Shown in pieces: positions 1 to 64,000 of a stretch of 64,000 bases of DNA (its first letter is position 1; the number at the start of each line of letters is the position of its first letter). The notes beneath the pieces are model-generated. The model searched no databases. It saw only the letters and a program-made list of their open reading frames with translations, and was not told the DNA's origin. Source of the DNA: an uncultured Clostridia bacterium (lineage in GTDB: Bacteria > Bacillota > Clostridia > Monoglobales > Monoglobaceae); assembly GCA_910580105.1 (NCBI GenBank), contig CAJTWN010000008.1, positions 8,610 to 72,609 on the forward strand, read 5' to 3'. Both the position numbers and the translations under genes were made by a program.

Positions 1-570
1 TGCAATGGCCGGCATCAACATTTGATCAGTAATGACTTGCAGATCTTCTGCTGATAATTTTTTATCAAAATACGATACGAGTGATATTGGTTTTCCAACC
101 CTAACCGTCATTTTGGTAAATGGTTTATAAGTGCCGCGGATTCCTACCGGAAGAATATCAACTCCAGTTTTCACAGCAATCAGGGCCGCCCCCTGTTTGC
201 CGCGGCGCAAGCTGTCTTTATGAGAACGCCCACCTTCCGGGAATATGGCAATCACTTCGCCATCCTTGACCATTTTCATTGCCGCACGCAAAGCGCCGAC
301 ATCGCTCTTTCCGCGCTTAATCGGAAAAGCCCCAAGCGCACGAATAAGACCGCCAAAAAACTTATTTTTAAATAGTTCTTCTTTTGCCATATAGCGTATT
401 TCAAAAGGCATACAAAGCCCCAAAAGCGGCGGATCCAAATTACTTTTATGATTTGCACAAACAATAAAATTGCGATCATTGGGAATATTTTCTGTCCCCT
501 CCACACGCACCCGATAGATCACCCGATAATATAAACTGACAATTGCCCGTCCAACTTTATACAGATTCAT
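1..570 (-). CDS. plsC: 1-acyl-sn-glycerol-3-phosphate acyltransferase (3' end lies outside the window)
   Basis: My own translation of the minus strand from ATG at 570 (MNLYKVGRAIV...) stays open to position 1. It contains acyltransferase motifs CANHKSNLDP (HX4D) and IFPEGGRS. ATGA overlap with the cmk stop. Not in the ORF track because it is truncated by the window edge. Confidence 0.85.
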   Translation of the reverse strand, partial: MNLYKVGRAIVSLYYRVIYRVRVEGTENIPNDRNFIVCANHKSNLDPPLLGLCMPFEIRYMAKEELFKNKFFGGLIRALGAFPIKRGKSDVGALRAAMKMVKDGEVIAIFPEGGRSHKDSLRRGKQGAALIAVKTGVDILPVGIRGTYKPFTKMTVRVGKPISLVSYFDKKLSAEDLQVITDQMLMPAIA

Positions 571-1268
571 ATTCTCTTCACCTCAATCAACGCAAGTACT
601 TTTTGGGTGGTTTCATCCAAAGTCAATTCCGTGCTGTCCAGCAGAATACTGTCTTCAGCCGCCTTCAGTGGGGCAAACTCCCGGCTTGCATCGTTCTGAT
701 CCCGGTACTCCATATCCTGTTTGACTTCCGCAAAAGTCGTTTCAATCCCTTTTTCTTCAAGTTCATCTAAACGCCGCTTTGCGCGTGCATCCACAGATGC
801 AGTCAGAAAAATCTTTATATCCGCATCTGGAAGAACATATGTTCCAATATCCCGGCCATCCATAATAACATTATCTTTTTGGGCAAGCATGCGCTGCAAT
901 TCCACCAACTTCAACCGCACCTCTGGAATGACAGCCACATTTGATGCCGCCACAGAAACTTCCGGTTTACGGATTTCCTCCGACACATTCTCTCCATTTA
1001 AATCAATTTGCTGCCCTTCCTCTGTGTGACGAATAGCAATTTTAATATCATCAAGCAGCGGGATCACCTGCTCTGCATTCTTTGTCTCTACGCCCGCACG
1101 CAAAGCAAAAAGCCCAATGGCCCGATACATGGCGCCAGTATCAATATAGACAAATCCCAGCTTACCTGCAGCCGCTTTCGCAATCGTACTCTTTCCAGCA
1201 CCCGCCGGGCCATCAATGGCAACTTTAAATGTTTTCATCTGTTCCATTCTCTTTTTCTCCTTCAACAT
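567..1268 (-). CDS. cmk: cytidylate kinase
   Basis: P-loop AIDGPAGAGKST and overall Cmk-like sequence. The real start is probably the internal MKTFKVAIDG at 1238. Confidence 0.95.
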   Translation of the reverse strand: MLKEKKRMEQMKTFKVAIDGPAGAGKSTIAKAAAGKLGFVYIDTGAMYRAIGLFALRAGVETKNAEQVIPLLDDIKIAIRHTEEGQQIDLNGENVSEEIRKPEVSVAASNVAVIPEVRLKLVELQRMLAQKDNVIMDGRDIGTYVLPDADIKIFLTASVDARAKRRLDELEEKGIETTFAEVKQDMEYRDQNDASREFAPLKAAEDSILLDSTELTLDETTQKVLALIEVKRI

Positions 1269-2001
1269 CGTTTAAAAACTCCAACAGTTCTTCAACTGTA
1301 ATCGCTGTATTTAAAAATTCTATTCCATAAGAATGTGTAAGCCGCAAAGGTACCCCAATCTGTGCACAGGCTTCAGCTATGCCGCCGACAGGGAAACTGC
1401 CGTCACATATCACCAGCTGTGCATCAATTTTTTGAATTGCGCTCTTTACCGTCTCAGTATCATCAATTCCGTCCAGCTCCACAACGTTCCTAAGCGGTAT
1501 ACCAAAGAGTAAAGCCGTCTCTACATCAAAACCTGCCCCTCGCAGCACTGGCACATATAAAGCCGAAGGATCCGGCAATCTTTTGACAAATGCCCTGACA
1601 CTTCCTGCTTTCGCATAAAACAAAATATTGCCAAGGGTGTGATTTATTTCTTCTGCCAACGCATCATAAGAACGGCAAATTTTGAAATCACCGATATTTT
1701 TGTTATATGCCATCGGCAAACACTTTACATAAGAAATTTTATTCCGCCTGCAAAAGGACATGACAAGGAGCGAGTCCTTTACATAGGACTCGCTCATAAT
1801 GTCAATTATACCATTTATCCTGTTTTCTGCCGCCGCTGTTTCCAATGACTTTTCAGAAACCGGCCCGATAATTGCACCTCCGGCACCGTAAGCCCCTGCC
1901 TCCTTCAGATTGGGATACCAACTGACGAATGGGATTTCTCTTGCCATCAGATGCGAAAAAACGGGCCGCGGGGAATGTCCGCCGCAAAAAAGCAAAAACA
2001 T
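1225..2001 (-). CDS. conserved hypothetical cytoplasmic protein
   Basis: 258-aa ORF translationally coupled to both neighbours. I do not recognise a family with confidence. Confidence 0.5.
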   Translation of the reverse strand: MFLLFCGGHSPRPVFSHLMAREIPFVSWYPNLKEAGAYGAGGAIIGPVSEKSLETAAAENRINGIIDIMSESYVKDSLLVMSFCRRNKISYVKCLPMAYNKNIGDFKICRSYDALAEEINHTLGNILFYAKAGSVRAFVKRLPDPSALYVPVLRGAGFDVETALLFGIPLRNVVELDGIDDTETVKSAIQKIDAQLVICDGSFPVGGIAEACAQIGVPLRLTHSYGIEFLNTAITVEELLEFLNDVEGEKENGTDENI

Positions 2002-2489
2002 TATTCTTCCGCCCCACTATTTTTTTCTTCTGTTTCAGTTTTAATTTCAACATCAACGATCGTCGTATCAGCATCCGCAGCATCAGCGTCTGTCTTTACT
2101 TCTGCAACTACCACATCGGGTTCTACCTTAACCGCCATTTCTGCACCGCAAAACGGACAATAATTCAACTCAGCATCACATATTCTTCCACAGGTCGGGC
2201 ACTTTGCTTCATTCTTCACATCTTCAAGCTTTGCAGTAAGTGCCTCAATTTTCGCATATTTCGCTTCAATCAAATCACAGAGTTCCTGCAAGGTTTCCTC
2301 TTCCTGTACCCCATTTTTTTGATTTTTATAATAGGTTTCTCCAATCTGGGAAAATAACTTTTTGATATCCGTCTTTAAATCAAATATCGCATATTTGATT
2401 TTAGAAGATTCAATCAACTCACCCGTCTTCTTTGCCACAGTCTGTGCAGTGTCCGCTACAACATTTTTCATATTTTCCATAAAATCCAT
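2001..2489 (-). CDS. zinc-ribbon domain protein with coiled-coil N-terminus and acidic tail
   Basis: CPTCG...CPFCG double-Cys pair. Helical, charged N-terminal half. Confidence 0.6.
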   Translation of the reverse strand: MDFMENMKNVVADTAQTVAKKTGELIESSKIKYAIFDLKTDIKKLFSQIGETYYKNQKNGVQEEETLQELCDLIEAKYAKIEALTAKLEDVKNEAKCPTCGRICDAELNYCPFCGAEMAVKVEPDVVVAEVKTDADAADADTTIVDVEIKTETEEKNSGAEE

Positions 2490-2586
2490 ACAATTACCTC
2501 CAATCGGTTTATATTTTATGGTTTACAATTTCATATCTGATAACAGCAATTCCTTATATAGAAGCATATACCAAATTCCATCATCT

Positions 2587-3678
2587 CTATACATTAAACC
2601 GGAACAGAACAATATCTCCGTCTTTGACCACATATTCTTTTCCCTCAGAACGCACCAAGCCCTTTTCCTTGGCCGCCTGCATACTGCCGCATTCCATCAA
2701 ATCATCATAGGCAACCACCTCGGCACGGATAAATCCACGTTCAAAGTCCGTATGAATTTTCCCGGCAGCCTGCGGTGCTTTTGTGCCCTGCTCAATCGTC
2801 CAGGCACGAACCTCAGGTTTACCGGCAGTCAGATAACTGATCAATCCGAGCAAACGATAGCTTGCCTTAATTAATTTATCCAAGCCAGATTCCGAGGCGC
2901 CGAGTTCCTCCAGAAACATCTCTTTTTCATCTTTAGCCAGACTTGCTATTTCTTCCTCAATTTTAGCCGAAATAACCATTACTTCAGATTTTTCTGTCTC
3001 TGCAAAATCACGAATTGTCTTAATAAATTCGTTTTCACCGGCTGCATAATCATCTTCTGCCACATTTGCGGCATAAATAACCGGCTTTAAAGTGAGCAAT
3101 GATACATCAGACAGCATCTCTTTTTCGTCCTCGGTCATTTCCATAGCCCGGGCAGACTTTCCACTCTCCAAAAAAGCATGCAGACGTTCATAGAATTCCA
3201 GATGAGCCTGATATTTCTTGTCTCCGCCCTTTAATGCTTTCTTGGTTTTGTCAATTCTCCTGTCCAAAATTTCCATATCGGACAGAATCAGTTCCAGATT
3301 GATGGTTTCTATGTCCCGCAAAGGATCAATAGAACCCTCAACATGGACAATATTGGTATCTTCAAAGGCACGGACAACATGGACAATTGCGTCCACCTCC
3401 CGGATATTGGACAGAAACTTATTGCCAAGGCCTTCTCCCTTGCTTGCTCCTTTAACCAATCCGGCAATATCTACAAACTCAATCACCGCATAAGTAATTT
3501 TATCCGGATCATACATTTTTGCCAGTTCGTCAATTCTGTGATCCGGCACCAAAACCGTTCCCACATTGGGCTCAATGGTACAAAATGGATAATTTGCAGA
3601 TTCTGCCCCTGCTTGCGTTATTGCATTAAACAATGTACTCTTTCCTACATTCGGAAGTCCTACGATTCCAAGTTTCAT
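2587..3678 (-). CDS. ychF: redox-regulated ATPase YchF (Obg-family GTPase)
   Basis: [17 protein letters not shown]1 motif. 363 aa with a typical YchF C-terminus ([11 protein letters not shown]). Confidence 0.95.
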
Positions 3679-3709
3679 TTTTTCTTATGCTCCTTTAATT
3701 TAAGTAAAA

Positions 3710-5068
3710 TCAATCGTTTAGTTTTTCTTCCATCAACTGTGCTAGTTCTTCGGCACAATTTTTGATACATACTTCGTCTTTTCCTTCAATCATTACGCGA
3801 ACAAGCGGTTCTGTACCTGACGGCCGGATCAGAACCCGGCCCGCATTGGTAAATTGAGCCTCAATTTCTTCTATTTTCTTTTTGATTTCGGGAACAGCCA
3901 TATAGCTTTCTTCATTTTTATATTCATTTTTTACTTTCGCATTGACAAGCACCTGCGGATAAACCTGCATAACTGCTGCCAGATCAGAGAGCTTTCTGCC
4001 GCTCCTTTTCATGACATCCAAAAGCTGCAGTCCTGTTACCAGACCGTCTCCGGTGGTATTATGTTCAAGCAGAATAACATGACCGGACTGTTCTCCGCCA
4101 ATCCGATGCCCATGTTTCAACATTTCCTCAAGAACATAACGATCTCCCACCTTTGTGCGTTTGATTTTAAGATGATTTTCTTCACCCATCACAAAAAATC
4201 CAAGATTACTCATCACTGTTGCAACAACAGTATTATCCTCTAAAAGTCCGCGTTCACGCATATCCAGCGCACAGACTGCCATAATTTTATCGCCGTCAAC
4301 AAACGCGCCGGTTTCATCCACTGCAAGCACACGATCTGCATCACCATCAAAAGCCAGACCAACATCTGCCCCCGTCTCTTTAACATATGCCATAAGCCCC
4401 TCAATGTGCGTAGAACCACAATCCGCATTGATATTTATCCCATTCGGCCGGTTGTGGATGGTCAGCACCTCGGCCCCAAGTTCTTTCAAAGCATACTCGG
4501 CAGTCACACTGGAGGCACCATTGGCGCAATCTATAGCTACCTTCAGGCCACGCAAGCTACCGCTGATGGTCTGCTTTGCAAAATCAATATACTTTCTTAC
4601 CAATGTATCATCATGGGAGATATGCCCAATCTTTTCATGGGTCGGCGCAACAATTTCTTCTGCTTTATCCAAAATAATGCGTTCTATCCGGTCCTCTATT
4701 TCATCCCGGAGTTTATATCCCTCACCACTGAAAAACTTAATTCCATTATGCTCAAAAGAATTATGAGAAGCGGAAATCATCACCCCCGCGTCAAATCCTT
4801 CGCTCCGCACCAAATATGCAATCGCCGGTGTGGGAATCACCCCTGCAATAACAGCTTCGGCACCCACACTGCAAATACCTGCAACCAATGCTGCCTCCAA
4901 AATATCACCAGAAATACGGGTATCTTTTCCAACAACGATCCGGGGTTTTCTTCCGCTGTCCCCAGTAAGTACATATGCCCCCGCTCTACCAATATGAAAT
5001 GCCAGTTCCGGTGTCAATTCTTCATTCGCTATTCCTCTGACACCATCTGTTCCAAACAATCTACCCAC
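3710..5068 (-). CDS. glmM: phosphoglucosamine mutase
   Basis: GTDGVRG N-terminus, active-site SASHN motif, 452 aa. GTG start with a GGAGGAG RBS. Confidence 0.95.
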   Translation of the reverse strand: MGRLFGTDGVRGIANEELTPELAFHIGRAGAYVLTGDSGRKPRIVVGKDTRISGDILEAALVAGICSVGAEAVIAGVIPTPAIAYLVRSEGFDAGVMISASHNSFEHNGIKFFSGEGYKLRDEIEDRIERIILDKAEEIVAPTHEKIGHISHDDTLVRKYIDFAKQTISGSLRGLKVAIDCANGASSVTAEYALKELGAEVLTIHNRPNGININADCGSTHIEGLMAYVKETGADVGLAFDGDADRVLAVDETGAFVDGDKIMAVCALDMRERGLLEDNTVVATVMSNLGFFVMGEENHLKIKRTKVGDRYVLEEMLKHGHRIGGEQSGHVILLEHNTTGDGLVTGLQLLDVMKRSGRKLSDLAAVMQVYPQVLVNAKVKNEYKNEESYMAVPEIKKKIEEIEAQFTNAGRVLIRPSGTEPLVRVMIEGKDEVCIKNCAEELAQLMEEKLND

Positions 5069-5112
5069 TGCTATCTCCTCCGGTATATATAAATAGAATC
5101 TTATTATACAAC

Positions 5113-5227
5113 TTATTTCTGCACCTTTTCAGTGCAGAAATAATGACTTTCCTTAAATTTTCACTACATCCAAACAATGTATTTTCCCTAATAATAAAAT
5201 TATACGTTAAAAGTATCTTTTTGTCAA
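5113..5227 (-). promoter_or_regulatory. glmM promoter (TTGACA-17-TATAAT) followed by a 12-bp perfect-stem leader hairpin
   Basis: On the minus strand, TTGACA is at 5227..5222 and TATAAT at 5204..5199 with a 17-nt spacer. The hairpin TTATTTCTGCAC/GTGCAGAAATAA occupies 5143..5113 and has no U-tract after it. Confidence 0.5.
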
Positions 5228-5233
5228 CCAAAT

Positions 5234-6790
5234 CTACCGGTCCAAAACAGCCAGCGCTGTCCGGATTCCGTCTAATGATGCACTCATAATACCCCCGGCA
5301 TATCCAGCCCCCTCACCAGCTGGATAAAGCCCGGCAAGACCAACACTTTGAAGGTTTTTATCCCGCGTGATACAAAGGGGCGCCGAGGTCCGCATCTCCA
5401 CACCGGTAAGAATCCCATCTCCAAGAGCAAAACCTTTCATTTTCCGCTCAAAATTCATCAGACCATCCCGCAGCGCCGCTGTAATAAAGGACGGCAAACA
5501 GTTCTTCAGTTCTGCAAACTTTACCTTCCCGGTAAATGAAGGACTGACCGATCCAAACGCAGCCGATGGCTGGTCTTTTAAGAAATCCCGTGCCAGTTGG
5601 ACCGGCGCTGCATAGTCCTCCCCGCCAAGCACAAAGGCCAAATGTTCATATTTACGCTGAAATTCTATTCCTCCCAATGGGGTATTTCCATAATCCTCCG
5701 GACGCACATTTACAACCAAAGCTGAATTTGAATTCTCCGCCATTCGGGCATGTTCACTCATTCCATTGATCACCAGCCGTCCTTCTTCAGAAGAAGCATT
5801 TACGATTGTTCCGCCGGGACACATACAAAAAGAATAACAGCTCCGCTCCTTTCCGTTGTAAACCAGCCGATAATTTGCCGTCGGCAGCCCCAAATTCTCC
5901 TGCCCATATTGCATTGCATCCACATAGGTTCTTTTATGTTCAATCCGAACACCGGCTGCAAACGCTTTGGGCTGCAAAAAAACATTTCGCTCCGCCAGCA
6001 TTTGATAGGTATCTCTGCTGCTATGTCCAATTGCCAAAATGAGCGCTGAACAGGGAACAGATTCACTGTCATTCAGCACGATTCCACTAATTTTTTTATC
6101 GGTGATCTGCAAATCTGTCAATTCAGTCTGAAACCGTATTTCCACACCCATTTCAATTAATGCCTGCCGCATATTCTTTATTACATTTTTCAACAGGTCT
6201 GTTCCAATATGAGGATTAGCCCGGTATAAAATATCCCGCGGCGCCCCAAACTTAACAAAGGTATGAAGGATAAACCGTTGTCTCGGATCACTGATACGAG
6301 TATTTAATTTGCCATCCGAAAAAGTTCCCGCACCACCTTCACCAAACTGAACATTTGAATTGGGTTTCAATATCCCATTTTTCCAGAACCGTTCTACATC
6401 TTCGGTTCTCTTATCCACATTTTCTCCCCGTTCCACCAAAAGCGGCGGATTTCCGGATTGTGCCAAAACATATGCTGCAAACAGTCCGCAAGGCCCCATT
6501 CCCACCACAACTGGCCGGTGACGAAGGTCTCTTTGTGGAATTTCCAGCGACTGGATTTCTTGAAACGTTTGGATTTTTTCATCATCCGGCTGGGTTCCGT
6601 CCGGACATTCCGCAAGAACTGAATAAATGAAATGAATATTATGTTTTCTCCTGGCATCAATAGACTGTTTATAGATACAAAAATTTTTTGCAGAAACAGA
6701 AGCAGACCGCACAATTTCTTGTGCGGCCGCAATTACCTGTTGTTCTGTATGCCCAACCGGCATTTTTATATTTTGAATGATAATTTTCAT
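5234..6790 (-). CDS. FAD-dependent protein (COG2509-like NAD(FAD)-utilising dehydrogenase)
   Basis: Dinucleotide-binding VVVGMGPCGLFAA. FGEGGAGTFSDGKL motif typical of this uncharacterised family. 518 aa. Confidence 0.8.
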   Translation of the reverse strand: MKIIIQNIKMPVGHTEQQVIAAAQEIVRSASVSAKNFCIYKQSIDARRKHNIHFIYSVLAECPDGTQPDDEKIQTFQEIQSLEIPQRDLRHRPVVVGMGPCGLFAAYVLAQSGNPPLLVERGENVDKRTEDVERFWKNGILKPNSNVQFGEGGAGTFSDGKLNTRISDPRQRFILHTFVKFGAPRDILYRANPHIGTDLLKNVIKNMRQALIEMGVEIRFQTELTDLQITDKKISGIVLNDSESVPCSALILAIGHSSRDTYQMLAERNVFLQPKAFAAGVRIEHKRTYVDAMQYGQENLGLPTANYRLVYNGKERSCYSFCMCPGGTIVNASSEEGRLVINGMSEHARMAENSNSALVVNVRPEDYGNTPLGGIEFQRKYEHLAFVLGGEDYAAPVQLARDFLKDQPSAAFGSVSPSFTGKVKFAELKNCLPSFITAALRDGLMNFERKMKGFALGDGILTGVEMRTSAPLCITRDKNLQSVGLAGLYPAGEGAGYAGGIMSASLDGIRTALAVLDR

Positions 6791-6845
6791 TCTATCCCAT
6801 CTTTCATTTTCTCAATCTCTTATACCTTCCACGCTATGTCAAATT

Positions 6846-7787
6846 TTATTTTAACGAAACCTCAACCTCTGAAACATCATCAATTACCTTTACATTTTCC
6901 GGCAGAAGCAATTTTGCCTTCACTTTTTTACTCTCCAAAAGTTTTTCTGCCGCAATCGGTTCCGTCTGTACCGATATAATTTTGGTATAATCCAATTGAT
7001 CGCTATAAATATAGATTTTTTCCGGCTCAATTGCATATTCCGTTGTCCCCAACAGCTCAGGGTAATTAAACTGTGCCTCAACATAAACTTCTTTTATTTT
7101 CAAAACCGGACACGTAATACGCACCATTTCTGTACTTTTATCTACCACATTGGAAATCGCATCCCTGCTGAGAATTTCTTTGCCTTCAACATCATAAAAT
7201 TTAATCGGCACCGTGGTATCAAAGTCCACATCCTGATCCGAAAGTTCTAAAACCGCTTTTGCCTTAGCAATTTTTTCAAGGACGGATTTCGGACCGCTGA
7301 TTTTTACATTCTTTGGCTCAACCACAAGGTCGCCTGCAATATAATCGGTGGCCAGCTTTCCGGTCCGTTCTACCTCTACAGGAAGTTCCTTTTCTTCATA
7401 AACATCCGTCTTAATATCAACGGTATACGGTTCCTGGGTGGAAATACCAATATTTTCAAATGGAACAACCACTTCCACCGGCAGACTGTTATTCCCGGTA
7501 GAAGTAATACCCGAAACATCTACCCGGGCAATTACACTGTCCATATTATAATTCCCCATCCGTTTTCTGCTGCCCTTGACCTTTACAGTTACAGACGTTG
7601 CTGACTCGCTGACAATGGCAAAACCATTATTATGAAGGATTTCTTCTCCAACAAACTGAATTGGGATATCCCGAACAGTCGCCTCCGTCACCGGATCATT
7701 CACTACTATGATAAATAGCCACATGGCAATGGCAATCAGCAGGGAAATGAATTTCAAAAAATTATCATTGTTGATCAACTTTTTCAT
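6846..7787 (-). CDS. cdaR: CdaA regulatory protein CdaR (YbbR-domain protein)
   Basis: N-terminal TM helix followed by repeated beta-rich YbbR-like modules. ATGA-coupled to cdaA. Confidence 0.85.
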   Translation of the reverse strand: MKKLINNDNFLKFISLLIAIAMWLFIIVVNDPVTEATVRDIPIQFVGEEILHNNGFAIVSESATSVTVKVKGSRKRMGNYNMDSVIARVDVSGITSTGNNSLPVEVVVPFENIGISTQEPYTVDIKTDVYEEKELPVEVERTGKLATDYIAGDLVVEPKNVKISGPKSVLEKIAKAKAVLELSDQDVDFDTTVPIKFYDVEGKEILSRDAISNVVDKSTEMVRITCPVLKIKEVYVEAQFNYPELLGTTEYAIEPEKIYIYSDQLDYTKIISVQTEPIAAEKLLESKKVKAKLLLPENVKVIDDVSEVEVSLK

Positions 7788-8644
7788 TCATCTTCCCCCT
7801 TTTTTCCAAAACCACTAAATGGGAATTTTTTCTTCACATCATTTTGTTCCTCATCGTGCAGAAGCTCACTTAATCGACCGCGCAACGATTCCTCCCCATA
7901 TCCCGTCTGTAAAACACCGCCATATGCCACTGAAATATTTCCTGTTTCTTCAGAAACAATAACAACAACAGCATCTGATTCCTCAGAAATCCCAAGACCT
8001 GCACGATGTCTTGTACCTAGCTCCTGACGGATATTGGGATTTTCAGACAGAGGAAGTACACAGCTGGCAAATTCAATTTTATCATCCCGAACCACTACCG
8101 CACCATCATGAAGCGGCGTATTCGGCACAAATATATTTTCTAAAAGCTCACTGCTGGTCGTTGCATGCAACGTAATCCCGGAACTTATCAGTTCATCAAT
8201 TTTATCATGTTTTTCGATAACAATCAAAGCGCCGGTTCTGGTATTCGCCATCGCCTGCGCACCACGGGCAACCTCATGGATAACCGTTTCTGTCTTTTTC
8301 CAAAAGGTTCCGTCCCGGTCAAACCAGCGGCTCATTGACGTACGCCCCACACGCTCCAGTGCTCTTCTGAGTTCCGGCTGAAATACAATCAAAATTGCCA
8401 AAAGTCCAACCTGTAAAACATTGCTCAAAATATAATTCAGCGTATTCAGTTTGGCAAATCCACTGACCGCAGTAAGTACAACCAAAAGAAGTACCCCTTT
8501 GAGCAATTGTGCTGTGCGGGTATCACGAATAAACTTCAGTGCCTTATACACCAAAAAAGAAACAATGAGAATATCAATCACATCGGTAATTCTAATTAAT
8601 GTAAGCTGATTCATCACTGCATGAAAAAAATTTGACAACCACAT
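7784..8644 (-). CDS. cdaA: diadenylate cyclase CdaA
   Basis: Three N-terminal TM helices plus a DAC domain (PLHDGAVVV, GTRHRAGLGISEESDAVVVIVSEETG). I prefer the ATG at 8644 (GGAGGTG RBS) over the track start at 8665. Confidence 0.93.
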   Translation of the reverse strand: MWLSNFFHAVMNQLTLIRITDVIDILIVSFLVYKALKFIRDTRTAQLLKGVLLLVVLTAVSGFAKLNTLNYILSNVLQVGLLAILIVFQPELRRALERVGRTSMSRWFDRDGTFWKKTETVIHEVARGAQAMANTRTGALIVIEKHDKIDELISSGITLHATTSSELLENIFVPNTPLHDGAVVVRDDKIEFASCVLPLSENPNIRQELGTRHRAGLGISEESDAVVVIVSEETGNISVAYGGVLQTGYGEESLRGRLSELLHDEEQNDVKKKFPFSGFGKKGEDE

Positions 8645-8670
8645 CAATCCAATCACCTCCGTCAAAAATT

Positions 8671-10116
8671 CTAATACGCTTTACCCCAATAAACCATTTT
8701 ATCTGCTTTTTTGCCGCAGCAAACACAGACATCTGAAATCTTCTCCTGCGTAAAGGGCATACACCGGGAAGTTGCACCCGTATCTTCCTTTATCTTTAAT
8801 TCACAGGCTTCGTCGCCGCACCACATAGCTTTGACAAAACCACCTTTTTCTTCCACAATTTTACAGAAGGTCTCATAATCAGCCGCAGAACTGGTCTTTT
8901 CCTCGCGGTTCTGAAGCGCCGCATCATACATCTGCTGTTGAATCTGTTCAAGTAAGGCCTGCAACGCTTCCTCCAATTGATCCAAAGAAACAAATTTTTT
9001 ACTCCGGTCAATCCGGCTAACCAAAACCGCCTGATTTTTTTCAATGTCCTTTGGCCCAATTTCAATCCGAATGGGAACACCGCGCATTTCATATTCACTA
9101 TATTTCCAACCGGGCGATTTATCGCTGTCATCCAACTTGACACGGAACCCTTTCGCAAGCCGGTCCCGCAGTTCAGCTGCCTTTTCCAAAACACCTTCCT
9201 TATGCTGTGCAACCGGAACAATCACTGCCTGTATCGGCGCAATCCGCGGCGGCAGTTTGAGTCCTGCATCATCGCCATGAACCATAATAATAGCGCCAAT
9301 GATACGGGTGGACATTCCCCATGAAGTTTGGTGTACATAGGCCAATTCATTATTTTCATTCAAATATTGGATACCAAAGGCTTTTGCAAAACCATCACCA
9401 AAGTTATGGCTTGTACCTGACTGCAGCGCCTTTCCATCATGCATCAAACTCTCGATGGTGTATGTTTCCTTTGCTCCGGCAAATTTTTCTTTCTCTGTTT
9501 TTTGCCCTTTAATTACCGGAATTGCAAGTATCTCTTCACAAAAATCAGCATAGACATTCAACATCTGCCGTGTACGCTCCTGCGCTTCTTCCGCTGTTGC
9601 ATGTGCAGTGTGCCCTTCCTGCCACAAAAATTCCATACTTCTCAAAAACGGACGGGTTGTCTTTTCCCAGCGGACAACGCTGCACCATTGGTTATATAAC
9701 TTTGGAAGATCACGATAAGAACGAATATCCCCTGCATAATGTTCACAGAACAAAGTTTCGGATGTTGGCCGCACGCAAAGCCTTTCCTGGAGCTTTTCTG
9801 TGCCACCATGCGTTACCCATGCAACCTCAGGCGCAAAACCTTCAACATGATCTTTTTCCTTTTGCAGCAAGCTCTCCGGAATAAACATCGGCATATAAAC
9901 ATTTTCCACTCCAGTAGCCTTAAACCGCGCATCCAGTTCCTTCTGAATATTTTCCCAAATCGCATAACCATAAGGCTGAATCACCATACAGCCACGCACC
10001 CCTGAATAATCACAAAGTTTTGCTTTTTTTATAATATCTGTATACCATCTGGCGAAATCCTCGTCCATTGGCGTTATTTCTTCGACCAGTTTCTTATTAT
10101 TTTCTGCCAAACCCAT
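8671..10116 (-). CDS. proS: proline--tRNA ligase (archaeal/eukaryote-like short form)
   Basis: 481-aa class II aaRS with a C-terminal Zn-binding-like tail ending YWGKAY, typical of type-3 ProRS. Confidence 0.95.
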
Positions 10117-10255
10117 TCATCCTCTCAACAATGTATTGAATTCTGTCTTTTTATCCCAACAGGGAAAAATAACTATTATTTTATAGTATAAATGAATTCG
10201 CAGTTCATGTCAAGGTTTCCCGAATTTTTTATCGTCAAATTTTCAAAGGCAGGCC

Positions 10256-10807
10256 TTGCAATTTACATATCAATATGCTATAGTAAACTACAGAAAATTC
10301 ATCAACAGAAAGTGGGTAATTGCATTGTTTTTGCATTCATTCGGAACCTTCGGATATTTTGTTTATACCTCTTACATTATTGTCATCTACCTGGCCAACT
10401 CACTCAGTCTGTACTCCATCGCCGTTGGGAATAATGTTCCAAATCCCTGGCTGGCCTTTATTCCTTTCGTTCAGTTTTATGTTATTGGCGTCATAACCGA
10501 GGAATACTATATTTATAAATTCAGGATTCCAAAGCTTTCCGTATTGATGAGCGTTATCATGTTGGCACAAGCCATGGCAGGGTATCTTCCGGGATTTCTT
10601 TTCTTTCCGATACCCATTCTTTTAAATATTCTTGTCGCTTTGATTCTGCACAAATTTTTCTATTTATTCGAGCCGCGGCGTGCAGTATTATATGCCTTTT
10701 TGTGCATTCTCGGAAATGTACCGATGACCATTATCTTATTCCTGATGCGGAACAAACAGATGATTATGTCGGCCGGTGCCTATCGTTACCCTTTTCAAAT
10801 GCGATGA
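10256..10807 (+). CDS. small polytopic membrane protein, function unknown
   Basis: Four or so hydrophobic helices. There is no in-frame ATG near the 5' end, so a TTG start is implied. Followed by a strong terminator. Confidence 0.5.
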   Translation: MQFTYQYAIVNYRKFINRKWVIALFLHSFGTFGYFVYTSYIIVIYLANSLSLYSIAVGNNVPNPWLAFIPFVQFYVIGVITEEYYIYKFRIPKLSVLMSVIMLAQAMAGYLPGFLFFPIPILLNILVALILHKFFYLFEPRRAVLYAFLCILGNVPMTIILFLMRNKQMIMSAGAYRYPFQMR

Positions 10808-10837
10808 ACCAAAATTTTTTATACGATAAGTTTATAG

Positions 10838-10869
10838 CGCCTTTCACATGTGAAAGGCGTTATTTTTTT
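10838..10869 (+). terminator. rho-independent terminator
   Basis: CGCCTTTCACA/TGTGAAAGGCG perfect palindrome followed by TTATTTTTTT. Confidence 0.75.
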
Positions 10870-10926
10870 GAATACATCGCACACCTTTCCTTCAATCTCA
10901 TATCATGTTATTACAGAGGTGTTTTT

Positions 10927-11805
10927 ATGAACAAGATCATTCATTTTTCATTTATAGGCGGAGACCTCCGCCAAAAAAGCGTCATGTGCAGCCTGGCAAA
11001 CGACGGACATAAAGTGTGTTCTTTTGGCTTCTCCAAACAACTGCTCTCAGATGCGCCTTTTATTATTTGTTCACCAAATTTGGAGGAATGCGTAAAACAC
11101 GCCGATGTAGTTATCCTCCCACTGCCTTATGGCAAAGAGGATTATCTCAATGCGCCTTTCAGTGATGATAAAATACACACCAGCGATTTGCTTCGCTGTA
11201 TGGATGACAAACAACTTCTTTTTGCCGGAAAAGTCGATGAACGTCTAAAAACCTTGGCGGCTCTCTATAATTTACATCCCATCGACTATATGGAGCGGGA
11301 AGAACTTGCCGTATGCAATGCCATTCCTACAGCCGAAGGCGCATTAGAAATTGCAATGTCAGAAACGCCTTATACCTTGCACGGCGCAAACTGTCTGGTT
11401 ATCGGATATGGCAGAATCGGCAAAATTCTTTCAAAAGATCTTCAAGCGCTGGGTGCTTATACTTATATAGCGGCCCGCAAACATGCGGATCTTGCATGGA
11501 TCAAAGCAAATGCAATGATTCCGGTTCCTCTTCCTGTATTGGAGCATTTTATCGATATTTTTGATATTATCTTTAATACTGCTCCGGCCCCGCTTTTGGA
11601 TTATAAACGCTTGTCTTTACTCCAAAAGGATTGTCTGGTCATTGACCTGGCCTCTCCGCCTGGCGGTGTAGATTTCGAGGCGGCAGGGCAGCTTGGCAGA
11701 AAGGTCATCAAAGCGCTTTCATTGCCCGGCAAAGTTGCCCCCAATACAGCAGGTGAAATCATCAAAGACACCATTGTAAATATCTTGGAAGAACTGGGGG
11801 TGTGA
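10927..11805 (+). CDS. dpaA: dipicolinate synthase subunit A
   Basis: N-terminus FIGGDLRQ resembles SpoVFA (IGGDARQ). Rossmann motif VIGYGRIGK. The track ORF (from 10702) runs through the upstream terminator, so the ATG at 10927 is the likely start. Confidence 0.85.
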   Translation: MNKIIHFSFIGGDLRQKSVMCSLANDGHKVCSFGFSKQLLSDAPFIICSPNLEECVKHADVVILPLPYGKEDYLNAPFSDDKIHTSDLLRCMDDKQLLFAGKVDERLKTLAALYNLHPIDYMEREELAVCNAIPTAEGALEIAMSETPYTLHGANCLVIGYGRIGKILSKDLQALGAYTYIAARKHADLAWIKANAMIPVPLPVLEHFIDIFDIIFNTAPAPLLDYKRLSLLQKDCLVIDLASPPGGVDFEAAGQLGRKVIKALSLPGKVAPNTAGEIIKDTIVNILEELGV

Positions 11806-12383
11806 GCATGTACAACGGTCTCACCGTAGGGTTTGCCATGACGGGTTCATTTTGCACGTTTAAAAAGGTTATTCCTGAAATTGATAACCTATCCAAAAAA
11901 GGTGCAAATGTTCTGCCAATTATGTCAAATACTGCAGCAACGACCGATACCCGTTTCGGCAAAGCAGAAGACTTTGTCAATACTTTGGAAAAAATCACGG
12001 GAAACCCGGTCATCACCACAATAGCAGAAGCAGAACCAATTGGTCCCAAAAAATTACTGGATATTTTAATTGTTGCGCCCTGTACTGGCAATTCCCTGGC
12101 AAAACTGGCCAATGGTATTGCAGATACAGCTGTTACTCTTGCGGTAAAATCACACTTACGAAACAAACGGCCCGTTGTCCTTGGCATTTCATCCAACGAC
12201 AGTCTGGGTGCAAATGCAAAGAATATCGGTCTGCTTTTAAGCCGTAAAAATATATATATGATACCTTTTGGACAGGATGACTGCATTGAAAAAGAAAATT
12301 CAATTGTTGCGCATTTTGATCAAACCGAAGATACAATGTGTATGGCTCTTGAAGGAAATCAAATACAGCCAATGCTTATTTAA
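11802..12383 (+). CDS. dpaB: dipicolinate synthase subunit B (flavoprotein)
   Basis: GFAMTGSFCTF and APCTGNSLAKLANGI flavoprotein motifs. Overlaps the dpaA stop. Confidence 0.88.
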   Translation: MSMYNGLTVGFAMTGSFCTFKKVIPEIDNLSKKGANVLPIMSNTAATTDTRFGKAEDFVNTLEKITGNPVITTIAEAEPIGPKKLLDILIVAPCTGNSLAKLANGIADTAVTLAVKSHLRNKRPVVLGISSNDSLGANAKNIGLLLSRKNIYMIPFGQDDCIEKENSIVAHFDQTEDTMCMALEGNQIQPMLI

Positions 12384-12404
12384 TATCTAAAAATACCATG
12401 CAAT

Positions 12405-12439
12405 AAAAAATGCAGGCCAATCATTGACCTGCATTTTTT
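12405..12439. terminator. bidirectional terminator between convergent dpaB and agcS
   Basis: AAAAAATGCAGG...CCTGCATTTTTT, with A/T runs on both sides. Confidence 0.7.
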
Positions 12440-12465
12440 GCTGTTCTCCTTATCATTTATTTAAT

Positions 12466-13908
12466 CTAATTTTCCCACTTCCAGGCATGTTCATCATCCC
12501 AAATATCCGGATCTCCAACACCAGCCTCTGCTGCCCGAAAAACAGGATTCTTCCCAGCTTTTCTCTGCCGCTGGTAATCTTTAAGTGCAGCTATCGCCTT
12601 TCCGCCAAGCAACAAAATGACAACCAGATTTACCATGGCCATAAATCCCATCAGCACATCAGCAAGACTCCATACCGTGCTGAAATCCATAATCGCCCCG
12701 ATAAATATTGCTGCAATACAGGTGCAGCGAAAAATAAACAAACTTACTTTTGTGTCACGAATGAACCGGAAGTTGGATTCTGTATAATAATAATTTCCAA
12801 CCAGCGAACTGAAAGCAAATAAAAAGATTGAAACCATAATGAACAGCGGACCCCAATGGCCAATCTGGCGAAAAACGGCCTCCTGTACATAAGGCATTCC
12901 CTGCAATGAAGGGTCAATTGGAACACCCGAGAGCAAAAGCATAAACGCAGTTGTTGTACAAATTAATATGGTATCAATAAAAACGGACAACATTTGTACA
13001 AGTCCCTGCTTTACCGGATGTGAAACCTCGGCAGCTGCCGCTGCATTTGGGGCGGATCCCATACCTGCCTCATTCGAATAAAGTCCCCGTTTTACCCCCT
13101 GCATCACACAGGAGCCGGCAAATCCCCCAAACACAGCTTTTGCATCAAAGGCTTGTGTGAAAATCCGTTCAAGCATAAGTGGGACAGCAGAAATATTCTT
13201 TATTGTCACAAACAATCCCAATAAAATATAAATTCCTGCCATCACTGGCACAATTGCAGAAACAATATGCCCAATTCTCTGCACACCGCCAAAAATACTT
13301 AAACCAGTAAGGAGCGCCAGGCCCCCTCCAACCACATACGGCCACAAGGAATGACTGTAATCTTCAATATAATAAGCAAGCGCAGAACCTGCATTATAAG
13401 ACTGCAGTGCATTGAAGCCATAAGCAAAGCAGGCAATCAGCAGACAGGCAAACACGATTCCCCATTTTCGGCTTCCCAGTGCTTTTTGAATATAATAAGC
13501 CGGACCACCGACAAATTCTGTTTCACTTTCTTTTTGTTTATACATCTGTGCAAGGGTACTTTCAATAAATGCAGAAGCCGCACCAATCAATGCAAGCAGC
13601 CACATCCAAAAAATGGCTCCATATCCACCAATCGCAGTGGATGCGGCAATTGCCGTCGCAACACCGGCAATATTTCCGGTTCCTACCCGGCTGGCGGTCG
13701 AAATCATCAGTGCCTGAAAAGAAGAAATATCCTTTCCGTCCTTCTTCTTTTCGCCCAATACCCGTATAGCTTCCGGAAAAAAACGAAACTGAACAAAACC
13801 TGTACGGATAGAAAAATAAAACCCGGCAAATACCAAAACAATAATCAGGATATACGTATACATAAAATCCGAAATATTCCCCAACCAAAGATTCATTTGT
13901 TCCAACAT
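12466..13908 (-). CDS. sodium:alanine (amino acid) symporter, AgcS family
   Basis: 480-aa polytopic protein with the AgcS-type signatures GGPAYYI and SNEAGMGSAPNAAAAA. Confidence 0.9.
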   Translation of the reverse strand: MLEQMNLWLGNISDFMYTYILIIVLVFAGFYFSIRTGFVQFRFFPEAIRVLGEKKKDGKDISSFQALMISTASRVGTGNIAGVATAIAASTAIGGYGAIFWMWLLALIGAASAFIESTLAQMYKQKESETEFVGGPAYYIQKALGSRKWGIVFACLLIACFAYGFNALQSYNAGSALAYYIEDYSHSLWPYVVGGGLALLTGLSIFGGVQRIGHIVSAIVPVMAGIYILLGLFVTIKNISAVPLMLERIFTQAFDAKAVFGGFAGSCVMQGVKRGLYSNEAGMGSAPNAAAAAEVSHPVKQGLVQMLSVFIDTILICTTTAFMLLLSGVPIDPSLQGMPYVQEAVFRQIGHWGPLFIMVSIFLFAFSSLVGNYYYTESNFRFIRDTKVSLFIFRCTCIAAIFIGAIMDFSTVWSLADVLMGFMAMVNLVVILLLGGKAIAALKDYQRQRKAGKNPVFRAAEAGVGDPDIWDDEHAWKWEN

Positions 13909-14161
13909 TATATTTAACCTTCCTCTTTTGCATTTTCAAACTTTATCCTATATTTTAACTTGATCAGTAATCCAATAAGCTGAATATTTACAATAAATAC
14001 ATTACACTTTATATATTATGTACATAATCAATCCCCTTTAATTTATTATTAAAACGAACTTTTATTTATTTTAAAAAATATTCCTTTCGTTGCCATTATA
14101 AAAAAGAAACGCAGAAACTCCCCTGCGCCTCTTTCAAATATTTATTTCAAAGCAGATTACT

Positions 14162-14950
14162 CTACGCTTCCTTCATTGCGTTTACACAAAAAGGGTCTTC
14201 AAGTGCATGATTGACTGCATCTTTCGCAAGCCTGATATATTCTTCCGGTATTGTCCGGGGCTCCGGTACAAATTGAACCGCGTCAATCGGCACATTTAAC
14301 AACTTTTTAACCCATGTCATGCCAGCAATATATCTGCCCAAATCGAGGCTTAAATGAAACCCATCCCTTGTAAGGGTATCACCAATTGGTCCCCTTCTTG
14401 CATTTTGAATAGCAGTTCCGGTGGGTATTACATCTATAATCTCCGAATTGGACACAATTTGACTTTGAACAGTATTTAAAATTGCTTTGTACATGGACTT
14501 TTGATCATTTTCGTAATTCACAAAATCCGGATGCTCGGAATCCTGCTGATAGGCCCATGTCATATGCCATATAATTTGGGCCTTCGGATTCGTTCTATTT
14601 GCCTTAACAAATTTTATTAAATTTCCAAGATGCGGCGGATACGTTTCCGGCATTCCGGAACATCCGCTTGCCTGCTGCATGGTAATTACATCCCATGCTT
14701 CATCTTTTATTCCATCTAATATCGTGCAAGACTCTTTCGACTCCCAAACACCATGGGTATTCTTAAAATAAATATATTCCGGCGCTGAAGTAACTGTATT
14801 TTTATCATGTCTTTCAAGACTGCAGCCGCCTATATACAGATTACCTAATGTAAGTTCTTTCACACCGCAATCTTCAGCTATCTCATATATCCACTGCATT
14901 GCATCTACACTAAAACTATTCCCAATCGCCAAAATTTTCAGTTTCATCAT
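14162..14950 (-). CDS. DUF4886-like SGNH-fold hydrolase
   Basis: N-terminal KILAIGNSFS motif. 262 aa with no signal peptide. Confidence 0.6.
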   Translation of the reverse strand: MMKLKILAIGNSFSVDAMQWIYEIAEDCGVKELTLGNLYIGGCSLERHDKNTVTSAPEYIYFKNTHGVWESKESCTILDGIKDEAWDVITMQQASGCSGMPETYPPHLGNLIKFVKANRTNPKAQIIWHMTWAYQQDSEHPDFVNYENDQKSMYKAILNTVQSQIVSNSEIIDVIPTGTAIQNARRGPIGDTLTRDGFHLSLDLGRYIAGMTWVKKLLNVPIDAVQFVPEPRTIPEEYIRLAKDAVNHALEDPFCVNAMKEA

Positions 14951-15065
14951 CCCCTAAAAAGTATTTTATGTCATCTAACAATCTATGAAAATCGTCATTA
15001 TTTTATTATCTCTTATAAAATTTTATATTTTACCACATATTTTCTTATCTTTAAATATACTGCTT

Positions 15066-15099
15066 TAAAAAAATAAAACGGGAGCCATTTTGGCTCCCG
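15066..15099 (-). terminator. rho-independent terminator of the FN3 protein gene
   Basis: CGGGAGCC/GGCTCCCG stem followed by a U-run on the minus strand. Confidence 0.75.
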
Positions 15100-15114
15100 C
15101 TGAATCAAATTTAC

Positions 15115-17433
15115 TTATTTAGTTGCAAAAAGCATTTTAGAAATCGGTTCCATGTTATCAACATCTTCCCAAAGGAATGCTTTCAGCATATATTCTCCCT
15201 CAGCAGGAACAGAGATTGCATCTGCCGTAATTGTATTCTCTCCAACACTAAGAGTCTGAGATTTAACTTTTGCAGACTCCAAAGTTTTTGTTGATTTGTT
15301 ATACAATGCAACAACCAAAGCAGCTTTATTCATTGAAGAATCTGTATTATTGAGTTTAATCTCAACAACATTGTCACCCGCTGCAACTACTGTATTACCG
15401 GATACTGCTGTACCATTTATTTTCATGGATGAAATTCCAAAACCGCTCTTTGTTGTAAAGCTGAATACATCACTGCTGTCTGTGGAACCATTGCCATTGA
15501 CTGCTGTAACTTTCCAATAATACTTTGTGCCCGGCATCAAATTACCATCTTCTCCAGGTACCCAAGTATATTGTGCGTTCCCTGCATATCCCTTACCAGG
15601 TTTAATATCACTCTTAATAATTGCGTTGCCGCTGCTAAAGTCTTGCTGTGTATCAATCGTCAGAACATAGCTTTCTGCACCATTCGGCCAATACGGACGG
15701 TCTTCTGACTTGTTCCCTGCTTTTGACATCAAAGTCCAGTCAAAAGTCAGGTTGCTGATGTCCGCATCTGCAGTTCCGTCTGCAGGTCCAACCAATCCAA
15801 ATGACTGCGGAGTCGCACCATATACTTTCAGCCAGTCAACACCGAATCTTTCCTTACCTGTAATGTCTCTTCCGCCATTAATAACGAGGGTATATTTACC
15901 AGCTGCCGGTACAGTAATTGTACCGATACATTCGCGGAATGCACCATTTGCACCATTGAACGGATAGAATACTGCATTTGCTCCCTCAGTATCAGATTTT
16001 TCATGAATGGTAACACCGATACCATTTGCCCATGCACCCATAACTCTGGCATTATATACATACGTACCTGCTGCTGGTAAATTAATTTCCATTTCTGTTG
16101 AACCAGTATGTACACGCGCAAAGCCTATTTCCGGATTATTTTCACCGGAACCCGTGGGCGGCTGATATTGCAATTCTGAAATATTGTTGACAGCAAACGC
16201 TCCCCACAACTGCATATTCGCCTGTGCAGCCGGAGCATTCGCCTGTACAGCTGTGTACATCGCTTCATTTTCCGCCTCGTCCATTGCAACAACTGCATAA
16301 TAATACGTTGTTTCAGGTACCCGCGTAACGTCAACATAAGAAGTAATCGCTGCTGTTCCGCCTTCATTCAAAAGCGTTCCCTCTTTTGCATTCTCAATTG
16401 CGCTAATGGGATTTTCTGAACGGTAAATATAATATTTAATTGCGTCAGCAGAAGAAGAATTATCTGTTGCAGCAGCCCATTTAAGTGTTGCTGTATGTGA
16501 TGTAACATCGCTTGTGGATACTGTTCCGCCTCCACCCGGTGTCGGCGCCACAGTATCCTGCGTAGCTACGGTCGTAAAGCTGCGAACTTCACTTTCGGTA
16601 GAACCATTATTATTGATTGCAACAACTTTCCAATAATACGTTTTACCCAAAGCAATCTGTCCATCGCTTGTTTTCCACTGATATTGTGCTCTCTTACGCC
16701 ACTGGCCAGGATCTCCGGGTTTTGTAATTCCCAATTCTTCTGCCGTAATAACCTTTTCATAAGCGCCGCTGAAATTGCTGTTGTCAGAAACCATCAATTT
16801 GAACTGCGTAGCGCCATTCGGAATTGCATAATAATTTTTATCTTCACTATTCTGTGTCCAGTCAAATACCAAACTGTTTGGAACAACCCCTGTTGCATCT
16901 GCTGCAGGGCCTGCCAAAGCAAGCGGTACCGGAGCCACACCTTTAATATTAACTCTTACAACCGCTACACTGCCCTGAATTTTAACCATATGTAATCCTG
17001 CACTTGGAACATTAAGAGTACCTGTCATTGGTGTTTCTGATGGTTTTGTCTCGCTGCCCGCGGGCGGATTTACAGGATAGGTATGGTTATTTTTATTCGT
17101 ATCTTCATCCAACCATACTGAAAGGCTTTTTTTATCCGCATTCCACTGGTTATGTCCAATAATTTCATAACTATAGGAACCTGCTTGCGGGAAATTAATG
17201 CTCATTTCCAAAGGTTTGCCAGGATACATCGCCTTTCCCTGTGCTGCTGTACCGCCAAAATAACAATCAAACGTACTGCCTTTACCCGTTATGCCGGCCT
17301 CCATATAAAGCGGCCACATATACACATTGTCTTCACCCTCTGCCGATACTCCGATTGGCCCGATCACACCAAGTATACCAATGGCCATGACCAATGCCAA
17401 AAACAAACTTACAACCTTTCCAAATTTCTTCAT
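15115..17433 (-). CDS. secreted multi-domain protein with two FN3-like modules and CBM-like beta domains
   Basis: Signal peptide MKKFGKVVSLFLALVMAIGILG preceded by AGGAGG at the ATG at 17433; the track start at 17586 looks spurious. Contains an internally duplicated module ending YYWKV(V/T)A(I/V)N..GST.S...F(T)T. Confidence 0.75.
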   Translation of the reverse strand: MKKFGKVVSLFLALVMAIGILGVIGPIGVSAEGEDNVYMWPLYMEAGITGKGSTFDCYFGGTAAQGKAMYPGKPLEMSINFPQAGSYSYEIIGHNQWNADKKSLSVWLDEDTNKNNHTYPVNPPAGSETKPSETPMTGTLNVPSAGLHMVKIQGSVAVVRVNIKGVAPVPLALAGPAADATGVVPNSLVFDWTQNSEDKNYYAIPNGATQFKLMVSDNSNFSGAYEKVITAEELGITKPGDPGQWRKRAQYQWKTSDGQIALGKTYYWKVVAINNNGSTESEVRSFTTVATQDTVAPTPGGGGTVSTSDVTSHTATLKWAAATDNSSSADAIKYYIYRSENPISAIENAKEGTLLNEGGTAAITSYVDVTRVPETTYYYAVVAMDEAENEAMYTAVQANAPAAQANMQLWGAFAVNNISELQYQPPTGSGENNPEIGFARVHTGSTEMEINLPAAGTYVYNARVMGAWANGIGVTIHEKSDTEGANAVFYPFNGANGAFRECIGTITVPAAGKYTLVINGGRDITGKERFGVDWLKVYGATPQSFGLVGPADGTADADISNLTFDWTLMSKAGNKSEDRPYWPNGAESYVLTIDTQQDFSSGNAIIKSDIKPGKGYAGNAQYTWVPGEDGNLMPGTKYYWKVTAVNGNGSTDSSDVFSFTTKSGFGISSMKINGTAVSGNTVVAAGDNVVEIKLNNTDSSMNKAALVVALYNKSTKTLESAKVKSQTLSVGENTITADAISVPAEGEYMLKAFLWEDVDNMEPISKMLFATK

Positions 17434-17744
17434 TACTAAAATGCACCTCCTAAAATGAAATCTTATATTATTTACAAAGATTGTACCATAACACTTCATT
17501 TTTTTCAACAGAATTATCAAAAACAAAAAGAAAACCCCACCAATTTTTTTTCCAGAAAGAAAACCGCGGTAATATACATACCGCATTTATTTAAATCCAT
17601 ATATTGTAACTGCTAAATATTAATTGAATGAAGGAAATATTTGGAAATTTTCACCACAATACATTGAATTTTTTAAAATACTGCATCCAAGCAAAAAACG
17701 TATCCAAAACTATTTGGCTGTATTACCGGAACTTTTGTAATAAA

Positions 17745-17773
17745 AATCGGAACGGAGCAAAGCCGTTCCGATT
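17745..17773. terminator. hairpin terminator downstream of the GH1 gene
   Basis: AATCGGAACGG/CCGTTCCGATT 11-bp stem flanked by A and T runs. Confidence 0.7.
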
Positions 17774-17845
17774 TTACATAATTTTTTGTTATCCCAAGTT
17801 TCTGCTGTTTACCACACCCGAACAAACCAATTTCCTGACTGCCTT

Positions 17846-21138
<3,293 letters not shown>

Positions 21139-21454
21139 AGTACATAAACTCCTCCATCAAAAATGTAATTCATATCATACATTTTTTAGTATCGGCTTCC
21201 GAAGAAATTTTATACAACGGAATAAATAAATGGACAGTTTTGATACAACAATTCTACACTTCATTCAAAAAACAGATACAATTTCTTGTTGGATATATTT
21301 TTTTCAAATTTAACAGTGATAACAAACGATATTTTTTAAATACAAAATTGCAAATTCAAGTAGAAAATATGCGCAGTAACTACTTTCAAGCCTTTGGCAT
21401 AAACTGTTACTGAACATTCGTATAAATTGTTTTAAAAATATTCGAATTAAATAT

Positions 21455-23059
21455 ATGAAAGTTAGGACTGATCATAATATGAATCAATATCATCACAACA
21501 TTAATTGTGGGGACGAAAAAAAATGTAACGATTTTTATCCCTGTAACTGCAATTGTGGATGTTGTCAAGGTCCGCAAGGGCCTGCTGGCCCGCAAGGTGA
21601 GCAAGGTCCACAGGGCGCAACCGGACCGCAGGGTGAACAGGGCCTTCAGGGGCCGGCCGGGCCGCAGGGCGAACAAGGCCTTCAGGGTCCAACCGGGCCG
21701 CAAGGGGAGCAAGGTCTCCAAGGGCCTGCCGGGCCACAAGGCGAACAAGGCCTTCAGGGTCCAACCGGGCCGCAGGGCGAACAAGGTCTTCAGGGTCCAA
21801 CCGGGCCACAAGGCGAACAAGGTCTCCAAGGACCTGCCGGACCGCAGGGCGAACAAGGTCTCCAGGGGCCTGCCGGGCCACAAGGCGAGCAAGGCCTTCA
21901 GGGTCCAACCGGGCCGCAGGGCGAACAAGGTCTCCAAGGACCTGCCGGACCGCAGGGCGAACAAGGTCTCCAAGGACCTGCCGGACCGCAAGGAGAGCAA
22001 GGCCTTCAGGGTCCAACCGGGCCGCAGGGTGAACAGGGCCTCCAAGGACCTGCCGGACCGCAGGGTGAACAGGGCCTTCAGGGTCCAACCGGGCCGCAGG
22101 GTGAACAAGGCCTTCAAGGGCCTGCCGGGCCACAAGGCGAACAAGGCCTTCAGGGTCCAACCGGGCCGCAGGGTGAACAGGGCCTTCAGGGTCCAACCGG
22201 GCCGCAGGGTGAACAGGGCCTCCAGGGACCTGCCGGACCGCAGGGCGAACAAGGCCTTCAGGGTCCAACCGGGCCGCAGGGTGAACAGGGCCTCCAGGGG
22301 CCTGCCGGGCCGCAGGGCGAACAAGGTCTTCAGGGACCTGCCGGACCGCAGGGCGAACAGGGCCTTCAGGGACCTGCCGGGCCGCAAGGTGAACAGGGCC
22401 TTCAGGGGCCTGCCGGGCCGCAGGGCGAACAGGGCCTTCAGGGACCTGCCGGGCCGCAAGGGGAGCAAGGACCAACCGGTACTTTTGAGCCCGGGGAAGT
22501 CCTGTTTTATGCAAATGGAAACGGCGGACCAATACCCATCCGTTTTGGAGAAGATTTAAACTTTATATCACCAAATTTAGATATTTTTTTAACAGATAAT
22601 CCAGCGACTGTGGATATTAATGGCCGAATAAATGAGAATGCGTTTGGCGGTCTTTATTCTAATACGATACAATCATTTAATTTTTCAACTGACGGACAGG
22701 CCGAACAAATTCAGCTCAATAATTTTATGCCTTCATTTAACGTTGGCACAACTTCAAATGAACTGCAAATTTTTATTCCCGGTGAATATGAAATTAACTA
22801 TATGATTCGTATCGCTCCAACAGATACGCCAGACCAAACAATTTCTGCCGGGGTACGGCAAAACGGCAGTTTTATTGATTCCACATTGCAATATAGCACA
22901 CTTTCCTCAACAGGAACTACTATTTTACAAGGAAGTGTTATAGAATTTTTAAATGGTCAAGTTGATTTAGCCTTTTTATCCACTGGTGCTGCAACATTCG
23001 ATTTAACTACACTTACAAACGCCACATTGACTATAGAACGACTCTCTCCATTACCATGA
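21455..23059 (+). CDS. collagen-like triple-helix repeat protein with Cys-rich N-terminus and BclA-like C-terminal globular domain
   Basis: 38-aa N-terminus (CNCNCGCC), then 304 aa of uninterrupted Gly-X-Y, then a 192-aa beta-rich tail. Start is uncertain (ATG at 21455 or 21479). Confidence 0.85.
21569..22480 (+). repeat. tandem 36-bp (12-aa) [11 protein letters not shown](A/T) repeat array, 23 full units plus degenerate ends
   Basis: Counted directly from the translation. Locally very GC-rich compared with the flanks. Generates long shadow ORFs in other frames and on the other strand. Confidence 0.95.
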
Positions 23060-23307
23060 AAATTTCAAACGAGCTGCAATTTATTTTTCACTCAATATTG
23101 TTCGTAAGAAAAGAAAAAGATCATCTATATACGAAGACGCTCATCCCAATAACCACCGAAGAATTGTATAACACAATATATAAAATCTATTTTTACACTT
23201 CTTCTATGCAACTTTGTAATATTTTTCACACAAATTTTTAAAAAGTTATTGGAAAAATCGTGTATAAAACAAAAGAACCAACGTTTTTACGCTGGTTCTT
23301 TAATTTT

Positions 23308-23384
23308 TGGTCGAGGTGACAGGATTTGAACCTGCGACCCCTTCGTCCCGAACGAAGTACTCTACCAAACTGAGCCACACCTCG
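23308..23384 (-). tRNA. tRNA-Pro (anticodon CGG)
   Basis: Manual cloverleaf: acceptor CGAGGTG/CACCTCG, anticodon stem CTTCG/CGAAG with loop TTCGGGA, T-arm GCAGG-TTCAAAT-CCTGT, encoded CCA. Confidence 0.9.
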
Positions 23385-23396
23385 ACAACGTTCATT

Positions 23397-23425
23397 AGTA
23401 TAGCATGGGACGATTTTTTTGTCAA
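23397..23425 (-). promoter_or_regulatory. sigma-A-type promoter for tRNA-Pro
   Basis: Minus-strand TTGACA-17 nt-TATACT, about 12 nt upstream of the mature 5' end. Confidence 0.5.
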
Positions 23426-23442
23426 CACTTTTTTTATACTTT

Positions 23443-23973
23443 CTACACTTTTTTTACTCTTTTTTCATCATAATGGCGGATGGTATCCACCAAATATGCT
23501 ATTGCCGAAAATGCCATAGCAAAAATCATTATAACTAACAGCGCATATGTACATACAGACGGCATCTGTCTCCATACAATGAATAAGAAAACAATGGCAT
23601 AAAAAACAACAGTTGCCGCTTTTCCGTACCAGTTAGAATGAACCACAATTTTACGAAGATACAATATTCCGCCAATCACAATCATAGATACTTCTTTAAC
23701 AATTACAATAATCAAAATCCAAAGAGGAATCACTTCGGCAATTACCAAACAAACAACTGCAGTTATCTGCATCAGTTTGTCCACAAACGGATCATAAACC
23801 TTTCCGAAATCAGTTATCATCTGATATTTTCTTGCAATATAGCCATCGATAATATCTGTAACCCCCGAAAGAGTAAAGACAACAGCTGCCGCCGCCGGAT
23901 GGCCGCCAAGAACCAAAAAGGCGAAGATTGGCACAAATATCAACCGCACAGTTGTTAAAATGTTTGGAATCAT
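23443..23973 (-). CDS. pgsA: CDP-diacylglycerol--glycerol-3-phosphate 3-phosphatidyltransferase
   Basis: CDP-alcohol phosphotransferase motif DGYIAR...G...D...D. 176 aa, polytopic. Confidence 0.9.
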   Translation of the reverse strand: MIPNILTTVRLIFVPIFAFLVLGGHPAAAAVVFTLSGVTDIIDGYIARKYQMITDFGKVYDPFVDKLMQITAVVCLVIAEVIPLWILIIVIVKEVSMIVIGGILYLRKIVVHSNWYGKAATVVFYAIVFLFIVWRQMPSVCTYALLVIMIFAMAFSAIAYLVDTIRHYDEKRVKKV

Positions 23974-24389
23974 GCCTCTTCACCTCTCAATTTCTCCATT
24001 ATTTTATAGATATGCGGATATTCTCGTTTCAAATTCAAAGGTTTTAACTCCGGCGTTGTAAAACCATGGGTCGTATAACCGGTCGCAAGCTCTTTCTGGT
24101 CTGAATCCCTTATTACACGATAACAGAAGATACATTTTGCAACTCCAAGTTTGGCAAGTTCCACCTCTATCCAAACATCATCTCCGTACCGGGCCCCCTC
24201 GATAAATTTTGCATAGCAATCAACCAAGGGAAGCCATACACCTTCTTTTTCAACCTGGTCATATGTCATACCGCCAGACTTAAAAAATTCCGTTCTTCCA
24301 ACTTCAAACCATGGAAAGTAACGGGAATGGTGAACGATTCCCATCCGGTCTGTTTCCGCATACCGCACCGAAATTTTGGTTCTGAACAT
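23970..24389 (-). CDS. acyl-CoA thioesterase (4HBT/YbgC family hot-dog fold)
   Basis: VRYAETDRMGIVHHSRY N-terminal motif. 139 aa. Confidence 0.8.
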   Translation of the reverse strand: MFRTKISVRYAETDRMGIVHHSRYFPWFEVGRTEFFKSGGMTYDQVEKEGVWLPLVDCYAKFIEGARYGDDVWIEVELAKLGVAKCIFCYRVIRDSDQKELATGYTTHGFTTPELKPLNLKREYPHIYKIMEKLRGEEA

Positions 24390-24408
24390 ACGTTCACTCC
24401 ATTTCTAG

Positions 24409-26166
24409 CTACATAATTTTAGCAACACCGCTGTATACCTGTCCGCGGGCACCATCTATCGTTATAATTGTTCCGTCTTTTAAAAGCTCTGTCGCTCCTT
24501 CAGCGCCGACAAGAACCGGAATATCCAACGTCATTCCCACAACAGCCGCATGAGAAGTCAATCCCGGTTGTTCTGCAATAATTGCAGAGGCTTTCCGCAA
24601 AACGGCAATAATATCATTTGAAGTCTCTGGAATAACCAGAATATCTCCATCTTTAAAATTCTTAATTGCTTCCGCATTATTTTTTGCAACGCAGACCGTA
24701 CCGCTGACCGATTTTCTGGAAGTTCCTGTTGCTGTCAGCAAAACATCCCCTACAAGCTGAACTTTTAAAATGTTGGTCGTACCGCTGACCCCAACAGGCG
24801 CACCGCCGGTCAAAACAACAATATCACCTTTATGTACAATGTTGGTCTGTTCCAAAGCTCTTTCAACAGCATGTTCAAACAGTGCATCAGATGTCTTTTT
24901 CATAGACGTCCGGATCGGTGTAACTCCCCAGGAAAGTCCCAGCTGCTGATACACCTTTTCCCGCATTGCTCCGGCAATGATAGGACAATTGGGCCGATAC
25001 CCAGAAATTGTCCGCGGCGTATAACCTGATTTCGTTACAGTAATAATTGCTGTGGCTCCCAAATCATGGGCAGTCGTACAGGTTGAGTGTCCAATTGCGT
25101 GCGTCACACTGATTTTCTCGGTCATGTGTACATTTTCAAACCGTTTAATATAGTTAATATCCCGCTCTGCCATACGGCAAATCTGCGCCATAGAACGCAG
25201 CGCCAGCACCGGATATTGCCCAACGGCAGTTTCACCGGAAAGCATAACCGCCGATGTTCCGTCATAGACCGCATTTGCCACATCCGAAGTTTCTGCACGA
25301 GTGGGCCTTGGGTTATGTGTCATAGACTCCAGCATTTGGGTCGCTGTAATTACCATCTTGCTGGAACTATAGCAACTTTCAATTAAAAATTTCTGAATTG
25401 CCGGCAGTTCCTCAAATGGGATTTCTACGCCCATATCCCCGCGGGCAACCATAATGCCATCGCTGACTTTCAGGATTTGTTCAATATTTTCAACACCTTC
25501 GCGGTTTTCAATTTTGGCAATAATTAGAATATCATTCCCGCCATTTTGTTCCAGTACACGTTTTACTTCCAATACATCGTAAGCAGAACGCACGAAGGAA
25601 GCCGCAATAAAATCAACGCCCTGCGAAATACCAAACTTGATATCTTCCACGTCTTTCTCACTCATATAGTCCATGGTTAAATGAACATCAGGAACATTAA
25701 TACTCTTATGGTTACTGACAGGGCCGCCATTCAAAACACGGCAGACAACTTTTTCCCCCTCAATGGCGGTAACCTTCATTTCAATCAAACCATCATCAAT
25801 CAAAATCCGGGTCCCAATCTGCACATCTTCCGCAAGCCCCGCATAAGAAATAGGGATAATTTCCTCTGTTCCCTCAAGTTCTTCCGGTGTCAAGGTAAGG
25901 AGCTGACCGGTTGTTAACATGACCTTTCCGTCTTTAAAATTTCCAGTCCGCACTTCCGGTCCTTTTGTATCAAGCAAAATTGGAATTGGAAGCTGCAGCT
26001 CTTCCCGCAATTTTTTCACCATATCAATTCGCTTTTTCTGCTCTTCATGTGTACCATGAGAAAAATTCAGGCGCGCCGTATTCATCCCTGCCTGCATCAA
26101 TTCCCGCAGAACAGCCGAATCATCTGTTGACGGACCAAGTGTACAAATAATTTTTGTCTTCCTCAT
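24409..26166 (-). CDS. pyk: pyruvate kinase with C-terminal PEP-utiliser mobile domain
   Basis: MRKTKIICTLGP, MVARGDMGVEIP, and a C-terminal LTSHAAVVG swivel-domain motif. 585 aa. Confidence 0.95.
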   Translation of the reverse strand: MRKTKIICTLGPSTDDSAVLRELMQAGMNTARLNFSHGTHEEQKKRIDMVKKLREELQLPIPILLDTKGPEVRTGNFKDGKVMLTTGQLLTLTPEELEGTEEIIPISYAGLAEDVQIGTRILIDDGLIEMKVTAIEGEKVVCRVLNGGPVSNHKSINVPDVHLTMDYMSEKDVEDIKFGISQGVDFIAASFVRSAYDVLEVKRVLEQNGGNDILIIAKIENREGVENIEQILKVSDGIMVARGDMGVEIPFEELPAIQKFLIESCYSSSKMVITATQMLESMTHNPRPTRAETSDVANAVYDGTSAVMLSGETAVGQYPVLALRSMAQICRMAERDINYIKRFENVHMTEKISVTHAIGHSTCTTAHDLGATAIITVTKSGYTPRTISGYRPNCPIIAGAMREKVYQQLGLSWGVTPIRTSMKKTSDALFEHAVERALEQTNIVHKGDIVVLTGGAPVGVSGTTNILKVQLVGDVLLTATGTSRKSVSGTVCVAKNNAEAIKNFKDGDILVIPETSNDIIAVLRKASAIIAEQPGLTSHAAVVGMTLDIPVLVGAEGATELLKDGTIITIDGARGQVYSGVAKIM

Positions 26167-26195
26167 ACTGTAAATTCCTCCAAATTTGACGCTAT

Positions 26196-26420
26196 TTATT
26201 TACCAACTTCAACAATTCCCATTTTCGTATACAGTTTCGCTCTGCCCCTGATTTTTATTGCAGAAGTCACTTCGGTAAACTGAGCAATGTACGCTTCGCC
26301 TTTATCTAATTTTTCTGTATGATGGAATTTAGTGTCTCTCCCCCGTGTCAAACCAATAATGGTCACACCATCCTCTTCCGCAACAATGGTAACATAATCA
26401 CCGCCGGTAACAGTCTCCAT
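26196..26420 (-). CDS. mtrB: trp RNA-binding attenuation protein (TRAP)
   Basis: 74 aa. Segment DGVTIIGLTRGRDTKFHHTEKLDKGEAYIAQFTEVTSAIKIRG is nearly identical in pattern to B. subtilis MtrB as I remember it. ATG at 26420 is preceded by AGGAG; the 105-aa track ORF is an upstream extension. Confidence 0.85.
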   Translation of the reverse strand: METVTGGDYVTIVAEEDGVTIIGLTRGRDTKFHHTEKLDKGEAYIAQFTEVTSAIKIRGRAKLYTKMGIVEVGK

Positions 26421-26483
26421 ATTTCTTCTCCTTTTTCCTTTATTTAACCCTTCAATTTCTAACAAATCTACTTTCACATTTAG

Positions 26484-26513
26484 ATTATAATATAGATAGG
26501 CAAAAAAAGTCAA
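26484..26513 (-). promoter_or_regulatory. candidate sigma-A promoter of mtrB(-pyk)
   Basis: Minus-strand TTGACT-18 nt-TATAAT. Confidence 0.5.
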
Positions 26514-26542
26514 GAAGCATCTGCGTTATTTTCAAATTTTTA

Positions 26543-26571
26543 TTGAAATTTAATTTTTCCTGTGATATACT
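26543..26571 (+). promoter_or_regulatory. candidate sigma-A promoter of ilvE
   Basis: TTGAAA-17 nt-TATACT with a TG extension (TGATATACT). Confidence 0.5.
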
Positions 26572-26633
26572 AGATAAGATAATAAAACTTTTGTAATATT
26601 ATGTATCAATGTTAAGAAAGAAGGCTCGTTACA

Positions 26634-27698
26634 ATGAACATCAGTATCACAAAAACAACAACACCCAGACCAAAGCCTGCGATGGAAAACCTGCCTTTTG
26701 GCAAATATTTTTCCGATCATATGTTTGTCATGGACTATACAGAGGGAAAAGGCTGGCATGATGCCCGAATCGTTCCTTATGGCCCAATTGCCCTGGATCC
26801 TTCCGCTATGGTATTCCACTATGCACAGGAAATTTTCGAAGGACTGAAAGCTTATAAAGCAAAAGACGGCCACGTGCGTCTCTTCCGTCCAAAGAAAAAT
26901 TTTGAGCGTATGAACATATCCTGCGAAAGAATTGCCATTCCTCAGATAGACGTTGACTTTTGTGTTGAGGCCCTCAAACAGCTGGTGGAACTTGACAGAG
27001 ACTGGATCCCTGAACAGGAAGGGGCATCTTTATACATCCGCCCCTTTATCATAGCAACAGATGAATATTTGGGCGTACGTCCTTCATCTACTTATAAATT
27101 CATGATTATTTGTTCACCCAGCGGCCTCTATTACCCGGAAGGTCTGGACCCCGTTAAAATTTATGTTGAAGACAACTATGTCCGCACCGTCCGCGGCGGT
27201 ACCGGCTTTACCAAAACCGGCGGCAACTATGCCGGCAGTATCAAAGCACAGGTCATTGCACATGAACGCGGGTATTCGCAAGTCTTATGGCTTGATGGTG
27301 TGGAACAAAAATATATTGAAGAAGTCGGTTCGATGAACATTTTCTTCAAAATTGACGGTGAAGTTGTCACCCCGATGTTAAACGGAAGTATACTCAGCGG
27401 TATTACCCGTATGTCCACCATTGAACTGTTGAAAAAGTGGGGAATTCCCGTTTCTGAACGTAAAATTTCCATCCAGGAAGTATATGATGCTTACCAAACG
27501 GGAAAACTGGAAGAGTGTTTCGGCACCGGCACGGCAGCAATCATTTCTCCTGTTGGAGAACTTCGGTGGGATGAACATGTTATGACCATCAACAACAACC
27601 AAATCGGTGAAATTACCCAGAGAATTTTTGATACCATCACCGGCATCCAAACGGGTACGATTGACGACGAAATGAATTGGGTCATTAAGGTTGACTAG
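26634..27698 (+). CDS. ilvE: branched-chain amino acid aminotransferase
   Basis: 354-aa class IV aminotransferase, long-form IlvE pattern (YAQEIFEGLKAYK, GTGTAAIISPV). Confidence 0.93.
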   Translation: MNISITKTTTPRPKPAMENLPFGKYFSDHMFVMDYTEGKGWHDARIVPYGPIALDPSAMVFHYAQEIFEGLKAYKAKDGHVRLFRPKKNFERMNISCERIAIPQIDVDFCVEALKQLVELDRDWIPEQEGASLYIRPFIIATDEYLGVRPSSTYKFMIICSPSGLYYPEGLDPVKIYVEDNYVRTVRGGTGFTKTGGNYAGSIKAQVIAHERGYSQVLWLDGVEQKYIEEVGSMNIFFKIDGEVVTPMLNGSILSGITRMSTIELLKKWGIPVSERKISIQEVYDAYQTGKLEECFGTGTAAIISPVGELRWDEHVMTINNNQIGEITQRIFDTITGIQTGTIDDEMNWVIKVD

Positions 27699-27726
27699 CA
27701 ATTATATTTTATAGCTTACATAAGAA

Positions 27727-27758
27727 AAGGGCGGCAGAATTGTCGCCCTTCTTAATTT
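27727..27758 (+). terminator. rho-independent terminator of ilvE
   Basis: AAGGGCG...CGCCCTT stem followed by a T-rich tail. Confidence 0.75.
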
Positions 27759-27798
27759 ATAATATCTCTTATATTTTTATTAAGAAAGGATGTTCGCT

Positions 27799-29280
27799 AT
27801 GAAACGCGGCAGCGGTATTCTCATGCACATTTCCTCCCTTCCCGGCCCCTATGGGATCGGTACATTGGGTAAAAACGCATACCAGTTTGTAGACTTTCTG
27901 GAAAAATCCGGCCAAAGTTACTGGCAGATTCTCCCTCTGGGGCCAACTACTTACGGAGACTCCCCCTATCAATCCTTTTCCACCTTTGCCGGAAATCCAT
28001 ACTTTATTGATTTTGATCTTCTTATAGATGAAGGCATTCTCTCCAAAAACGATTGTACCTTTTTTCCCTGGGATGAAAATCCTGAATTCATCAACTATTC
28101 TCTTCAATTTAACAATCGTTTTAAGGTCCTCCGTATTGCATATCAACAGGATAAAGATAACCATAAACATGAAATAATAAATTTCAGAAATCAAAACGCC
28201 AATTGGATAGAAGATTATGCCTTATATATGGCATTAAAATATGAAAATGACATGAAATCCTATCAATTATGGGAACCGTCGCTCAAAACCAAAGAACCGG
28301 AAGCAATTGCAAAAGCCTGTATTCGTCTCCAAGACGAAATCGATTTCTGGGTCTATATCCAATTTCTCTTTTTTAAGCAGTGGAATGCACTGAAAAAATA
28401 TGCCAACCAAAAGGGAATCCAAATTATCGGCGACCTGCCCATTTACGTTGCAGAAGACAGTGCAGACGCTTGGGCTTGTCACGAAATTTTACAGCTTAAT
28501 GAAAATCGCACACCTATTGCAGTGGCTGGCTGCCCACCTGACTATTTTGCCGAAAAAGGCCAGCTTTGGGGAAACCCACTTTATGATTGGAAAAAGCTGA
28601 AGGAAACAGGATATAGATGGTGGATTCAGCGAATACGTGCCGCCCTTTCCATGGTGGATATTCTGCGTATCGATCATTTCAGAGCATTTGATTCATATTA
28701 CGCCATTCCCTATGGCCGAAAAGACGCGGTCATTGGAAAATGGGAACCAGGACCAGGAAAAGATTTTTTTGATACGCTAGCTAAATCTTTTGGGAGAAAA
28801 CCAAATATTATTGCAGAAGACTTGGGTGATTTAACCGACTCCGTACGAGAACTTCTGCAATACACCAACTTTCCAGGCATGAAGGTTCTGCAGTTTGCCT
28901 TTCAACCGGGAGAAGACAACGACTATCTTCCCCATAATTGCCCCCACAACAGCGTCACATATATCGGAACGCATGATAATGATACTCTGCGGGGTTGGAT
29001 GGAAACCCAGCCTGAGGAAATTGCTTCTTTTGTAAAAGACTATATGCGCCTGGATAACACAGAGGGCTATCACATCGGATTTATCAAAGGATTGATGGCC
29101 ACCCCTTCGGATACGATTATTCTGACCATTCAGGATTTATTATACCTTGGAACGAATGCACGAATGAATACGCCGTCCACTATAGGATGTAATTGGCAGT
29201 GGCGTCTTCCGGACATCCGGCTCTTGTCCGGGACATTGGCTGAAACATTGCATAAAATCACCAAAACCTATCTTCGCTGA
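27799..29280 (+). CDS. malQ: 4-alpha-glucanotransferase (amylomaltase, GH77)
   Basis: [28 protein letters not shown] motifs. Alternative start at 27790. Confidence 0.93.
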
Positions 29281-29372
29281 ACTGTGAATTTTTTCTTGCT
29301 TATTTCTATTCAAAATGCTATAATAGTAAAAGTTATCCGCAAAATCAGACAAAACCGAAAGGAGCGTTTCTT

Positions 29373-32000
29373 ATGGCAAAAGAACTTCCAAAAACATATG
29401 ACCCGAAGCAGGTCGAACAAAAAATTTATGATACCTGGGTTGAAAAAGGTTATTTTCATGCTGAGGTTGACCATGATAAAAAACCATTCACCATCGTCAT
29501 TCCTCCGCCAAATGTCACCGGCCAATTGCATATGGGGCACGCATTGGATGAAACCTTTCAGGATATTTTAATCCGTACAAAACGGATGCAGGGCTATAAT
29601 GCTCTTTGGATTCCGGGAACCGACCACGCCGGTATCGCCACGCAAATTAAGGTGGAAGAAGATATTCGCGTTAATGAAGGTCTTACCCGTTATGATCTTG
29701 GCCGTGAAGAATTTTTGAATCGGGTCTGGGCTTGGAAAGAAAAATTCGGCGACCGTATCATTAATCAGTTAAAAAAAATCGGTTGTTCCTGCGACTGGGA
29801 CAGGGAACGGTTTACCATGGATGAAGGCTGTTCAAAAGCAGTAAAAGAAGTTTTTGTCAATCTTTACAACAAAGGCCTCATTTACCAGGGGTCCCGTATC
29901 ATCAACTGGTGTCCGCACTGTATCACCGCACTCTCTGATGCGGAGGTTGAACACGAGGAACAGGCCGGACACTTCTGGCACATCAAATATCCAATCAAAG
30001 ACGATGACGGTTACGTAATCATAGCCACCACCCGTCCGGAAACTCTTCTCGGCGATACTGCTGTTGCCGTCAATCCGGAAGATGAACGCTATCAGGATTT
30101 GATTGGCAAGACATTGATTCTTCCCCTGGTTAATCGAGAAATCCCTGTAATCGCAGACGCGTATGTTGACAAAGAATTTGGTACCGGCTGTGTAAAAATT
30201 ACACCTGCCCATGACCCCAACGACTTCGAGGTCGGACAACGCCATCATCTGGAACAAATCCGCATAATGAATGATGATGCGACCATCAACAGTTATGGCG
30301 GCAAATATGAAGGAATGGATCGCTATGAAGCAAGAAAGGCAATCGTAAAGGATCTGGAAGACCTTGGCCTCCTTGTCAAAGTTGAAGATCATAGCCATAA
30401 CGTTGGCCAATGTTACCGCTGCGGTACAACTGTAGAGCCTATCACTTCTAAGCAATGGTTTGTAAAGATGAAACCTTTGGCACAGCCAGCCATTGATGCT
30501 GTAAAAAACGGCGATACAAATTTTGTTCCTGAACACTTTGAAAAAGTATATTTCCACTGGCTGGAAAATATCCGCGACTGGTGTATTTCCCGTCAGCTGT
30601 GGTGGGGACACCAGATACCAGCCTTTTACTGTGATGACTGCGGTGAAATGGTTGTAACCAAGGAAGATTCTCCTGTATGTTCCAAATGCGGCAAACCAAT
30701 GCGGCAAGACCCAGACACACTGGACACCTGGTTCAGTTCTGCTCTCTGGCCTTTTTCAACCTTGGGATGGCCGGACAAAACACCGGAACTTGCATATTTC
30801 TATCCGACCAGCACATTAGTCACCGGATATGACATCATCCCCTTCTGGGTTATGCGAATGATGTTCTCCGGCCTGGAACATACCGGTCAGGTTCCCTTCC
30901 GCGATGTGTACATCCATGGTCTTGTCCGTGACAGTCAGGGCAGAAAGATGAGCAAATCCCTGGGCAATGGTATTGACCCTCTTGAAATTATAGACCAATA
31001 CGGTGCAGATGCTCTGCGCTTTACCCTTGCAACCGGTAATTCACCGGGCAACGATATGCGCTTTTATATTGAACGTGTAGAAGCGAGCCGGAACTTTGCA
31101 AACAAAATTTGGAATGCTTCCCGTTTTGTTCTTATGAACCTGAATATAACAGATTATGTGATTCCAGACAAAAATGCGCTTTGCCTGGAGGATCAATGGA
31201 TCCTTTCCGAATATAATACACTTGTCAAAGAAGTGACTGAAAACTTGGATAAGTACGAGCTTGGAATTGCCGTTTCCAAACTCTATGACTTCATTTGGGA
31301 TAAATTCTGTGACTGGTATATCGAACTTGTAAAACCTCGTTTCTTTGAAGAAGGAGAAAGTAATGTTACTGCACAGCAGGTTTTGGTCTATGTTCTTTCC
31401 AATACGCTGAAACTTCTGCATCCCTTTATGCCTTTTATTACCGAAGAGATTTGGCAGGCTCTGCCTCACGACGGCGAGAGCATAATGATTTCTGATTTCC
31501 CGGTCTATAATGACTGCTGGAAAAACACAAAAGCTGAACAGGATATGCAGCTTATTATGGGAGCGATTAAGGGCGTACGAAACATTCGCAGTGAAATGAA
31601 TGTACCGCCCTCTAAAAAATCAAAACTTTTTATCATTACTGATGAAAAAGAAATTTTCCTTCAGGGAGAAAAATTCTATCAAAAATTAGCTTCCGCTTCT
31701 GATGTTGCATTTTGCGGCAATGCTTCTGAAGCACCGGAAAACAGCGTTTCTGTCGTTGTTGAAGGCGCCGAAATACGGATGCCCCTTGATGAACTGGTTG
31801 ACCGAGAAAAAGAAATCATCCGTTTGGAAAAGGAACAAAAACGTTTAGAAGGTGAAATCAAACGCGTTGAAGGCAAATTAAACAACAAAGGATTCACAGA
31901 AAAAGCTCCCGCCCATGTGGTTGAAGAAGAACGCAAAAAAGGTGAAAGCTATCAGGAGATGTTGGAAAAAGTAATTGAAAGCCTTGCAAAATTAAAATAA
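29373..32000 (+). CDS. valS: valine--tRNA ligase
   Basis: HIGH-type motif (GQLHMGHA), KMSKS, and a C-terminal coiled coil. 875 aa. Upstream TTGCTT-17-TATAAT promoter at about 29297..29325. Confidence 0.97.
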
Positions 32001-32045
32001 GCACATAATATTCTCCCATAAAAATTGAATTTAACGCCAAAAATA

Positions 32046-32090
32046 AAAGAAAGAGATGAACATTTTGTTTGTATCTCTTTCTTTTTTATT
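32046..32090 (+). terminator. rho-independent terminator of valS
   Basis: AAAGAAAGAGAT/ATCTCTTTCTTT 12-bp stem plus a T-run. Confidence 0.8.
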
Positions 32091-32201
32091 ATCTTATTTT
32101 TCTTCTATTTTAATGTAACACGTTCAAGAGCATATTGGCCGTCATATAAATATTCCTCTGTATTTATGGTAAAATAAACGGGAAAGGAAGTTGATGGTAT
32201 T

Positions 32202-33050
32202 ATGAAAAAACATTTGACAAAAAACATGTTGACAGAATTCAGACAGCATCTAATTGATGATGAAAAATCCTCTGCCACACTGGAAAAATATATGCGGGAT
32301 TTAAAAACATTTTATTTGTGGCTAAACAACAGAAAATTGGAAAAAAGTATCGTGATTGCATACAAAGAATATCTGATTAATAATTATCAAACCACAAGTG
32401 TAAATTCTATGCTTTCTTCGTTAAATAGTTTTTTCGTTTTCAATGGTTGGTATGCGTTGAAAGTAAAAACAATAAAGACACAAAAACAACTGTTCATCCC
32501 GTCCGAGAAAGAACTAACAAAAAATGAATATGAAAGACTATTAAGAACCGCATACAATAAAAAGAATAAACGCTTATATTATATCATGCAAACTATTTGC
32601 GCCAGCGGGATACGAATATCTGAACTGCAGTTTATTACGGTTGAAGCGGTAAAAAGCAAAAAAGCCGAAGTAAGATGCAAAGGAAAAAACCGAACCATTA
32701 TCCTGCCTGACAGTTTATGTAAAATCCTGAATAATTATATAAAAGAAAGACATATAAAAAACGGCTGTATTTTCATAACAAAAAATGGAACGCCTATCAA
32801 TCGTTCAAACATATGGACAGACATGAAAAAATTATGCGATGAGGCCCAGGTTTCCCATTCCAAAGTTTTTCCTCATAATCTCCGCCATTTATTTGCTCGC
32901 ACTTTTTATTCCCAGCAAAAAGATATTGTCCGCCTGGCTGATATACTTGGCCATTCAAATATGAATACCACACGAATTTATACCATTGAAAGCGGAGACA
33001 TACACAGACAGATTCTTCAAAAGCTTGACCTTGTTTGTCCGTATATATAA
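32202..33050 (+). CDS. tyrosine site-specific recombinase (phage-integrase/Xer family)
   Basis: SAM-like N-domain and catalytic signature R (SGIRISEL), HNLRHLF, LGHSNMNTTRIY. 282 aa. Confidence 0.85.
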   Translation: MKKHLTKNMLTEFRQHLIDDEKSSATLEKYMRDLKTFYLWLNNRKLEKSIVIAYKEYLINNYQTTSVNSMLSSLNSFFVFNGWYALKVKTIKTQKQLFIPSEKELTKNEYERLLRTAYNKKNKRLYYIMQTICASGIRISELQFITVEAVKSKKAEVRCKGKNRTIILPDSLCKILNNYIKERHIKNGCIFITKNGTPINRSNIWTDMKKLCDEAQVSHSKVFPHNLRHLFARTFYSQQKDIVRLADILGHSNMNTTRIYTIESGDIHRQILQKLDLVCPYI

Positions 33051-33053
33051 AAA

Positions 33054-33075
33054 AACAACATAATTTGTATTATGT
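33054..33075. repeat. left arm of a perfect 22-bp inverted repeat (AACAACATAATTTGTATTATGT)
   Basis: Exact reverse complement of 33276..33297, checked base by base. Begins 3 bp after the recombinase stop codon. Confidence 0.95.
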
Positions 33076-33113
33076 CGTTGAATAAACTTTTAAAATACAT
33101 ATGAATTTTTTTT

Positions 33114-33142
33114 ATTATAGCATCCGAATTATTTTTTGTCAA
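33114..33142 (-). promoter_or_regulatory. perfect consensus sigma-A promoter inside the IR-bounded segment, currently firing leftwards
   Basis: Minus-strand TTGACA (33142..33137), 17 nt, TATAAT (33119..33114). Confidence 0.7.
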
Positions 33143-33275
33143 TAAATTCTGGAATTTTCACATATAGGCTTCCTGTTTTCAGACCAAAGGCAAAAATATA
33201 CTATGCCATGGTTTAATTCGTGTGAAAAAATGATACAAACTTGTGTTTTTAAGCCACAACTATCATTGCCTTAGT

Positions 33276-33297
33276 ACATAATACAAATTATGTTGTT
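33276..33297. repeat. right arm of the 22-bp inverted repeat
   Basis: ACATAATACAAATTATGTTGTT is the reverse complement of 33054..33075. Confidence 0.95.
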
Positions 33298-33379
33298 AAT
33301 TAAAAGTAACTTTGAAAGTACAACTCAAATTGGTTACAATCCAATATTTAAAACTTATGATTGAAAGAGGCGAATAACA

Positions 33380-33604
33380 TTGGATGATTTGTTTGAAAAA
33401 ATGAAACAGTATGCAAATTGTAAGTATATATCAGATTTAAAATTTGGAGATGCAAACAAAACAGCAAAAAAAATGCTGAAAGAAATAGATGTGACTGAAT
33501 ACTCTTTATCCACTCTAAATGATGTTGCTGAGTATTTATTCGAAAACAAACAAACTTTTCATAATATTCAACAGGCAAGCATATTTTTCAAAACATACAA
33601 ATAA
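33380..33604 (+). CDS. hypothetical 74-aa protein (TTG start)
   Basis: ORF with AAGAGG 9 nt upstream of the TTG, followed by a terminator. No family recognised. Confidence 0.4.
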   Translation: MDDLFEKMKQYANCKYISDLKFGDANKTAKKMLKEIDVTEYSLSTLNDVAEYLFENKQTFHNIQQASIFFKTYK

Positions 33605-33672
33605 AAAATACTGTGTTACTTTATCAGGTATCCCCCCTCCTTTCAGACTTATCTGATAACGTCTTTCGATAC

Positions 33673-33706
33673 AGACAGCCATTCATATGCGGCTGTCTTT
33701 TTTATT
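33673..33706 (+). terminator. rho-independent terminator
   Basis: AGACAGCC/GGCTGTCT stem followed by TTTTTATT. Confidence 0.7.
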
Positions 33707-33851
33707 AAAAAATTTTCTCTTTTTTTGAATTAATAAGAAACGCAATGATTGCTTGGTTTTATTTTATTAACATATTTCACTAACTTTTAATTTCCCAGAC
33801 TTGACATAGAGGCTTACAATTGATACCATAGCTAGAAAAGGAGATGATTTC

Positions 33852-34997
33852 TTGAATCCATTAAAATCCTGCCTGGGCGGAAAATTACTTAAACCGGAAA
33901 AAGATGAAGTTACAGGCGTTATATCTTACAAATTATACAATCCCGATAATCGAATACAGCAAAACTTTTATTTCACATCTGTAAGCATGTCTTCAGATGA
34001 TAGATTCCTTATCTATATCTCCTCAACACCTGACGACAAGAAACAAAATCTTTGGATTGCAGACTTTCAATTAGAAGAAACAAGACCTCTGACAACAAAA
34101 GGATTTGATGTCGAGTCCTGTGTTTTGGATGAAAAAAGGGGCAAGGTATGGTACGCAAGAGACGGCGTATGTTATGGCGTAAACATCGAAGACAAGACCG
34201 TTGGCCGGGAGGAAAAGCTGTTTGAATTCCCTGCTGAAATTTCAAATGGCCGACCTGTAAAAACCTTCAGCAACCATCTTTCTTTTAACGGAGAAAACAA
34301 TCGGGTCGCATACAGCGGAAATGTAGGAAAATACTGGTATGTGGGCTATTATGACCTTGAAACAAAGCAGCACACAATTTTTCACAAATCCATCGGAAAA
34401 GCAACACATGTACAATATGCACCTGACAACAGCAACAGAATTTTATTTTGTCACGACTGGTGGCAATCCGAAGAAACCGGCGAAAAACATACCTGGGATC
34501 ACCGTCTTTGGCTGTATGATGATAGCCTGAAAGAGGTAAATCCCATCTACTATCATGAGCATGAAATGGATGTTTCCCACACACCTTTTCATGAATTTTG
34601 GAAAAAGGACGGCGCCTGTATCTATTTATGTGATATTCCGCACGGCGTTGTAAAGCATAACCCGGCAGAACCTGACAAATATGAACTGGTATGGGAAGGA
34701 CGACATGCACATGCGCACTGTGATTCCACCGGAACGCACTTTGTTTCAGATATAAATACCTATGCGTGGGTAGACGGTACACTCAGCAGTATAGCATATT
34801 TTAATAAAGAAACCGGAAAAGAAGGATATATTTCTCTTACCGTCCCACCGGCAATGAAATTTCCCAATAAAGATGGACGTCATTATCACCCGCATCCGCA
34901 TCCGACCTTCTCTCCCTCCGACAGATGGATTATATATGGAAATACCAAACATTCACAGATGAATCTAAGCATTGTTGACTGTGAAGACATTTTTTAA
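33852..34997 (+). CDS. oligogalacturonate-lyase-like (PL22-like) beta-propeller protein
   Basis: 381 aa. C-terminal HYHPHPHPTFSPSD motif and overall layout resemble the Ogl family. TTG start with AAGGAG RBS. Own TTGACA-17-TACCAT promoter at about 33800..33828. Confidence 0.55.
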   Translation: MNPLKSCLGGKLLKPEKDEVTGVISYKLYNPDNRIQQNFYFTSVSMSSDDRFLIYISSTPDDKKQNLWIADFQLEETRPLTTKGFDVESCVLDEKRGKVWYARDGVCYGVNIEDKTVGREEKLFEFPAEISNGRPVKTFSNHLSFNGENNRVAYSGNVGKYWYVGYYDLETKQHTIFHKSIGKATHVQYAPDNSNRILFCHDWWQSEETGEKHTWDHRLWLYDDSLKEVNPIYYHEHEMDVSHTPFHEFWKKDGACIYLCDIPHGVVKHNPAEPDKYELVWEGRHAHAHCDSTGTHFVSDINTYAWVDGTLSSIAYFNKETGKEGYISLTVPPAMKFPNKDGRHYHPHPHPTFSPSDRWIIYGNTKHSQMNLSIVDCEDIF

Positions 34998-35073
34998 TTA
35001 ACCGGTATAGTTTATGGTAGCTCATATGCCATAAAATGCCGCACGGATGTATATCGTACGGCATTAATTTATC

Positions 35074-36696
35074 TTATATCAATTTTACATCTTCGTACAC
35101 AGAAGTAATATCAAACAGCATTTTTCTGTTATAGTCTGCCATATAACAAATCCCATCCGCATATTCAAACCGGATTTTCTGCGGATCATTTTCAATCTGA
35201 AACACTTTTCGAAAATATTCATTCCGCAAAAGAGTTGTCACCCTTTTCTGAAACCCCTCCGGACGAACCGGTCTTGAAAATGCCGGCATTGGCCAATTTT
35301 GATTATGTAAAAGGAAATCTTCTACCAATGCCTTCCAAATATGGTCGCCATATTTCTCATAAAGGATCGTATACCAATTCTGTCGTTTTACCTTCCCCAT
35401 ACGAGTCTGTTCCTTATAAAGAGCGCCCAGTTCTTCAAATTTTTCAAATGCCTTTTCTTCTGTCAAAACTGCAATTGTCCTTGCAAAAATCCCACTGTTA
35501 TAAAAAAGCTCCACTGCTTCTTCTATTTCTTTCAGATGTAATATTTCCTGATAAGAAAGCCATTGGGTTGCAATTACCTCATAAGGTGGAAAATCAACAG
35601 CTGTAATCCCTTTAAATTCTTCAATCGGCGTACCGCTGAGCACCTTCAGAAAACCGAGCTGTAACATTTGTGGCCGCAACGCGTAGACATCATTAAAAGA
35701 TTTACGAAAAGACTGCATATCCTCAAAGGGAAGTCCGGCAATCAAGTCCAGATGGATGTGCATATTGCCGGCCTCCACCAGTCTGCGGATATTTCGTTCA
35801 GCCCGCTCCGCATTCCAGCCGCGGCCAACCGACTCCAATGTTTTGGAATTTGTACTTTGCACTCCAATTTCCAGCTGGAACATTCCTTTGGGCGCAGAGG
35901 ACAACAAGAGGATAAATTCATCTGTCAAAATCTGCGGTTCAACTTCCATATGAACACAGGTCTTTTTACTGTGGGCAAGTATAAAACGCACAATTTCTTC
36001 CGCACGTTTTGCATTACAGTTGAATGTCCGGTCAACCAATTTTATAAGCGGTACTTCCATTTCAAAAAAAGTAAGCAGACCCTGCTTTACATATTCCAGC
36101 GGAAAAAAGCGCACCTTATGTTCCGCCGCCGAAAGACAATAAGCACAATTGAACGGACATCCCCTGGAAGTTTCAAAATAAATCAGCTTATTTTTCAGGC
36201 TTTCTATATCCTCCCGGGTATAGGGAAACACCACCGTGTCAAGTTCCATCGGCGGCCGCGGAACAAACTTTCCATTTTGGGTCACAACCCCGGGAATCCC
36301 TTCCAGGCACTTTCCTTCCTGCACTGCCTTTAACAATTCTCCCAGGGTGATCTCCCCCTCTCCATGGAGGATACAGGTAATAAAATCATATTGTAAAAGC
36401 AATTTTTCAGCATTATACCCAGCTTCCGGACCGCCAAGTACAATATGGACATGAGGCAGCGCACACTTTACCATCTGCGCCAATTTCAATGTCATTTCTA
36501 TATTCCAGATATAGCAGGAAAAGCAATAAACCTGCGCATTTCTTTCGCACAATTCCGCATACATATCGCCCAACCGGTCATTGATGCTGAATTCAGCAAG
36601 TTCTATATCAAACTGAGAATTATATGCCTTTAAATATCGGATTGCAAGAGAGGAATGGCTGTATCTTGCATTGATTGCCGTTAACACTGTCTTCAT
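35074..36696 (-). CDS. B12-binding-domain radical SAM protein (DUF4080-type)
   Basis: N-terminal B12-binding-like domain, CxxxCxxC (RGCPFNCAYC), long C-terminal extension. 540 aa. Confidence 0.85.
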   Translation of the reverse strand: MKTVLTAINARYSHSSLAIRYLKAYNSQFDIELAEFSINDRLGDMYAELCERNAQVYCFSCYIWNIEMTLKLAQMVKCALPHVHIVLGGPEAGYNAEKLLLQYDFITCILHGEGEITLGELLKAVQEGKCLEGIPGVVTQNGKFVPRPPMELDTVVFPYTREDIESLKNKLIYFETSRGCPFNCAYCLSAAEHKVRFFPLEYVKQGLLTFFEMEVPLIKLVDRTFNCNAKRAEEIVRFILAHSKKTCVHMEVEPQILTDEFILLLSSAPKGMFQLEIGVQSTNSKTLESVGRGWNAERAERNIRRLVEAGNMHIHLDLIAGLPFEDMQSFRKSFNDVYALRPQMLQLGFLKVLSGTPIEEFKGITAVDFPPYEVIATQWLSYQEILHLKEIEEAVELFYNSGIFARTIAVLTEEKAFEKFEELGALYKEQTRMGKVKRQNWYTILYEKYGDHIWKALVEDFLLHNQNWPMPAFSRPVRPEGFQKRVTTLLRNEYFRKVFQIENDPQKIRFEYADGICYMADYNRKMLFDITSVYEDVKLI

Positions 36697-36902
36697 TTGT
36701 TTTTCTTGCGGGGAAGTTTATGTTCACTTCCATCAACCTCCACAATCCGGACATTTTCCAGCTGAGAACGCAGACTGCTCCGAAACGCTGCAATATATTC
36801 TGCCCGCAGTTCTGCCCGTTCCTTTTCTTCTTCGGGCGTCAGTCCCTCTCCTTTTGCTTTTTTTGCCAAAGCATTGATACGGTCTATTTTATTTTGTTCC
36901 AT
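36693..36902 (-). CDS. DUF896 (UPF0291/YnzC-like) small protein
   Basis: 69 aa. The IDRINALAKKAKGEGLTPEEEKERAELRAEYI pattern is typical of DUF896. Overlaps the radical SAM gene start. Confidence 0.8.
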   Translation of the reverse strand: MEQNKIDRINALAKKAKGEGLTPEEEKERAELRAEYIAAFRSSLRSQLENVRIVEVDGSEHKLPRKKNK

Positions 36903-37013
36903 TCTTCTTCTCCTTTACTTCTTCAAATCCATATTATACATTATACCGTGTTTTACTTTAATTGTAAAGAAAGGAATATTGATTCTGTTCTGCACACGCT
37001 CAATTCAAAATAA

Positions 37014-37047
37014 CATTAAAAACAGGTACCTGTAAAAAGTACCTGTT
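37014..37047 (-). terminator. rho-independent terminator of galE
   Basis: AACAGGTAC/GTACCTGTT stem with a U-run on the minus strand. Confidence 0.7.
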
Positions 37048-37095
37048 CATAAATAATTATAATCAAATAAATTTATGATTCGTTGCCGCAACTCT

Positions 37096-38082
37096 TTATT
37101 CTTCAAAGCCATTCGGGTGACTTTTGTGCCATTCCCAAGCAGAACGAATAATCGTTGCCAAGTCATGATACTGTGGCTTCCAGCCCAGTTCTTTTTTCGC
37201 TTTATCCGAAGACGCAACCAATACTGCCGGATCACCTGCACGGCGCGGTGCAATTTTTGCAGGAATATCAATTCCGGTCACTTTACGGGCCAGTTCCACA
37301 ACCTCTTTTACCGAAAATCCATTGCCGTTTCCAAGATTATAGACAGCACTTTTCCCATCTTTACGCATCTTTTCCAATGCAAGCACATGGGCATCCGCAA
37401 GGTCAGTAACATGGATATAGTCACGAATACAAGTGCCATCCGGTGTCGGATAATCATCGCCAAAAATCTGTACACATTCCCGTTGTCCAAGTGCCGCCTG
37501 CAAAACAATTGGAATTAAGTGACTTTCCGGCTGATGGTCTTCTCCTATTTTACCGCTCATATGTGCTCCGGCAGCATTAAAATACCGAAGCGCCGTATAT
37601 TTTATCCCATAGGCATTGGCAAACCATTTCAGCGCCTTTTCCACCGATAGTTTCGTTTCACCATAGGGATTGGTCGGCTCGGTAGGATCGGTTTCCATAA
37701 TCGGAATATTTCTCGGTTCACCATAAGTAGCCGCGGTAGAGGAAAAGACAATCTTATCCACACCATATTCCTGCATTTTTGTAATCAGGCATAAAGTCGA
37801 AACCACATTGTTATTGTAATACATCAAAGGTTCCGTTACACTTTCACCCACCTGAGAATCAGCCGCAAACTGGATCACGGATTCAATCTCATTTTCCTGA
37901 AAAACCCGATCCATAAACTCGTTGTCTCTAAGATCTCCAATCATCAGCTTGCCGCCAAGCACTGCATCCTTATGTCCTTTTTGCAGATTGTCAACAACAA
38001 CAACCTCCTCGCCTCTGTCCAACAATTCTGCCACCGTATGACTTCCTATATATCCTGCACCACCGCAAACCAAAACTGCCAT
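37096..38082 (-). CDS. galE: UDP-glucose 4-epimerase
   Basis: GGAGYIGSH Rossmann motif, YGETK catalytic motif. 328 aa. Confidence 0.93.
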   Translation of the reverse strand: MAVLVCGGAGYIGSHTVAELLDRGEEVVVVDNLQKGHKDAVLGGKLMIGDLRDNEFMDRVFQENEIESVIQFAADSQVGESVTEPLMYYNNNVVSTLCLITKMQEYGVDKIVFSSTAATYGEPRNIPIMETDPTEPTNPYGETKLSVEKALKWFANAYGIKYTALRYFNAAGAHMSGKIGEDHQPESHLIPIVLQAALGQRECVQIFGDDYPTPDGTCIRDYIHVTDLADAHVLALEKMRKDGKSAVYNLGNGNGFSVKEVVELARKVTGIDIPAKIAPRRAGDPAVLVASSDKAKKELGWKPQYHDLATIIRSAWEWHKSHPNGFEE

Positions 38083-38237
38083 GATGATACCTCCTTTACG
38101 ATTTCTATAAACAGTCTACACCATTCGATAAGCTGCGTCAATAAGAATTTTTCACCTTTTTCATCCCAAAATTTTCACATCTCTTCCTATCTATCTTATG
38201 TAAAAAAGGAAGTGTGCAATGCACACCTCCTATGATA

Positions 38238-40334
38238 TTAATTTTCGTCTTCAACAATACGGCGCAGGTTAATTCTGCCTTTATCATCAATTTCGATGAC
38301 CTCCACCTTTACAGTATCGCCTTCTTTAACCACATCTGTAACCTTTTCCACTCTTCCCTTTGCCAGCTTTGAAATATGAATCAAGCCGTCCTTACCGGGA
38401 AGAATTTCAACAAATGCACCAAAATCCATAATTCTGACAACTTTGCCAACATAAATTTCACCGGCTTCCGGCTCTTTTACAATTGCCTGAATCATTTCAT
38501 ATGCCTTTTCGCCCATTGCCGTATCAACTGCGGCAATAAATACGCGCCCATCCTCTTCAATATCAATTTTCGCGCCGGTTTCTGCTATAATTCCCTGAAT
38601 AACTTTTCCACCGCTGCCAATTACATCTCTGATTTTATCTACCGGAATCGTCATATTGATGATCTTTGGCGCATAAGGGGAAATACTCTCTCTCGGTTCA
38701 GGAATTGCCTTAAGCATAACCTCATCCAGAATGTAATATCTTGCATTTTTGGTTTGTTCCAGCGCCGTTTTGATGATAGCCGGTGTTAAACCGTCCACCT
38801 TTAAATCCATCTGGATTGCCGTTATTCCCTTCTTGGTACCACCGACTTTAAAGTCCATGTCCCCAAAAAAGTCTTCCAGTCCTTGAATATCCACCATGGT
38901 CATAAAGTTATCATCATCCTCAGGATCGGTAATAAGACCAACCGAAATACCTGCAACTGGTGCTTTAATTGGAACACCAGCATCCATGAGCGCAAGGGTA
39001 CTGCCGCAGATACTTGCCTGAGAGGTTGAACCATTCGAACTTAATACCTCCGATACAAGGCGGATAGCATACGGGAATTCATCCTCACTGGGAAGAACCG
39101 GAACCAATGCACGTTCTGCCAATGCACCGTGACCAATTTCACGTCTGCCCGGACCTCTGGACGGACGGGTTTCACCAACACTGTAAGACGGGAAATTATA
39201 ATGATGTAAATATCTTCTGTATTCTTCATTATCAAGTCCGTCAATAATTTTTGCATCGCCCAAAGGACCAAGCGTTGCAACTGTCAAAACCTGTGTCTGC
39301 CCTCTGGTAAAGAGACCGCTTCCGTGTGCTCTCGGAAGAAGTCCTACTTCAGAAGCAAGGGGACGAAGTTCCAGAATACCACGGCCGTCCACCCTCTTTT
39401 TATCATACATCAGCCAGTTGCGGACAACCGTCTTCTGCAATTTATACAAGGCTTCATCAATCTGTTCTTTATATTCTTCCTGCGGATATTTCTCTTCAAA
39501 GTGGTTATAGACATCCTCATAAACCACCAAAAGACGTGCATCGCGCACAGTTTTGTCATCGGTATCCAGAGCTTCTTTCACCTGCTCTTCCGCATATGCA
39601 CGAAGGTCAGCAAACAGCGCTTCATCGACAACCACATGCTCATATTCGAACTTTGGTTTTCCGATTTCATCCTGGATAATTTTGATAAATGCACAGAGTT
39701 TTTTAATCTCTTCATGTGCAAACATAATTGCCTCAAACATTTTATCTTCCGGCACTTCATTTGCTCCGGCTTCTATCATAACAACCTTTTTCTCACTGCC
39801 GGCAACGGTCAGATTAAGATCGCTCTTCTCGCGCTGTTCTTCGGTTGGGTTGATCACCAGCTCTCCGTCAATCATGCCAACATAAACTGCTGCAATCGGG
39901 CCGTTAAAGGGAATATCCGAAACAGATACGGCCACAGAAGATCCAATCATTGCACAGAATTCCGGTGCGTTGTCCTGCTCAACCGACAAAACAGTAGAAA
40001 CAATGGACACGTCATTTCTGAGATCTTTTGGGAACAGAGGACGCATGGGACGGTCGATTACGCGAGCAGTCAGGATCGCGTTTTCTGAAGGACGTCCCTC
40101 TCTTCTGGTAAAACCGCCGGGAATTTTCCCTACCGCATACATTCTCTCTTCATAATCAATACTAAGCGGGAAAAAGTCAATCCCTTCCCGTGGTTTATCT
40201 GACGCTGTCGCCGTTGTCACAACAACGGTATCACCATAGCGAACCAAAACGGCCCCATTGGCAAGACCTGCAACCTTACCAAACTCAAATGACAGCTTTC
40301 TGCCCGCAACTTCTGTCTCATAAATTTTTGACAT
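38238..40334 (-). CDS. pnp: polyribonucleotide nucleotidyltransferase (PNPase)
   Basis: Two RNase PH domains plus KH and S1. 698 aa. Confidence 0.97.
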
Positions 40335-40450
40335 ATTTTTATCCTCCTTATTATTTTATAAAGGGCGGGCTTAGCACTTAAAAAGAGGTATCATCAAAAT
40401 ACATCTTTTTAACTGCTAAAATCCATACCCTTTATTTGCGAATAGTACAA

Positions 40451-40481
40451 AGGGCAACCTATAAAAACACATAGGCTGCCC
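40451..40481 (-). terminator. rpsO-pnp intergenic hairpin (partial terminator or processing site)
   Basis: GGGCAGCCTAT/ATAGGTTGCCC stem followed by only a short U-tract. Confidence 0.5.
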
Positions 40482-40488
40482 ACATTTT

Positions 40489-40752
40489 TTAGTGTCTCAA
40501 ACCGATCTTCTCAACGATTGCACGATACCGGTTAATATCCTTTTTCGCGAGATAGTTAAGAAAATTACGTCTTACACCGACCATTTTAAGAAGACCTCTT
40601 CTGGAGTGATGGTCTTTCTTATGGGTTTTAAGATGTTCGTTCAGATGATCAATTCTGTAAGAAAGAAGTGCAATCTGTACTTCCGGAGAACCTGTATCTC
40701 CTTCGTGTGTTGCATACTTCGCAATGATCTCCTGCTTAATGTCCTTATCCAT
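40489..40752 (-). CDS. rpsO: 30S ribosomal protein S15
   Basis: [13 protein letters not shown] and [16 protein letters not shown] motifs. ATG at 40752 preceded by GGAGGTG. Confidence 0.95.
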
Positions 40753-40875
40753 ATCTTTCACCTCCATAACATATTACCCCCATACAGCTTGGTAGTAGGC
40801 GGTGAATCCTCAGCCCCACAACCTAAGCCATAGGTTGCCAACGGATATATTATCACAAATCCTATAAAGTGTCAA
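40753..40875 (-). promoter_or_regulatory. rpsO promoter (TTGACA-17-TAATAT) and about 88-nt structured leader
   Basis: -35 at 40875..40870 and -10 at 40852..40847. The leader contains the hairpin CAACCTA/TAGGTTG. Confidence 0.4.
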
Positions 40876-41125
40876 GGAAAAAATTCCAGGCCGCTGCCGA
40901 AAAATTTTGTAAAATCTTCTCTGAAGCATACCTTTATACTTTTTTAAAACAACCAGAAGAAGCAAAACTTTGCCGCCTGCTTCCGTCCTATCTGTCTTAT
41001 TATAAAATACCCAACAATCTGTTTTTTACACATACAACGTAAACCACATCATAAAAATTCATAGATAGGTTGCAGAAGTCCACACAATGTGCTATACTGG
41101 ATTTACTTAAGAAAGGAGGGATATA

Positions 41126-41566
41126 ATGTTAAACCAAAAAAGAAGCAGAATATATAAAATCTGGGCGCTTATTACTGCAATCATCTTCTTTGCCGGCGGA
41201 ATTATACTGGGTTTTGTATTCAAAACAACAGAATACACAGGCAGCGGTCTGTTTAGCACCCCAATGGCAGAACAGCATTTTAACTGGTCGCTGATGTTTA
41301 TACTCTGGTTTAGCGCCATTTTACCGGTGTTGTCCCTATACGCAATCTATATCCACCTGGACAATCAGGAACAAATGCTTGTTTATTTAAAATCCATTTG
41401 CCCGGCAGAAATACCAACGGCCGCATATCATCCTGCCAGCAAGCACATTTCCACACAGCAGGCACCGTCCAATACCGTTTGGCAGTGTAAAATCTGCGGA
41501 ACAGAAAATACTGCGGATTCAACTGTATGCAGTAAGTGCGGCTGGAGTGCGCAACCGGAAAAATAA
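41126..41566 (+). CDS. membrane protein with C-terminal RanBP2-type zinc ribbon
   Basis: Two TM helices. WQCKICGTEN...CSKCGW. Confidence 0.55.
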   Translation: MLNQKRSRIYKIWALITAIIFFAGGIILGFVFKTTEYTGSGLFSTPMAEQHFNWSLMFILWFSAILPVLSLYAIYIHLDNQEQMLVYLKSICPAEIPTAAYHPASKHISTQQAPSNTVWQCKICGTENTADSTVCSKCGWSAQPEK

Positions 41567-41581
41567 TGTAAATACTACTAT

Positions 41582-41631
41582 TATCCAAATAGAAAAGGAC
41601 TGCTGCCACGCGGTCTTTTTCTATTTGGATA
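41582..41631. terminator. 15-bp perfect-stem hairpin between convergent genes
   Basis: TATCCAAATAGAAAA...TTTTCTATTTGGATA with a 20-nt loop. No clean U-tract. Confidence 0.5.
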
Positions 41632-41688
41632 ACACAGTTTATATAAATACCGTTAATCTTCGCGCCTGATTCTCTATACATTCATATT

Positions 41689-42231
41689 TCACTGCTCTAT
41701 ATGCACAGAAATATAATTATTCACTTCATTAGCTTTTACCATATAGACATAACGAAAATCTTTCTCCAATCGTACGCACATTTCATCTATTTCCAGTATC
41801 TCCTTTTTGTAACGTCTGTACTGTACACAAAACAAAAGGATGCTCACTCCGCTCAAAAATAAAAACACTGCACTGACATACCATGGCAACCTATAAAAAC
41901 TAATTCCTGCACCCAATACCGCAAAAATACTTCCCAATACAATATACCGCACCTGATATATTTTCATTTTTTCAATACAGGCACAAATTTTGTTTACACG
42001 TCTGCCGCATTTAAACACTATATCTCTGTATTCATACAGTAATTTTCTGAATTCTTGCATCTCTTTCTGATTTTCTATATCAAATTTCTCATTATTTTTT
42101 AAATGTTGAAACGCCGTATTATATATCAATTGATTATATTGATGATATTGTTCGGTAAAATCAATCATATATTTATCTTTTGCATCTTCTATGTTTTTTA
42201 TATTTCTTAAATACCATGAAAACTTATTCAT
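41689..42231 (-). CDS. hypothetical membrane protein
   Basis: Soluble N-terminal half and two C-terminal TM helices. ATG at 42231 preceded by AAGGAGGGAGG. Divergent from the XRE regulator. Confidence 0.5.
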   Translation of the reverse strand: MNKFSWYLRNIKNIEDAKDKYMIDFTEQYHQYNQLIYNTAFQHLKNNEKFDIENQKEMQEFRKLLYEYRDIVFKCGRRVNKICACIEKMKIYQVRYIVLGSIFAVLGAGISFYRLPWYVSAVFLFLSGVSILLFCVQYRRYKKEILEIDEMCVRLEKDFRYVYMVKANEVNNYISVHIEQ

Positions 42232-42349
42232 ATTCCTCCCTCCTTTATATAATTTTATCATGTCGTGTTAAGATTGTCAATATTTATATGCAATTATTGA
42301 TAATTTTAATTCAATTGCTGTATATTAAAATATACACAGAGGTGATCAT

Positions 42350-42643
42350 ATGAATAGATTTTACAATCGTCTGCGGGAACTTAGAGAACGCGAAAGCATC
42401 AGTCAAAATGCACTTGCAAACACGCTTGGAATTACACGTGCTTCAGTAAATGCCTGGGAGATGGGTCTGAGCGCACCAAATGCACAATCACTTGTTATGC
42501 TTGCAAAATATTTTAAAGTATCTATTGACTATCTGCTTGGTTTAGATAACAGCGAATACATTGACATAAGCGCACTTAATTCCACAGAAAAAGAACTTGT
42601 TTGTTCCATGATAAGATATTTGTCATCACTAAAAGAAAATTAA
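42350..42643 (+). CDS. XRE-family helix-turn-helix transcriptional regulator
   Basis: LRELRERESISQNALANTLGITRASVNAWEMG, a classic HTH_3 motif. Confidence 0.8.
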   Translation: MNRFYNRLRELRERESISQNALANTLGITRASVNAWEMGLSAPNAQSLVMLAKYFKVSIDYLLGLDNSEYIDISALNSTEKELVCSMIRYLSSLKEN

Positions 42644-42715
42644 AATAATATCATCAATCACCAGACACCAATAGCCGCATTGAACCTCCCTTTGCTTAAA
42701 ATTATAATAAGATAA

Positions 42716-42743
42716 ATAAGTCCGGCATTTTTGCCGGACTTAT
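42716..42743 (+). terminator. hairpin terminator after the XRE gene
   Basis: ATAAGTCCGGC/GCCGGACTTAT stem with a weak T-tail. Confidence 0.55.
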
Positions 42744-43011
42744 CTTATTGTAAAACGAAAACCACCGTCCGTTCCGATAGGTTTAAAAAGATTTCGCTAT
42801 GCTAAATGCCCTATTATCCAAGCAAAGTGCGGAATCAAATTATATGGTATTTGGAAGCATATTTAATTTTAATGTGGAATAAACAGAAGAAACCATTTCA
42901 ATAGCACATAGGGCAAGCTTTTGAAATAAAAGTAATCCCATCTGCCTATAGGCTCGGCTGGTAAAAAACCATAAGAGAACAATACAAGCCGGCGGTCATA
43001 ATTGCCAATTT

Positions 43012-43647
43012 TTAAAAATCTTTATTGTTATAAATATGTACGGACCACAAATATCCCAATATCTGAACCAGAATACCGCCCGCTAAAGCAAATATCCCCA
43101 TCATCTGCGACCAATCCACCGCAGGCATAAAAGATAAAAGGAGTGGCAAGGTCCCAGCACCAGCGCCTATAAGAAAAACCATAATAATCATCAAAATTAC
43201 CCGGGCTTTTGTTGCATCAAACTTATAGCATATCAATATACTGACCGAAGTAAATAGAGAAGCAATAAAAAAGGAAACGGCAACCAAGGTAAAATCAATC
43301 CCAGCTGTCAGGTGCAAAACCGGTACGAAACGTTCTACTGCCATAAAGATTCCGAAAACAAGAAGAACCGCAGCAAACCCTAAATTCGAGAGAATAAATT
43401 TAGAGCAAATAACTGCCGACCGTTTCACCGGCAGAACTCCAATTAACATATTCGCACGAAACTTTTCATCATTTTGTAAAATACTGCCCGTCACAAGATA
43501 AGATACAAAAATTGCAATGGTCATAAAACCGCCGCTGTTTCCGAAACTTGTACTAAAAACAAAGGAAAAAATAATAATATAGGCAAACCACCAAACAAAT
43601 AGTTTTTTATTGGACATAAAATCCTTATATATCATTTTAAAGGTCAT
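43012..43647 (-). CDS. ABC-2 type transporter permease
   Basis: Six hydrophobic helices. 211 aa. Overlaps the ATPase gene. Confidence 0.75.
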   Translation of the reverse strand: MTFKMIYKDFMSNKKLFVWWFAYIIIFSFVFSTSFGNSGGFMTIAIFVSYLVTGSILQNDEKFRANMLIGVLPVKRSAVICSKFILSNLGFAAVLLVFGIFMAVERFVPVLHLTAGIDFTLVAVSFFIASLFTSVSILICYKFDATKARVILMIIMVFLIGAGAGTLPLLLSFMPAVDWSQMMGIFALAGGILVQILGYLWSVHIYNNKDF

Positions 43648-44500
43648 CGTTTTCTTCCCTCCTGATAAAGTATTTCATAATTTCTTCCACATTAGGACGC
43701 TCGGTAACAAAATCATTAAACATTGGTTTATCCGATTTAGCAATCAATCCACTCACACCAAAACGGCCTTTTTCCATACCGATTAATTTTTGTGCCTGTG
43801 CCGAAGTTGCCTCCCCGCCCTTGGCCAGCAAATATTCATCCAGCAGTGTGTCCCTCGCCTGCTGCATCAGAATCCTTCCGTCTTCCATTACTACAATATA
43901 ATCTGCAATTTTATCAAGATCTGAGGTAATATGTGTAGATAATAAAATGGTTTTTGTTTCATCCTGCATTATGTTTGCAAACAAAGACAAAATTTCATCA
44001 CGTACCATTGGATCCAATCCCGCCGTCGGTTCATCTAATATAAACAAATCCGCCTGATGGGACAAAGCCGCCGCCAAATCCAACTTTACCCGCATTCCTT
44101 TTGACAACTCAGACACTTTTTTCTTTTCATCTATCCCAAAGGTTTGTAAATATTTTTGATATGTATCCGTATCCCAGTAACGATAGAGTTTTCCCAGCAT
44201 CTTACCCACATCCCGAATACGCATATCGCCTGCATAACCATCCGGATCAAGCACAACACCTATCTTCTGCTTAATTTCAGCTCCCTGCTCTTGCATGGAT
44301 TCCCCCATGACAGAAATTTCACCGTCATATCGAATCATTGAAAGTATCGCCTTCATCAGCGTTGTCTTTCCTGCGCCATTCCTCCCAACAATTCCCGTTA
44401 CATATCCCCGCGGAATTTCTAACTGCAAATTTTCCAGTGAAAAATTGTTATATACTTTTGTTAGATTTTTTATTGAAACTGCTGTGATCATATCTCTCAT
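43637..44500 (-). CDS. ABC transporter ATP-binding protein
   Basis: Walker A GRNGAGKTT, signature LSKGM, Walker B LFILDEPT. ATG at 44500 has an AGGAGG RBS and an ATGA overlap with the GntR stop. Confidence 0.9.
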   Translation of the reverse strand: MRDMITAVSIKNLTKVYNNFSLENLQLEIPRGYVTGIVGRNGAGKTTLMKAILSMIRYDGEISVMGESMQEQGAEIKQKIGVVLDPDGYAGDMRIRDVGKMLGKLYRYWDTDTYQKYLQTFGIDEKKKVSELSKGMRVKLDLAAALSHQADLFILDEPTAGLDPMVRDEILSLFANIMQDETKTILLSTHITSDLDKIADYIVVMEDGRILMQQARDTLLDEYLLAKGGEATSAQAQKLIGMEKGRFGVSGLIAKSDKPMFNDFVTERPNVEEIMKYFIRREENDDL

Positions 44501-44877
44501 CTTTCTTCCTCCTGATAACATGAAGTTAAAAGTGCTTGCACTTCCTCCTTCTTTACACCCATTAATTTTGCCAGCCGAACCGCCTCCTGCAAATGTTCCA
44601 GAACCTCCTTCTGTCTTGACTGCTCAGCAAAGCCTTTACTCACTGCCGCCACATAAGAACCTTTCCCTGCCCGACTGAAGATAAATCCTTCTTTCTCCAA
44701 TTCTTCATAAGCCCTTTTGGTTGTTATCACACTGATTTTAAGCGCTGCGGCCAAACCGCGTATGGAAGGAAGCCCTTCCCCCTCCCGTAATTCTCCGCTT
44801 AACACCGCTGCCTTTATTTGATTTACAATTTGTAAATAAATCGGGGCTTCTATTGTATTGGATATTACAATATGCAC
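44497..44877 (-). CDS. GntR-family transcriptional regulator, YtrA subfamily
   Basis: 126 aa. Winged HTH LPSIRGLAAALKISVITTKRAYEELE and a short C-terminal dimerisation region. GTG start. Confidence 0.88.
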   Translation of the reverse strand: MHIVISNTIEAPIYLQIVNQIKAAVLSGELREGEGLPSIRGLAAALKISVITTKRAYEELEKEGFIFSRAGKGSYVAAVSKGFAEQSRQKEVLEHLQEAVRLAKLMGVKKEEVQALLTSCYQEEER

Positions 44878-44895
44878 GTATACACCGCCTTTCTC

Positions 44896-44938
44896 AACTG
44901 TATATATCGTATATTAACAGTATATACGATATATACAG
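44896..44938. promoter_or_regulatory. 18-bp perfect inverted repeat operator overlapping the GntR operon promoter
   Basis: ACTGTATATATCGTATAT-7 nt-ATATACGATATATACAGT. Minus-strand TTGACA (44947..44942) and TATACT (44923..44918) flank or overlap it. Confidence 0.6.
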
Positions 44939-44949
44939 TTTTGTCAAGC

Positions 44950-44980
44950 AAAAAAATAAACTCCGCAAAATACGGAGTTT
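44950..44980 (-). terminator. rho-independent terminator of rpmF
   Basis: AAACTCCG/CGGAGTTT stem plus ATTTTTTTG on the minus strand. Confidence 0.75.
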
Positions 44981-45005
44981 AAAAAAATATTCTTTTTTCT
45001 AAGCC

Positions 45006-45185
45006 TTACGCTTCAACACTGATAACTTCTTTCCCCTTATAAGTACCGCATGCTCTGCAAACTCTGTGCGGCATCTTGAGTTCACCACACTGTGGGCAAG
45101 CAACCATACCAGGAACAGAGAGTTTCCAGTTTGCTCTTCTTTTATCTCTTCTTGCTTTGGAAGTTTTTCTCTTTGGAACTGCCAT
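45006..45185 (-). CDS. rpmF: 50S ribosomal protein L32
   Basis: My own translation: [59 protein letters not shown] (59 aa). It is below the track's size cut-off. The overlapping 79-aa track ORF is in another frame. Confidence 0.9.
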
Positions 45186-45265
45186 TTTCTACACCTCTTT
45201 CCATCCAAAATGAATACTATTGGGCAAAGCCCGAACAAAGATTTCTCTTTGCATATTCTACCATT

Positions 45266-45775
45266 TTATTCGTCTTTTAAAAGACTGTCCAAGACTTCAA
45301 ACCGAGGGTCAACCGGCCGTGCATCGCATGAACACACCCCATGGTTCAAATTCATTCCACACATAGGACACAATCCTTTGCATTCTTCCCTGCATAAATG
45401 CTTTGTAGGAAGATTCATAAACAAATTGTGATAAACCAAATCAGACAAGTCAATCATACTTCCGCTGAGAGGAAGTATATCCGGATTTTCTTCTATCCCA
45501 TCAGTAAATGCGTCCTCTTTTCGAAAACGTTCAGCTATTTCAAATTGTACCTCTTTTTCAAAAGGTTCCATGCATCGGTCACAAAAAAACCGGAGTTTTG
45601 CCTGACACTTGGCATCCAACGAAAGTGTTCCGCCAATATTGACAATTTGACCTTTCACCGAAACCGGATCTAAAACTTCAAATATGTCTTCTTTAAGCGG
45701 CTGTACTTCTACGCTTTCATTAAGCTCCATCCGCTTCCCGTCAAAGTTTAAAATCGGCAATATATTCAATTCCAT
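45266..45775 (-). CDS. yceD: YceD-family (DUF177) protein
   Basis: Conserved position upstream of rpmF and a C-terminal CxxxCxGLCxxCGxNLN motif. ATG at 45775 with AAGGAG RBS. Confidence 0.85.
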   Translation of the reverse strand: MELNILPILNFDGKRMELNESVEVQPLKEDIFEVLDPVSVKGQIVNIGGTLSLDAKCQAKLRFFCDRCMEPFEKEVQFEIAERFRKEDAFTDGIEENPDILPLSGSMIDLSDLVYHNLFMNLPTKHLCREECKGLCPMCGMNLNHGVCSCDARPVDPRFEVLDSLLKDE

Positions 45776-45890
45776 TTTGTTCTCCTTTTTAAATGCAGAA
45801 CATAAACAGACGGCAATTATTATACCTAATTCCCGCACATTTGTCAAGGATTTTATCTATTTTTTTCTACAAATTCAACTTTTCCTATTC

Positions 45891-46097
45891 TTATGCCTTG
45901 GCTGCAAGATAAGCGTTGATCTTTTCTATCAATACGTCCGGATCAACTCCGTGCACAAGCGCAGCCTGTTCAACACTTTCACCGCTGGCAGAAGGACAGC
46001 CCAAGCAGTGCATACCAATTTCAAAGAAAAATTCGGCTGTGCCCGGATCCAGCTGCAAAACATCCATTATAATCATATCTTTTGTTACTTGTTTCAT
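45891..46097 (-). CDS. DUF1858-like small redox/disulfide protein
   Basis: GMHCLGCP motif. About 68 aa. Confidence 0.65.
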   Translation of the reverse strand: MKQVTKDMIIMDVLQLDPGTAEFFFEIGMHCLGCPSASGESVEQAALVHGVDPDVLIEKINAYLAAKA

Positions 46098-46164
46098 AAC
46101 AAACACTCCTTATCATCAAAATATACTTTGTTATTATACCCTGATTCCACAAAAAATGCAACCT

Positions 46165-46788
46165 TTATTTCACCGCTGCATTTCCAAGATCTGCTGCCGC
46201 ATGATCATACAAAGTAAGTGCAGCTTCATATCCTTCTCTAAACGTATTCGCATTCTCTTTCAGTGACTGCACATTTCCCTTTTCTGCATCTGAAACAGAA
46301 GTTTCTACGTACGCACATACCTTACTAAGCGTGTACATTGCGTAGGCAAGATTTTTATGCAATTCTGCCTTCGGTTCCGGGACTATCATTTCTGCAATAT
46401 TAATTTCCCTTTCCCAATGTTTCAAATCCTCATAAAATTCACGGTAATCTTCACACCATTCCCGCACGTCTTCTGCGTCCTGAAGTTCCCCTATCTCTTC
46501 GGCCAACTCCTTCATATCATCATGAACACCTTCTCCAATTTCACTGAGATAAGATTGGATATAGGTGTCATATTTCGCCGAGAGCTGTTGTTTTGCAGTT
46601 TCACTTTTAAAGTTTCCAGCACCGTCAAGCATATCTGAAAACGGAAGCTGTGCATCTGCAGGAACCGTAGCCACAGCAGTCGCCGCCGGCGCTTTTGATG
46701 TCTGCATATTGTTGCTTACTTCACAGCCTGTAAATATGGTCAACATTATCATTACAGAAACAGTAACTGCAATCCTTCTGGTTTTCAT
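46165..46788 (-). CDS. putative lipoprotein
   Basis: Signal peptide with lipobox IFTGC. Acidic helical mature part. Confidence 0.6.
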   Translation of the reverse strand: MKTRRIAVTVSVMIMLTIFTGCEVSNNMQTSKAPAATAVATVPADAQLPFSDMLDGAGNFKSETAKQQLSAKYDTYIQSYLSEIGEGVHDDMKELAEEIGELQDAEDVREWCEDYREFYEDLKHWEREINIAEMIVPEPKAELHKNLAYAMYTLSKVCAYVETSVSDAEKGNVQSLKENANTFREGYEAALTLYDHAAADLGNAAVK

Positions 46789-46908
46789 TCCGTCATACCT
46801 CCAATACTTTTTAACCGGTCTATTATTTCTGCAATTTATCCCTCATAAGATACCGGATACTTTTTATCATCAGAAAGCCGCCCGCTTCAAAACGGGATAA
46901 TTTTCTAA

Positions 46909-47880
46909 TTAAAAACACTTTTTCATCTCCATTTGTGTTCCGGCAAAGAATTCATACCCACTCTTTTTATCTCTTTCAACCTGTGCGATCAATTCATCAA
47001 TACCCTGAAATTTCTGAATACCACGGATGAATTTTATAAACCGAACTGTAATTTCCTTTCCGTAAAGGTCGCCGGAAAAATCAAGAAGATGCGTTTCCAC
47101 ATTTTTTCTGTTCTTTTTCACCGTCGGCTTTTCCCCAATATTGGTTACAGAAGGATACCATGTCCCATCAATATTGGCCTGCGAAATATAGACTCCAAAA
47201 CGGGGTACCAAACCGGAAGGTATCTCCATATTCGCCGTCGGAAAACCAAATTTATGTCCCTGTCCGTTTCCATGGATCACCTCGCCGGAAAGAGTAAAAT
47301 ACCGTCCGAGATATTTTGCTGCCCTGTCTACTTCACCCGCTAATAAAAGTTCACGGATATGCGTACTCGAAACCACCTCTTCAAACTGTACACATGGCTG
47401 CACATAAAGGGTTATATCGTGTTTTTCACACAAAGCTGCAAGCCTTTTTACATCCCCCTGCCCACCTTGGCCAAAATGATAATTAAATCCTACGGACAAA
47501 AACTTTGCATCCAACTTATTCAATAAATATTCCTGAAAAAAATCGACATATGATTTCTGCATATATGCTTCGGTAAAACGTTCTGCCAATACCACTTCAA
47601 CACCTATTTCTTCAAGAATACGGCACTTCTCTTCAAAAGTATAAACCTGTTCTGTATTTTTATGAGAAACAACATTTGCAGGTAAATTTAAAAATAAAGA
47701 AACCACCGGAATCCGGCCGTTCTCTTTCGCATCCTGCACCGCCCTGCGAATAATCGCCGTATGCCCCACGTGCATCGCATCAAAGGTTCCCAGCGCTGCC
47801 GAAGTATTTTTAAGCTGCAATCCTTCCATGTCAAACCGGTTTTGCTCTGCATCCTGGATATAGACTTTCACAGCATACAC
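46909..47880 (-). CDS. ribF: bifunctional riboflavin kinase / FMN adenylyltransferase
   Basis: ALGTFDAMHVGH, plus GFPTAN and the kinase domain. Start uncertain (GTG at 47880 or 47871, or ATG further in). Confidence 0.92.
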   Translation of the reverse strand: MYAVKVYIQDAEQNRFDMEGLQLKNTSAALGTFDAMHVGHTAIIRRAVQDAKENGRIPVVSLFLNLPANVVSHKNTEQVYTFEEKCRILEEIGVEVVLAERFTEAYMQKSYVDFFQEYLLNKLDAKFLSVGFNYHFGQGGQGDVKRLAALCEKHDITLYVQPCVQFEEVVSSTHIRELLLAGEVDRAAKYLGRYFTLSGEVIHGNGQGHKFGFPTANMEIPSGLVPRFGVYISQANIDGTWYPSVTNIGEKPTVKKNRKNVETHLLDFSGDLYGKEITVRFIKFIRGIQKFQGIDELIAQVERDKKSGYEFFAGTQMEMKKCF

Positions 47881-47883
47881 CTC

Positions 47884-48789
47884 CTAACCGCTGATGCTCT
47901 GATAAAATGTCTTTAGTATCTTTAATTTTCCATCTTCCTCCTGGGAAATGGTCAGAAACCTGCCTTTCTCATCATATACCCGATAAATTTGCCCTTCACG
48001 AAGGCCGGCCACCGCCACACGGGTTCCATTACACATCTTCCCGGCTTTATGCGGCGTAAGAATAATTTTTTCGAATTCTTCAAAGACTTTATCAACGGAA
48101 ACAAAAAAAGAAAAATCTCCGCTGCTTGTCAGCATTTCAATTTCATCCAAGGTATAAGCCTCTGAAAGAGAAAACCGTCCGGATTGTGTCCTGCACAAAG
48201 CGGACATATGGGCATAACATCCCAGTTTTTCCCCAATATCGTGACAAAGTGTCCGTATGTAGGTTCCTTTTGAACAATTGACCCGTATGGTAAATTTCTT
48301 TTCCGAAAGATTGATACACAGAATTTCTATATTATCTATCCGAATCTTCCGCGGTTTTCTCTCTATCTCTTTCCCTTCACGGGCAAGTTCGTAAAGCTTT
48401 TTTCCATCCACTTTAATCGCGGAATACATTGGCGGTATCTGTTCACTCTCACCAAGAAATGTCATCACCGTATGCCGAATATCTTCTTCTGATACCAATA
48501 CATCCGCCGCTGCAATTACCTGTCCGGAAGCATCCTGGGTATCCGTTGCGCTTCCCAGCGTGACTTCTGCTTCATACTGCTTGTCCGCAGCTGTCAGCAT
48601 ATCTGCCGTCTTTGTCGCCCGTCCCACGCAAATCGGAAGAACACCACTTGCATCCGGGTCCAAAGTGCCGGTATGCCCTATCTTCTTTATGGACAATATT
48701 TTCCGCAGGCGATAGACCACATCATGCGAAGTCATTCCAACCGTCTTATAGACATTTATAATACCATCCATGCTGTCCTTCCTCCTCAT
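47884..48789 (-). CDS. truB: tRNA pseudouridine(55) synthase
   Basis: GHTGTLDPDASGVLPI catalytic Asp motif. Likely start MDGIINVYK at 48771. Confidence 0.93.
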   Translation of the reverse strand: MRRKDSMDGIINVYKTVGMTSHDVVYRLRKILSIKKIGHTGTLDPDASGVLPICVGRATKTADMLTAADKQYEAEVTLGSATDTQDASGQVIAAADVLVSEEDIRHTVMTFLGESEQIPPMYSAIKVDGKKLYELAREGKEIERKPRKIRIDNIEILCINLSEKKFTIRVNCSKGTYIRTLCHDIGEKLGCYAHMSALCRTQSGRFSLSEAYTLDEIEMLTSSGDFSFFVSVDKVFEEFEKIILTPHKAGKMCNGTRVAVAGLREGQIYRVYDEKGRFLTISQEEDGKLKILKTFYQSISG

Positions 48790-48801
48790 TGCTATTGCAT
48801 T

Positions 48802-49749
48802 TTACATCTGTTGTTGAATTTCCTGAAGCAACGCGTCCAAAACCTTTGGAAGTTCATTACTCTGCGGCGTATATCCGCTGGCCCGCATATGACCGCCGCC
48901 ACCCAGCCGGTCAGCGATGACCGATACATCAATATTCTCTGTTGAACGCAGACTTACCTTCAGTGTCCCATCCTCTCTTCCACGGATATAAACACCAACC
49001 TGCACCCCTTCAACACTAATTGGCAGAGTAACGATTCCTACAGCAGCACTTTCCATTATCCCAGACTGCACAAAATCTTCCGCAGTCAGATAAAGCACTG
49101 CAACTTTACCGTCCAGATACAGCGAGAGCTTATCAATTGCCTTTTTCATCAATGAATAATAGGCAATTGACTTTGTATCAAACAAAACTTTGGTAATTTT
49201 TGTACAATCTGCTCCCCGCTCCATCAATTTTGCTGCAACAATATGCGTCTGCGGCGTTACACAAGAATATTTGAAGTTTCCGGTATCACTTACCAAACCG
49301 ATATATAAATTATGTGCAATATCTTCACTCATCACAAGGTCCATTTCGGTATAAAGACCAAAAAGCAGTTCACAAGTTGAGGAAATATCCTGTACCACTG
49401 TCTCTTTTGCAAACGTCTTATGGGTGATATGATGGTCGATGGAAATTGTATTGGAAAATACTTCAAACACCTGCTGATAGCTTCCCAGACGAAAAGCATC
49501 ACCACAATCCAAAGCGACCATCAAATCACAATCAGCGAAAGCAATTCCCTCTTCCTCTTTACCGCGGACCAGGCGGTATGCCTGGGTATCACTGCCTGGG
49601 TTCAGAAAAACTTCTGCTGATTTTCCCATTTCTTTCAGGGCAAGCTTCAACGAATACGCACTGCCCATTGCATCGCCATCTGGATTGGTATGGGCAAAAA
49701 TTGCCACTTTTTTTGCTGCCTGCAAAATCGGTATCACCTTTTCAAACAC
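48802..49749 (-). CDS. nrnA: DHH/DHHA1 phosphoesterase (NrnA-like oligoribonuclease/pAp phosphatase)
   Basis: HTNPDGDAMGS, DHH (SIDHHITH) and GGGH motifs. Confidence 0.85.
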   Translation of the reverse strand: MFEKVIPILQAAKKVAIFAHTNPDGDAMGSAYSLKLALKEMGKSAEVFLNPGSDTQAYRLVRGKEEEGIAFADCDLMVALDCGDAFRLGSYQQVFEVFSNTISIDHHITHKTFAKETVVQDISSTCELLFGLYTEMDLVMSEDIAHNLYIGLVSDTGNFKYSCVTPQTHIVAAKLMERGADCTKITKVLFDTKSIAYYSLMKKAIDKLSLYLDGKVAVLYLTAEDFVQSGIMESAAVGIVTLPISVEGVQVGVYIRGREDGTLKVSLRSTENIDVSVIADRLGGGGHMRASGYTPQSNELPKVLDALLQEIQQQM

Positions 49750-49799
49750 AATTCCAGGCCTCCTTTTGACATGATAGAATCATGGATCCTATTCGCTGT

Positions 49800-50138
49800 C
49801 TACAATTTTTTTAACACTTCATTAATATGGGAACCATAGGCAATTGAATCGTCCAGCACAAAGGTGAACGCCGGTGTATTTCTTAGGTTCAGCCGATGTC
49901 CAACCTCCCTGCGGATGAAACCGGCCGCACTATCCAATGCAGCAACTCCATCCTTCTGTTTTTTCTCATCACCCAAAATGCTGATATATGCTTTTGCAAA
50001 TTTCAAATCTTTTGTCACCTTCACTGCAACCACCGACACCATCTCCGGGAGTCTTGGATCCTTCAGTTCCCGAATGATTGCACTGAGTTCCCGCTTTACT
50101 TCTTCAGAAATTCTATCTATTCGATTATAGTTTGCCAT
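49800..50138 (-). CDS. rbfA: ribosome-binding factor A
   Basis: RIDRISEEVKRELS, LRNTPAFTFVLD. Confidence 0.93.
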   Translation of the reverse strand: MANYNRIDRISEEVKRELSAIIRELKDPRLPEMVSVVAVKVTKDLKFAKAYISILGDEKKQKDGVAALDSAAGFIRREVGHRLNLRNTPAFTFVLDDSIAYGSHINEVLKKL

Positions 50139-50291
50139 AATTGCTCCATTCCGCCGCCCTGCCCGGCATTATACAGGAAAGAAAAACGTTCTTGTCCGCA
50201 GGGAAAAAATAACAAGAGATTGAACGGGAATCCTTTTCATATTCGCACTGATACTCCCCGAAAAGGAGAATCCGCATAAACATGGCAGCAA

Positions 50292-52541
50292 TTAATCCGG
50301 GCGAACCTCCTGCATGACATATGCTTCAATTACGTCGCCTTCTTTAATGTCATTGTAATTTTCAATGCTGATTCCACATTCATAGCCGGATGCAACTTCT
50401 TTCACATCATCCTTAAATCGTTTTAATGATCCAAGTAAGCCTTCATGAATGACAATACCATCGCGTACTACGCGCACACTGCTGTTTCTCTGTACCTTTC
50501 CGTCCGTCACATATGCACCGCCGATTGTACCGACACCGGATACTTTAAAGGTCGTTCTGATCTCAATATGTCCGGTCACTTCCTCACGGAAAGTCGGGGC
50601 AAGCATACCCTTCATTGCCTTTTCGATATCTTCGATGGCGTCATAAATAACTCGGTATAGCCGGATATCCACTTCTGCATTTTCTGCGGCAACGGTTGCA
50701 CCAGGCGTGGGACGTACATTAAAACCAACAATAATGGCATTGGAAGCACTGGCCAGCATAACATCTGATTCTGTAACTGCTCCTACTGCTCCATGAATCA
50801 CACGTACCCGGACTTCTTCATTGGTAATTCTCTCCAAAGACTGCGTGACCGCTTCAACACTGCCGTTCACGTCCGCCTTAACGATGATTTCCAATTCTTT
50901 CATCTTTCCTTCTTCAATACGTTCAAAAAGATTATCCAAAGATACTTTATTCATGCTCTGCTGGCGTTCTTGTTTTTCTTTGAATTTTCTTGCCTCCACC
51001 ACAGAACGGGCTTTCTTTTCATCATCTACAGCATAAAAAGCATCACCACCGGTTGGCACTTCAGAAAGACCCAAAATCTCCACCGGGATTGACGGCCCGG
51101 CTTTTTTCACGTTCCGTCCTTTATCGTCATTCATTGCACGTACACGACCAACACTGGTACCGGCTACAACAATATCTCCAACACGCAGTGTTCCGTTCTG
51201 TACCAGAACCGTCGCTACAGGACCACGGCCTTTATCCAGCTGTGCTTCTATAACCGTTCCCTTTGCCAAACGGTCAGGGTTGGCTTTAAGTTCTTTCATC
51301 TCTGCAACCAAAAGAACCATCTCCAAAAGCTTATCAATGTTCATATTCTTCTTCGCAGATACTTCCACACAGATGGTATCGCCGCCCCATTCCTCAGGGA
51401 CAAGATTATGCTCGGTAAGTTCTTGTTTGACGCGTTCCGGATTTGCGCCTTCTTTATCAATCTTATTAATTGCTACGATAATTGAAACTTCCGCCGCACG
51501 GGCATGATTGATTGCTTCAATGGTCTGCGGCATAATTCCATCATCCGCCGCAACCACCAAAATTGCAATATCTGTGACCAATGCACCTCTGGCACGCATT
51601 GCTGTAAACGCTTCATGTCCCGGCGTATCCAGGAAGGTAATCTTCTTATCACCTACGCGAACCCGATGCGCACCGATATGCTGGGTAATTCCTCCAAACT
51701 CCCCTTCGGTTACATTTGTATTTCGAATGGTATCCAAAAGGGATGTCTTACCGTGGTCTACATGGCCCATGACAACGACAACCGGAGACCTGGGCTTGAG
51801 CATCTCTTCCGTATCCTCAAAGTCGTTGAAAAGTCTATCCTCTTCTGTTACAATGATTTCCTTTTCAAAGGTGTATCCCATATCTTCTGCAATCAATGTG
51901 GCCGTATCAAAGTCGAGATTTTCGTTTACCGAGGCCATCACACCTAAAAGCATCAGCTTTTTGATAATTTCCGTCGCCGGCTTCTTCATCCGCTCTGCAA
52001 GCTCACCCACTGTAATCGCATCCGGAATCAGGACATGCGGCTTCACTTCCTCTTTAACCTTCTTTTCCTTCTTTTTCACAAGATCTTCAGGCTTCACCGC
52101 GGGTTTCTGCTGTTTTGTCCCCTGTTGTTTTGTCTTCTTCTTTTGGGTAATTTTCTGTTTTTTTGTTGGCTCCTGTTTTATATTCTCAGGAATTAATTCT
52201 TCAATTTTTTCATCATCAATCCGATCCAGGTCAACCGTATTTACTCTGGTATCCACCATACGAACTTTCCGGCCAATCTCAATCTCTTCCATTGGCTGTT
52301 CCGAAACAGCTGTTTCCTCCTGCGGCTGTTCAACCGGTTTTTCTTCCTCTTTTTCATACATAGAAAAATCAGTCACCTGATTCTTCTGTGTATAGTATTC
52401 AAAAATAACATCCAATTCATACTCGGAAAGTGCACTCATATGATTCTTCTGCGATACCTCATAATCGTGAAGAACCTTTACAATTTCCTTGCTGGGAATA
52501 CCAAAAGCTTTTGAAAGTTCATAAGCTCTGATTTTTTCCAT
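50292..52541 (-). CDS. infB: translation initiation factor IF-2
   Basis: [13 protein letters not shown]-domain. 749 aa with a charged linker. Confidence 0.97.
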
Positions 52542-52587
52542 ATATTCCTACACTCCTTTCGCGTTCCATTCCGTCCTCGACACAGCT

Positions 52588-52896
52588 TCAACTGCCAAAC
52601 TCTGCCAAAACAAAAAGCTGTTTTGAAAAATTTTCATCCGTAACCGCAGCAGTAACAACAAATTCCCTTCCTAAAGCTTTACCTAAACAATTCCGTTCTC
52701 CAGCTTCCAGAACCGGGACATTTCTGGAATTGCATAAATTTTTAAACTTCTTTTGGGTATTTTCTGACGCATCTTTTGCAAGCACCAGTACCGAAACCTT
52801 TCCACGGCGCAATGCTTCTGCTGCCTTCCCTTCTCCTACCAACACAGCTCCTGCCCGCATCGCCAGACCAAGCATCCCATAAAATTTATCATTCAT
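52588..52896 (-). CDS. ylxQ: L7Ae-family RNA-binding protein YlxQ
   Basis: LGLAMRAGAVLVGEG motif. Start MNDKF at 52896; the 155-aa track ORF is over-extended. Confidence 0.8.
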   Translation of the reverse strand: MNDKFYGMLGLAMRAGAVLVGEGKAAEALRRGKVSVLVLAKDASENTQKKFKNLCNSRNVPVLEAGERNCLGKALGREFVVTAAVTDENFSKQLFVLAEFGS

Positions 52897-53149
52897 CAGT
52901 ACCACCTGCCAACTTAGCGAGTTCTTCATATAGTTTATCATCAACTGCACAGGAAAATGCTCTTTCCAGCGCTCTTCTCTTTTGTGCCGTTTTGATACAC
53001 GCAGATGTTTTGCATATATAAGCGCCTCGGCCTTCTGCTTTTCCTGAAATATCAACTGTCATTTTTCCATCCTTCGCACGACAGATACGAAACAGCTGAT
53101 TTTTTTCCATGCGTTTTCGGCATACAGCACACATTCGGGTCGGACTCAT
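52889..53149 (-). CDS. ylxR: YlxR (DUF448) RNA-binding protein
   Basis: RMCAVCRK...GRGAYIC motif. 86 aa. Confidence 0.85.
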   Translation of the reverse strand: MSPTRMCAVCRKRMEKNQLFRICRAKDGKMTVDISGKAEGRGAYICKTSACIKTAQKRRALERAFSCAVDDKLYEELAKLAGGTDE

Positions 53150-54282
53150 TCTTCCACTTCCCCGGCTATGCCATCCATACCGCCTTCCTCCGGCACTTCT
53201 ATTTCTTCTTCGCCGCGTCCTTCATTTTTCATTGCAGCCACTTCATGATCCGGCATTGCTTTCAGGTCGATCTTCCATCCGGTCAGTCTCGCTGCCAGGC
53301 GCACATTCTGCCCCTCTCGGCCGATTGCCAAAGACAACTGACTTTCCGGAACCTTTACACTGCACATTTTTTTCTCTTCATCAACCTCAATGGAAACTAC
53401 ATCCGCGGGACTCAGTGCGTTTGCAACATATTCTGCCGGATTTTCACTATAACGGATAATATCAATTTTTTCACCGCGCAGCTCTTTTATAACCTCTTGT
53501 ACACGCATCCCTTTCGGGCCTATACAAGTACCAACCGGGTCAATACTCTCATTATTTGAATATACGGCCATCTTACTTCTGGAACCGGGTTCTCTTGACA
53601 GTGCTTTCACCTCGATTACACCGTCCGCAATTTCAGGCACTTCCAATTCAAACAGTTTACGTACCAAACCGGGATGTGAACGCGAAACAACCAAATGCAT
53701 ACCGCGCGCTGTATGCGCAACCTCCAATACAAAAACCTTATATCGCTCCCCAACTGCGTAATGGTCACTGCGCACCTGTTCGTTTGGCATCAAAACGGAT
53801 TCGGTACTTTCGATTTCCAACATTACATTGCGGCCGTCAATTTTCCGTACCATAGCAGTTGCAATATCATTTTCACGGTCTGAATACTCGTTGACCATTT
53901 TTTCACGCTCAGCCTCATGAATTCTTTGAAATACCACCTGCCGCGCAGTTTGGGCAGCAATGCGTCCAAAGGACGCCGGCGTCACTTCAAATTCCACAAT
54001 ATCACCCAAGCCGTATTTTTCGTTTATCCGCTTTGCCTCATCAATTGAAATTTCTGTTTCTTTATCTTCTACCTCTTCAACCACACGCTTGTGCGCAAAA
54101 ATCTTTATCGAACCGTCTTCTTCGTTAAAAACTACACCTACATCCTGTACAGCGCCGAAATGTTTCCGGTAAGCGGAAATCAAAGCGCTTTCCAACGCGT
54201 CCAAGATGATATCTTTGCTGATTCCTTTTTCTTCTTCAATCATTTCCAATGATTCAAACAACTCTGAACTCATTTTTTCCAA
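53146..54282 (-). CDS. nusA: transcription termination/antitermination factor NusA
   Basis: N-terminal domain plus S1 plus two KH domains. 378 aa. Confidence 0.96.
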   Translation of the reverse strand: MEKMSSELFESLEMIEEEKGISKDIILDALESALISAYRKHFGAVQDVGVVFNEEDGSIKIFAHKRVVEEVEDKETEISIDEAKRINEKYGLGDIVEFEVTPASFGRIAAQTARQVVFQRIHEAEREKMVNEYSDRENDIATAMVRKIDGRNVMLEIESTESVLMPNEQVRSDHYAVGERYKVFVLEVAHTARGMHLVVSRSHPGLVRKLFELEVPEIADGVIEVKALSREPGSRSKMAVYSNNESIDPVGTCIGPKGMRVQEVIKELRGEKIDIIRYSENPAEYVANALSPADVVSIEVDEEKKMCSVKVPESQLSLAIGREGQNVRLAARLTGWKIDLKAMPDHEVAAMKNEGRGEEEIEVPEEGGMDGIAGEVEE

Positions 54283-54306
54283 TCCATCCTTTCTATATTT
54301 AAACCG

Positions 54307-54777
54307 CTAAAAGTCAAAATGTAATTTGACATACGTCGTTTCCTTCTGTTCAAAAACAAATGTTCCCTGTTCATTTTCAACCGTAAGCTGCCCATTCTGA
54401 TAATCTTTCAAGACAGCAGTCATCATCTTTGCCCCTTGCACAGCTTTATAAAACCCGATGTCCACCATTTCACCCAAATAACGCCGAAAATGTTCTTCCG
54501 TCCGCAGTTTTCGCTCAATTCCGGGCGAACATACTTCCAAATAATAATTTTGCTGAATTGGATCTGTCTTATCAATCTCTTCACTGAATGCCCGGCTGAT
54601 TACCTCACATTCATCCAAGGAAATTGGCTGTTCTTCTTTGTCCACAAAAATACGAAGAAAATACATCCCGCCTTCTTTTACAAATTCCACATCATAGAGA
54701 TAGCATCCATTTTTTTCCGCAATTGGCTGGGCAATCTGAACCGCTATTTGTTCTATTTTTGAATATCCCACAGGCAA
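54307..54777 (-). CDS. rimP: ribosome maturation factor RimP
   Basis: 156 aa. Conserved position 5' of nusA. Start is TTG at 54777 or GTG at 54771 (AAGGAGG RBS). Confidence 0.9.
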   Translation of the reverse strand: MPVGYSKIEQIAVQIAQPIAEKNGCYLYDVEFVKEGGMYFLRIFVDKEEQPISLDECEVISRAFSEEIDKTDPIQQNYYLEVCSPGIERKLRTEEHFRRYLGEMVDIGFYKAVQGAKMMTAVLKDYQNGQLTVENEQGTFVFEQKETTYVKLHFDF

Positions 54778-54789
54778 ACCTCCTTACCG

Positions 54790-54884
54790 TCAAAATACAA
54801 ACAAAAGAGTGAGGAACATCCTCACTCTTCACGTCTGATATTCAAAAGCTTAATTAGTATATCACAAATCTCCAAAGCTGTCAA
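54790..54884 (-). promoter_or_regulatory. rimP-nusA promoter followed by an intrinsic terminator (leader attenuator, also the nrdR terminator)
   Basis: Minus-strand TTGACA (54884..54879), 17 nt, TATACT (54861..54856). Then an 11-bp stem AAGAGTGAGGA/TCCTCACTCTT (54829..54805) and TTTTGTTTGTATTTT. Confidence 0.55.
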
Positions 54885-54905
54885 TACCTTCATAAAACTT
54901 TCCGC

Positions 54906-55361
54906 TTATTCATTCCGGGTTAATTTCGCTAATTCTTCCTTAAATGTTTCGATGTCTTTGAAATGTTTATAGACAGATGCAAAACGAACATAAGAAACTT
55001 CATCCAAATCCCGGAGTTTCTCCATTACCATTTCACCGATTTTTTCAGAGGAGACTTCTCTATCCAAAGAATTATGAATTTCACCCTCAATTTCATCAAT
55101 CATCTGATCGATTTCATGTAAAGGTACAGGACGGTTCACACAGGAAGCCAAAATTCCCCGCTGCAGTTTTTCACGGTCAAAACTCTGTCTGGATTTATCC
55201 TTCTTTATTACAATAATCGGAACACTTTCAATTTTCTCATAGGTTGTGAACCGCTTTCCGCATCCCAAACATTCTCTGCGCCGGCGGATTGCTGTTCCAT
55301 CCTCTGTGGAACGTGAATCAACGACCTTACTCTCGGTATTTCCGCAGTACATACACCGCAT
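54906..55361 (-). CDS. nrdR: transcriptional repressor NrdR
   Basis: MRCMYCG...C..C zinc ribbon plus ATP-cone. 151 aa. Confidence 0.95.
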   Translation of the reverse strand: MRCMYCGNTESKVVDSRSTEDGTAIRRRRECLGCGKRFTTYEKIESVPIIVIKKDKSRQSFDREKLQRGILASCVNRPVPLHEIDQMIDEIEGEIHNSLDREVSSEKIGEMVMEKLRDLDEVSYVRFASVYKHFKDIETFKEELAKLTRNE

Positions 55362-55513
55362 ATTCTCAACCCCTCATGTACAATTTTCTGTCATTTATCC
55401 ATTGTATATTGCGTTTTGAGTATATCGAATACCTATCAAATTGTCAACAGCATTCAGAATTTGTCAATATTTTCTAACCGTTTTGTCACAGAATTTTCAA
55501 ATTTCAAGCCACT

Positions 55514-57817
55514 TCACCGATCAAACTCCGTGGTAAATACAGCAGCCGGGAGCCCGCTTTCGTCCGTCAAATTCGGCATTTCAGGATATGCGCCCCAGGC
55601 ATATCGGGCATTAACCGGCTTTTTCACCCGGTCACTCCACACCAAAACATCACTGCCATCCAATTCTGCTTCCGCAGGATAAAACACTCCATCGCTTCCT
55701 GCAACAGAGAATTCCTGCGGTTTTTTTATATCCTTCTTTTCTCTTTTAATATATTCCATTCCTTCGCTGTCCGCATACTGCTCCGGTGGCAGAACCCCCA
55801 AGTTCCCATTACATACAAAATGTAACCGTATTTTATTTCCTTCAATTGTCATAGACTGATACAGCGGTCCCTGCACAACTAAGTCTTTTTCGCCATATAC
55901 ATCCCGCATGGCAAAACGCAGAAAACGCTCTGCAACTGTTTGTTTTCCATCCGGATGAATATCTGTCCTGCAATTACCTTTCCCGCTCTCAAACGCACCG
56001 AATTGGTCAATCAAACTTATCATTCCGGTATTCCTCGGAATTTCAACTTTTTCAAGCGCTTGCCGCTGTGCTTCCCGGATGGAACTCTCGTCCGCTTTGT
56101 ACCGGGTCAGTTGTGCCCAATAAAAAGGCAGCTCCTTCCCCCAAATCGAGCGGTAATGATTGATCAATCCGACAAAAGCATCCCTGTACGCTTCCGTGGT
56201 CAAATGCGTCCGGTACTCATCCGCTTCCCCCTGATAATATAAAATTCCTTTAATCTTTAATTTTGAAAGGGGTGCAATCCGATTATGATACAAACTTCCA
56301 TCCGTCCCCTCGAAAATACCATACCTGCCTTTTGGAAGCCAACGATTAATCTCCGTATCTCCAACAGCAACATTCAACACGCCAACCGGCACATTATATC
56401 TTTCCTGTATGGCAGTGGAAAAGAAAGCGGATACTGCGGAACAATAACTCACTGTATCCGTCCGCATCATCTGCCATGCCGGCTCCCAAGAGGAAATCGG
56501 CAGTCCGTCAACGGCAGCCGGTGCGCCTTCAATCCCTTTATTCCATAAGTTCAAGAGCCGGATTTTTCCATTATCCATCCGTTTTTTTCCTTCCCCGGAC
56601 TCCAGAAAAGCTTTTGTATCCTCTCCGGTCAGCATAAAATAATCCATATTAGACTGCCCGGCAAACAACCACAAATCCCCGAAAGTAATATCCTTAAATT
56701 CAATCTCCTCAGCGCCGTTTTCCACCGTCATTGCATAGATACCGCCGGCAGGGAAGCTCCCTAAATCAATGCAGTACCCTTGTACATCATTCACTTTCTG
56801 CTCGCCTGTATATTTTTTCCCCGTGGTCACATTTTGGAGTGTCACCGTCACCGTACTGCCTATCGGTGCACTTCCCCATACTTCCACAGGGGCATCCGCC
56901 TGTAAAAGCATATCATCACCAAATACATTTGCCACAGTAAAAGCCGGACTGGCTTTTGTATACCGATAATTCAGCGGCTGTGCCAGCGCACAGTCTCCAT
57001 TTTCATCAAATACCTCCACACGGTACCAGTCGCCAGCCTCCGGTTGATACGCTGTCAAATCATACGCAACTTCTGTATTCCCTTGCGGGGAAAAAGAAAA
57101 AGTTTTGACTGCGGCACATTTCATCACGTTCTCAGCATTGTATGCTGCAAAAACGACGGTTCCTTCCATCTGCCGAGCTGCATCAAAGGCCGTCAATTGG
57201 AAATGAACGCCTTTTTCATTCTCCAAAAGCCGCACACCTTCATCCGAAATCCATTCCACTTCTGCCAAATTTGCGCCGGCAGGCAATTCAATTTTAAAAT
57301 ACCGGTATTCACCAAAACCACTAAGTTGAATTTCATGCCAGCCCTCTGTTATTTCTCCATTTTCATTCCCTTCAATCGTTGCAATGTCCGTAAAATCCCG
57401 ATTATTATTAGAAACCAGAAACTTTGTCCCCAAGGCGCTGGTGGCCAACGCCTCATTTGCATAAACCAGATAGCGTATTTTGATTAACGCTTGTTTTTCT
57501 CCTGCATCAAAGGTCATCCATGTTAAATTTTCATTTCGGTTAAAACTGTTTTCATCCTTATCATATAGCAAAAACGCACTTTCGAAAGCGCCTTTATCGC
57601 AGGTCAGATTCTGTGGTGTAATTTGCAGTTTCTCTGTAACAGAACGCTGAACGGAATACATTTTCAAAGAGGCGCTCTTATCATCCTGCGGAACCGCTGT
57701 TTCTTTTCCATTTCCAAAGCCGGGAATCTCAAATGCCAATCCCGAAATCGGCAAACAGATTAAACAAACAATACAAAGAAAGACAAAGCCTATCTTAACT
57801 GCTCTACCCTTCCACAT
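55514..57817 (-). CDS. secreted carbohydrate esterase, sialate O-acetylesterase-like (SASA/DUF303) with N-terminal beta-sandwich domains
   Basis: Signal peptide. FAGQSNMD and YYQGEAD motifs are characteristic of SASA-type SGNH esterases. 767 aa. Confidence 0.7.
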   Translation of the reverse strand: MWKGRAVKIGFVFLCIVCLICLPISGLAFEIPGFGNGKETAVPQDDKSASLKMYSVQRSVTEKLQITPQNLTCDKGAFESAFLLYDKDENSFNRNENLTWMTFDAGEKQALIKIRYLVYANEALATSALGTKFLVSNNNRDFTDIATIEGNENGEITEGWHEIQLSGFGEYRYFKIELPAGANLAEVEWISDEGVRLLENEKGVHFQLTAFDAARQMEGTVVFAAYNAENVMKCAAVKTFSFSPQGNTEVAYDLTAYQPEAGDWYRVEVFDENGDCALAQPLNYRYTKASPAFTVANVFGDDMLLQADAPVEVWGSAPIGSTVTVTLQNVTTGKKYTGEQKVNDVQGYCIDLGSFPAGGIYAMTVENGAEEIEFKDITFGDLWLFAGQSNMDYFMLTGEDTKAFLESGEGKKRMDNGKIRLLNLWNKGIEGAPAAVDGLPISSWEPAWQMMRTDTVSYCSAVSAFFSTAIQERYNVPVGVLNVAVGDTEINRWLPKGRYGIFEGTDGSLYHNRIAPLSKLKIKGILYYQGEADEYRTHLTTEAYRDAFVGLINHYRSIWGKELPFYWAQLTRYKADESSIREAQRQALEKVEIPRNTGMISLIDQFGAFESGKGNCRTDIHPDGKQTVAERFLRFAMRDVYGEKDLVVQGPLYQSMTIEGNKIRLHFVCNGNLGVLPPEQYADSEGMEYIKREKKDIKKPQEFSVAGSDGVFYPAEAELDGSDVLVWSDRVKKPVNARYAWGAYPEMPNLTDESGLPAAVFTTEFDR

Positions 57818-58110
57818 CGAAAACGCCTCCTTATGCCTTCTATATAGTATGTAAAAATATCTTACAACATTTCCATCAATTTGTCAATGAGCGTCAACAC
57901 ATAGCGTATGATAGGAAATTTTTTGTCAAATTACCTAAGTTTCTATAAAATATTTTTCGTTTTTCTCACAAAAGTCCCTTGTATTTTTTCGCATCTCTGC
58001 TATAATACATTGTATTAATATTCTTTCTTCATATTTTCTTCATGATATAATAAAATAAACAAGAAGAAATCGCAGTTGCCGCAATTGGCAGCCTAAACAA
58101 GGAGTGCACC

Positions 58111-59463
58111 ATGTTTGGTATAAAACAACAACACGAGAACAAACTCACATATACGCGGATTATTGCATTGGGTTTTATGGGAATGATTTTGTTCGGAGGT
58201 TTTCTCCTCAGTCTTCCCATTGCAACAAAGAGCGGAGATGCAACGCCCTTTCTTGACGCTCTCTTCACCGCAACATCCGCAACTTGTGTAACCGGACTGG
58301 TTATCTATGATACCTACACCCACTGGTCAGTTTTCGGACAACTCGTCATCCTGGTTCTCATCCAAATCGGTGGTCTCGGTTTTATGAGTATTGTAACCAT
58401 GGCGTCCGTTTTTCTGGGTCGTCGGATTGGCTTATCCGAGCGAAAATTATTGGTACAGTCAACAAGTATTATGGAGCTTGGCGGGTCCGTGGCTTTATTA
58501 AAACGTATTGTATTTGCCACTATCATTTTTGAAACCGCCGGTGCAATCCTCCTTGCCACCCAATTTTGCCCGCTTTTTGGATTCAAAACCGGGATTTATT
58601 TTGCAATCTTTCATTCTGTATCTGCTTTTTGTAATGCCGGTATTGATATACTGGGGGGATTTGGCCCATTTTGTTCCCTTGCCCCTTTTCAAAATGACCC
58701 CATCATCATCCTGACGATTACCGCCCTCATTATCATTGGAGGAATTGGATTTATTGTCTGGGATGACATTTACCATAAAAAATATCATTTTAGAAGTTAT
58801 CGCCTGCATACGAAACTCGTCATCATCATGACCGGTCTTCTCCTCATTGGCGGTACAATTCTATTTTTGATCTTCGAATATAACCACACACTTTTGGGAA
58901 AACCATTTTTGGAAAAAATTCTTTCCTCCTTCTTCATGGCAACAACTCCGAGAACTGCTGGATTTTCTGTGGTTGACCTCAATAAGATGTCAAACAGCAG
59001 CTCACTTTTAACCATGTTATTGATGTTTATAGGGGGAAGCCCCGGTTCCACGGCAGGCGGTATCAAAACCACGACGTTTGCTGCTCTTGTCATGGCCACA
59101 GTTGCAGCCTCCAGACATCTGCCAAATGTCAATGTCTTTAAAAGAAGAATTGAAAATTCAATTGTACGACAAGCAACCTCAATTTTTTCTATTTATTTAT
59201 TTGCCACTTTATCTGCAACTATGCTGATTTGTGCAATTACTCCATTCGGGCTGAAAGAGGTTCTGCTTGAAGTTATTTCTGCAGCCGGCACGGTGGGTTT
59301 GTCCGCCGGAATTACGCCGCATTTGAATATTGTATCAAAAATCACCATACTTCTTTTGATGTACGGCGGCCGTGTAGGTATCTTATCCCTGGCTTTGGTT
59401 TTGGCTGAAAAACATCAAATTGCCCCTGTTGACCGTCCCACAGAAAAAATCATTTTAGGCTAA
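58111..59463 (+). CDS. ktrB: TrkH/KtrB-family potassium transporter membrane subunit
   Basis: 450-aa polytopic protein with repeated selectivity-filter-like TGL/GGLG/AGID/GGSPGSTAGGIKT motifs. Confidence 0.9.
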   Translation: MFGIKQQHENKLTYTRIIALGFMGMILFGGFLLSLPIATKSGDATPFLDALFTATSATCVTGLVIYDTYTHWSVFGQLVILVLIQIGGLGFMSIVTMASVFLGRRIGLSERKLLVQSTSIMELGGSVALLKRIVFATIIFETAGAILLATQFCPLFGFKTGIYFAIFHSVSAFCNAGIDILGGFGPFCSLAPFQNDPIIILTITALIIIGGIGFIVWDDIYHKKYHFRSYRLHTKLVIIMTGLLLIGGTILFLIFEYNHTLLGKPFLEKILSSFFMATTPRTAGFSVVDLNKMSNSSSLLTMLLMFIGGSPGSTAGGIKTTTFAALVMATVAASRHLPNVNVFKRRIENSIVRQATSIFSIYLFATLSATMLICAITPFGLKEVLLEVISAAGTVGLSAGITPHLNIVSKITILLLMYGGRVGILSLALVLAEKHQIAPVDRPTEKIILG

Positions 59464-59588
59464 TCCTTTTCTCATTTTCACCTTTGTCCATGCAGCCAAA
59501 TTTATTGGGGACTGTTTGAAGATGAATTGCTTTTTATTTCTTAACTATTTTTATTAACAAATACTTTTAATAAGGAAGGAATCAAATT

Positions 59589-60239
59589 ATGAAATCAATG
59601 CTTGTAATCGGAATGGGAAGTTTTGGCCGGCACCTGGCTTCAAAACTGGCTTCTCTTCGCAACGAAGTCATGATCGTTGATAAAGATGAAAAACTCATTG
59701 AAGAGCTTGCCCCCAACTTTACCGATGCACAAATTTGTGACTGCACCAATGAAAATGCACTCCGTTCACTTGGCGTAACAAATTTTGATATTTGTTTCGT
59801 CACCATCGGAGAAAATTTTCAATCTTCTTTGGAAATTACTTCTTTGCTTCACGAAATGGGTGCTAAATATATCATTTCAAAGGCAAGCAGCAAAATACAG
59901 CAAAAATTTCTGCTCCGCAATGGTGCAAACGAGGCCATCTATCCCGAACATCAAGTTGCACATCGGCTGGCAATGCGCTGCAGTGCAAAAAACGTATTTG
60001 ATTATGTAGAACTTACGCCCGAGTTTGGAATTTTTGAAATTCCAATTAAACCACAATGGATCGGTCACGATATCTTATCACTTAATATCCGCTCAAAATT
60101 TAATGTCAACATTCTTGCCATCAAAAATGCCGGCAATGTTCAACCGCTTCCTTCACCGGAATATCGTTTCAAACCCGATGATCATATCGTTTTGCTCGGA
60201 AAACCAAATGACGTCTACAAATTATCTGAACGTATTTGA
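59589..60239 (+). CDS. ktrA: TrkA/KtrA-family potassium transporter regulatory (RCK) subunit
   Basis: VIGMGSFGRHLA Rossmann motif (RCK_N) plus an RCK_C-like C-terminus. 216 aa. Confidence 0.9.
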   Translation: MKSMLVIGMGSFGRHLASKLASLRNEVMIVDKDEKLIEELAPNFTDAQICDCTNENALRSLGVTNFDICFVTIGENFQSSLEITSLLHEMGAKYIISKASSKIQQKFLLRNGANEAIYPEHQVAHRLAMRCSAKNVFDYVELTPEFGIFEIPIKPQWIGHDILSLNIRSKFNVNILAIKNAGNVQPLPSPEYRFKPDDHIVLLGKPNDVYKLSERI

Positions 60240-60330
60240 ATTTAGTTGTTTTTTATTTTCATAATCTATACAACTTCTTCAGAAAGACAGTTTGTTTCAT
60301 ATTTTTCGTTTATACATTTTTTCGTTTATA

Positions 60331-60358
60331 AAAGACAAAAATTTTTTTGTCTTTTTTT
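60331..60358 (+). terminator. rho-independent terminator of ktrBA
   Basis: AAAGACAAAAA/TTTTTGTCTTT stem followed by a T-run. Confidence 0.75.
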
Positions 60359-60556
60359 GTTTTTATTAATGTAATTCCATGTACAGTTTAAATATTTTAT
60401 TTCTTAATGCAAATATAACGACTTACAACATTTTCTTCATTCCTTTCTCCATAACATTTACAAACCAAATATTGTATTTCATCCTTATATTTTTACAAAA
60501 ATAAAACAAATTTTATTAAAAATACAAAAAAGTCTTCACTGAATGTAAAATACAGC

Positions 60557-60585
60557 TTGACAAAACGACATAAAAAAAGTAGAAT
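60557..60585 (+). promoter_or_regulatory. candidate sigma-A promoter (TTGACA-17-TAGAAT)
   Basis: Lies about 155 nt upstream of the 60741 ORF. Confidence 0.5.
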
Positions 60586-60740
60586 AATCTTATAAAATGA
60601 AGTAAAAGGGAGTGCAACTTAATAAGGAATATTATGACACCAATGCATTTTTGTGTCAATTTACATTTCATGCGCATCGTTTGAAAATTTCTCTCTCCAT
60701 TGCAGTCCCTTATGATTGAAACAAGCAAAGGAGAAAGTAC

Positions 60741-61088
60741 ATGAAAATTGAAAATCAAGCCTATTGTGCACAACTGACAGAGTTAATAAAAGAAAATATT
60801 GAAAACCAATATAAAAATATTCATCAATTTTCTACCACAATTGATATTCCGTATACCACATTGGTCAGCGCATTAAAAAATGGGGTAAGCGGTACTGGTT
60901 TTCAAACCGTACTCACCATCTGTAAAGCATTAAAAATCCAGAATACAAAAAACTGTAACCCACTGTTGGTAAATGCACAAAAACTTTTAGATATCGAAAA
61001 ACTTTTGACTTTAGATACCCAAGGCATTGAAAATGTATTAAAGTTACTGGAAATGGAGTATAATCGTTGTATAAAAGACTATGAATAG
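60741..61088 (+). CDS. small HTH (XRE/Cro-like) DNA-binding protein
   Basis: 115 aa. The segment IHQFSTTIDIPYTTLVSALKNG resembles an HTH. AAAGGAG RBS. Confidence 0.55.
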   Translation: MKIENQAYCAQLTELIKENIENQYKNIHQFSTTIDIPYTTLVSALKNGVSGTGFQTVLTICKALKIQNTKNCNPLLVNAQKLLDIEKLLTLDTQGIENVLKLLEMEYNRCIKDYE

Positions 61089-61144
61089 GTTCTGCTTTTT
61101 AAAGACACCCTTGAATTGAAGTGAACCCCAAAGATTAGACAATA

Positions 61145-61936
61145 TTAAATTGCTTGAGAATGAGTTCGGTATTGTACCGGACTCATTCCTTTTAGTTTTA
61201 AGGAAATTCTTTCGTTGTTGTAGTAATAAATATATTTATTCAATTCATCAATGAAAGCGTTAACGCTTTCAAATTTTTCGCCGTAGAACATTTCAACCTT
61301 TAATCTGCCAAAGAAGTTTTCCATAGCTCCGTTGTCCATACAATTACCTTTGCGAGACATACTTTGTGTAATGCTATGTTCTGCCAATAAGCGTTGGTAT
61401 TCGGCGTTTTGGTACTGCCAACCTTGGTCAGAGTGGAATATCGGTGTTGCATCAGCAGGCAGTTTCTCAAACAAACCGTTAAGCATTTCTCTGATTTGTT
61501 CCAAATTAGGACTGGTTGAAATGGAATAAGATACAACCTCATTGTTAAACAAATCCAAAACAGGAGAAAGATATACTTTCTCATCACAAACATTAAACTG
61601 TGTAACATCGGTTGTTATCTTTTCAAATGGTTTGCTTGCTGAAAATTCTCTATTAAGCAAATTGTCCGCAATTTTTCCAACATTTCCTTTGTAAGAATGG
61701 TATTTATCGTTCTTACGTTGTTTACCTTTTAAACTAAGGCACTTCATTAGTTTTTGTACTGTTTTATGGTTAATACCATAGCCCTTGTTACGCATAGCTA
61801 TTGTAATCCTACGGTATCCATACCTGCCTTTGTTGGCATTGTAGATTGTTTGTATTTCTTGCTTTTCACATTCGTATTTATCTGTTTTGGGTTGTCTTAA
61901 ATAGTAATAGTATGTGCTTCGAGCAAGACCGGACAA
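61145..61936 (-). CDS. IS3-family transposase OrfB (DDE/rve integrase core)
   Basis: ITTDVTQF (D), SDQGWQY (D) and NGAMENFFGRLK (E) motifs. The frame stays open upstream into orfA, as expected for an OrfAB fusion. Confidence 0.9.
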   Translation of the reverse strand: MSGLARSTYYYYLRQPKTDKYECEKQEIQTIYNANKGRYGYRRITIAMRNKGYGINHKTVQKLMKCLSLKGKQRKNDKYHSYKGNVGKIADNLLNREFSASKPFEKITTDVTQFNVCDEKVYLSPVLDLFNNEVVSYSISTSPNLEQIREMLNGLFEKLPADATPIFHSDQGWQYQNAEYQRLLAEHSITQSMSRKGNCMDNGAMENFFGRLKVEMFYGEKFESVNAFIDELNKYIYYYNNERISLKLKGMSPVQYRTHSQAI

Positions 61937-61980
61937 TTTTAGTAATTCTTTCAGCGGATACTTTTGCCTTAGTTCAGAGA

Positions 61981-62370
61981 TTATTTTTGCTTTTTGCCGT
62001 TCTTTCGCTCTTCCGCAAGAACTAAGGCTCTCAGTTTTTTTAAGTATTCTATCTCCATGCGAAGTCGTTGGTTTTCGGCAATTAAATCTTCTTCAACCTT
62101 TTTATCTAACTTGGGTGGTCTGCCTTTCCTTCTGCCACTCGCAGCACAAGCTCTCCCTCGTCTTTCTTTCATTAGACCTTCGGCTCCTTCTTCCAGATAT
62201 ATGCGTTCCCACCGTTGTAACATTGAAGCTGCTGCTGTTTCAGATTGCCTTACTAAATTGTACTTCCGCGCTGTTTCTCGATATCCCAGGTGGTGTTCTC
62301 GCATGTCCATTATAACACTTATTTTGAACTCTGCACTATAAATTTTATTTTTTCTCCCTGTTTTTCCCAT
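61981..62370 (-). CDS. IS3-family transposase OrfA (HTH plus leucine zipper)
   Basis: MGKTGRKNKIYSAEFKISV.... The A7 slippery run (TTAAAAAAACTG, minus strand, 62051..62045) lies in orfA, and the -1 frame is open from there into orfB. Confidence 0.85.
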   Translation of the reverse strand: MGKTGRKNKIYSAEFKISVIMDMREHHLGYRETARKYNLVRQSETAAASMLQRWERIYLEEGAEGLMKERRGRACAASGRRKGRPPKLDKKVEEDLIAENQRLRMEIEYLKKLRALVLAEERKNGKKQK

Positions 62371-62615
62371 AAAAAATATGCACCTCCAAAAGTGTCTAAC
62401 TTTTGGGGTGCATATCAAATTGGGTGTCTTTTTATATTATAAATTTTTACGCCGGCGGCAATCGGAGAACAAAAGCTTTTTACATATGTTCCACCACCCG
62501 GTTTTACCAAAATTGGCCTATTTTTACTTAAAAACCACTTATTTTCTCTAGGAATGCCCTTCTCAATTTTGTATAATGGTGAATAGATAAAAAATTCATC
62601 GTTTAAAAGGGGCAG

Positions 62616-63398
62616 ATGATTATATTGAACATAGCAATTTTGGATGATAATAAAAGCGACCGCATACAAATATTGGATTATATCAGTACCTATGCGTCTT
62701 TACATAAGGTTGAAATAAATGCGGCTGAATTTGAAAATCCAAACATTTTCCTCGATAATTTTGAAAAAGAAAAATATGATATAATTTTTCTGGACGTCTA
62801 TCTGACAAGTACAGATGGTATTTCCGTAGCAAAACAGATAAGAGAAAAGGATACCGATTGCCTGATTATTTTTTCCACCTGCAGTGAACATCATGCAATC
62901 AGCGGCTATCGTGTAAATGCTTTCGATTATCTGCTTAAACCCTACGATTTTACCTATTTTGACGAAGTATTAAGCCGCGCCTTAAAAACGCTGAAAAGTA
63001 TGGAAAAAATACAATACATTCGGGTTAAGGAAGGCCGCCTGTTCGTCAATATTCCAATCGACCATATTATATATACTGATTACTCAAATCACTATATTCA
63101 GATCCATACTGCCGCGCGTATGATAAAAAGTTATATCCCTTTCAAAGACTTTTCAGCCATGCTCGCAAATTATCCGCAGTTTTTGTGTTGTTATCGAAAT
63201 TGCATAATAAATATGGATAAAGTAAATCATATTGAAGAACGTGACTTTGTTATGCAAAACGGGGACCGTGTTCCAATTGCCCGGGCCAAACATAATGAAC
63301 TTAAACAATATTATGCAGACTATATGTTTGAAAAGTTGACAAAGGAGGATAACAATTTTGGAGCCGGTACCATTCATTCTTCTTCTCACCCTGGTTAG
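62616..63398 (+). CDS. LytTR-family response regulator (AgrA/LytR type)
   Basis: REC domain (ILDDN...IIFLDVYL) plus a C-terminal LytTR DNA-binding domain. TGTATAAT extended -10 at about 62571. Confidence 0.88.
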   Translation: MIILNIAILDDNKSDRIQILDYISTYASLHKVEINAAEFENPNIFLDNFEKEKYDIIFLDVYLTSTDGISVAKQIREKDTDCLIIFSTCSEHHAISGYRVNAFDYLLKPYDFTYFDEVLSRALKTLKSMEKIQYIRVKEGRLFVNIPIDHIIYTDYSNHYIQIHTAARMIKSYIPFKDFSAMLANYPQFLCCYRNCIINMDKVNHIEERDFVMQNGDRVPIARAKHNELKQYYADYMFEKLTKEDNNFGAGTIHSSSHPG

Positions 63399-64000
63399 AT
63401 TCTTACCTTCATTTTTGTTATTTTTTATTGTTTTCAGCAAATATTTAAAATACTCAAAAAAGGCCACTGTATTGGCCTTTCTTTTCGTTGTACTCATTAA
63501 ATCATTAGAATATTATCTGCTCAAACATCCGCTGGGAAAATTCGTCCCACAATCCCGTTTAATCCTATCCATTCTCATTTTGATAATGTCAATCGTTTTG
63601 TTTCACAAAATGATAAACCTAAATATATATAAGCTCATATTTGCGTTGCTGTTTATCAATGCGTATTCGGACAACATCATTTACATTTCTGAATTAATTA
63701 TTATTTTGGCCTATCCCCTGCATCTTCAGCATCTTATTCTAAACCTCCCACATGCTCTGCTGTCATCTTTTCTCTTTCTTTTCATAAATATTGCTGCTAC
63801 TCTGCCTGTATTTTATTTACTTGTCAGAAAAGTATTGAACCCAATGCTGGATGAAACGTATCCGTCTGTATACTGGAAATACATTTTTATAATACCAATT
63901 GTCTTTTATTTCATCTTCCGTCTTGTAATTTATCCGGGTTATTCAACACTGACCATTGTTGCTTCACATAAAAGCCTATTCCTGGAGTTGTTTTGGTTTT
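63358..64000 (+). CDS. polytopic membrane sensor domain, probable AgrC/GHKL-type histidine kinase (3' end outside the window)
   Basis: My own translation from TTG at 63358 (AGGAGG 8 nt upstream) stays open to the window end and encodes about 6 hydrophobic helices. The kinase domain is not in the window, so the call rests on context. Confidence 0.5.
   Translation, partial: MEPVPFILLLTLVRFLPSFLLFFIVFSKYLKYSKKATVLAFLFVVLIKSLEYYLLKHPLGKFVPQSRLILSILILIMSIVLFHKMINLNIYKLIFALLFINAYSDNIIYISELIIILAYPLHLQHLILNLPHALLSSFLFLFINIAATLPVFYLLVRKVLNPMLDETYPSVYWKYIFIIPIVFYFIFRLVIYPGYSTLTIVASHKSLFLELFWF

Follow-up and report, generated by a model that had tools for sequence, protein, structure and literature searches.

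Does a promoter segment that lies between perfect inverted repeats, directly behind a tyrosine recombinase gene, invert in its natural host, and which gene would it then control? The question was raised by a stretch of 64,000 nucleotides (hereafter the window) from an uncultured Clostridia bacterium, for which an original prediction, made from the sequence alone, had proposed an invertible promoter switch. Switches in which a tyrosine recombinase inverts a promoter are well established, with fim and RecV as examples. Our analysis indicates that the locus is very probably an actively inverting promoter switch (inverton).

Layout of the locus and its recombinase

The two arms of the repeat are the 22-mer AACAACATAATTTGTATTATGT and its exact reverse complement, set 200 nt apart (Table 1). 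With up to three mismatches allowed, the 22-mer occurred at these two sites only in the 64-kb window, and it was found in 0 of 100 dinucleotide-preserving shuffles. Among long-range inverted repeats of 16 nt or more in the window, the arms form the sole perfect one; the remaining inverted pairs were local hairpins or palindromes, along with an imperfect pair whose halves are 84% complementary and lie 1300 nt from each other. Each arm contains a core site, ACATAAT-TTGT-ATTATGT, that is palindromic (7-4-7) around an asymmetric centre, and no further copy of this core site was detected in the window, even when the centre was left free and two mismatches were permitted. A gap of 3 nt (33051–33053) separates the recombinase stop codon from the left arm, and the GC content of the interior is 28%, compared with 41% for the window.

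Within the segment, the minus strand carries TTGACA-17-TGnTATAAT, a candidate promoter with an extended −10 element and the sole 12/12 promoter match within positions 31500–35500. In the orientation of the window it is aimed at the recombinase gene, which it would enter from the 3′ end. Inversion would place it at 33209–33237 on the plus strand, with the −10 at 33232–33237 and aimed at the ORF at 33380–33604; that is, this predicted promoter, judged by its 12/12 consensus, would face the cargo gene in one orientation only. The original prediction had described a perfect 22-bp repeat around 200 bp, a left arm 3 bp past the stop codon of a 282-residue tyrosine recombinase, an AT-rich interior, a minus-strand TTGACA-17-TATAAT directed into the recombinase 3′ end and the position of the −10 after a flip. 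All of these features were recovered in our analysis, and the coordinates agreed when they were recomputed.

Table 1 Predicted features of the switch locus, in window coordinates.
Feature	Position	Strand	Details
Tyrosine recombinase gene, 282 aa	32202–33050	+	Presumed invertase; 3′ end abuts the switch
Left repeat arm	33054–33075	+	Core site ACATAAT-TTGT-ATTATGT at 33058–33075
Invertible segment, 200 nt	33076–33275	none	Exact reverse complement in 8 assemblies
Promoter (predicted)	33114–33142	−	TTGACA 33142–33137, 17-nt spacer, TG 33122–33121, TATAAT 33119–33114
Right repeat arm	33276–33297	−	Core site 33276–33293; centre ACAA, the reverse complement of TTGT
Fixed leader, switch to cargo gene	33298–33379	+	82 nt
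Weaker fixed promoter-like site	33312–33340	+	In the leader; TTGAAA-17-TACAAT, 10/12 match
Ribosome-binding site	33363–33370	+	GAAAGAGG; within the fixed leader, 5′ of the cargo ORF
Cargo gene, 74 aa	33380–33604	+	TTG start; unannotated five-helix family
Intrinsic terminator	33674–33703	+	Stem GACAGCC / GGCTGTC, 10-nt loop, T6
Next gene, 381 aa	starts 33852		Own promoter-like site at 33801–33829

The recombinase matched the Pfam Phage_integrase family (7e-29) and carries an additional N-terminal SAM-like domain, and its closest solved structure is XerA (4a8e, E = 3e-20). Residues R138, K162, H225, R228, H251 and Y260 do not vary across six homologues and align to XerA. With this R-K-H-R-H/W-Y set in the Phage_integrase domain, the enzyme is predicted to be a catalytically complete member of the tyrosine recombinase superfamily. 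Narrower identities were rejected. The best named models were Xer-type and scored below their cut-offs (XerA, 138.1 versus 220; XerD, 126 versus 329.6; XerC, 117.2 versus 335), and scores of 117–138 bits, far under the cut-offs of 220–335, do not support a XerC, XerD or XerA resolvase. Nor is the enzyme a FimB/FimE invertase by the NCBIfam models PRK09870 (31.7 bits) and PRK09871 (25.3 bits), whose cut-offs are 221 and 222. An Mpi-type identity was discarded because the adjacent enzyme is a tyrosine, not a serine, recombinase. Homologue records carry the name integrase [Oscillospiraceae bacterium], and the titles of relatives are Clostridia or Ruthenibacterium; the window itself contains no rRNA.

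Its adjacency, its complete catalytic set and the co-conservation of enzyme and site described below point, circumstantially, to this recombinase as the presumed enzyme of inversion. The invertase could also act in trans, as suggested by a locus (L021) with the same repeat at which the ~1.9 kb of upstream sequence examined contained no recombinase.

Both orientations occur in assemblies of the same species

Loci of the same species were gathered through exact copies of the recombinase, of its one-residue variant and of the 74-residue protein encoded downstream of the switch. This yielded 30 loci from the NCBI MAG GCA_949119495.1, ENA metagenome assemblies and Logan assemblies. After two duplicates were removed, 28 remained, and one of these (L009), which ends at the repeat, could not be oriented, leaving 27 to be scored. 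The orientation of the window was found in 19 of the 27 assemblies and its exact flip in eight (L003, L006, L013, L016, L026, L027, L031 and L033), these being counts of consensus assemblies, one per sample. In the flipped loci the interior is exactly reverse-complemented, the arms are unchanged and the flanks are collinear, with breakpoints lying exactly at the repeats. This organism is found in nature with the segment in either orientation.

The inverton reading put forward in the original prediction is supported by this result. That prediction had also stated that a lack of the flipped orientation would speak against it, and the flip is there in public assemblies (8/27). As it had further proposed, the window shows the orientation in which the downstream gene is predicted to be OFF and the promoter to read antisense into the recombinase gene.

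Comparison of the flanks placed the two states in the same strains. Flipped loci L026, L027, L031 and L033 showed 0 differences from unflipped loci L011, L017, L019 and L028 over the 2.2-kb flanks; the nearest relative of flipped L013 was the unflipped L015, and flips were seen in at least four genetic backgrounds. The occurrence of the segment in both orientations in assemblies of the same strain argues for a real on/off switch. The contig that could not be oriented, L009, stops at the final base of the left arm, which is where an assembly graph (de Bruijn) would be expected to branch if both orientations were present in one sample. In a diverged strain (L016), the flanks differ by ~2.5% (47–57 differences per 2.2 kb) and the switch by more; its interior is 193 nt long, both 22-nt arms are perfect and both promoter hexamers are kept.

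Recombination site, switch family and proposed mechanism

Homologues of the recombinase at 53–67% identity adjoin pairs of ACATAAT-N4-ATTATGT with other centres, for example CTAC in P0213, TGCG in P0096 and CGAA in P0078, whose recombinases are 67%, 58% and 56% identical to the enzyme of the window, respectively. The most diverged homologue (46% identity) adjoins different half-sites, ACCACGGAA-TAATCC-TTCCGTGGT. Pairs with the TTGT core, as in the window, were found in four other Clostridia genomes, one of which is Ruthenibacterium lactatiformans. Among the homologous recombinase-repeat pairs found elsewhere, three related species groups show both orientations between assemblies.

Metagenomes were scanned with the pattern ACATAAT-N4-ATTATGT, 225–255 nt, ACATAAT-N4-ATTATGT, in which both centres were free. 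The scan returned at least 120 loci, and the family counts given here refer to the 120 matches listed. Although the pattern left the centres free, they were exact reverse complements of each other in 119 of the 120 matches listed (chance, 1 in 256), and 54 different centres occurred with the same half-sites among these matches. A recombinase homologue lay directly alongside the switch in 114 of the 120 matches listed, mostly 1–70 nt away, and in all 114 it was the 3′ end of the gene that pointed toward the switch; in each of the six listed loci lacking an adjacent recombinase, the contig extends for less than 300 nt on one side. Promoter matches of at least 10/12 were detected in 79 of the switches among the matches listed; 67 of these promoters face the recombinase and 12 the cargo, and the median distance from the end of their −10 elements to the distal core site is 45 nt. 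The cargoes sampled include regulators (a small Cro/C1-type HTH protein, TetR-type regulators and a histidine kinase), surface proteins (large collagen-repeat and BspA-LRR proteins) and others (an SPFH protein, an MmeI-like methyltransferase and a TRAP transporter). The recurrence of recombinase, core-site pair and promoter suggests a portable switch cassette that is widespread in gut Clostridia.

Based on these features, we propose the following mechanism. The adjacent tyrosine recombinase would bind as dimers at the two ACATAAT-TTGT-ATTATGT core sites, which lie in opposite polarity because their 4-nt centres are asymmetric, and strand exchange within these centres would invert the 200-nt segment. 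In the orientation of the window, the predicted strong promoter would fire leftward, enter the recombinase gene at its 3′ end and leave the cargo OFF; in this state the recombinase gene is likely to be transcribed antisense. In the inverted state, it would fire rightward through the right arm and the 82-nt leader into the 74-residue gene (ON), with transcripts expected to start near 33244 and to read through the right arm. Promoter activity, and a change in the level of the 74-residue protein upon inversion, are what this arrangement would entail. The OFF state may be leaky, since the fixed promoter-like site of the leader lies between the switch and the cargo gene.

Several other explanations of the locus were weighed against an active switch. 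That the flipped contigs are artefacts of assembly is extremely improbable. Assemblers can be confused by inverted repeats, and several contigs do end near the switch. However, the repeat of 22 nt is shorter than the k-mers used (the Logan assemblies were presumably built at k = 31, and some ENA contig names carry k119 or k141 prefixes), so real k-mers should span every flipped junction; both states come from differing assemblers and sources (NCBI MAG, ENA and Logan), and the flipped interiors retain strain-specific SNPs. An old, fixed strain polymorphism, in which one or a few ancient inversions arose between chance repeats with no active switch, would fit the single consensus orientation of each public assembly. 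This we consider very unlikely: the identity of the 2.2-kb flanks in flipped and unflipped contigs and the flips in at least four backgrounds argue against an old lineage split, as do the contig break exactly at the repeat end, the perfect repeats of the diverged strain and the same polymorphism in three related species groups. The XerA, XerD and XerC models and the XerA structure as best named matches, together with a dif- or lox-like core site of two half-sites around a centre, might instead suggest a housekeeping Xer-type resolvase or a mobile-element integrase whose dif- or att-like sites have nothing to do with gene control. There is little to no chance of this, given scores of 117–138 bits against family cut-offs of 220–335, sites that form inverted pairs around a promoter, inversion rather than excision as the observed event, and a locus flanked by valS and ordinary chromosomal genes in all assemblies.

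A different proposal concerns what an active switch would mainly control. The segment might chiefly regulate its own recombinase: antisense transcription in the OFF state would lower the invertase and stabilise OFF, whereas the ON state would relieve the recombinase and let the segment flip back, with the 74-residue gene as a secondary output. This is possible, if on balance doubtful, and it is compatible with the main explanation. Several observations agree with it. All 114 listed loci with an adjacent recombinase have its 3′ end toward the switch, usually 1–70 nt off; no terminator-like site was found between the OFF-state promoter and the recombinase gene; and the promoter tends to face the recombinase, by 67 to 12 in the family (matches listed) and by 19 to 8 in the species. 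The fim switch of E. coli has the same layout, with fimE directly upstream and its 3′ end toward fimS, orientation-dependent expression of fimE and a population biased to OFF (PMC9993118). However, the fim effect depends on a Rho-dependent terminator inside the switch and not on antisense transcription, and the interior here has no orientation-specific structure: a fim-like terminator was sought and rejected, since both ends, and those of two relatives, fold no more stably than shuffled sequences (z-scores of −0.9 to +1.9). The OFF bias would be explained equally well by selection against expression of the cargo. Taken together, the invariant tail-on recombinase, the terminator-free gap and the bias of the promoter toward the recombinase suggest that recombinase expression is impeded by the promoter in the OFF state, and the switch family may use this promoter as an antisense brake on its own recombinase.

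Predicted output of the switch and comparison with known systems

Returning to the promoter switch as the preferred reading, its ON-state output would be a single monocistronic gene of 74 codons, bounded by a terminator and not part of an operon; the terminator region (33600–33715) folds with −25.8 kcal/mol (z-score −4.9). The 74-residue product is genuine and conserved: 148 homologues were identified at E ≤ 1e-3 in a full HMMER scan, nearly all of 51–184 residues, and C14, S18, D19, D48, Y52 and F60 are conserved; a 768-residue protein (P0086) was dismissed as a spurious HEAT-repeat match. AlphaFold2 modelled the protein as a five-helix fold with a pLDDT of 91.6. Searches of Pfam, NCBIfam, PHROGs and PADLOC returned nothing credible, and no sequence-profile match was found in the PDB. 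Querying Foldseek against the PDB and BFVD gave no match at E ≤ 0.001, a likeness to DnaA domain IV was not significant (TM about 0.4–0.48), and tblastn against phages and plasmids gave no match.

We then examined the gene context of nine sampled subfamilies of the 74-residue protein. A recombinase gene lies just upstream in six of the nine, and in five of these six no other gene separates the two; P0361, the remaining one, has an HU-like gene between them. The small gene stands behind a homologous tyrosine recombinase with a repeat pair in four of the nine (the window, P0322, P0096 and P0078) and behind a serine recombinase in two (P0356, from Lacrimispora, and P0361). In P0078 the next gene encodes a DUF6273-domain protein exceeding 2000 residues, and the context of P0361 comprises the HU-like gene and an LRR/VWA/Cna_B adhesin; in two cases the small gene is directly ahead of giant surface-adhesin genes. 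The three remaining subfamilies have no recombinase nearby, and one of them is in a conjugative-element context. The 74-residue family is the cargo in 6 of 120 switches among the matches listed, and this count, together with the three subfamilies without a recombinase, speaks against an obligate partnership with the recombinase, an idea that we rejected. Few of the switches listed carry the protein as cargo, yet it is found repeatedly behind recombinases, which marks it as a recurrent cargo of inversion switches.

Our best guess for its function, drawn from this context, is that the 74-residue protein may be a trans-acting regulatory factor expressed in a subpopulation. More tentatively, the family as a whole might consist of unrecognised trans-acting factors that have recurrently come under inversion control by unrelated tyrosine and serine recombinases, an idea we hold to be rather less probable than its opposite.

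The locus is one more case of a known switch class, here with a small protein as its predicted output. At the level of the site, it resembles Cre/loxP and XerCD/dif. In loxP and dif core sites, two inverted binding half-sites surround an asymmetric crossover region, and opposite polarity of two sites leads to inversion; in the arms of the switch, inverted half-sites likewise flank an asymmetric, polarity-setting centre. The visible symmetry of the half-sites here is 7 nt, compared with 13 nt in loxP, and the presumed function is gene regulation instead of resolution or integration. In heterospecific lox sites, changed centres make the sites non-cross-reactive.

In the fim switch (FimB/FimE), a tyrosine recombinase also inverts a promoter segment, of roughly 300 bp, between short inverted repeats, and the logic of recombinase control proposed above resembles the orientation-dependent control of fimE by fimS. 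The fimS repeats are 9 bp long, whereas those here are 22 nt and have a lox-like internal palindrome. The present locus also differs in having one recombinase, not two, in that this enzyme falls outside the FimB/FimE family (25–32 bits versus 221–222) and in that no phase-variable terminator was detected in the interior. The RecV switches of C. difficile (cwpV, flgB, cmrRST and pdcB), whose inversion is described as RecV-dependent in the titles and abstracts covered, share with this locus a Firmicutes tyrosine recombinase that inverts short regulatory segments; the genes they precede have roles at the surface, in motility or in signalling. A single trans-acting RecV serves several switches that are unlinked and differ in their repeats; by layout, the switches described here differ in that nearly every one among the matches listed has a cis-encoded recombinase.

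The likeness to the Bacteroides Mpi switches that the original prediction had drawn holds for the layout, in which a promoter between inverted repeats drives a downstream locus whose first regulated gene encodes a small regulatory protein, UpxY. It does not hold for the enzyme: Mpi is a serine recombinase that acts globally, whereas a local tyrosine recombinase adjoins the switch here. Nor was any similarity detected between the 74-residue protein and UpxY or another named family. UpxY-family antiterminators are enriched among regulatable genes (PMC11892184).

The closest counterpart is inverton group 139 of a 2025 survey of a defined gut community (hCom2), which comprises 33 invertons, 32 of them from Clostridia, in 17 strains (PMC11892184). 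Its previously unpublished motif is closely coupled to a neighbouring tyrosine-type recombinase (invertase group 35); its members are short and intergenic, with repeats of 14–26 nt and interiors of 206–228 nt in the examples given, and nearly all have a recombinase or integrase alongside in a 'non-regulatable' orientation (PMC11892184). Shifts in orientation were measured by reads in culture (PMC11892184). The present locus shares the Clostridia host, the adjacent, non-regulatable tyrosine-type recombinase and an interior of ~200–230 nt, and it probably belongs to group 139, the match being one of host class, layout and dimensions. The original prediction was not aware of a description of this particular switch or its cargo; as a class, such switches have been described, since the survey contains a Clostridia inverton group of similar dimensions with an adjacent tyrosine recombinase (PMC11892184). 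The survey covered cultured strains, whereas the present species is uncultured, and it makes no mention of a half-site and variable-centre structure or of a small-protein cargo (PMC11892184). The exact core-site strings had no match in the literature searched. A limited search, covering this survey (PMC11892184) and the core strings, likewise did not find the half-site/free-centre site, the strict tail-on recombinase, the OFF bias or the small-protein cargo family.

Collectively, our results provide read-independent support, from public assemblies alone, for phase variation by a working switch in an uncultured Clostridia species of the human gut. They also define the site of its very large family, with fixed half-sites ACATAAT and ATTATGT, a free asymmetric centre and a cis-encoded, tail-on recombinase, and this definition makes such switches findable from sequence alone. 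The differing centres suggest how many paralogous switches may coexist without cross-recombining, and the recombinase-site pairs could serve as compact, orthogonal parts for the engineering of Clostridia. If its proposed role is correct, the 74-residue protein would be a phase-variable regulator, the Clostridial equivalent of UpxY/UpxZ or of phasevarion methyltransferases in role but not by sequence. As a small, structurally confident and unannotated family that recurs as a switch output, it offers a lead to the targets of phase variation in these bacteria.

Sites around the promoter of the switch and elsewhere in the window

A fixed promoter-like site lies outside the switch, between its right arm and the 74-aa cargo gene. 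Because of this position, the OFF state of the switch, in which the promoter of the invertible segment faces the recombinase gene, may be leaky through this predicted fixed promoter. On the promoter strand, TTGGTCTGAAA (window ~33178–33188) was found 45 nt upstream of the −35 element, and the window and L016, the flipped copy of a diverged strain of the same species, are alike in this respect. The same motif recurs in the switch of P0078, a homologue group in another species with a related recombinase and repeat pair, where it forms a 19-nt inverted pair (L063/L064, 2288–2341) located 57–88 nt upstream of −35; it is absent from the switches of two further such groups, P0322 and P0096. An accessory factor may bind at TTGGTCTGAAA.

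Further features noted in the window are an ORF and two hairpins. For the 381-aa ORF, the only family match was a sub-threshold one to oligogalacturonate lyase (17 bits; cut-off, 30). Both hairpins are probably terminators or operators.

Coordinates of further features in the window
Feature	Position	Strand	Description
Fixed promoter-like site	33312–33340	+	TTGAAA-17-TACAAT, 10/12
381-aa ORF	33852–34997	+	Conserved beside the switch in every assembly of the species
23-nt hairpin	41581–41632		91% complementary, 6-nt loop
19-nt hairpin	44896–44940		Perfect, 7-nt loop

Atypical copies of the switch and of its recombinase

Three loci from public assemblies depart from the usual arrangement. In another Clostridia MAG (L021, 6288–6467), a 12/12 promoter is enclosed by the same 22-nt repeat as in the window. 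No recombinase was found within the ~1.9 kb examined upstream of this switch, which implies that it would be served by a recombinase acting in trans. Its upstream neighbour is a 117-aa ORF, read by eye as putative MazF/PemK-like, and on the downstream side lies a 463-aa protein whose N-terminus resembles a signal peptide.

In a single assembly of the P0322 group (L048), the recombinase gene call (3423–3668) is just 81 aa long and the switch promoter is oriented toward the small gene. This copy may represent a locked-ON variant, or the short call may reflect a sequencing error. In L036, a member of the P0213 homologue group (recombinase identity 67–68%), the left core site is kept (region from 3855 onward) and is followed by no right arm; past this site the DNA is unlike that of the other assemblies. 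This could be the outcome of recombination with a distant partner site, of a larger rearrangement or of a chimeric contig.

Relatives of the 74-aa protein and cargo of other family switches

The protein cluster of the 74-aa ORF also contains members of 104, 117 and 138 aa, found on contigs of 0.6–1.9 kb. Their N-terminal extensions are incompatible with the in-frame TGA of the window (33362–33364), and they may stem from sequence variation or from genes called at contig edges near the switch. In L056 (2052–3255) and L067 (1248–5246), a homologue of the 74-aa protein lies downstream of a serine recombinase (Resolvase). A perfect 12-nt inverted repeat (2569–2580/2943–2954) bridges the gap in L056; a repeat pair was looked for in L067, L068 and L070 and none was found. 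L067 to L070 additionally carry an HU-like gene, together with a surface protein that exceeds 1300 aa and contains LRR, VWA and Cna_B domains. In L052–L055, a 69-aa homologue (3001–3210) ends a TraG-like/779-aa gene pair adjoined by a group II intron reverse transcriptase, a setting suggestive of a conjugative element.

In some family switches, the cargo side holds a ~220–240-aa protein (L120, L122 and L162). The L120 protein, the one member covered by the domain scan, weakly matched the MmeI DNA-methyltransferase domain (25.8 bits, below the cut-off of 27); the N-terminal sequences of the L122 and L162 proteins are similar. These proteins could be phase-variable methyltransferases.
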